In this document: positions 1 to 39,600 of the stretch, piece after piece
Layout of the letters: every line of letters starts with the position of its first letter
How positions within the stretch are numbered: the stretch's first letter is position 1
Origin: Squalus acanthias
Lineage: Eukaryota
NCBI GenBank assembly: GCA_030390025.1
Contig: JASTWF010000331.1
Span: 496,001 to 535,600, forward strand
Length of the DNA stretch: 39,600 nucleotides
Direction: 5' to 3'
Notes under the pieces: model-generated
Told to the model about the DNA's origin: nothing
What the model saw: the letters and a program-made list of their open reading frames with translations, nothing else
Database searches by the model: none
Translations under genes and position numbers: made by a program

Positions 1-312
1 TTTTCCATACAGACTGCATTTGACACATTAGACCCCCTGTGACCCCACCTCATTGTCTCAGTTGTATTTTGCTATGTCTTTGATATAATGTCTTCCTGAG
101 CTGATTGTCTCTCTGCTGAGGTGTGACGAAAGGCAGTCAGAAGGATTAAATGTAGTCGTCTGACATTGTACGCTACACATGCATTGTTCTCTGTCTATAT
201 ATGCTTTGCGAATTCGTATTCCTTCACTTCACCTGACGAAGGGGCAGCAGCTCCGAAAGCTTGTGAATTCAAATAAAACAGTTGGACTATAACCTGGTGT
301 TGTGCGACTTCT
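1..312 (+). mobile_element. 3' terminus (pLTR/3'UTR) of a Penelope-like element
   Basis: Similar to 34050-34276, which directly follows a PLE RT/GIY-YIG ORF. Both share CCTGACGAAGG..GCTCCGAAAGCTTGT..AAATAAA..GTTGGACTATAACCTGGTGTTGTGCGACTT. Confidence 0.85.
228..267 (+). ncRNA. Minimal type-I hammerhead ribozyme (PLE-type)
   Basis: Stem I TTCAC/GTGAA, core CTGACGA, stem II GGGGC-agca-GCTCC, GAAA, palindromic stem III AGCT, cleavage triplet CUU. Confidence 0.85.
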
Positions 313-431
313 CAATGATGAACTCTTCACTTCCATAGAATACTGTCTTTAACTTTCCACCCAGTATCAGATCTTTTGAGCGTTCTGAATATTTACTCAG
401 CACAATTTCTGCCACGTATACTATGCTGTCT

Positions 432-622
432 CCCGCGGGTCTATGTTGGGACTACTGCTCTTCTTGATATATATTAATGACCTTGACCGTTATGGAGGGC
501 ATAATTTCAGAGTTTGCGGATAAGTTAAATCTTGTAAATGTAGTAAACAGTGAGGAGGACAGTGCCAGTCTTCAGAAGGACACAGAGAGATTAGTGAAAT
601 GGGCAGACATTAAGCAGATGAC
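432..622 (+). mobile_element. CR1 LINE RT fragment
   Basis: Degenerate GSxLG.LLFLIYINDL...FAD motif. Confidence 0.7.
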
Positions 623-659
623 ATGAAGACTGACCACTACCTCAGCCCTGTCCTCTCTC

Positions 660-1035
660 TCCTAAAGACGATCCCTTTTTTGCCCCTAATCGGCCCCACC
701 TTTCATTTGACTATCTTTTTACTCTTTAAATGTTTAAAAAATAATGTTGTGTTCCCTTTTACCCTACATTTTATTTGCCCCCTCTTATTTCTATTGTCAG
801 TTCCGCTCTGCACTCTTTAAATGCATCTTGGTTCTCTAATGTAACGTGAACCTGACAGTTATCATGAGCCTGATTTTTCCGCTTTATTTTATCCTCAGTT
901 TCTTCGGTCATCAAGGGAACTCCAGCTTTGGAAGACCGTCCTTTGCCCCTCTAGGAATGTGTCTAATTTTTGACCGTACTATCTCCTCTTTGAAGACTTC
1001 TCGTAAGTCATTTACGGTTTTGCCAGCCAACTTCT
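660..1035 (-). mobile_element. Decayed CR1-like ORF2 fragment (EN-RT linker)
   Basis: Resembles the linker region of other CR1 copies in the window; no clean ORF. Confidence 0.45.
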
Positions 1036-2024
1036 GATTAATTATTAGTAGGATAGAAAATACTGTCTACTGTTTATTGAACAGTAAGGTTTATTATGTC
1101 AACCGAGTAAAGTCATCCAATTTATATCGGACATCAGGGATAAATCAACTTAGGTTTTTATTAATATTAACAGAAAGCGCAGGCAGGACATACTTCTATA
1201 CATATTTCTAACCAATCTAGGCGATTATATCGATATGGAATACGAAAGAATGACTGAAAGTGAACGTATTTCTACACATAGAAGAACAATGCCAGATGGC
1301 TTGTTCGAAACATATCAATGCTGTAATTATTAACATGTGATCATTAATTGTAACATGCGGCGACAGAAGCAGTTGGTAATGTCGTGACAAATACACTCAA
1401 CTCTCAATGGAATGTTTGATTTATTTATGTAGAAGGTAACACAATTGTGCATGGTTCTACTCACCGCACGGTACCAGTATAATTGCCACTGAAACATTAA
1501 CCTGTTGCCTTCAAACTAACTATAATTATGACAAAAACCCTTTTTTAGGCTTCTTAAATTGCATTAACCTGACTTTTGAATTGTTCATCTGTGTTTTCTT
1601 TTTATTATATACTATTCTACAGAGAGCTGCAACTATACAATGAGTTAGCGTCTTACAGACTGGAGAGTGGTGAAACGGAGGACTGAATACCGGAATCACA
1701 TAATGCAGAGGGCTGTAACTGTGGGCTGAGTTATGGACTCGCACTCAAGAAAGGCACGTAACTGTGGACTGAATTATGGACTTCGTCTAGGGAAGGGAGT
1801 ACCGGTAGAATGGCTTAGGGTCTCACAGGCTAGAGAGGGCTGTAACTGTGGGCTGGATAGATCCGTTATGTTGGTGTTAATTAAATGTTGTCCAATCGAT
1901 CTTCTATCAATATATTTTATGGAATTATTGTATAAATTAACAGGTTTAAACTTTGTTTCATTTCATGTTAATTTACTGAACTAAAAATAAAATATACATG
2001 AGAAGACTCAATAATAATCCATTT

Positions 2025-2686
2025 CATGCAGTGAAGAAGGCAAATGGTATGTTGGCCTTCATAGCGAAAGGTTTTGAGTATAGGAACAGGGATGTTCTGC
2101 TACAGTTGTACAGGGCCTTGGTGAGACCACATCTTGAGCACTTTGTGCAGTTTTGGTCGCCTTATCTGAGGAAGGATGCTCTTGCCATGGAAGGAGTTCA
2201 GCGAAGAATCACAAGGCTGATACATGGGATAGCAGGAATGACATATGACGAGAGATTGGGTCGATTGTGCTTATACTCGCTGGAGTTTAGAAGAATGAGA
2301 GGGGATCTCATCGAAACATATAAAATTCTGACAGGTCTGAACATACTAGATGCAGGAAGGATGTTCCCGATGGTCGGAGAGTCCAGAACCAGGGGTCATA
2401 ATCTAAAGATAAGCCATTTAGGACAGAAATGAGGAAGAATTTCATCACCCAGAGAGTACTGAACGAATGGAATTCTCTACCACAGAAGGTAGTTGAAAAC
2501 CAAGTCATTAAATATTTTCAAGAATGAGCTATTTATATTTCTTAAGGCTAAAGGTATCAAGGGATATGGGGAGAAAGCAGGGACAGGGTACTGAGTTTGG
2601 ATGATCAGCCATGATCTCATCGAATGGTGGAGCAGCCTCGAGGGGCCGAATGGACTACTGCTGCTCCTATATTCTATGTTTCTATG
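2025..2686 (+). mobile_element. 5'-truncated CR1 LINE (ORF2 C-terminus, 3'UTR, TTCTATG tail)
   Basis: ORF with LYRALVRPHLE..VQFWSPY..RRMRGDLIETYKI; ends in ttctatgtttctatg. Confidence 0.92.
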
Positions 2687-3208
2687 AGCTTAAGCGCTCA
2701 AGAGGTGCGATATCTCGAAACCTGTTTATAAAATAGCCATTGACTATAACTCGAATCCGAGTTCATGTTGCAGCTCCCTTCAATAAGCTATAAGGAAGTG
2801 TATGAAGTGAATTATCGTAGTGGATCGCAGACGGGGGTCGGATTGAGGGAACGTTCGATGGAGTGGTTGCAGTCGGACGGGGAAGGGAAAGTTCAGCTTC
2901 CTGTGTGGCGGGGTCAGGTGGATGCAGGCTCGGAAAAAGGTGGGGGTACAGTGCGGACTTGGCTGGGGTGCGAGGGTCCCTGGCTGCCCCGGGGCGGTTG
3001 ATTGGATTCATTGCGCTTGGCGCTGGTTACCGAGTTCGGTCCCCAAGCACCCGGCCCCGGATTAGTATTCCTCTGGAACCGTTAGTGCAGGATCCGCGCT
3101 GCCCCGCAGCCGCTCCTTGGAATGTGCAGAGTCGCCGGCCAACAGCTTTTCCAGAAACTTCTGTTTCATTAATGCTCAGTAAAACAACGTGTGACTGGAA
3201 GTAGGAAC

Positions 3209-3471
3209 CTCCCCGCACAGACTGTGAGACAAACTGTCCTCTCCCCATAGAGACTGTGAGACAAACTGACCCCTCCCCACACATACTCTAAGACAAACTG
3301 TTCCCTCCCCACACAGACTGTGAGACAAACAATCCCCTCCCCACACAGACTGTGAGACAAACTGTCCCCTCTCCACACATAATGTAAGACAAACTGTCCC
3401 CTCCCCACACAGACAGTGAGACAAACTGTCCCACCAAAGTCTGTGGGACAAACTGTCCCCCATCGCCCCAC
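3209..3471. repeat. 32-bp minisatellite, about 8 units
   Basis: Unit CCCCACACAGACTGTGAGACAAACTGTCCCCT; GAGAC recurs at 3226 and 3258. Confidence 0.92.
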
Positions 3472-3540
3472 AATTTTTATATAGAAAAAAAATAATTGTG
3501 CTGATTGCGTTACAGTGGCACGTGAATTTTTATAATTCTT

Positions 3541-4053
3541 GGTATGGAGAGAGTGCAGCGAAGAATCTCCAGACTGATACCTGGGATGGCAGCAATGATG
3601 TATGAAGAGAGATTTGGTCGATTAGGCTTGCATTAGCTAGAGTTTAGAAGAATGAGAGGGGATCTCATTGAAACTTATAAAATTATAACAGGACTAGACA
3701 GACTAGATGCAGGAAGGCTGTTTCCGATGGCGGGGGAGTCCAGAACCAGAGGTCACAGTCTAAGGATAAGGGGTAAGCCATTTAGGACTGAGATGAGGTG
3801 GAATTTCTTCACCCAGACAGTTGTGAAGATTTGGAATTCTCTACCACAGAAGAAGTTGAGACCAATTCATTCAATATATTCAAGAATGAGTTAGATATAT
3901 TTTTTAAGGCTAAGGGGATCAAGGGATATGGGGAGAAAGCAGGGACAGGGTACAGATTTGGGATGATCAGCTATGATCTCATTAAATGGCGGAGCAGGCT
4001 CGAGGGTCGAATGGCCTACTCCTGCTCCTATCTTCTATGTTTCTATGTTTCTA
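3541..4053 (+). mobile_element. 5'-truncated CR1 LINE 3' end
   Basis: MRGDLIETYKII..RTRGHSLRI; (TTCTATG)n tail; homologous to 2185-2686. Confidence 0.92.
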
Positions 4054-4150
4054 TAACAGAGGAGTGGAAGCTGAGCAGCAAGAAGGTTGAGATCCCCTGA
4101 GTTATCCGGCTGGAATCAGAACCGTCGCTAAAATTATTCGGATTTTTTAA

Positions 4151-5048
4151 TTATTTAACTAATTTAATAATAAGTCTGAATGGGTATTTCGCCGTTTTCT
4201 TCAGCTCTTCCCTGAATTTAGCCTGGGTGATGACATAGATACATGTGTTGGTGCAGGAACTGAGTAGCTGCAGCATCACTCCGGTCCTTTCAGTGATATA
4301 TAGAGGGTCGTGGGTGGAGTAATGATAATTGTTTGTAATTCGCTGATAGGTGTAGAATACAATTTCTGTCACCCATAACAGTATGAAACTGCCGGATATA
4401 CTGAAGAGTAAGACGATGGATTTCCTCCGGTTCTCCATCTCTGGATCCTCCTGATTCTCTCCATTGCTGCGGCCCCGGAGTCCCCTGCGGACACTACTGG
4501 CTGCTAAAATGTGCCTGGCGGTGAGAACATTGAACAACAAAACGAAAACAAAAGGGAGGCACGGGGTTACAATATAAAACGTTAATTCAAATGCTGCCCA
4601 TGTGGGCGAGATGTAAAAGCTTCGTTTTCTCGAGCAACCCAAGGCACAGTTCCAATGATATGCTGAGGTTCGTATGTAAAGTACCAAGGTACAGATTTTA
4701 TACAGCCCAGCACACTCACTGTTCCGATAACCACAGCCGCAGTTTTCCCGGTGCAATATTTGTTTTTCAGCTTCTGGCAGCAAATGGCCACAAATCGATC
4801 AAAGGTGAAAGCAACTGTGAGCCAGACAGAAATCACCGTGGTTGCAAAAACCAGCACAATATTCAGAGAACACACGAAAGTAATGGAGAGGAAAGAACGT
4901 GGGAAAAAGATGTCTGCTAACCGCCACATCAGCACCTCAGTGACGAGGACCAGGAGATCGGCCGCTGCCATGGCCACCAAGTATCGGGTGATACACTGGG
5001 AGAGACCGCACTTACCCCGGGAAAGGATCACAATCGCCATCACATTAA
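4151..5048 (-). pseudogene. Class A GPCR, GPR139/GPR142-like, main coding exon with one frameshift
   Basis: Two overlapping ORFs give TM1-TM7: AIVILSRGKCGLS, YLVAMAAADLL, TVAFTFDRFVAIC, PEMENRRKSI, SSCTNTCIY, stop at 4151. Splice acceptor tttttctctctcttacAG (AG at 5050-5049). Frame switch at GGG 4638-4640. Confidence 0.88.
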
Positions 5049-5649
5049 CTGTAAGAGAGAGAAAAACGGCACGGGAAATTACACCTCAGACGTCCAACAA
5101 AATAATTGGATTAACGGGATCGTGTGCGAAATATAGAGGAGAGTTCTTGCACCCAATGGAGAAAACTGACAACGCCGCTTTCACAAGTCTTGACAATGAG
5201 ATCTCCGGCACATTGCTTCCTATCCGCCCAGAATCACCTACCCGATCATTAATGGAAGTCTGAGGGGCTCATGCTGACACGGATAGGTGGAATCTCAATA
5301 TAGGTTGAGAAGGGCGAAGGGACCAATGCAGATTGGGCTGGAGGTGCGACTACTGCAGACACGGGATGGGGAGGGGATGAACAGGCAGAGAAGTGTGAGG
5401 TCCAACCCAGACTGAAGGGAGGGTGGAAGACTGATGCAGACAGAATAGGGTGAGATCCATGCCAGGCAAGGGGAGAGTGACGGACTAATGAAGAGGAGGG
5501 TGGGTTCAATGCAGACCTGCGAAGGGTAGGGTCAAATACAAACTGAGGTAGGCTGGGGGTCCAATGCAAACCAGGGAAGGTTGCCGGACTAATGTAGACA
5601 GGGGAGAGTGGGGGAAGAATGCAGAAACTGGAAGAAAGGGGCCCGATGT

Positions 5650-7130
5650 AGAGAGTGGAGGGTGGGGTTCCATTACAGACAGTGGAGACTGGGGTCCATT
5701 ACAGAGAGGGGTGGGGGATTAATACAGAGAGTGGAGGGTGGGGGTCCATTACAGACAGGGGTGGGTTATTAATGCAGACAGTGGAGGGTGAGGGCCCATT
5801 ACAGACAGGTGAGGGGGATAAATGCAGACAGAGGAGGAAGTGGGTACATTACAGACAGGGCTGCGGGATTAATGCAGACAGTGGAGGGTGTGGGTCCATT
5901 ACAAACAGGGGTGGGGGATTAATGCAGACAGTGAAGGGTGTGGGTCCGTTACAGACAGGGGTGGGGGATTAATGCAGACAGGGGAGGGAGTGGGTACATT
6001 ACAGACAGGGATGCGGGATTAATGCAGACAGTGTAGGGTGAGGGTGCATTACAGACAGGGGTGTGGGATTAATGCAGACAGTGAAGGGTGTGGGTCCGTT
6101 ACAGACAGGGGTGGGGGATTAATGCAGACAGGGGAGGGAGTGGGTACATTACAGACAGGGGTGCGGGATTAATGCAGACAGTGTAGGGTGAGGGTGCATT
6201 ACAGACAGGGGTGTGGGATTAATGCAGTCAGTGGAGGCAGTGGGTACATTACAGACAGGGGTGGGGGATTAATGCAGACAGTCGAGGGAGTGGGTACATT
6301 ACAGACAGGGGTGGGAGATTAATGCAGACAGGGGAGGGAGTGGGTACATTACAGACAGGGGTGCGGGATTAATGCAGACAGTGGAGGGAGTCAGTACATT
6401 ACAGACAGGGATGTGGGATTAATGCAGACAGTGGACGGTGAGGGTCCATTACAGACAGTGTTGGGGGATTAATTCAGACTGTGGAGGGTGTGGGTCCATT
6501 CCAAACAGGGTTGGGGGATTAATGCAGACAGTGGAGGGTGTGGGTCCATTACAGACAGGGGTGGAGTATTAATGCAGACAGTGGAGAGTGAGGGTAGAAT
6601 ACCGACAGGGGTGTGGGATTAATGCGGACAGTGGAGGGTGTGGGTCCATTACAGACAGGGGTGGAGTATTAATGCAGACAGTGGAGAGTGAGGGTAGAAT
6701 ACCGACAGGGGTGTGGGATTAATGCGGACAGTGGAGGGTGTGGGTCCATTACAGACAGGGGTGGGGGATTAATGCAGACAGTGGAGGGTGTGGGTCCATT
6801 ACAGGCAGGGGTGGGGGCTAAATGCAGACAGGGGAGGGTATGGATCCATTAAAGACAGGGGTGTGGGATTAATGCAGACAGTGGAGGAAATGGGTTTATT
6901 ACAGACAGGGGTGGGAGATTAATACAGACAGTGGAGGGTATGGGTCCATTAAAGACAGGGGTGGGGGATTAATGCAGGCAGTAGAGGGTGTGGGTCCATT
7001 ACAGACAGGGGTGCGGAATTATTGCAGACAGTGGAGAGAGAGGGTACATTACAGACAGGGGTGGGGGATTAATGCAGACAGTGGAAGGTGTGGGTCCATT
7101 ACAGAAAGGGGTGGGGGATGAATGCAGACC
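5650..7130. repeat. 50-bp G-rich minisatellite, about 29 units
   Basis: AATGCAGACA or close variants recur every 50 bp from 5771 to 7121; unit GATTAATGCAGACAGTGGAGGGTGTGGGTCCATTACAGACAGGGGTGGGG. Confidence 0.97.
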
Positions 7131-7373
7131 AGGTGACAGGGAGCGACCAAAGCAGGGCTTAAAATCTCTAATTCTCCAATGTGTAGGAAAGTAGCTATGA
7201 AATGGTGCTGATGTCTGAGTACTTCTCCGTCCCTGTTTGGCAGCCCCAATATTTGTGAGACATTGTCAGGATTCCAGCCTGCAGTGAGGGACGGAGATGG
7301 CCAGAGTGATTCTCAAGGACAAGCGGGAGAAGGAGCAGGAGATGTGTCCAGCGCCCCATCTGGTTAGACAATG

Positions 7374-8085
7374 AGCCAGAAATTCGGCTTCCCGCTTTCC
7401 TGCGGTTGCAAGCATTGCGCGCGTACTTGCCTACCGCGCCTGCCGTTGTGCTTTGGGCCCAGGAGGACTTCGGGTCCTGGGCCTCCTCCAGCTGTCGGCG
7501 TGCAGTGCTCGCGTATCCCAGGGGTGCAGTTAGTTTAAGCGTCCCCTGGAGACACGTGGGCCATGGAGAGCCAATCCTAACAGGGCATTTTCATTCATAG
7601 ATTTGCCAGCAAGACCTGTCAAATCTATGAATAGAGATCGGACCCTTAAACCACACTTAAACTTCAAATACATTTTAAAAAACATCAAATTTTTTAAGTA
7701 ACTATAAGTAACACAAATTAGCTGCTTTAAACTGAAATGTAAATTTTTGAAAAAATTAATTATACTTTTTAACGGTGCTAAAAATAAACTTACCTTTCTT
7801 TAAAGTATCTAAAAAAGATAAACCTGATGAAAAAATGTTTAAATTGTAATTAATTAACCACTTACCTTGTTAAAAACAGGCCTTGCGCCTACTTTTTAAA
7901 AGTGCAGCTTCGCCATACTTACCCTCCTGGAGAAACCTGAAAAAAAAAACGAAGTTCGCTGCGAGCGCGCAGCCTCTCCCGCGCACGCGTTCGACTTCTG
8001 AACCCCTTCCTTCAGGGGAACGCAAGTTCCGGTTTCCCGCGCATGCGCAGTGCATGCAGAAAACCGGCACTTCAGGTGGCCTGAG
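7374..8085. mobile_element. Probable non-autonomous DNA transposon (MITE-like) remnant
   Basis: CpG-rich arms around an AT-rich core and a hairpin at 8024-8072; TIRs not cleanly resolvable. Confidence 0.4.
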
Positions 8086-8423
8086 GGATGAGTGCACAGT
8101 TCACTGCATTAATTCTATAAAATGGCAATATCTAATTATTAAATCAAGTCAAAATGATTTAATTATAAAAATCCATTTAATGACAGAATTAGAAAGTTGG
8201 TGGTACTGCTGCGCATCTTTAATGAAGCTGTGATCAGAAATGTAAGTGTCTGTTAAAATATACCGGTAAAACTCCAACATTTGTTCATGCTGGGTTACTC
8301 GCCTAGATATGAAGTGTATAACATTATCGCTTTTATAAATTCCATTGAAGAAGCAATCTGTTTTTGTACAGCGCATTTCACAGTCAAAGGCTATCAGAAA
8401 CGAATTCACAAAATTTGAATTAA

Positions 8424-8575
8424 TTCTGAAGTGTAGTCACTGCGGTAAAGTAGGGAAGGGATGCAGCCAATTTACGTATAAACATGTCCCATTAACATCA
8501 ATGTGATAACCCCGAGATAATCAGTTTTTGGAGGTGCTGGTTGTGACTAATGTTGGCCAGGGCACTACGAGCACT
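8424..8575 (-). mobile_element. DeuSINE-like (SacSINE1/AmnSINE-type) fragment
   Basis: TGAAGTGTAGTCACTG..GCAGCCAATT..AATGTGATAA..GATAATC..TGTTGGCCAGG resembles the recalled Deu-domain consensus in reverse. Confidence 0.5.
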
Positions 8576-8777
8576 CCGAATTCAACAGTTTATCGCTTGA
8601 AATAGTAATCCTGATAACTGGAGATATCAGAAACAAAGCACAGACTGCACATGCTGAATTATGCCTCAAAGGTAATGTCCAAATAACCTTGCTGCTCACA
8701 GCCTCCGTCTGATAATTGCGTTATGAAGCAACTCGTGACGGTAATCGTGCAAGCATCCCATGAACTAATAAAAACAA

Positions 8778-8922
8778 TAATCCACTAACACCGCTCCTAC
8801 CCCGGAGATCCAGAGACAGTAATCCACTAACACCGCTCCTATCACGGAGATCCAGAGACAGTAATCCACTGACACCGCCCCAATCCCGGAGATCCAGAGA
8901 CAGTAATCCACTAATACTGGTC
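8778..8922. repeat. 42-bp tandem repeat, about 3.4 units
   Basis: AATCCACT at 8779, 8821, 8863 and 8905. Confidence 0.92.
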
Positions 8923-10699
8923 CTGTAGTGTAGAGCCAGTGAGAGTTAGCAATAAATGTTTAATTATGAAATTGAATGAAATTAATAATGAAGAGCTACA
9001 CTTCATTGATTGAATGATTGAATATATTTCACACTCATTTGCGAATGTTACTCTTATACTTGCCCGTAGACATTCAATGTGAATTTTAATCGAGATTTAC
9101 TGTAAATTAGTGAGCCAATAACGCACCGCCTTCGTCAGAGCATTTTGGACCCTGCGTGAACATGACAAGCAACCGTGTATCGCTTTCCCCAATTAGATTG
9201 ATGAAATGTTAATGCGCAGAGCAGAGTCTGAATCAGGAATTGTCAGTTAAAATATTGAATTTAACGTCAATGTAGATTCAGAAAGAGAAATAAAGAGAGG
9301 GAAAGAAAGATTGGTTTAAGAGTGAGACTAAAAATGTAGAAATAAAAAGTAAAACGAATAAATACATTATTAAACTTTTCGTATATCCAACAATAGTTAA
9401 AATCTGAAGGAATGTGACTGCACACTTGTAGAGGCTAATTTTCTTGTTAGGAATGTTGTTTCGCAGTATTTAAGGCTTAATACGCCGTTTAAAATTGCTG
9501 TTCCACTGGAATGGACAAGCCCTAACGTTTTCTGTCGAGTTTAATGCCTATCCAAGGACAGCAACTTCACGCCGTCGAAGATACCAGTCGGCGAGATGTC
9601 GTTTTCGTGAAGCTTTTGGAGGAACGTCGCATCTCGTAAAGCAGCTTCCGGAATCCCGGGTTCAACTGCGCATGAGCCATGGATAGAAGTTGCTTTCCGA
9701 TTACTACCTAAATAACGGTGAGTGCTGTTAGCCTCGCCATTATATCTGAAGAAAAAGCCACACTGACAATTAAGAAGCGATTGTATGAGAAACCACGGCA
9801 AGACAGGTTACTACATCGGTAGACAGGCACCACGAGCAGTTTACCAGATAAAGCCCATTAGTAATTACCTACGACATACCGAGGACTCCAAAAGCGACGA
9901 GAACTGGGTAGTAAATGCACTCTATAAGGCGAACAGCTACAAACTCTTGCTCCATTTTCTGTGTGAAGTGACAATTTGTTGCGGGGCTGAAGCTGGGAGT
10001 CTCACCGCCTCATTCACTGTGAAGGCGACATTGAGAGGAGCCCCAATTTATACAGAGAGAAGCCTCCGCTGAGACACTGAGCTTGCAGCATCAGCTCATT
10101 AGTGTCACCCACGAAGCGCAGCGCATGAAGACAACAACTGTCCCTGTGAGACATATTGTGCAACAGAAAGGAATGAAAATATTACAGCCAGACGTATTAT
10201 TAAATGCAACATCGCTTACTTCATGCAATTCTCGAAATGCCTGTTGATGTTCGAGGTCAGCGCACGGGCTCAGTACAAATTATTATGCGGGCATTACCCC
10301 ATGTGTTTGAAATACGTTCAGGCTTCCGTCAACAGAGACAGCAGAGGGATCCCCGCTAACATCCCACACAGTAGTTGCTTGTTTTAAATTCCATGATGGG
10401 ATATTAACTGCTACCCAGGCAGGTAAAGGGATGCATTTACCTGTATGACCTGACCTTCAACATTGAGGTATCTGGAAAGAACTAAGAGTGTTGATTCTGT
10501 TTGAACAGAGCTGGGATATTTAAATGTGGCCTCTTTGCTACTGTGTCCTTTTAGAGCCTCAGTTTTTACAAAGCGGCACCACAACTAAGATCACAAATTA
10601 AGCACGTGGCCACAGATATCTTTCAGTTGGGACACATCAGGGGAGGTCGATGCACATCTGAAAAATCGCGATATATTCTCACAGATGTCGGTAGCGGTT

Positions 10700-11169
10700 G
10701 TCGAGTCATAACGGCACAGAAGGAGGCCATTCGGCCCATCGAGTACGTGCTGGCACTCAGTGGAGTAATCCAGTCAGTCCGATTGCCCCGTTTTATCCCC
10801 GTAGCCCTGCAAGTTTATTTCCCTCAAGAGCCTATCCAGTCTCCCCTTGAAAACATTGAGCGTCTGTGCATCCATCACTTCCATCGGCAGTGAGTTCCAG
10901 GTCCTCACCACTCAATGCGTAAAAAACGTTTTTCCTCACATATCACTGTATCTCTTGCCCCAAATCTTTAAATCTGTGTCCCCTAGTCCTTGTACCATCA
11001 ACTAGTGGGAACACCCTTTTCCCGCCTAGCCAATCCAACCCCGTCATAACCTTGTACACCTCTATCAAATCAGCCCTCAACCTCCTTTGCTCTAATGAAA
11101 ACAAATCCAGCTTCTCCAACCTCTCATTGTAGGTAAGATCCCCCATCCCCGGAACCATTCTGGTAAATC
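10700..11169 (-). mobile_element. CR1 LINE 3' part, split by a nested CR1
   Basis: ORF LFSLEQRRLRADLIEVYK..TRTRGHRFK; continues at 12075-12360. Confidence 0.85.
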
Positions 11170-12074
11170 GGCTGTGTGGTTGATACTGAAGAAGGAAGCA
11201 GCAGACTGTAGGAAGATATAAATAAATTGGTCAGGTGGCCAGTGACAAATGGAATTCAATCCGGAGAAGTGTTTGGTAATGCATTTGGGGAGGGCTAACA
11301 AGGAAAGGGAATCCACATTAAATGGTAGGATACTGAGTAGTGTAGACGAACAAAGGGACCTTGGAGTGCATGTCCACACATCCCTGAAGGTAGCAGGCCA
11401 GGTAGATAGGGTGGTTAAGAAGGCATACGGAATGCTTGCCTTTATTAGCCGTGGCATAGAATACAAGAGCAGGGGTGTTATGCTTCAACTGCATAAAACA
11501 CTAGATAGGCCTCAGCTAGAGTACTGCGTACAGTTCTGATCACCACATTACAGGAAAGATGTGATTGCACTACAGAGGGTTCAGAGGAGATTTACAAGGA
11601 TGTTGCCAGAAGTAGAGAATCTTAGCTATAAGGATAGGCTGGATAGGCTGGGTCTGTTTTCCTTGGAATCGAGGAGGCTGAGGGGAGACAATATTGAGGT
11701 GTATAAAATTATGAGGGGCATAGATGAAGTGAATGGAAAGGATATATTTCCCTTAACAGAGGGGTCAAAAACAAGGGTGCACAGATTTAAAGTAATTGGG
11801 GCAAGGTTTAGTGGCGATTTGATGGGAAATTTCTTCACCCAGATGATTGTGGGGGTCTAAAACTCACTGCCTGAAAGGGTGGTAGAGGCAGGAACCATAA
11901 CCACATTTAAAAAGTACTTGGATGCGCACTTGGGATGCTCTAACCTGCAGGGCTACGGACCAAGAGCTGGGAAGTGGGATTAGGCAGCATAGCTCTTTGT
12001 TGGCCGGCGTGGACACGATGGGCCGAAATGGCCTCCTTACATGCTGTAAATTACCATGATTCTATGATTCTATG
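11170..12074 (+). mobile_element. 5'-truncated CR1 LINE inserted into an opposite-strand CR1
   Basis: MEFNPEKC..QRDLGV..RPQLEYCVQF; (ATTCTATG)n tail. Confidence 0.9.
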
Positions 12075-12360
12075 GAATCTCCTGTGGACCCTTTCAAGGG
12101 CCGTCACGTCCTTCCCAAAGTTTGGTGACCAGAACTGGACGCAATACTCCAGGTGTGGCCTAACCACCGCTTTATAAATGTTCAGCGTAATTTCTCTACT
12201 TTTGTGCTAAATACCTCTATTTATGATTTAGGATAACCACTCTCTCATTATGACCCGCCAGTTGAGGAACTATGCACATTAACTCCCAGGCCCCTCTGTT
12301 CCGGCAAACACTTAAAAACTGTGCCATTAAGTTTATATTGCCTCTCTATTGCATCAGCAT
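12075..12360 (-). mobile_element. CR1 LINE fragment, upstream continuation of 10700-11169
   Basis: The reverse strand reads VRPHLEYCVQFWSP..EQRGLGVNVH; it joins to ...ATTCTGGTAAATC across the insertion. Confidence 0.8.
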
Positions 12361-12496
12361 ATTGTCCAACATCTGACTGAGGGTATAACTCTTGTAGTGC
12401 GTACATTGGTAATGGGGCTGAGAATAGAGACCGTTTATCCAAACAGTGTGTTTACTGGTAATGGGGGTGATGACAGAGACGGTTTATCCGCACATT

Positions 12497-13270
12497 GGGC
12501 TGGATTTTGATACTGGGGCGGGCTGGTGTCGTGTCATCGACTTTTCGTGTTATCCACGCGACTGCAATTGGATGTGGGAGATTGATGCGATTTTCACCTA
12601 ATTGTGCAATTGAGTTCCAGCATGTGGGAACCCACGAATCAATTAATGTTTTCAGTCTGAAAGTCGCCTCTGAGGATGTCATCATTGCTGATGCATTGAA
12701 GGCCTGCAAAGACTGCCTGGTCTTTGCTGTAAGAGGACCTGGATGCAAAATGAGCAGCAGCAGCCCTAAGTCTGCTCCCAGATATTTTTGCTCCACCACT
12801 CCCAGATATGTTTCATCCATCCAAAACCACCACTCCCAGATATGTCAATTCCTCCTCCTCCTACTACTACTACTACTACTGCTACTATCAGTACTACTGA
12901 TACTTCTACTACTACATCACATCTCCGTTGTAATAGTAGACCTGCAGCTGATAGTCAGCTATCCAAATGTGCTCCCGCCAGGCTTCACATTCGTGGTTCA
13001 GAACAGGCGTAATTCACGTAGAAAAAGGGTTAAAATCACAAAGGCCTTTCAAAATGGCATTATAGAGGCAATTTACTGCTTGTTTCAGGTCCTTAACAGC
13101 TTATCCCGCCTCTTAGAGGCGGAACGGAGTCGGGACCAGCAGACACGATTTAATGTAAAATTCCGTGGAGGCGGGATGGAGGCGGGCTTGCGCCCGCCTG
13201 CCAGGTTTCGCACTTTTAACCCCCCACACGGCTCCAAACCCACTTCCACGGGTCAATGAAAATCCAGCCC
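12497..13270. mobile_element. MITE / non-autonomous TIR transposon, copy 1 (possibly PIF/Harbinger-type)
   Basis: Perfect 12-bp TIRs GGGCTGGATTTT...AAAATCCAGCCC, flanked by ATT on both sides (3-bp TSD); internal (CTA)n at about 12860-12915. Confidence 0.85.
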
Positions 13271-14649
13271 ATTGTATTTACTGGTAATGGGGGTGAGGAC
13301 AGAGACTGTTTATCCAGACAGTGTGATTATTGGATATGGTGGTGTGGGCAAAGACAGTTTACACGCGCTGAGTTTTTACTGGTAATGGGGGTGTGGTGAG
13401 AGACAGCTTATACACAGAGTATGTTTACTGGTAATGGGGGTGAGGTGAGCGACGGTTTATCCACAAAGTGTGATTACTGGTAATGGGGGGTCAGGACAGA
13501 GACGGTTTATCCACAAAGTGTGATTACTGGTAATGGGGGTGAGGTAAGAGACGGTTTATCCACAAAGTGTGATTACTGGTAATGGGGTTGAGGTGAGAGA
13601 CGGTTTATCCACACACTGTGTTTACTGGTAATGAGGGTGTGGTGAGATACAGTTTATCCGCAGTGTGTTTCCTAGTAATGGGAGTGTGGTCAGAGACGGT
13701 TTCTCCACACAGTGTGTTTCCTGGTAATGGGAGTGAGGACAGAGACGGTTTATCCACACAGTGTGTTTACTGGTAATTGGTGTGTGGTGAGAGACGGTTT
13801 ATCTGCAGTGTGTTTACTGGTAATGGGAGTGAGGACAGAGACGGTTTATCCACACAGTGTGTTTACTGGTAATGAGGGTGAGGACAGAGATGGTTTATCC
13901 ACACAATGTGTTTACTGGTAATGGGGGTGAGGACAGAGACGGTTTATCCACACAGTGTGTTTACTGGTAATCGGGGTGAGGACAGAGATGGCTCATCCAC
14001 ACAGTGTGTTTACTGGTAATCGGAGTGAGGTGAGAGACGGTTTATCGGCAGAGTGTTTACTGGTAATGGGGGAGAGGACAGAGACGGTTTATCCACAGTT
14101 TGTTTACAGGTAATGGGGGTCAGGGCACAGACGGTTTATCCAAACAGTGTTTTTACTGGTAATGAGGTTGAGGACAGAGACGGTTTATCCACACAGTGTG
14201 TTTACTGGTAATGGGGGTGTGGTGAGAGACGGTTTATCCGCAGTGTGTTTCCTGGTAATGGGAGTGAGGACAGAGACGGTTTATCCACACAGTGTGTTTA
14301 CTGGTAATGGGGGTGAGGTGAGAGACGGTTTATCCACACAGTGTGTTTACTGGTAATGGGGGTGATGTGAGAGGCGGTTTATCCACACAGTGTGTTTACT
14401 GGTAATGGGGGTGAGGTGAGAGACGGTTTATCCACACAGTGTGTTTACTGGTAATGGGGAAGAGGTGAGAGGCGGTTTATCCACACAGTGTGTTTACTGG
14501 TAATCGGAGTGAGGTGAGAGACGATTTATCCACACAATGTGTTTACTGGTAATGGGAGAGCGGACAGAGACGGTTTATCCACACAGTGTGTTTACTGGTA
14601 ATGGGGGTGAGGACAGAGACGGTTTATCCCCATTACCAGTAAACACACT

Positions 14650-15430
14650 GGGCTGGATTTTGTCTTGGGGTCGGATTAGGGTCGTGTCATCCGCATTTGG
14701 TGTTTCCCCCCCCGACTCCAGATTCATGTGGATGAATGATGCAATTTTCACTTAATTGGGCAATTGAGTCCCAGCATGTGGGAACCCACAAACTAATTAG
14801 TGGTTTCAGTCTGAAAGTCGCCTCTGATGATGTCATCATTGCTGACTGCATAGTCTCAGAGACTGGTGGTGAGAGAGGACCTGCCTGGCTTGCTTTTGAT
14901 GTGAGTGGACCTGGATGCAAAATATGGGGGGCGGGGGAGAAGGAGAGAGAGAGAGAGAGAGAATGAGAGAGATATTTTTTTTTGCATCCAAGTCCTCTCA
15001 CAGCAAAGGCCAGGCAGTCTCTGAACACATTCAATGCAGCAGCGCCGACTTTCAGACCTAATACTACTACTACCTTCATCACATCTCCGTTGTAATTATG
15101 GACCTGCAGCTGATAGTCAGCTATCCACTTGTGCTCCCGCCAGGTTTCACTGGAGTGTTTCACACCGGGTGTACTTCACGTCACAAAAGGGTTAAACGAG
15201 CTAAAACGTTTCAAAATGGCATTACAGAGCCACTGGCGAGCTTGTTAAGGGCTTTAATGGCCTCTCCCGCCTCTTGGAGACGGGACGGAGTCGGGAACCC
15301 CGCGGCTGATTTTGTCAAAATTGCGTGGAGGCGGGATGGAGTCGGGATGGGGTCGGAAACACCGACCCCGAAAATTTAACCCCCCACACGCCTCCAAACC
15401 CGACTCCGTGGGTCATTCAAAATGCAGCCC
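14650..15430. mobile_element. MITE copy 2
   Basis: GGGCTGGATTTT...AAAATGCAGCCC; homologous to copy 1 (CCCAGCATGTGGGAACCCAC, GACCTGCAGCTGATAGTCAGCTATCCA); internal (GA)n. Confidence 0.85.
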
Positions 15431-17021
15431 TATTTAGCACACAGTGTGTTTACTGGTAATGGGAGTGAGGACAGAGACGGTTTATACACACAGTGTGTTT
15501 ACTGGTAAATGGGGGTGAGGACAGAGGAGGTTTATACACACAATGTGTTTATTGGTAAATTGGAGTGAGGACAGAGGAGGTTTATCCACAGTGTGTTTAC
15601 TGGTAACGGGGGTGAGGAGAGAGACGATTTATCCACACAGTGTGTTTACTGGTAACGGGGGTGAGGACAGAGGAGGTTTATCCACAGTGTGTTTTCTGGT
15701 AATGGGGGTGAGTACAGCGACGGTTTTTCTATACAGAGTCTTTACTGGTAATGGGGGTGAGAACAGAGACTATTTATGCACACAGTGTGTTTACTGGTAA
15801 TCGGGGTGAGGACAGAGACCGTTTATCCTTACAGTGTTTTTCCTGGTAACGGGGTGAGGACTTACAGCGTTTATCCACACAATGTTTATCCTGGTAATGG
15901 GGGTGAGGACAGAGACGGTTGATCCACACAGTGTGTTTACTGGTAATCGGGGTGAGGACAGAGACGGTTTATCCACACAGTGTGTTTACTGGTAATGGGT
16001 GTGAGGACAGAGACGGTTTATCCACACAGTGTGTTTACTGGTAATGGGGGAGAGGAAAGAGACGGTTTATCCACACAGTGTGTTTACTGGTAATGGGGGT
16101 GTGGACAGAGACGGTTTATCCACACAGTGTGTTTACTGGTAATGGGGGTGAGGACAGAGACGGTTTATCCACACAGTGTCTTTACTGGTAATGGGAGTGA
16201 GGACAGAGACGGTTTATCCACACAGTGTCTTTACTGGTAATGGGGGTGAGGACAGAGACGGCTTATCCACACAGTGTGTTCACTGGTAATGGGGGTGAGG
16301 ACAGAGACGGTTTATCCACACAGTGTCTTTACTGGTAATGGGAGTGAGGACAGAGACGGTTTATCCACACAGTGTGTTTACTGGTAATCGGAGTGAGGTG
16401 AGAGACGGTTTATCCACACAGTGTGTTTACTGGTAATGGGGGTGAGGACAGAGACGGTTTATCCACACAGTGTGTTTACTGACAATGGGGGAGAGGAAAG
16501 AGACGTTTTATCCACACAGTGTGTTTACTGGTAATGGGGGTGTGGACAGAGACGGTTTATCCACACAGTGTGTTTACTGGTAATGGGGGTGAGGACAGAG
16601 ACGGTTTATCCACACAGTGTCTTTACTGGTAATGGGAGTGAGGACAGAGACGGTTTATCCACACAGTGTCTTTACTGGTAATGGGGGTGTGGACAGAGAC
16701 GGTTTATCCACACAGTGTGTTCACTGGTAATGGGGGTGAGGACAGAGACGGTTTATCCACACAGTGTCTTTACTGGTAATGGGAGTGAGGACAGAGACGG
16801 TTTATCCACACAGTGTGTTTACTGGTAATCGGAGTGAGGTGAGAGACGGTTTATCAGCAGTGTGTTTACTGGTAATGGGGGTGCGGTGAGAGACGTTTTA
16901 TCCACACAGTGTGTTTACTGGTAATCGGAGTGAGGTGAGAGACGGTTTATCCACACGATGTGTTTACTGGTAATGGGGTTCAGGACAGAGACGGTTTATC
17001 CCCATTACCAGTAAACACACT

Positions 17022-17355
17022 GGGCTGGATTTTGTCTTGGGGTCGGGTTGGGGTCGTGTAATCCGCATTCCGTATGGAGGTGAAACAGAGACCGTTTATC
17101 CACACAGTGGGCTGAAGTTTGTTACAAGTGCGGGTTGGGATTGTGTTATCCACTTTTCGTGTTATCCGCCCGATTGCAATTGGATGTGGGAGTTTGATGC
17201 AATTTTCACCGAAATTGAGCAATTGAGTTCCAGCATGTGGGAAACCGTGACTCAATTAGTATTTTCTGTCTGAAAGTCGCCTCTGATGATGTCATCATTG
17301 CTGCTGCATTGATGTTCTTCAGAGACTGCCTGGCCTTTGCTGTGAAAATGTCCCA
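17022..17355. mobile_element. MITE copy 3, left part only, double start, truncated at a CR1
   Basis: GGGCTGGATTTTGTCTTGGGGTCGG as in copy 2; second start GGGCTGAAGTTT at 17109. Confidence 0.8.
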
Positions 17356-18285
17356 CTACTCTGGCCTACCACTAATCTTCGCCATTTTGTATGCGTTTTC
17401 TTTTAATTTGATACCATCCTTAACTTCCTTAGTTAGCCATGAGTAGTGCATCCTTCTCGTGGAGCCTTTCTTTCTTATTGGAATACACCTTTGCTCTGAT
17501 TTATGAGATATCTCCTCAAAGGTCTGCCACTGCTGATCTACCGTCTTACCCTTTGATCTATTTTTCCAGTCCAGTTTAGACAACTCTGTCCTCATAACCT
17601 TGTAGTTGCCTTTATTTAAATTTAGGACACGAGTTTCAGACCCAAGTTTCTCAATCTCAAACTGAATTTGAAATTCTACCATGATATGATCACTCTTTCC
17701 TAGGTTTCCTTTACTATCATTATACATTACCAGATCTAAAATAGCTTGCTCCCTGGTTGGTTCCTGAACGTATTGCTCTAAGAAACCATCCCTAATACAC
17801 TCCATGAACTCGTCATCAAGGCTACACCTCCCAATTTGATTTTTCCAATCTATATGATGATTAAAATCGCCCATGATTATTGCAGTACCGTTCTTACAAG
17901 CCCTCATTATTTCTTGATTTTTACTCTGTCTTACAGTATAGCTACAGTTAGGGGGCCTATATACTACTCCCACCAGTGACTTATTACACTTACTATTTCT
18001 TATCTCCACCCAAACTGATTCTACATCTTGAGATTCTGAGCCAATATCATTCCTCACCATTGCAGTGATCTCATCCTTTATTGACAGAGCTACCCCAATT
18101 CTTTTTCATTTGTGCCTATCCTCCAAAATGTCAAATACACTGAATATTCAGTTCACAGCCTTGGTCAACTTGCAACCACGTCTCTGTAATGGCTATCGGA
18201 TCAAACCCATTTATTATATTTGTGCCATCAACTCATCTATCTTGTTAAGAATGCTGCATATATTCAATAAAGAGCCCTTCATTTT
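17356..18285 (-). mobile_element. CR1 LINE ORF2 APE endonuclease fragment
   Basis: ESVWVEI..GVVYRPP..IIMGDFN..PTREQAILDLV..LGKSDH. Confidence 0.92.
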
Positions 18286-18289
18286 AAAT

Positions 18290-19850
18290 TAACATAAGAA
18301 TTAGGAGCAGGAGTAGGCCATTATGCCCTTCGAGCCTGCTCCGCCATTCAATGATACCATGGCTGATCATCTGGCACAAATCCATTCGTCGGCCTTATCG
18401 CCATCTCCCTTGATGCACTTACTAGTACGAAATATATCGAATTTTGTTTTGAATATACCCAATGACTGAGCCTCCACAGCCCTCTGGGGAAGATAAGTCC
18501 AATTATTCACGAACCTATGTGTGAATAAATTTCTTCTCATCTCAGCCCTGAATGGCCTCCGCTTTATCCTGGTACTATACTGCCCAGCCATGGAAAACAC
18601 TCTCCCAACATCCACCCTATAATAATTTTGTATGCTTCAATGAGATCCCCTCTCATTCTTCTGAAATGACGCGAATACAGGCCTAGTTTACTCAATCTCT
18701 TCTCATACGACAGTCCTGCCATCTCAGGGATCAATCTCGTGAAACTTCGTTGCACTCCCTCTAAGTCAAGTATATCCTTCCTTAGGGAAGGAGAACAAAA
18801 TTGTAAACAATACTCCAGATGTGGTCTCACCAAGGCCCTATATAATTTGAGTAAGACTTGTTTACAACTGCACTCAAATCCTCTTGCAATGAAGGCCAGG
18901 ATACAATTTGTCTTCCTAATGGCTAGCTGCACCTGCACATTCAATTTCAGTGACTCATGTACAAGGAAACCCAGGACCGGTTGAGCATCTGCATTTCTCC
19001 AATCTTTCGCCATTTAGGAAATACTCTGCCTTTCTGTTTTTTCTACCAAAGTGGATAACTTCACATTTATTCACATTATGTTTATCTGCCATGTTCTCGC
19101 CCATTCACCGAGCCTGTCGAGATCCCCTTGCAGCCTCTTCACATCCACTTCATAACTGGCACTGCCACCTAACTTTGTATCATAAGCAAATTTGGAAATG
19201 TTACATTTAGTCCACTCCTCCAAATCATTGATATAGATTGTGAATAGTTGGGTCCCAAGCACCTATACTTGCGGTACCACTATTCGCAGCCTGCCATCCT
19301 GAAAAAGTCCCGTTTATCCCTACTCTTTGTTTCTGTCTGTTAAGCAATTCTCAATCCATGCTTGTATATTACCCCATCCATTTGCCCTATTATTGTTCAC
19401 CAACCTCTTGTGTGGGACCTTATCGAAGGCCTTCTGAAAATCCAGATACATCACATCTACCGCTTTCACTTTGTTTACTCCACTAACTACATCCTCAAAG
19501 AACACCGACAGGTATGATAAACAGGATTTCCCTATCATAAAACTACGTTGATTATGCCCAATCTTATTATTAGCTTCTAAGTGCCCAGTCATTGCATCCC
19601 TTATAATAGATTCCAGCATTTTCCCAACTACTGATGTGAGGCTAACAGGTCTGTAGTTCCCCGTTTTTTCCCTTCCACCTTTCTTAAATAGAGGGTTTAC
19701 ACTAGCTAACCTCCAATCTGCAGGATCCGTTCCAGATTCTACAGCATTTCGGAAGATGACAACCAATGCGTCCACTACCTCAATGGCCACATCTTTCAAA
19801 ACCCTCGGTTGTAGGTCATGCGGTCCTTGGTATTTATCGTCTATCCATTA
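18290..19850 (-). mobile_element. CR1 LINE RT domain and 3' end, decayed
   Basis: GNYRPVSLTSVVGK, YLDFQKAFDKVPH, FTIYINDL..KFAYDTK, VRPHLEYC. Confidence 0.93.
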
Positions 19851-20214
19851 ACGTTAAATATGCATGTAATCGCATTAATCGTTAAACGACAAAACAAACA
19901 TTTAATCTAATAAGATGGACGTTCTCAAACTGTGGGAGATGAGACAAGTGTGATCAGAAGGAGAGAGGAGAACAGACTGGGATAGAGCAAAGGGCCAATG
20001 TCCACACTTACAAGGCCAATATATCCTTCCGAAGGTGCGGTGTCCAGAACTGTACGCAGTAGTCCAGAGGTCTTCACAATCGGGCTTTGTTTAGCCGTAG
20101 CAAAACTTACTTCCTGCAATATTCCAGCTGCCTAGTTATAAAAGCGAATAGTCCATTGGCAATTGTGTTTATTTTGTACCTGACTACTACGTTTCAGCTC
20201 GCGAGACACGGCTT

Positions 20215-20520
20215 TTGTTTCTTTACTTGCCCCATTACCACCCACGATGCCTCGCACCATCATTCTTCTGTCATTCAAGCTCTCCTGCCTTCCCCCATCA
20301 CAGTCCTTTTCTTCAGTGTATTCCTCCCAATCCCCCCTTTCCCTGCACCTGTGGTTCCTGACAAAATCTGTTGTATCGGCCACATTTTCCAGTTCTGATG
20401 AAAGGTGATCGACCTGAAACGTTAACTCTGTATCGCTCTCCCCCCAAGTGCTGCCTGACCTGCTGAGTATTTCCAGCATTTTCTGCTTTTATTTTAGAAT
20501 TACCACAATCCTCAGTATTT
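20215..20520 (+). mobile_element. Penelope-derived terminal fragment (family 2) with hammerhead
   Basis: Homologous to the reverse complement of 35883-36119 (GCTGCCTGACCTGCTGAG..TTCCAGC..). Confidence 0.7.
20391..20427 (+). ncRNA. Minimal type-I hammerhead ribozyme
   Basis: Stem I AGTT/AACT, CTGATGA, stem II AGGT-gatcg-ACCT, GAAA, palindromic ACGT, cleavage triplet GUU. Confidence 0.82.
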
Positions 20521-21589
20521 CAGTTTTTACTAAATTTTTGTGATCTGTGTACTTGGATCCCTCAAACACTTAGGATCTCCAATGTTCCTAGCTTCGCAAA
20601 ATCCCCCAGAAACTTGAACAGAACACTAAGTGAAGTGATTTGAGGTAAAATCCTCAGTTTTGGACATTTTAAAAGATCAGGGAAGAAAAAACCCTTCACT
20701 GGGTTAGTAATGTTGTTTTCTCAGCATTGAAGACCATCAACGCGGGACATCGCCTAGAGTTGTCTGTGGCAACAGTTGTGATTGCTCTTGGTTGAAGAAT
20801 GCTCAGACTGCTGTTTCTGCAGTGTGCAGAGGAAGCTCATAGAAGCCAACTGTGTAGATACAATTAATGTCCAATCAAGGCTGCCACTGCTGACAGATTA
20901 TTATGGAGCGGCGAATTCAGGTGGGATTGGACAAGGCAATGGTAGCAGTTACTTCCTCTCTGTCACTTTCAGTGGTAACTCATCTCCTACAGAAAGTATT
21001 CATCCTTGTGGCGCACTGCTGCTCGCTGGTCACCTAGTCTAAATGATGGTTGGCTAACATGACCATATTGTACCATCCACTGCTGACAAAGCAGTCCATG
21101 ACTCTTGGAGACTAGATAACAGGTGTAAAAGTTGACGTTTATGGCTGAAATTTATCCTCTTTAGTCGAGATAAAACTAACCTGCTGCTGATAAAGTTTTA
21201 ACAGAGGTGCTCTCACTGTCTCAATATTTGATCTTGAATCACTGGAGAATTTCTTAGCAATGAGAGGAATCACCACATGGTGTAGTACTATGCCGGACAG
21301 TGCAGGAAGCGACAGCTTCGATCACTGTTCCACAGTGTTGGCTGATATTTGGCAAAGTAGCAATGGGGCACAACTGGTCACGGAGAGAGAAATTCCACAG
21401 GGTTCCTGCGGGAGAGCATTTGCACAGGATCTGTAGTTCAACAATCTTCCGACATGCAACATCTGGGCTCACACATCGAGAATCGCCACTTTCCCCAGTC
21501 TATCCAACACAAGTTACTGCTTGCAGGAAATGAGGGGGAAAGTGAGAGAAAGTGTGGAGTAATGATGGCAACAATCCTCACATATGCAC

Positions 21590-21755
21590 ACCCCATTTCC
21601 CACAACTGTGCCCTCACCCCATCCCCAAACCACAACAGGTTTCTCCTTGTCCTCACCTTCCACATCAAGAGCCTTCACATTCAACGGATCATCTTCCGCC
21701 ATTTCCACCACCTCCAGCGTGATCCCACCACCAAACACATCTTCCCCTCCACTTC
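21590..21755 (+). mobile_element. Penelope-like element fragment (RT-EN linker)
   Basis: NRFLLVLTFH..SLHIQRIIFRHFHHLQRDPTTKHIFPS aligns by eye with NRVPYVVQYF..LRHVLRSLQHVIDDDEHLAKAIP of the PLE at 33 kb. Confidence 0.75.
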
Positions 21756-22006
21756 CAACATTACGAAAGGAGGAGGAAGGAAGGTTGTGGCGGGGGAGGA
21801 AGGTTGGGTGGGTGGAGGAAGGTTGGGGGGGAAGAGGGGAGAGGGGGGAGAAGGGTAGCACCTGGAGAGCGGGTCGAGGACGGAGTTTCTTCTAATACTG
21901 GAGATGTGCGGGAGCGCGCTGATTGGTCGAGAGCGAGCTTGCAGGCGGCCGCTGGATTGAGACGCGCGGGTGCGAGAGGCAGAGCGGGAGCGCGTCACAG
22001 ATCATC

Positions 22007-22051
22007 ATGACAACCGGAGCGGCCCTCCCCCTGCTGCCCTCCTGTGTCGAG
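22007..22051 (+). CDS. Putative first exon of an unidentified host gene (MTTGAALPLLPSCVE if coding)
   Basis: atcATGa start context, 15 codons, donor GAG|GTAAGG at 22051/22052; could instead be 5'UTR. Confidence 0.45.
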
Positions 22052-22189
22052 GTAAGGAGCGACCCGCTGGGCCCGGAGCCTGGCAACAACCCGCTTTGAT
22101 TTCCCTCACAAATCTCCGAGGCTTTCGGCCGGGCGGAGGATCGCCTGACTCCGGACTGGGAGCGTGGGCCCGACCCGCTATCACCCGGA

Positions 22190-22520
22190 GGGCAGGACCG
22201 GGACGGGCCGGGCCGGGGTTGGAGCCCGGCCGGGCTGGGCCAGGCCGGGTTTGGGCCGCGCCGGTCGGGGTTGGGCCGGGCGGGGTTGGGCAGGGCCAGG
22301 CGGGGCTGGGGTTTGCTGGGCTGGGGTTGGGCTGAGCTGGGCCGGGCCGGGCTGGGCATGGTTGTGCTGGGTCGGGCTGGGGTTGGGCAGGGCTGGGTTT
22401 GGGCCGGACGGGCTGGGGTTGGGCCGGGCTGGGGTTGGGCCGGGCAGGGTTGGATTTGGAGGCGGGCCTGGCTGGGTTTGGGCCGGACTGGTGTTGGAGC
22501 CGGGCCTTGCTGGGGTTGGA
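22190..22520 (+). repeat. G-rich pentamer low-complexity tract (GGGCT/GGGCC/GGGTT)
   Basis: Dozens of GGG runs with 2-nt spacers. Confidence 0.9.
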
Positions 22521-23779
22521 GCCGTGTCGTGTCTGGTTTGCTGCGGGCTGAGCGGCTGGTAGCTGCGGTCCGTCGACTAGCGGCGGCGGATTGCAGCCCT
22601 GGGCTGTCCTTGAGCTGGTGCACAGCGCGGGACCGTGTGACCGAGGGGCGGTGTGCCCGTGCCGGGGCCGGGCTGGCGCTTCCTGCACGGGTGTGGCGTT
22701 AGCTCGGCCCCTGGGGAGCAGCCGAGCCCCCCGCGGGCTGGAGGAGTGGGATTGTCTCCATTCTCCTGATGGAGGTTTTAACATTGCTGTTTCTCAATTC
22801 TCGGGATAGATCCAATGTTGCTGACAGCAGTGTCTGGTGCTGAGCTTTTCGGAATGAGCTTCCTTTACTCCGATCTCCAGTGCTCTTGTTTGTTTATGAA
22901 TAGGGCAAGTGTTTTCTATTGGGTTGGTGTGCTGAATATTGTACCCCCATGTTTAGGTTGTTATGCAGTATTTGTGTGGTGTTTCCATACAAAATTGTTC
23001 TGGCAGTTGAAGAGCTTGTCTGCTCAATGTTTGCTTATGGTACCGCTTCTTCGATTCATCGCGTGATATCGGTAGAGGGCATCTGTTTTAATTCCTTTTC
23101 ATTGAACTGGCTTGCATTTGTGTGTTCTGCAGAGAAGCTCTTCAAATATGTGAAGAAGGGATTCATTTTCCAAGTGATCACCTTGCACTGAAGTGCGGGA
23201 TCACTTCCCTTTCCAGGCATTTTCGCCTTCAAAGCAGACTACTAATCAGGCACTGCGTCGAATATCTGAAAATCCTTTTGTTTGTGCAACTCGCACATCA
23301 GAAAATATAACTTACAAGTATGTAGTCTGCATAATGTACAAACACACAGGTGTGCCAGCTGGCAGTGGTGCAGTAGTGCGGCTATTGCTTTGTGTGCTTT
23401 TCACACTGCTGTTTGTGGCTTTCCTGCTCCTATCACCTTCACACCATTGCTTACATTTTCCAGTAAGAGTGAGTTGCGGGCCTTGGATACTAAGATCCTT
23501 ATCTTGTGCATGCGACACAAAGTAGATTGAATGGATCCATTGAAAAGTGAGTGACAGACACAAGCCAGGTCAAGATGGTGAATACCAGCTGCTTCTGAAA
23601 CATTTTAAATATTTGAAGTGTGAATGGCAGGGCTTGAGTTGCAGTGCGCACTCTGTGTTCATGTCACACTGGGTGAGTGGAAGATCCACCTTATTTAAAC
23701 TGTTTCTGAAAAAGCATTTTTTTATTTCTTCTGGTTATGAAAATGTAATTTTTTTAAGTGGCCTCTTTAGGTTTTTTAA

Positions 23780-24402
23780 ATTCATTTATGGGATCAGGGC
23801 GTCGCTGGCAATGCCAGCATTTACTGCTCATCCCTAATTGCCCTTGAAAAGCTGTTGGTGAGCACCCTTCTGGAACCGCTGAAGTCTGTGTGGTGATGGT
23901 ACTCCCACAGTGCTGTTAGGTAGGGAGTTCCAGGATTTTGACCCAGCGACGGTGAAGGATCGACGATATACTTCTAAGTCAGGATGGTGTGTGACTTGGA
24001 AGGTAACTTGGAGGTGGTGGTGTTCCCATGCGCCTGCTGCCCTTGTCGTTCTAGGTGGAAGAGGTCGCGAGTTTGGGAGGTGCTGCTGAATAAGCCTTGG
24101 CGAGTTGTTGCAGTGCATCTTGCAGATGGGGTACACTGCAGCAACGGTACGCCGGTGGAGGTGGGAGTGAACGTTTAAGGTGCTGGCCGGGGTGCCAATC
24201 AAGCGGGATGCTTTGTCCTGGATGGTGTCGAGCTTCTTGAGTGTTGTTGGAGCTGCAACTCATCCAGGCAAGTGGAGAGTATTCCATCACACCCTTTACT
24301 TGTGCCTTGTAGATGCTGGACAGGGTTTGGGGAGTCAGGGGGTGAGACACTCGCCGCAGAATACCCAGCCTCTGACCTGCTGTTGTTGCCACAGTATTTA
24401 GG
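23780..24402 (-). mobile_element. LINE (CR1/L2 group) ORF2 C-terminus and 3'UTR
   Basis: AGQRLGILRRV..IYKAQVKGVMEYSPLAWM..YRRSFTVAGSKSWNSLP. Confidence 0.85.
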
Positions 24403-25576
24403 TGAATGTTTTTATTGGTGTAAGTTGAAGAGCAGCAGAGGTAATGATGGCCCGGAAGTTGCAAAGCATCATTTCTCTTTGTTAATCCAAACATTTTGGA
24501 CAGATGTATTGGTTCATTATTGTTATTGAGGACCAGTGTCAGCCAAACTATTGGGGTATTACTGGTGAAGTCCTTTATCCAGAGTCATGCTTGTACTCCT
24601 TGCAGTAGCTTCCCACAAAGGACCAGTGGCAGAGTCCTCAAAGCTTTCTTACCCTTCAGACTGGGAAATCATGGTGGGGAGGGGGCAGAATGTTTATGAC
24701 GCTGTTGTCGGCTGCAGTACGTAATGATTTAAAAGTTTGGCCATTAGCTTGAGACAGCTCAAACTTAAAGGGTCAGAACTTGGATGCCTGATTAAAAGTA
24801 ATTTGGGCGTTTGTAGCCCTGTTCAGAAGTGGTGCTCTCCACTGTCTGACTTTTTAACATTGTCCTTCTTATGAGGCTGCTGTGGAATTGACTTCCAGGG
24901 TTAGTATTTGAGGCAGAAATGTCAACATTCCAGATTAGATTGGGCAGGTGGCTGAAGGGATGTCTCAACAGGGTGAGTAAATGTGACTGGGGCCATTTGC
25001 TCACATGGAGGGTAAATGGCTTTTTTTCCATGTTGTAGCTTGCATGTATTTCTATGTAATGCCCTTCCTTTTAAATGTGCATAGCAGAGGAGAAGCTTTT
25101 AACTCACTAAGACTAAAATAGTTAGCTCAAATAAGTGGTGTGAATGTCTAGGTGGATTAAAAGGCTTATATATGGTCGTGACTAATACAGACTACATATT
25201 GCATACAGCATTCATCTTCAATAATCAGATAAAACCACCTTGACCAAAGTGCAGATTTATGATGGAGCACCATGCCAGCTGCACGCCATCGCCCATTCCA
25301 AAAGCATTAAAGTTTTGAATTCAATAATAGATTGAACTGTTGTGCCACTCTTTAATAAAATGTTTAGAGGCAGACTATTAGGCAATACGTTTCAAAAGGA
25401 TCAAAAGGCAGTGTACACAGTAATGCCTTTCAACCTGTGCCAGGATTTCTGATCTAGTTCACTTAGAATTCATGTTGTACTAGCTACAATGCTGTTTTTA
25501 ACAGCTTTGGAGATTGCTGATGTCTTTCATAACTAACTGATACAGTAGGTGATGTTGGGAAATTCTCCTTCAATGT

Positions 25577-25722
25577 CATAGAAACACAGAAACACAGACG
25601 ATAGGAGCAGGAGTAGGCCATTCGGCCCCTCGAGCCGTCTCTGCCATTCGATGAGATCATGGCTTATCATCCAAACTCAGTACACTGTCCCTGCCTTCTT
25701 CCCATATCCCTTGATACCTTTA
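25577..25722 (-). mobile_element. CR1 3'UTR fragment
   Basis: Reverse complement of 2555-2686. Confidence 0.85.
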
Positions 25723-26439
25723 TAGAACATTCCTTTGGTAGCTAACAATCTATTTTTTTTTATTTCTACCTGACTGGAGAAACTACTTGAAATCTGGACT
25801 GCAGATGGTGGTTGGCACTGCTATTTGTAGTCAGCAGTTTCATGGTGCATGCTATTAATGTAAACTTATAAAGAGCATTCCCTTCCCAGTAGAACCTTTG
25901 AAGGTACAGGATCTTTGAGCCTCCCTGATTGCACAGTTGGTAAGTGCATCATTCAGTGTGGAACAGAGCCATCTAAACTCTGGAGTTTATGCTGAGAAAG
26001 CTGATATCCTGGGCTATAGAATGCAAATATCAGCCAATGTTCCTGCTACTTATCCAGTGGCCCTTTGTGGAAAGTGTGCATTTGAGGATGGGTTCTGACA
26101 GGATTGGGATCAGTGTGATGCCTCCCATGGTTCAATCCCCTGCCAGTAGTCGTTGCCCAGGCTCATAAGGAAGAATGTCCACTTGAACAAAGTATGGGAG
26201 CGCAGCCCACACTTGTGGAATCAGACTAACATGACAGAAAGGAAAAGAAGACTGGCCCTTATCCAGATTATCTGTGCCCTACATTGTTCCTATTATGGGC
26301 GATGTATACTAGACTGTGCCACCCCTGTGTGTGTATAAAGGACTGTACTATGCCCATGCATAGTAACAATGATGCACCAGTCAGTAACCGTGGGCTCGCA
26401 CCATATTCAGAAGTACAATGTGCTCAAAATGCATCTATA

Positions 26440-26905
26440 TACATGGAGATATTCGGTTTTTAAAATCTGTACAAGTACATGTGGCAACACAATAAGAGCT
26501 CAGTTCGAGTACTGTGTGGTGCATTGGGCTTTACGCGATGGGAAGGATATTGAGGCTTCAGAAAAGGTTCAATACTGTTTCCTGGTTTGAGAACATTCAA
26601 ATAATAAGAAAGACTAGGAAAAGTGTATTTTTTTCATTTGAACAACACAGATTATGGAAAAATACAGTGGTGTTTAAAATTATGAAAGGATGAGGCAAGG
26701 TAGATAAAAGCAGATTGTTTCCAGTATTTGAGGGTTCAAGTATGAGGGGCCACAGATTGAGATTTGAAAATGGAGGGTGGGGTGGGTGTGGGGAGACACT
26801 TCGTCACACACAGTTATGAGGCTGTGGATTTCACTTTCAGCGTTAGTTGTTTAGGCAGAAACTATGTAAACATTCTGGATTAGATTGAATAGGGATGAAG
26901 GAAAG
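26440..26905 (+). mobile_element. Old CR1 3' fragment
   Basis: IRAQFEYCV..KDIEASEKVQ; degenerate. Confidence 0.65.
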
Positions 26906-26914
26906 GGGGTTTAC

Positions 26915-27170
26915 ATAGGATTACAGAGGATATGCAGCACAGAAACAGTCCATTCGGCACAACCAGTCCCTGCTGGCGTTTATGCTTCATTCGAGCCTCC
27001 TTCTGTCTTTCCTCAACTAACTCTATCAGCGTAAACTTCTATTCCCTTCTCCCTCATAAGCTATCTAACTACCCCTTAAATGCATCTATACTATTCGCTT
27101 CAACCACTCCCTGTGGTAGCGGGTTCCACATTCTCACCACCCTCTAAGTAAACAAGTTCCTTCTGAATTA
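26915..27170 (-). mobile_element. CR1 3' end fragment
   Basis: Similar to the reverse complement of 29620-29830 and to 39045-39270. Confidence 0.7.
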
Positions 27171-29850
27171 ACATATTCAGAGAAGATAGAGAGGGCAAAA
27201 GAGATGGTGGAGTAGCTGTACTTATTAGAGATTACATAATGGCAATAGGATAAAGGGACGTAGATATCAGCAAGACAAAAATAGAATCCATATGGACAGA
27301 GATAAAAGATCATTCACACTAATAGGGTTAGTCTACAGACTACCTAATAGTGGAACGGAGGTGGAGGATGAAATATGCAGACACATTAGAGAAATGAGTA
27401 AAAAACATAGAATAATAATCATGGGTGATTTCAACTACCCCGATGTCAATTGGACAGAAGAGGTAGGTAAAGGGGATAAGGTAATGTGTACAGGACACCT
27501 TTCTAACCCAATATGTAAGAAGTCCAACAAGGCAGGATTCGCTATTGGATCTAGTTATGGGGAATGAGCCAGAGCAGATAAGAGAAATAAAAGTAGGGGG
27601 ACATACAGGCAATAGTGTCCATAATATAGGCTTTTAGATGATAACAGAGAAGGACAAAAGTATGACAAGGTGAGTAGATTGGAGAAAAGCTGATTTTGAG
27701 GGGCTGAGAATATAACTTGAGAAGATAAAATGGGCAACAATATTGACAAACAACGATGTAGAACGACAATGGGAAACATATAAAACGGTATTTCAGAGTG
27801 CAAGAAAAATATATTCCGCTAAAAGGAAAGAACAAACTTAACACTAATGAGACTCCATGGATGAATAAAGACATATGGGAACAATTGAGGGTAAGGAAAG
27901 AGGCATACATTACGTACATAGACAACAGAGGAGTGCCTGATAAGAGAGAATACGAAGGGATTCGGAGAGAATTTTAAAAAACACTTCCGCAGGCAAAGAG
28001 GAACTGTGAAATTAAATTATCAAGGAACATAAAACAAACAAAGTAAAATATTTTACAGGCACATCAATAATTTGGAAGGTTGGGATGGGAATAGGGCTAT
28101 TGAGGGATAGACAGGGCAATACCACAGCTAACGATAGGGAGATGGCAGAAATATTAAATAATTATTTTGCTTCGGTATTTACCAGGAAGATAGAACCGGT
28201 GGACCTGATTTTGGATGATATGAGAAATGAGATAAGTGCATTTAAAATTAAAAGAGGGGATGTATTAAATAAACTAATCAAACTCAGAGGATAAACCACT
28301 AGTCCGCATGGATTGCATCCCCGCATTTTAAAATAATCCAGGGAAGAGATAATTACTACACCTATTTAATAATTTGTTAGAAAAAGGTGCAGTGCCAGGG
28401 GACTGGCAGATAGCTAACATCATACCTCGATTTAAGAAAGGCTATAGAACATGTCCAGGGAATTATAGACGAATCAGCTTAACATCGGTGATAGGAAAAG
28501 TAATGGAATCCCTACTAAAGGAGAAAATAGAAGAACATCTAGCAATGAAAAGTATAATAATGAATAGTCAGCATGGATTTCAAAAGGGAAAGTCTTGCTT
28601 GACCAAGCTCATTGAATTTTTTGAAGAGGTAACAGAGAGTAGACACTGGTAACGCAGTAGATGTAATTAATCTAGATTTTCAAAAGGCCTTCGATAAGGT
28701 ACACCATAATAGACTGGTGAACAAGATCAGAGAATGCGCAGTCAGGGGCCAAGTAGCAGAAGGAATTGCTGGCTGGCTTCAAGACAGAAAGCAGGGAGTA
28801 AGGGTAAAAGGTAGCTATTGACCGTGGCAGAAGGTTGGTAGTGGTGTTCCAAAAGGATCAGTGCTGGGACCACTGCTGTTCACCATTTATATTAACGATT
28901 CAGACTTTGGAATCAAAACACAATTTCTAAATTTGTGGATGATGCCAAATTGGGGTGGGGAGGGTGGGTGTGAGAGTCAATACAGAGAAGGACTGCATTA
29001 AATTACAGGAGGTCATTAATATACTTGCAGAATGGGCATATAATTGGTAAATGAAGTTCAACACAGATAAATGTGTTCGATTTTGGGAGGAAGAATAGGG
29101 AGGTCACTTCTTCTAAGGAGGGTGCGAATCTAGGTGGGGTAGAGGAACAAAGGGATATCGGAGTACAAATACACAAATCACTAAAAGTTGTGAGGTTAGC
29201 AAGGCCATAAAAAAGCAAACCAAGCACTAGGGTTTATTTCTAGAGGTTTAGAATTGAAAAGTAGGAAAGTTATGCTAAACCTGTATCGAACCTTGATTAG
29301 ACCACACTTGGAGTACTGCGTACATTTCTGGTTGCCATGTTATCAGGAGGATATAGAGGCACTGGAGAGAGTGCAGTGAAGATTTATAAGGATGATACCA
29401 GAAATGCGAGGATATACATATCAGGAAAAGATGAACAGGCTGGGTCTCTTTTCTCTTGAAAAAAGTATGCTGAGGGGTGACATAATAGTGGGCTTTAAAA
29501 TTAATGAAAGGTTTTGATAGAGTGGATACAGAGAGAATGTTTCCACTTGTGGGGAAGAGCATAACTAGAGGCCACCAATATACGATAGTCACCAAGAAAT
29601 CCAATAGGGAATTCAGAAGAATCTTCTTTACCCAGAGAGTTTTGAGAATGTGGAACACGCTACCACAGGGAATGATTGAAGCAGAAAGTAAAGATGTAAG
29701 GGGAGGCTGGACAACCATATGAGGGAGAAGGGAATAGAGGGTTATGTTGAGAGATTTAGATGAGGAAAGACGAGAGGAGGCTCGAGTGGAGCGTAAACGA
29801 CTGGCTGGCCGAATGGCCTGTTTCTGTGTCCTATATCATATGTAATCCAA
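27171..29850 (+). mobile_element. Nearly complete but inactivated CR1 ORF2 (EN + RT + 3'UTR)
   Basis: VYRLP..IIMGDFNYPD, GNYRRISLTSVIGK, SQHGFQKGKSC, LDFQKAFDKV, GSVLGPLLF, RPHLEYC; many stops and frameshifts. Confidence 0.93.
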
Positions 29851-29859
29851 TTTCCCAAT

Positions 29860-32130
29860 CTCCCACAGCCACCTCACCCCCTCTTAATGTAATTGGCTTA
29901 TTTACGTTTAAGACTCTAGTTTCGGACTTAAGTTTCACTCTCAAAATCAATGTGAAATGCGATCGTATTATAATCACTTTTCCCCAGAGGATCCTTTACT
30001 ATGAGATTAATAATTAAAATGACAAGCATCTGGAAGCTCAGGGTCACGCATGCGGACTGAACGGAGTTGTTCATCAAAGTGATCAACCTTCCCCGAGGAT
30101 CCTTTACGATAATATTACTAATTAACGCTGTCTCATTGCACAATACTTATATAAAGTAGCCTGCTCCCTCGATGGTTCTTCAACATATTGTTCTAGAAAA
30201 CTGTCTCGAATCCATTCCATGAACTCGTCCTCCAAGCTACTTTTGCCAATTGGTTTGTCCAGTCTATATGAAGATTATAGTCCCCCATGATTATTTCATT
30301 ACCCTTGTTGCATGCTGCTCTAATTTACTGATTATACCCTGTCCAATACTATGATTACTATTAGGGGGCCTATAAACTACTCCCACTGGTGTTTTCTGCC
30401 CTTTTGTATTTCTTAGCTCCACCTGTACTGAATTTATACACTGATTTTCTGGGCTAAGATCTTATCTCTCGACTGCCTTTTTCTCATCCTTTATTATCCG
30501 AGCAACCACACCTCCTTTTCCATTTTGTCTATCTTTTCTAAAAGTCACGTACTCTGGAATATTTAGTTCCCTACCTTGGGCACCCTGCAACCACATCTCA
30601 GTAAACGCTACTAGAGCAAACCCATTTATCGCTATTAGTGACAAGAATTCATCTATCTTGTTACGAATGCTTCGTGCATTCAGATATAGTTCATTTAATT
30701 TTAAATTTTTCGTATTTTTCTCTCATGTGGCTTCAGTCTTTAATGCCCATTTACCATTATTGAACTCTATGTCCATTCCTGGCACAATCTGCTTGATATT
30801 ACCCAATCACTACCCTGCTCTACAGCCTTGACTTTTCTCTTCAGACTGAAACATTTACACTTTCCTGAACCTTCTCTCTCCCTTCATTACTATAAAGCCC
30901 TATCTACCGCCCCAGTTATTCGGTTCACCAGGACACGGGTCCCAGCCCGGTTTAAGTGTAGTCCATCCCAACAGAACAGCTCCCTCTTTCCCCAGTACTG
31001 GTGCCAGTGCACCGTGAATTGAAATCCCTGCCTCACACTCTTCCAGCTACGCATTTAAAAGTTTAATCTGTTTGTCCCTTTGCACATGGCTCAGGTAACA
31101 ATCCAGACATGACCTGTTGGTGTCCGCTTTTTAATTTGAACCTAGCTCCTAAAATTCCCTCAGCAGGACCTCTTTCTATGTCCTACTTAAGTCACTGGTA
31201 CCTCCGTGGACAGCAACAACTGAATCCTTCCCCTACCACTCCAAGTCCTTCTCCAGCCACGAGGAGATGACCTTAACCCTGGCAGGGAACACAGCCTTCG
31301 GGACTCGCGTTCGCGGCTGCAGGGAATCGTATTTATTCCCCTGATTATACTGCCCCCTGCCGCTACTACATTCCTTTTCACTCGCCCCACTTGGATGGCC
31401 TCCTGTATCCACAGGGCCGTGGTTCATTTGCCCATCCTCCTTGCAGTCTCACCTACACCGGTAGCAAGTACCTCACACCTGTTAGATAAGGGCAAAGGCT
31501 GAGGCTCCGCCACCAATGCATCTGCGGTCCCCTTACCTGCTTGAGTTACAGTCACACTCTCCTGTCCCTGACCACTAACCAAATCTAAACAACTAAGGGG
31601 TGTGACTACCTCCTGGAACACAGTGTCCAGGTAACTCTCCACCTCCCTGATCCATCGCAATGTCTGCACCTAGGAATCCAGCTTAACAACTCTGAGCCGA
31701 AATTTCTCGAGTTGCAAACACTTACTGCAGACGTGGTTGTGCGGGATCACAGAACTCTCTACAAACTCCCACATGCTGCAGACGGGACATCCCTCCTGCA
31801 CTGCCATCTTTATCTAACCTTGTTTTATATATTTAATTAATTAAAGCTTTATGTAATTAATTCACTTGGTTTATTTTCAGTTTTTTAAATTAATTAACTT
31901 CACGAGTTTAAATTATTGTTTTAATAAATTATTAGTTGAAAATTTCTAGTTTTAAATAATTACTGCCTCAAGCTTACACAAAGCACTACAAGTGTTAAAG
32001 GAAAAAATAAGCACCTCCTTCCCACTCAGCACCGAATTTCCACTCTCACCAAATTCTCATCCTCCCACTCTGTTCACGATGCTCTCCGCTCATGTTGCCG
32101 GAATCGCCGATTGCCGACAAAGCGGAAACT
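29860..32130 (-). mobile_element. CR1 5' half: 5'UTR, ORF1 (zinc finger/leucine zipper + SGNH-esterase-like) and endonuclease
   Basis: ATG at 31807 gives MAVQEGCPVCSMWEF..HVCSKCLQL; VVAAGGSIIRG (GDS motif remnant); EN motifs TEMWL..RKDR..GGVV and LGKSD. 5' boundary approximate. Confidence 0.85.
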
Positions 32131-32380
32131 GGCTTTAAAAAAATATATAAATGTATGACAGATCACATTGCTCACGGTGACTCAGAGGATTCATCGTCTT
32201 ATCCCAGTTAACAAGTCAGGGCGACTGATTGATGGTAGTTGTGTCATTGAAATTGTGCTTTTATTACAAAGTTGTGGCAGTGTCAGTAATCTGATCAAAC
32301 TCAACTCCATGATTGTGTACATATTTGAACACAATGCAGTTGATCCCACTCGCATATGTAATCTAGACTGAAACTTTAAA

Positions 32381-32820
32381 GCAGTACTGAGGGAGTGCTG
32401 CACTGTCTGAGGGGCAGTGCTGAGGGAGCACTACATTGTCGACTGGGCAGTACTGAGGGAGCACTACACTGTCGGAGGGGCAGTACTGAGGGAGCACTAC
32501 ATTGTTGAATGGGCAATACTGAGGGAGCACTACACTGTCAGAGGGGCAGTACTGAGGGAGCGCTGCATTGTTGAATGGGCAGTACTGAGGGGGCACTACA
32601 ATTTTGAATGGGCAGTACTGAGGGAGCACTAAATTGTTGAATGTGCAGTACTGAGGGAGCACTACATTGTTGAATGGGCAGTACTGAGGGAGCACCGTAC
32701 TGTCGGAGGGTCAGTGCTGAGTGAACGCTGAACTGTTGGAGAGGTGTGCCGAATGAGTGATGCACTGTTGGAGGTGCTATACTGAGGAAGTGCTGCACTG
32801 TTGGAGGGGCAGTACTGAGG
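32381..32820. repeat. 33-bp minisatellite, about 13 units
   Basis: Unit GCAGTACTGAGGGAGCACTACATTGTTGAATGG; 11-aa periodicity in the ORF track. Confidence 0.95.
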
Positions 32821-32953
32821 GAGGCCCCAGGAGCAGCTCCACCGAGTGCCCCGTGGGCAGGTACATACGAAAGATCTCAACCCTTCGACTATTCCGAGTT
32901 ACAGGGATGTGTCCAACAATTAAGACCAAACCGTCCACAGACGTGCCCCATAG

Positions 32954-33974
32954 CATCAACAGGTTCCATCCCACCATCAAACTCACCATGGACTACTCCT
33001 CAGAATCGGTTTCATTCTTGGACACACGAATCTCCATCAAAGACGGACGCCTCAGCACTTCACTCTACCGCAAGCCCACGGACAACCTCACGATGCTCCA
33101 CTTCTCCAGCTTCCACCCTAACCACGTTAAAGAAGCCATCCCCTATGGACAAGCCCTGCGAATACACAGGATCTGCTCAGACGAGGAGGAACGCGATGGA
33201 CACCTACGGACACTGAAAGATGCTCTCGTAAGAACGGGATATGACGCTCGACTCGTCGATCGACAGTTCCGACGGGCCACAGCGAAAAACCGCATAGACC
33301 TCCTCAGAAGACGAACACGGGACACAACCAACAGAGTACCCTACGTCGTCCAGTACTTCCCCGGAGCGGAAAAACTACGCCATGTTCTTCGCAGCCTTCA
33401 ACATGTCATCGATGACGACGAACACCTTGCTAAGGCCATCCCCACGCCTCCACTACTCGCCTTCAAGCAGCCGCCTAACCTCAAAAGTACCATCGTTCGC
33501 AGCAGATTACCCATCTTTCAGGAGAACAGCAACCAAGACACCACACAACCCTGCCACGGCAACCTCTGCAAGACATGCCAAATCATGGACACAGATACCA
33601 TCATTACACGTGAGGACACTACCCACCAGGTACACGGTACATACTCATGTGACTCGGCCAACGTTGTCTACCTGATACGTTGCAGTAAAGGATGCTCCAG
33701 AGCATGGTACATCGGCGAGACCATGCAGACACTGAGACAACGTATGAACGGACACCGCGCAACAATCGCCAGGCAGGAGGGTTGCCTCCCAGTCGGGGAA
33801 CACTTCAGCAGCCAGGGGCATTCAGCCTCGGATCAGCGGGTAAGCGTTCTCCAAGGCTGCCTTCGAGATACACGACAGCGCAAAATCATAGAGCAGAAAC
33901 TGATAGCCAAGTTCCGCACTCATGAGGATGGCCTCAATCGCGATATCGGGTTCATGTCACGATACAGAACGTGA
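32954..33974 (+). CDS. PLE reverse transcriptase C-terminus/thumb + GIY-YIG endonuclease (uninterrupted, 5'-truncated)
   Basis: HPTIKLT..VSFLD..YRKPT..SFHP; CxxxxCxxC; VVY-LIRC..YIGET..LRQRMNGH..GEHF..E..GLN. Confidence 0.92.
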
Positions 33975-34194
33975 CTTGACATCATGGCCGGTCTTTCCAG
34001 GTGTTTTTTTTTTATAAAAAGGCTAACACAAGAACACAAATTGACAGGATATGCAGCCAGCAGGTGGTTTGACACGTTGGTCCCCCTGGGACACATCTCA
34101 TTGTCTTGGCTGTGCTCTTTGTTGTAGCGAATAATGTGAATAGATTTTGTCTGGGTTTAAATTGTGAATTCTGGGAGATTCTCTCATTGCTAAC

Positions 34195-34232
34195 TTACCT
34201 GACGAAGGAGCGACAGCTCCGAAAGCTTGTAA
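34195..34232 (+). ncRNA. Minimal type-I hammerhead ribozyme
   Basis: Stem I TTAC/GTAA, CTGACGA, stem II GGAGC-gaca-GCTCC, GAAA, palindromic AGCT, triplet CUU. Confidence 0.87.
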
Positions 34233-35882
34233 AATTAAATAAATCTGTTGGACTATAACCTGGTGTTGTGCGACTTCCCATAGAATTAAGACAGCGTCTA
34301 CAGAGGTTTCGGAATTACCAGCCCAATTTTGAAATCAGTGATATGGAGAAAGTTATTTTGTCCGCTCTTACTTCGGACTTGCGAGCTAGCCTCCCTTTTG
34401 TTATCTTTAACCAAGGTATTACCCTAAACGAGTTAATTAGTGCCTTACAAATAGCTTTGGGAATAGATTACATAGACCTGGGGGAGAAAATCACCAAACT
34501 AAACAGGGTCCCCAGTAATGTCCTGCCGCGATCGGGGACCGATTGTACACTATCTATGAGATGATGCAAGAGATCCCCAATGGTGACGTTTTAAATGTAA
34601 AGAATGAGTTTACTTTTCAGAAGGTGTATCTAAAAAATATAGTCTGCGCTCCGAGCAACCCGCGGTCATACAGTCAAACACAACTCGCCCTGGATTCATC
34701 TACGAGAAGCGAATGCCACGTGGACGTATTTTAAGAATCAGGTCCAGGGTCCCGAGAAGGGAAAACCCGTCCAAGTAGTGGAAGGGCCCCGCGTTGATCC
34801 ATCTGCGCCCCCCTTTAAACATCATCGGTGCGCTATAATTGTGCAAAGGACTGTCGGAACGCTAAATGGCCAGAGTCCGGAACGGGGTGGTCTAACAATT
34901 ACCACCGCTCAAATCCAAACCCTTAAGTAACTTAGAAAATCATAACACGATTAGACAGAGTCAACATGGTTTTATGAAAGGGAAATCGTGCTGGTCAAAT
35001 TTATTAGAGTTTTTTGAGGATGTAACTAGCAGGGTAGATACAGGGTAACCAGTGGATGCTCTATATTTGGATTTCCAAAAGGCATGCGATAAGCTGCCAC
35101 ATAAAAGGTTGTTACACAATATTAGGGTACATGGTGTTGGGAGTAATATAGCAGCATGGATAAAGGATTGGTTAACAGACAGAAAACAGAGAGCAGGGAT
35201 AAACGGATCTTTTACAGGTTGGCAGGCTGTAGCTAGTGGGGTGCTGCAAGGATCAGTGTTGGGGCCTCAGCTATTTACAATCTCTATCAATGACCTAGAT
35301 GAAGGAATCGAGTGTAATTTAAAGTTTGCTGATGATACACAGATTGGTGGGATAGTAAGCTGTGAGGAGAACAGAAAGAGTCTGCAAAGGGATATCGATA
35401 GACTTAGTGAGTGGGCAGTAAGGTGGCAGATGGAGTATAATGTAGGAAATGTGAGTTTATTCACTTTGCTAGGAAGAATAGAATAACAGATATTTTTTAA
35501 ATGGTGAGAAACTTTCAAATGTTGGTGTTCAGAGAGATCTGGGTGTCCTCGTGCAAGAAAAACAGAAAGCTAGCATGCAGCTACAGCAAGCAATAAGGAA
35601 GACAAATGGTATGTTGGCCTTTATTGCAAGGGGGTTGGAGTATAAGAGTAAGGAAGTCTTGCTACAATTGTACAGGGCCTTGGTGAGACCACACCTGGAG
35701 TACTGTGCAGAGTTTTGGTATCCTTATACTTGAATTGGGGGCGGTGCAATGAAGGTTCACTAGATTGATTCCTGGGATGAGAGGGTTGTACTATAATGAG
35801 AGATTGTGTAGAATGGGCCTATACTCTGTTGAGATAGAAGAATCTGAGGTGATCTCATTGAAAGTTATAAGATTCTGAAGGG

Positions 35883-36119
35883 ATAGCAAAATACTGCGGA
35901 TGCTGGAAATCTGAAATAACAACAGAAAACGCTGGAAAAACTCAGCAGGCCAGGCAGCATCCGTGGAGAGAGAAAGAGAGTTAACGTTTCAGGTCGATGA
36001 CCTTTCGTCAGAACTGTGAAGAGCCGGAAATCAAATAGATTTAAGGCCAGAGTAAAGCTGGGAAAAGGGGGAGGGGATAAAAGAACAAAGGGGGAGATGA
36101 AGAGACACTGTCTTCAGAG
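35883..36119 (-). mobile_element. Short hammerhead-bearing Penelope-derived element nested in CR1
   Basis: Flanked by the direct repeat AGATTCTGAAGGG (35870-35882, 36120-36132); homologous to 20215-20520. Confidence 0.82.
35979..36015 (-). ncRNA. Minimal type-I hammerhead ribozyme
   Basis: Reverse strand reads AGTT CTGACGA A AGGTC-atc-GACCT GAAA CGT T AACT. Confidence 0.87.
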
Positions 36120-37481
36120 AGATTCTGAAGGGGATTGACAGGGTAGATGCTGAGAGGTTGTTTCCCCTGGCTGGAGTGTCTGGAACTAATCTCAGGATAA
36201 GGTGTAGGCCATTTGAGACTGAGATGAGGAGGAATTTCTTCACTCAGAGGGTTGTGAATCTTTGGAATTCTCTGCCCCAGAGGGCTGTGCATGCTGAGTA
36301 TTTGAGTGTATTCAAGGCTGGGATCGACAGATTTTTGAAATCTTGAGGAATCAAGTGATATAGAGATCAGGCGGGACAGTGGTGTTGAGGTCGATGATCA
36401 GCCATGATCCTATTGAATGGAGGAGCAGACTCGAGGGGCCATATGGCCTACTCCTGCTCTTATTTCTTATGTTCTTTTATTCTTTTATATCGCGGCCACC
36501 CAATACCGTAGAAACTAAAATAGATGCGTTGGCCTCTAATCTGGAACAATTAGCGGCAGGCACTGCTAGTCATCTGGACAAACTGTCGACTATTGCGCAG
36601 AATCTTATAACAGCTCAGGCATCGGGATGGCCCGTGGCGCAAACTACGGGCACGCCTCCGTCCAACTCGAACGGGACTGGAAACCCCCAGTGAGGAGGTC
36701 CGGCCCCGTCGTCCTGGTCTGAAGTGGGGTTCAGACGGAACGGTTATGGCCGACCGGTTGTTTCTGCTTTGCTGCCTGAGGACTGCAGCAAACTCTGCTC
36801 ACAGACACCGCTCCGGCCGAGACGATTTACACACCCCACACCCTGAGCGCCACCTTGTGGCAGGCAAGGGTTACTTTACCATCACCGGTGTTACAGACAT
36901 TCAAGCTTCAGCTTACCAGGGAATAGTATAAGTATTGCTTTGGGCGCGATTCTTGTACAAATTACCGAACCCGTGTATAAGTGTATGACCAATGAAATGG
37001 GAAGTATGGGTAGCAGTGCCCTCTGTGCGGTGACCGCTATTGTGGATTAAAATCAAAGCTGTTTATGGGCTGGTTCGGGACCAGGGGATATCGTGCAAAT
37101 TTCGGATGTCCATTCGGTATTTGCTATTAAAATGCCTGAACATGTTGTCTTGCCGACACATTCACTGCCCGCTGTTAACGCCTTAGTTACGGATCATACA
37201 GCAACTTTTGCTAATCGAAACACGATTGTGCGACAATGGCTGGTGACGTACAAATGAATGGCCCACCCCATCGCGCCTGTAAGTAGTACCCTGTTCCGAG
37301 GGAGAGTATCCCATGTTTGCGAACAGTCATTGCCTCATTGGAAGAACAGGGAGTGTTACGTAGAGGGTCCTTCACCACTAACTCCACGGTATGGCCTGTT
37401 AAGAAGCCAGATGGATCCTGCAGACACACTATTGATTATCCAGCATCAACTAAGGCCTAAATGGCTTACCCCTTATCCGTA

Positions 37482-38120
37482 GACTGTGATCCCTGGTTCT
37501 GGACTACCAAGCCATCGGGAACATCCTCCCTGCATCTAGTCAGTCGAATCCTGTTAGAATTTTATAAGTTTCAATGAGATCCCCTCTCAGTCTTCTAAAC
37601 TCTAGCGAATATAAGCCTAATCGACCCAATCTCTCTTCATAAGTCATTCCTGCGATCCCAGGTATCAGTCTGGTAAATCTTCGCTGCACTCCCTCCATGG
37701 CAAGAACATCCTTCCTCAGATAAGGCGACGAAAACTGCACAAAGTACTTGAGGTGTGGTTTCACCAAGGCCTTGTACAACTGCAGCAAGACATCCTTGCT
37801 CCTGTACTCGAATCCTTTCGCTATGAAGGCCAACATACAATTTGCCTTCTTAACCGCCTGCTGCACCTGCATGCTTACCTTCAGCGACTGGTGCACAAGG
37901 TCTCCCTGATCTCGTTGCACTTCCCCTTTTCCCAATCTATTGCCGTTCAGATAATTATCTGTCTTTCTGTTTTGCCACCAAAGAGGATAACCTCGCATTT
38001 ATCCACATTATACTGCATCTGCCATGCATCTGCCTAATCACCCAACCTGTCCAAATCATACTGGAGTGTCTCTGCATCCTCCTCACAGCACACACGCCCA
38101 CCCAGGTTTGTGTCGTCTCT
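37482..38120 (-). mobile_element. CR1 LINE RT C-terminal fragment
   Basis: ORF 37540-37998: LYKALVKPHL..RRLRGDLIETYKIL. Confidence 0.92.
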
Positions 38121-38227
38121 TGACACGCGTGCTCTATTACATAAAGAAAATTAATATTAATGTCTCACTACTCGCTAGTGACTGGGCAATAATACAATGC
38201 AGCTTTCTGTTTCTATAGAAAGAACTA

Positions 38228-39035
38228 TTCAACAACAACTTCAATTTGTATTTATATCGTGCCTTTAAATAAGTAAAACGTCCCAAGTTGCTTCCATGAG
38301 CGTGATCAATTATAATTAATAGCATGTCAAAGATTTGAACATTCGCACAGCCGACCTAAAGTTGGGTCAAAGAAGGAGCGTCTTAAAGGAGGAGAGAGAG
38401 GCGCAGAGGTTTAGGGAGGGAATTCCAGAGCTTAGGGCCCAGTCGTGAGATGAAGGAATTGGGGGTGGGGCGGTGTATCGATGATATTCCAGATTTGTAG
38501 GGATGCAGACATTTCGGAGGGTTGTAGAGCTGGAGGAGGTTACAGCGATAGGGAGGAGCGAAGCCACAGAGGGATTTGACACAAGGATGATAATTTTAAA
38601 ATGGAGTCATTCGGACCTGGAGGGCAATGTTTATCAGCGAGCACAGGGGTGATGGGTGAACGGGATTTGGGAACAGGCAGCAGCATTTTCGATTAACTTA
38701 AGTTTATGGATGGTGGACGATGGGACGACGTTCAGGGCTGAATAGTAATAGTGGAGTCTAGAGGTAACGAAAACATTGATGAGGTTTCCAACAGCAAATG
38801 GCAGGGCCGGAGACGGGCGTTATTATGGATTTGGAAGTAGGCAGTCTTTGTGATAAAGAAGATATGGAGTCAGAAACTCAGCTCAGCTTGGGGTCAAATA
38901 GGACACCAACATTGCGAACAGTCTGATTCAGCCTGAGACACCGGCCAGGGATGCGGGGAAATGGATAGGTAGGTATTGGGGTTTGTGGGGGCGGGGGGAA
39001 GTCAATGGCTTTGGTCTATACAATGCTTAACTGGA
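38228..39035 (-). mobile_element. L2-type LINE 3' fragment
   Basis: Terminal AACAAC..TATTTATATCGTGCCTTT; reverse strand encodes ..WNSLP..SLSSFKTLL; VRNVGVLFDP-like segment near 38890. Confidence 0.65.
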
Positions 39036-39039
39036 AAAA

Positions 39040-39600
39040 ATTATAGTTAGAATTTACAGCACTGAAACTGTCCATTCAGACCAATAGGTCTATGCCGACT
39101 TTTATGCTCCACACGAACGTCCTCCCACCCTTACTCATTCTATCTGCATATCCTTCTAATCCTTTCTCACTCATGTGCTTATCTAGCGTCCCTCTTAAAT
39201 GCCTCAATGCTATTCACCTCAACTACTCCTGAGTTACAAGTTCCACGTTTCTCCTGATTTCCCTATTGAATTTGTCAGTGACTATTAAATATTGACGGCC
39301 CTAGATTTGGTTTCCCCACAAGTGGAAACGTCTTCTTTACAGATACCCTATCAAACTCTTTCATATTCTTAAAGACCTCTATCAGGTCATCCCTCAGTCT
39401 TATCTTTTCTAGAATAAAGCACCACAACATGTTAGTTCTTCCCTGATAGGTATAACCTTTCAGTTAGGCTACCATCATTGTAAATTGTATTGCACCTTCT
39501 CCAGCGCCTCTACAGCCTTTTTTAACATGGAGACCAGAACTGTGCACAATACTCCAAGTGTGGTCCAACCAGGGTTCTTTACAGGTTTAACTGAACTTCT
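39040..39600 (-). mobile_element. CR1 LINE 3' end (runs off the window)
   Basis: Reverse strand reads VGPHLEYCAQFWSP..LRDDLIEVFKNMK. Confidence 0.88.

Follow-up and report, generated by a model that had tools for sequence, protein, structure and literature searches.

Do the differences between two minimal hammerhead ribozymes in the shark Squalus acanthias reflect selection on an RNA fold, or merely the decay of dead repeats? The window considered here, that is, the whole stretch of 39,600 nucleotides that was analysed, contains both motifs, and the original prediction read the changes between them as covariation under selection across two subfamilies of Penelope-like elements (PLEs). We hold it very probable that both are minimal type I hammerheads in matching pLTRs, one of them behind a truncated PLE ORF with a Neptune/Nematis-type linker, that they likely represent two fold-selected subfamilies, and that they are now likely inert relics. 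Support for fold selection comes from public contigs and from relatives in other collections, but not from the two copies themselves, which on their own prove little, as they offer one double change only. The features on which the argument draws are collected in Table 1.

Table 1. Features discussed in the text, in window coordinates unless a metagenome locus is named
Feature	Position	Strand	Remarks
3' pLTR remnant with copy 1	1..314	+	homology to copy 2; runs off the left edge of the window
Hammerhead copy 1, minimal type I	229..266	+	stem I UCAC/GUGA subfamily; predicted cut after U262
Tail, copy 1	281..311	+	identical to copy 2 tail over 31 nt
Strand-skewed minisatellites	5676-7129, 13273-17001, 32381-32823, 3208-3460		units of 50, 49, 33 and 32 nt
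Rhodopsin-family GPCR coding sequence	4151-5085	-	two overlapping frames; 7tm_1 at E=1e-12 in the first part, none in the second
LINE endonuclease and RT fragments	17356-18105, 19320-19847 (-), 35049-35486 (+)		Exo_endo_phos_2, RVT_1
Second minimal hammerhead family	20391-20427 (+), 35979-36015 (-)		GAAA-CG-U-U; stem II closed by A-U, not G-C
Truncated Penelope-like ORF	32952..33974	+	5'-truncated; stop-free over 340 codons
3' UTR/pLTR of the copy 2 element	33975..34280	+	spacer, hammerhead, AATAAA (34238-34243), tail
Upstream pLTR block	34068..34113	+	common to window 19-65
Hammerhead copy 2, minimal type I	34195..34232	+	stem I UUAC/GUAA subfamily; predicted cut after U34228
Tail, copy 2	34247..34277	+	0/31 sites with a listed variant
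Stretch of 650 nt between PLE tail and LINE RT fragment	34281-34930		background contig depth only
Tail motif in relatives	L058:749-800; L073:332-280 (-)		marine-metagenome PLE ends

Both copies share the same build, with a 4-bp stem I, CUGACGA, one extra A, a 5-bp stem II, GAAA, GC, U, U and the 3' arm of stem I. In copy 1, stem I pairs 229-232 with 263-266, and a fifth U-A pair (228/267) extends the motif to the span 228-267; CUGACGA (233-239) and the extra A240 are followed by stem II (241-245/250-254), GAAA (255-258), GC, U261 and U262. The corresponding elements of copy 2 are stem I at 34195-34198/34229-34232, CUGACGA at 34199-34205, A34206, stem II at 34207-34211/34216-34220, GAAA at 34221-34224, GC, U34227 and U34228. 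The G10.1-C11.1 pair is present in both (G241-C254 and G34207-C34220), as is a palindromic AGCU (258-261 and 34224-34227), without a stable helix III. The topology is that of type I with a short helix I of 4-5 bp, and pair probabilities reach 0.55-0.69 in the natural flanks. The catalytic core (CUGANGA and GAAA..UH) is intact in each copy, with no difference at the 12 fixed core sites; the two motifs, their invariant core and the expected cut positions were thus located correctly at the outset.

A strict descriptor run on both strands found four motifs in the window (at 233+, 20395+, 34199+ and 36011-), the copies 1 and 2 and two members of a second family, and none in 300 dinucleotide shuffles of it, which argues that the motifs are not chance. 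An Rfam search, which had been suggested as a check, returned two matches from the window up to E=10, neither of them a hammerhead; the Rfam hammerhead models are blind to the minimal motif. Whole-motif folding gives weak z-scores (-1.44 for copy 1, -3.07 for copy 2), which fall to about zero once the flanks are included.

Where do the motifs lie? Copy 2 stands 225 nt behind the stop codon of the truncated ORF, which includes an RT thumb, a CX5CxxC linker at 33552, a GIY-YIG-type VVY...YIG at 33663 and a CCHH-type motif (33681). This fragment lacks the core RT and gives no Pfam match at E<=0.001, with a single unrelated weak match at E<=1. It is 91% identical over 338 amino acids to P0001, an RVT_1-bearing protein of Heptranchias perlo; a further relative, P0008, also has GIY-YIG. 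Among 1998 candidates there are 20 longer related proteins, and all those with a species name are from sharks. Judged from its linker and motifs, the ORF points to Neptune/Nematis over Penelope/Poseidon. Contigs of three runs together cover the region from the ORF end through spacer and hammerhead to the tail, each reaching over part of it and overlapping with others, and family depth stops at about 34277-34281. The pLTR position of copy 2 is therefore given by the ORF and the contig junction, that of copy 1 by homology to copy 2. The expectation of minimal hammerheads with a palindromic stem III in Penelope pLTRs agrees with this anatomy and with the ORF in front of copy 2.

Three shark gene models, P0009 (residues ~190-230), P0010 and P0015 (septin 5a, XRCC5 and PPP1R12A-like), contain pieces of the copy 2 PLE family. 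The reading frame of P0009 even runs across hammerhead and tail, which shows that the family is present in Scyliorhinus as well and leaks into annotations.

The homology between copies 1 and 2 covers 19-65 (79%) and 226-314 (89%) in copy 1. Between the upstream block and C3 lie 131 nt in copy 2 but 214 nt in copy 1, and these two stretches do not align with each other. This spacer, unlike that of copy 2 in both length and sequence, and the lack of any visible ORF beside copy 1 are what one would expect of a non-autonomous, retrozyme-like repeat derived from a PLE end rather than from an ORF-bearing subfamily; pLTR-related non-LTR retrozymes have indeed been reported, one chondrichthyan being among their hosts (Li et al. 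2026 preprint, 10.64898/2026.07.22.740005). However, if copy 1 is built like copy 2, the end of an ORF would fall some 75 nt before the start of the window, so its absence beside copy 1 is uninformative. The window contains no tandem repeat unit for copy 1; indeed neither copy has a tandem partner there, the two standing 34 kb apart, and there is no further copy of either end. We regard a retrozyme origin of copy 1 as unlikely and retain its assignment to a PLE pLTR. Two candidate features near the motifs were set aside: CATAGAAT, shared directly behind both copies, is a 9-nt match with an E-value of 2.9 and was taken as chance, and a second structured RNA suspected at 105-185 folds no better than shuffled sequence (z -0.22).

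How much can be read from the two copies alone? Over 83 ungapped sites (229-311 against 34195-34277) they differ at nine: two of eight in stem I, one of ten in stem II, two of four in loop II, four of 45 downstream, and none among the 12 fixed core sites or the four other junction sites. In stem I, C230/T34196 goes with G265/A34231; stem II differs by G243/A34209, and loop II reads AGCA in one copy and GACA in the other. If nine differences are placed at random, a clean core has p 0.23, at least one compensatory double change p 0.04-0.05, and the joint occurrence of a clean core, intact stems and a double change a chance of 0.003-0.005, for a motif that was itself picked after the fact for its intactness. 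Such numbers leave room for the view that the copies are dead, their fold is not selected and the changes that happen to preserve it arose by neutral drift: only 9 of 83 sites differ, nine of the 18 possible single transitions in the stems still pair anyway, and at least one double change would arise with p 0.04-0.05.

The stem I change itself is less clear-cut than the C-G to U-A compensation originally proposed. The letters are right and pairing is kept, but BLASTN aligns the 5' arms as ACTTCAC and ACTT-AC, with a 1-nt gap in place of the C/T substitution, so the change may be an indel plus a substitution, equally well aligned, rather than a classical covarying pair. An origin of the double change in CpG decay was rejected by eye, as A follows C230.

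To see how the family varies, we turned to public contigs: those of runs X1, X7 and X8, together with the raw RNA run X21 (four of the 23 listed runs), were mapped to 33880-34340 at 80% likeness, with variants listed from at least 4%. X1, X7 and X8 placed 5992, 834 and 1400 contigs on this region, and X21 placed no reads. At 34231, the G of copy 1 is found in 80, 42 and 40 contigs of X1, X7 and X8, or 5.4, 3.6 and 8.3% of depth. Loose ends at 34197 give a consensus equal to the 5' arm of copy 1 in 26 X1 contigs, and a similar one in 11 X8 contigs. Both arm types thus recur in dozens of contigs, which speaks against drift in two dead copies; they appear to be family traits, and the two forms of stem I probably mark subfamilies, although the contig table gives no haplotypes and the two arms are seen linked on one molecule in copy 1 itself only.

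The G-U to A-U change of stem II fares differently. Its letters, like those of the loop change, were given correctly, but it is a one-sided transition: A34209 has no variant of at least 4% in any of the three runs with data, and one X7 contig with a 5' arm of the copy 1 type has A at this position, so G243 is likely a rare decay of A-U to G-U in copy 1 and not covariation. G243 and two flank sites of copy 1 depart from the loose-end consensus and look like decay, as drift would predict.

Between 34199 and 34228, listed variants fall on four of the five free sites (N7 and loop II) and on one of the 25 constrained ones (Fisher p=0.0009). The tail, with no listed variant at 31 sites, equals the ribozyme in invariance, and clipping hides any mismatch that falls close to the end of a contig; the clean core is therefore not specific to the ribozyme. 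Other variants are less tidy: the outer stem I pair is lost to T34195C, which accounts for 10-15% of depth and has no listed change in its partner, and in X8 a C replaces U16.1 at 7% of depth. Positions 34131, 34227 and 34240 show A>G and T>C variants at 7-13% of depth in X8, guessed to be an RNA run, and hardly any in the two DNA runs; these may reflect either RNA editing or an expressed subfamily.

A wider sample came from metagenomes, scanned with a pattern of the core with GG...CC and GAAAGCTT that left stem I unspecified and covered 44 of 64 parts. The scan found at least 119 loci (about 180 estimated); of 120 listed matches one, cut by the end of its contig, was left out, and the analysis used 108 that were distinct. 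Many of these are chance matches in bacterial-looking DNA. Among the matches listed, stem I reaches at least 3 bp in 32 of the 58 with a stem II of at least 4 bp, against 12 of the 50 without (p=0.0016); when the 3' arms are permuted, the mean is 7.0 and none of 5000 permutations reaches 32, and with one sequence for each of the 11 families the figures are 5.6 against 1.2, again among the matches listed.

Two of these loci, L058 and L073, have the same tail directly after the hammerhead and the end of a PLE endonuclease ORF upstream (61% identity over 135 amino acids between L073 and P0001). They contribute two more stem I double changes, at different pairs and in a part of the motif outside the search pattern. 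Taken with copies 1 and 2, all 32 cells pair, and four of the eight pairs show double changes, three of them in stem I; this was matched by 2 of 500 shuffles, and slid controls pair at 25-53%, in a test of four sequences in which two stem II pairs are imposed by the search pattern and the shuffle ignores relatedness. These sequence comparisons support a fold under selection in the lineage. Together with the recurrent arm types and the stem I statistics among the matches listed, the double changes at separate pairs make pure drift a very improbable account of the differences. Contigs from JAAUYG01, JACKZZ01, MDSQ01/MDSP01 and ERZ1740055 (for example L009, L048, L086 and L091) hold more multi-copy minimal hammerhead families with the same GAAAGCUU junction, and L042 adjoins PLE-like coding sequence. 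Viral contigs gave no match to the hammerhead pattern and no PLE relative.

The tail that follows each hammerhead is likely the 5' arm of a conserved stem-loop, of which neither copy retains the 3' arm. The tails of L058 and L073 fold into a stem-loop that begins with GUUGGACU (z -1.55 and -2.93), and a loose-end consensus of X7 contains, beyond 34281, the exact complement of this arm; the ends of both window copies thus fall within the tail loop. In this model the loop is a candidate start site of reverse transcription. Both copies end 49-53 nt past a cut site that is itself intact, so the template RNA was evidently uncut or re-ligated.

Several leads concerning the tail were abandoned. The tail pattern matches one viral and ten prokaryote-genome loci; in none of the 11 is the match preceded by a hammerhead or accompanied by a PLE ORF, and these were dropped. 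L123, L124, L125 and L130, a repeat in Coprobacillus/Eubacterium MAG contigs, likewise carry the pattern with no hammerhead or PLE ORF and were taken as unrelated. In L058 and L073 the tail could also be read as holding a short intron (GT...CAG, 32-34 nt), a reading set aside since the hairpin pairing accounts for the same letters. An intron of 32-34 nt would be too short for a vertebrate.

Would these hammerheads cleave? The computed energy of the catalytic dimer is -19.9 and -18.7 kcal/mol for the two copies, against -20.8 and -19.6 for two open monomers, and non-catalytic co-folds reach -28.1 and -25.1 kcal/mol, one of them locking A14 and U17 in an AAGCUU duplex. By these folding energies, from a model that leaves out tethering and tertiary contacts, the catalytic dimer is not favoured. 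CUU ranks last among NUH triplets (PMC8879150), the Schistosoma motif is inactive as a monomer with low activity as a dimer (PMC4209133), and a review describes the minimal motif in the same terms (PMC6765202). Lone copies such as those of the window would thus probably show little self-cleavage, or none.

Published PLE work suggests how the motif may operate in a living element. Where a transcript holds two motifs in tandem, their palindromic AGCU sequences would join in a 4-bp helix III, an assembly likely aided by the element's own protein, and slow cleavage after CUU would follow. The RNA that serves for insertion would for the most part escape cutting or be re-ligated, and the reverse transcriptase would begin some 50 nt further downstream, in the tail stem-loop, so that both copies would carry an intact hammerhead and the same short tail. 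By analogy, both end positions are in line with internal RT initiation on uncut RNA as in PAc of Anolis, in which reverse transcription starts in the downstream stem-loop and thereby yields the tail (PMC11167929).

The same observations can be turned against cleavage altogether: selection may act on the fold because the PLE end binds protein, serves as a promoter or is recognised by the RT, with cleavage incidental or absent in vivo. PAc with a mutated hammerhead core inserts normally, and no RNA-seq reads begin or end at its cut site (PMC11167929). The weak CUU triplet, the unfavourable dimer energies, the genomic copies with an intact site and a tail conserved as much as the motif all fit such a role. 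It accords poorly with the identity of all 12 fixed catalytic positions in both copies and with a family in which N7 and loop II alone vary freely, and the PAc motif does cleave, though only once the protein of the element is added (PMC11167929). On balance we think this alternative unlikely, and keep to a fold selected as a hammerhead.

A more elaborate reading, which we consider improbable, would join hammerhead and tail stem-loop into one two-part RNA module kept from the shark PLE to L058 and L073. The tail hairpin would then mark the RT start, as both window copies end in the loop, and the stem I switch would bar good mixed dimers (-13.0 kcal/mol computed for the mixed-subfamily dimer, against the values above for like pairs), providing subfamily-specific RNA self-recognition.

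The window also contains a GPCR sequence that is likely a frameshifted pseudogene and a 33-nt minisatellite array about 130 nt before the truncated PLE ORF, and many more LINE-like pieces are scattered across it. The two copies of the second hammerhead family are 84% alike over 131 nt, with no PLE ORF beside them within the window. The 650-nt stretch behind the PLE tail holds three short frames with no Pfam match at E<=0.05. Co-option of the motifs as regulatory ribozymes at the two loci has nothing specific in its favour beyond matches of ORF and pLTR pieces to contigs of X8, the run guessed to be RNA. The family is high-copy, its copies here are truncated and lie amid old LINE fragments and minisatellites, neither has a canonical helix III or a loop-loop extension, and copy 1 is apparently decaying; co-option is hardly credible, and inert PLE relics remain our interpretation.

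How do these elements compare with known systems? PAc, a Poseidon-type PLE of Anolis carolinensis (Frangieh et al. 2024, PMC11167929), shares the order of pLTR hammerhead and short tail, and its genomic copies keep the uncut site, as expected if reverse transcription starts in the downstream stem-loop. In contrast, the shark ORF has a CX5CxxC linker, which Penelope and Poseidon lack as described in PMC8557442, and the start codon of PAc's own ORF sits inside the hammerhead (PMC11167929), whereas the 5' end of the shark element lies outside the window. The Neptune and Nematis EN+ PLEs (Craig et al. 2021, PMC8557442) have in common with it a C-terminal GIY-YIG with CCHH, a CX2-5CxxC linker and a pLTR hammerhead, a likeness in motifs. 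The non-LTR retrozymes (10.64898/2026.07.22.740005) also carry a type I hammerhead from PLE pLTRs, but they are tandem ORF-less units; both window copies are solo and copy 2 is joined to an ORF, so that neither forms such a unit within the window, the upstream part of copy 1 lying outside it. In the literature accessible to our search, nothing specific to shark Penelope hammerheads appeared beyond a review.

Since the shark elements are so numerous, fall into two stem I types and share a conserved tail hairpin, the family could be used to test the role of the PLE hammerhead (to cleave, to circularise or to ride along), a purpose for which the two truncated copies of the window are themselves unsuited. 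The closest match is the PLE min-HHR class, known since 2014, whose consensus families show covariation and compensatory changes (Cervera and de la Pena 2014, PMC4209133). Shared with it are type I topology, CUGANGA with an extra nucleotide before 10.1, G10.1-C11.1, GAAA, the palindromic 15.2-16.2 without a helix III loop, a short helix I, a 3' pLTR position behind an RT-EN ORF and many truncated solo copies; compensatory variation within and between families is present here too, in a small sample and against a shuffle that ignores relatedness. The GAAA-GC-U-U junction also occurs in the Chrysemys and Philodina rows of the published alignment, whereas the species rows of Fig. S3 (supplement parts 1-2) include no cartilaginous fish, and the shark family and its tail are absent there (PMC4209133). 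The window therefore adds a shark Neptune/Nematis-type family to this class, little on its own: the covariation and every other feature of the motifs had already been described for PLE min-HHRs in 2014, and the shark hammerheads are ordinary members of that class.

Follow-up and report, generated by a model that had tools for sequence, protein, structure and literature searches.

A dead, truncated provirus, probably of the snakehead-retrovirus-related class III lineage, in a Squalus acanthias contig

The 39,600-nucleotide stretch of Squalus acanthias DNA analysed here (contig JASTWF010000331.1, positions 496,001 to 535,600; referred to as the window) carries a dead, truncated provirus that, with a probability of roughly 0.9, belongs to the class III lineage related to snakehead retrovirus (SnRV; clade Huo) and is homologous to CmiERV-I/ca_mi_ERV1. 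The fossil is genuine, long-dead and fragmentary. Homology of the protease (PR)-RT linker and of the RT, the order of the genes, the position in the RT tree and the nested LINE insertions can all be read directly from the data. The surviving retroviral DNA amounts to ~1.65 kb in two blocks, a gag-like one (34277-34930) and one holding the gag end, protease and RT start (36490-37480), with the order gag-like, PR, RT on the plus strand throughout (Table 1). CmiERV lineage I (CmiERV_Scaffold 2) is a complete provirus of the elephant shark that clusters with SnRV (Han 2015, PMC4422223), and ca_mi_ERV1 is its counterpart in clade Huo in the supplement of Xu et al. (2018, PMC6001957). The suggestion of the first-pass annotation that this may be an unreported family therefore has to be given up at the level of the lineage, which is not novel, since a complete relative has already been published from elephant shark. 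Searches of the open literature returned no name for the locus or its family; a name in subscription papers or in Repbase/Dfam is possible.

Table 1. Provirus remnants and neighbouring repeats (positions within the window)
Feature	Position	Strand	Remark
33-bp minisatellite, 13.5 copies	32381..32823	.	Host repeat beside the Penelope element, outside the provirus
Penelope-like element, 5'-truncated (GIY-YIG-type ORF ending at 33974 and 3' tail)	32830..34276	+	Abuts the 5' edge of the ERV DNA
Gag-like remnant	34277..34930	+	Putative capsid region; frame break near 34.50 kb, several stops
CR1-type LINE fragment (RT part and 3' tail)	34930..36490	+	Inserted in putative gag, between knuckle remnant and gag end
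Short Penelope-tail-like insert	35883..36119	-	Nested in CR1; family D18 in the repeat comparison
gag 3' end, terminating PQ-TGA (stop 36691-36693)	36490..36693	+	Same PQ-TGA end by eye in CmiERV_Scaffold 2
Protease and PR-RT linker	36694..37215	+	In frame with gag; stop at 37048-37050
RT N-terminal ~85 residues (HDC to TIDY)	37218..37480	+	Ends before the catalytic motifs
Second CR1-type fragment, inverted	37480..38040	-	ORF 37540-37998 on the minus strand; provirus breaks off here

The RT fragment follows a frame break near 37.21 kb and is interrupted by stops at 37284-37286 and 37458-37460; its motifs lie in one frame (37218-37439), HDC at 37221 included, just as they had been placed initially. 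Its best match among 1.84 billion representative proteins had an E value of 3e-21, which is far beyond chance. Over a block of 74 RT residues the best score was 239 within the near clade and 157 for SnRV, compared to 120 for lokiretroviruses (10), 117 for foamy viruses (4) and 76 for gypsy elements (16), and a leave-one-out control of these block scores was correct for 43 of the 45 labelled references. By hand count 45 of 74 residues are identical, ungapped, to ca_mi_ERV1. Among the sequences compared from the supplement of Xu et al. (2018) only this one matched CKQYP and FTTNS; NGP.H..CK and G.FTTNS are common to both RTs. Due to the remaining amino-acid divergence of ~39% in RT the window element represents a separate family of the CmiERV-I lineage.

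In an RT tree of 43 rows, where the window fills only 82 of ~285 alignment columns, the fragment grouped with the unnamed Pol P0007 (bootstrap/SH-aLRT 100/93), then with the Xenopus tropicalis ERV Pol A0A803JYW4 (P0008; 100/97), inside a clade of nine frog and coelacanth rows (96/94); Retroviridae without the lokiretroviruses and with the window received 100/98. A quick tree of 76 rows returned the same neighbours and a retroviral grouping with an SH-aLRT of 99, while its deep branches stay open. The clade uniting the window with SnRV was supported by 88/96 in the 43-row tree and was not recovered in the 76-row tree. CmiERV-I is in neither tree, and its comparison with the window is by eye or hand count only. 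P0008, the nearest protein from a named host in the tree, shares 51% identity over the RT block and has the same 23 residues from HDC to QY. SnRV, an exogenous virus recognised as record L007/P0017 because this record matches the RT sequence given for SnRV in the supplement of PMC7947760, is 43% identical over 79 RT residues and is more remote from the window than P0008 and P0007. No relative of P0007, the closest tree neighbour, was found among viral contigs. A metagenome scan yielded seven loci from 283 stretches, all of them distant (36-42%). The frog, coelacanth and turtle relatives are annotated as 'NYNRIN-like'; like P0008 they are open full-length Pols (tetrapods, coelacanth), in contrast to the broken window locus.

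Independent of the RT, the C-terminal half of PR together with the linker (36880-37212) scored 128 against P0008, 105 against P0097, 92 against a turtle protein (P0100) and 57 against SnRV, none of 500 shuffles being as high in any of these comparisons; frog P0025 and P0096 were significant too. Scores against three Loki, two foamy, one epsilon, one ERV-L-like and two gypsy references were at or near chance, and the coelacanth protein from the near clade did not rise above chance either (30-37). The N-terminal part of the protease, with a GRP motif at 36748, a degenerate active-site motif DTA at 36804 and two frame breaks between ~36.77 and 36.88 kb, shows no significant similarity when its DTA-containing piece is taken alone against 18 references. 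In the window 139 codons separate the protease motif from HDC, a distance that is also 139 in the Xenopus Pol and 138 in SnRV. Since pro continues the frame that ends at the gag stop, the window has gag and pro-pol in one frame with an intervening stop, as do SnRV (L007) and, by eye, CmiERV-I, an arrangement that is not exclusive to this clade.

The assignment of 34277-34930 to gag is suggested by its resemblance by eye to the published gag of CmiERV lineage I. Both share SDLR (34373 in the window), GI at equal offset and the major-homology-like KQG..P.A...RL..Y (34501), with nearly equal spacing of the capsid motifs (43 residues in the window, 46 in CmiERV-I); the gag end in frame with pro and the PR-linker also look alike. 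A CCHC knuckle, expected once in the Gags of this clade, is present in SnRV Gag and, by eye, in CmiERV-I gag. Of the zinc-knuckle remnant previously reported for the window, a partial CCHC pattern at 34834 can be recognised, but it is not callable by itself. Pairwise scores against 13 Gag proteins were at chance level in all 13 cases, and the coelacanth Gag-Pol gave no significant pairwise match to the gag piece. No match above the Pfam cut-offs was obtained for any of six ERV pieces, and a single-sequence AlphaFold model of the gag-like block (five helices, pLDDT 41.5) was uninformative. A word-indexed protein search recovered no homologue of the gag piece from 189 candidates, nor any of the RT piece from 24; both blanks are weak, as the search with the RT piece missed a 62%-identical protein. 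The blanks for the gag piece, and the lack of any observed contig joining both ERV blocks across the CR1 fragment, would fit a snakehead-type pro-RT to which unrelated DNA was joined by a CR1-bounded rearrangement. We regard this as improbable in view of the capsid motifs and their spacing, and because the gag-like block resembles the pol block in its low depth and in having a second copy of similar divergence (run X5, the match starting at 34277). Depth is not a copy number, and its sole use here was to tell high-copy repeats apart from ERV sequence. The first-pass annotation had described gag-like, protease and RT segments that come in order within 32830..37480 once the Penelope-like and CR1 insertions are removed. 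The inserts, the PR-linker, the RT and the order stand, with pro-RT collinear with P0008 and the gag portion judged by eye alone; gag is without statistical support, and retroviral DNA begins only at ~34277, preceded by the Penelope-like element itself (32830..34276).

A foamy-like ERV (clade Tu/FLERV), in line with the earlier wording 'spuma-like', is very improbable. Among ten PDB matches to the RT a foamy PR-RT was best (E 1.2e-7), followed by FIV (0.027) and MLV (1 or more), with no Ty3 entry; since no snakehead-type RT is among the PDB matches, this ranking is a sampling effect. The likeness to foamy viruses is a general class III similarity at the RT start (30/73 residues to the best foamy sequence), so that 'spuma-like' applies in a loose class III sense. 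A grouping of the window with three foamy viruses and P0048 was rejected (AU p=0.023). In the trees the foamy side consisted of three to four exogenous foamy viruses and Callorhinchus P0048, which groups with them, with teleost FLERVs left out, a sampling that leaves this reading some room. PR-linker scores against foamy viruses (20-28) are at chance, and HDC is missing from foamy viruses. The gag and pol frames differ in four foamy records (L001, L002, L004, L005), in contrast to the window, where pro lies in the frame of the gag stop; foamy viruses produce pol from a spliced pol mRNA. Foamy viruses and shark foamy-like ERVs (ERV-Spuma.0-Sca, PMC10699275; P0048) form a separate clade without similarity in the linker, and by eye the published RT starts of AciFLERV, AliFLERV and ZFERV-2 are devoid of WPV..PDGS..TIDY.

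Even less probable is a lokiretrovirus. It would be without precedent in cartilaginous fish, none of three such genomes having contained one (Wang and Han 2021, PMC7947760). The initial argument for a Loki-like element relied on HDC and the knuckle. HDC and WPV.KP.G...TIDY do occur in Loki RTs, Loki likewise has an xDCG motif before RT and keeps gag and pol in a common reading frame (L021), and a single Loki Pol reached a weak PR-linker score of 46, matched or exceeded by 6-13 of 500 shuffles. However, HDC does not discriminate since it is common to Loki and the snakehead-related clade, and no CCHC knuckle is found in any of the Loki Gag ORFs or polyproteins compared. It is the spacing around HDC, not HDC itself, that marks Loki: HDC to QY measures 23 residues in the window and 27 in seven of seven Loki Pols, and PR to HDC 139 as against 183-552 in the five measurable Loki Pols. 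The long PR-RT region and the 27-residue xDCG-to-QY distance are Loki criteria as observed here, not a published definition. The QY(K/R)(I/L)P pattern of Loki is absent from the window, Loki is a separate clade, characterised as sister to all other retroviruses and by a paramyxovirus-F-like env and a CGIN1-like integrase, and is monophyletic without the window (100/99), and the AU test rejected a joint grouping (p=0.0012), so that the Loki-like assignment fails. A Ty3/gypsy retrotransposon can practically be dismissed, as already expected by the first-pass annotation: one gypsy-type protein (P0026) is among the 53 representative matches to the RT, but the RT falls outside the gypsy clades, the best gypsy block score is far below that of the near clade and the AU test gave p=0.0012.

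For the snakehead-type provirus we propose the following history. An exogenous or reinfecting retrovirus would have integrated into the ancestral germ line, producing Gag and Gag-Pol from one frame, probably by readthrough of the TGA at the gag end in an SnRV-like arrangement. After fixation stops and frame breaks presumably accumulated by neutral decay. A CR1 element may have inserted in gag, followed by a short Penelope tail inserting into that CR1, while the 5' LTR and gag start would have been lost at the junction now held by the Penelope element, and everything past early RT at the junction now held by the inverted CR1. Interruption of the provirus is established for CR1 only. RT core, RNase H, integrase and env were found nowhere in the window, a scan of 31800-38400 for long direct repeats as LTR candidates returned only the minisatellite, and upstream of the Penelope element a search of little power recognised no ERV-like sequence. 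CmiERV-I, in contrast, is complete with LTRs, a full CCHC knuckle, integrase and an env of gamma type. The provirus remnant is most likely without function today. A contig of organism C spans the CR1/ERV junction (36455-36917, 13 differences), and the nesting of CR1 in the ERV therefore predates the split from organism C, if the labels denote distinct species. In organism E about ten contigs cover the RT part at a likeness of at least 80%, and the neighbouring Penelope family is without cover there; this organism may be a source of fuller copies of the family.

As it stands the finding is a minor one, another decayed class III ERV in cartilaginous fish, a host group whose ERVs are reported to be mostly of clade III (bioRxiv 10.1101/2023.10.17.562709). 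It extends the CmiERV-I lineage beyond elephant shark to another genome and several related organisms. The family would carry greater weight if the phylogeny of its copies in sharks, rays and chimaeras mirrored that of the hosts, which would date the lineage. For a reptile lineage of clade Huo, Xu et al. (2018) describe repeated invasion across species. That the window family, P0007 and CmiERV-I make up a snakehead-type sub-lineage specific to cartilaginous fish is in our opinion unlikely; such a sub-lineage, if codiverged since the shark-chimaera split, would provide an independent Palaeozoic calibration in class III outside the foamy clade.

Among the flanking and nested repeats, the ORF at 32757-33974 resembles GIY-YIG/HTH_animal protein clusters (Atlas 0.96); the 5' boundary of the Penelope element (32830) is approximate and was taken over from the earlier annotation. 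Its depth is high in runs X5-X7, and none was seen in X10. The LINE fragment at 34930..36490, presumably of CR1 type, has very high depth and carries RVT_1 in ORF 35049-35486 (E 6e-13), and the second CR1 fragment is a 72% inverted match to it. Rfam gave no match in the window. The short Penelope-tail-like insert contains a hammerhead-core-like motif (36011, minus strand) whose folding is no more stable than that of shuffled sequences (z -1.6), and the insert is flanked by an exact 13-bp direct repeat (35870-35882/36120-36132). The minisatellite shows very high depth in all four runs.

The endogenous retroviral (ERV) fossil comprises two blocks, 34277-34930 (gag-like) and 36490-37480 (gag end, protease and RT start), and is a real class III retrovirus, a member of the described lineage of the elephant-shark provirus CmiERV-I, which is related to snakehead retrovirus (SnRV). 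Positions 37218-37439 encode a retroviral RT start with an internal stop. A HMMER scan of it against 1.84 billion representatives returned 53 matches at E up to 0.001, headed by an unnamed Logan Pol (P0007; 62% over 74 residues) and a Xenopus tropicalis ERV Pol (P0008). After these came proteins of turtles, frogs and fish as well as P0017, which is encoded on the 10,688-nt viral record L007 and agrees with the SnRV RT printed in the PMC7947760 supplement. Its best solved-structure match was foamy PR-RT (E 1.2e-7; 10 matches up to E 10), which accounts for the foamy impression of the first-pass annotation.

RT trees were built with foamy (4 of 6 loci), epsilon (3 of 3), beta (3 of 8), gamma-like (1), Loki-type (10 of 16) and gypsy-type (16) references and 38 unassigned relatives, including SnRV; the Loki-type proteins were picked by motif, and the RT start of one, P0047, is identical to that published for Loki-Lro. 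In both the 76-row tree (quick search) and its 43-row subset (careful search), where the window RT fills only 29% of alignment columns, it is sister to P0007 (bootstrap/SH-aLRT 100/93), then to Xenopus P0008 (100/97), and these three are nested in a frog/coelacanth clade (96/94). In the 43-row tree this clade belongs, together with SnRV and elements of birds, turtles and platypus, to a group of 19 rows (88/96, not starred), which the 76-row quick tree does not contain. As a control on the same short block, top-hit assignment was correct for 43 of 45 labelled references, both misses being gypsy rows.

A foamy identity is rejected by the AU test (p=0.023, joined to foamy and the Callorhinchus protein P0048), by a separate clade of these sequences (99/96) and by the missing protease-linker alignment. 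Lokiretroviruses are likewise rejected (AU p=0.0012; separate clade, 100/99; spacings around the HDC motif), and gypsy falls to the same test (p=0.0012) with a separate 100/100 clade, so that the earlier preference for a retrovirus over Ty3/gypsy stands.

The protease-linker comparison is independent of RT and used frame 36880-37212 with 500 shuffles per score. Aligned to the end of the protease and to the linker of other Pols, this frame scored 128 for Xenopus P0008, 105 for P0097, 92 for a turtle Pol, 48-68 for frog Pols and 57 for SnRV; in no case did any of the 500 shuffles score as high. It gave no alignment to the foamy, WDSV, ERV-L-like or gypsy Pols tested nor to the coelacanth Pol. 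Of three Loki Pols at most one aligned, and weakly (score 46, reached by 6 of 500 shuffles). A degenerate DTA motif (36804) lies 417 nt or 139 codons before HDC (37221), compared with 139 in Xenopus and 138 in SnRV, whereas foamy viruses have 121 and Loki 183-552. The HDC-to-QY stretch has 23 residues, as in Xenopus and frog (SnRV 24), in contrast to 27 in all seven Loki sequences. Since these spacings match or nearly match Xenopus and SnRV and differ from Loki, the HDC motif, previously read as a Loki sign, does not point there.

The upstream block is less informative: scores against all 13 Gag proteins were at chance level, Pfam and homologue searches gave no match, and its predicted fold is poor. 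The proposed order of gag-like, protease and RT segments and the homology of the latter two were borne out, while gag similarity stayed at chance. The supposed zinc knuckle at 34834 keeps its pattern only in part. SnRV Gag has a CCHC box, as does, by eye, the printed CmiERV-I sequence (PMC4422223), and the Loki sequences compared and three foamy Gags lack one; therefore the remnant, if a knuckle, argues for an SnRV-type reading, contrary to the Loki fit suggested before.

CmiERV-I is described as a complete provirus clustering with SnRV (Han 2015, PMC4422223), its Pol is printed as ca_mi_ERV1 by Xu et al. 2018 (PMC6001957), and their SnRV-related clade Huo takes in class III ERVs and occurs in all major vertebrate lineages. 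In the supplement file searched, CKQYP and FTTNS occur once each, both in ca_mi_ERV1, which matches the window RT at 45 of 74 residues without gaps (hand count). By eye and without statistics, CmiERV-I also shares the gag end PQ-TGA, with pro following in the same frame, a stretch W..V.F......RP..S downstream of the gag stop, and the capsid motifs SDLR and KQG..P.A...RL..Y at near-equal spacing. Further reports assign most cartilaginous-fish ERV RTs to clade III (DIGS survey, bioRxiv 10.1101/2023.10.17.562709), Loki to none of three chondrichthyan genomes (PMC7947760) and a catshark element to the foamy clade (Song 2023, PMC10699275). The lineage is a described one; the particular family, suggested before as possibly unreported, was given no name in the literature searched and may be unnamed so far.

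Frame breaks lie near 34.50 kb, twice within 36.77-36.88 kb and near 37.21 kb, with several stops besides. A search of the whole window that picked up the RT start with E values of 1e-13 or lower gave no RT core, RNase H, integrase or env. We propose that an SnRV-type retrovirus integrated in the germ line and would have made Gag-Pol by reading through the TGA that lies in frame at the gag end; afterwards the provirus would have decayed neutrally, received LINE insertions and lost its two ends. The fossil is expected to lack function today. A cartilaginous-fish host would be consistent with the closest relative and with the repeats present.

The layered repeats rest on a six-frame reading of 32.7-38.3 kb; Penelope and CR1 are the families we take these elements to be.

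Repeats in the window
Feature	Position	Remarks
Minisatellite, 50 bp, 29 copies	5676-7129	
Minisatellite, 49 bp, 76 copies	13273-17001	broken by LINE-like DNA near 14.7-15.4 kb
Minisatellite, 33 bp, 13.5 copies	32381-32823	followed by Penelope-like element
Penelope-like element ORF	32757-33974	GIY-YIG/HTH_animal resemblance, Atlas 0.96; tail ends near 34276
CR1-type LINE fragment	~34930-36490	RVT_1, E 6e-13
Second CR1-type fragment, inverted	from ~37480	72% inverted match

A 237-bp Penelope-tail-like insert with an exact 13-bp direct repeat (target duplication) on both sides lies inside the first CR1 fragment; at 35870-36132 nesting reaches three levels, with this insert in CR1 in ERV gag. Both Penelope-type tails carry a hammerhead-core-like CTGANGA...GAAA motif (34199-34224, plus strand; 36011, minus strand), which had no Rfam match and folded no better than shuffles. 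In public runs, depth was tens to hundreds over the ERV blocks versus 1e5-1e6 for LINEs.

Region 36480-37490 was present in 13 runs from 5 studies with at least 5 organism labels, and contigs were compared for 4 of the 13. Contigs of run X5 differ at 69 positions over 34277-34821 and at 44, plus 27 gaps, over 36826-37352, as a diverged second copy would; the first of these contigs extends 47 letters further upstream with sequence unlike the Penelope tail, so the Penelope/ERV junction is particular to the window locus. An organism C contig spans the CR1 tail/ERV junction (36455-36917, 13 differences) and thus seems to come from the same nested locus. In organism E, about 10 contigs lie across the RT part and none covers the Penelope element. 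No contig among those listed links the two blocks across CR1. Contigs of three runs are only 1-2 letters off per 220-320 nt at 37016-37345 (linker and RT start), and contigs at 34544-34863 and 36455-36917 (gag) 5-19 per 200-460 nt; this could reflect mixed orthologous and paralogous contigs.

Elsewhere, a single-exon rhodopsin-family GPCR gene (4151-5085, minus strand; Atlas 0.96 to 7tm_1 clusters) occupies two different frames (4582-5085 and 4151-4798) and is therefore either a pseudogene with a frameshift or an error of the assembly; it presumably resembles GPR139/TRH-receptor-like genes, which we take to be expanded in sharks. The LINE-like DNA in the 49-bp minisatellite is similar to 12.5-13.3 kb, and 22001-23000 is a GC-rich island (65% GC, GGGCC-type repeats), possibly a promoter region. 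Among the related records, the Microcaecilia unicolor protein P0094 fuses a class III-type gag-RT to a gamma-type gag/pol of a different ERV, probably a nested insertion merged by gene prediction. The metagenome contigs L021 and L022 hold lokiretrovirus-like elements that are nearly complete, having gag, a long pol and env, and are probably fish host DNA.
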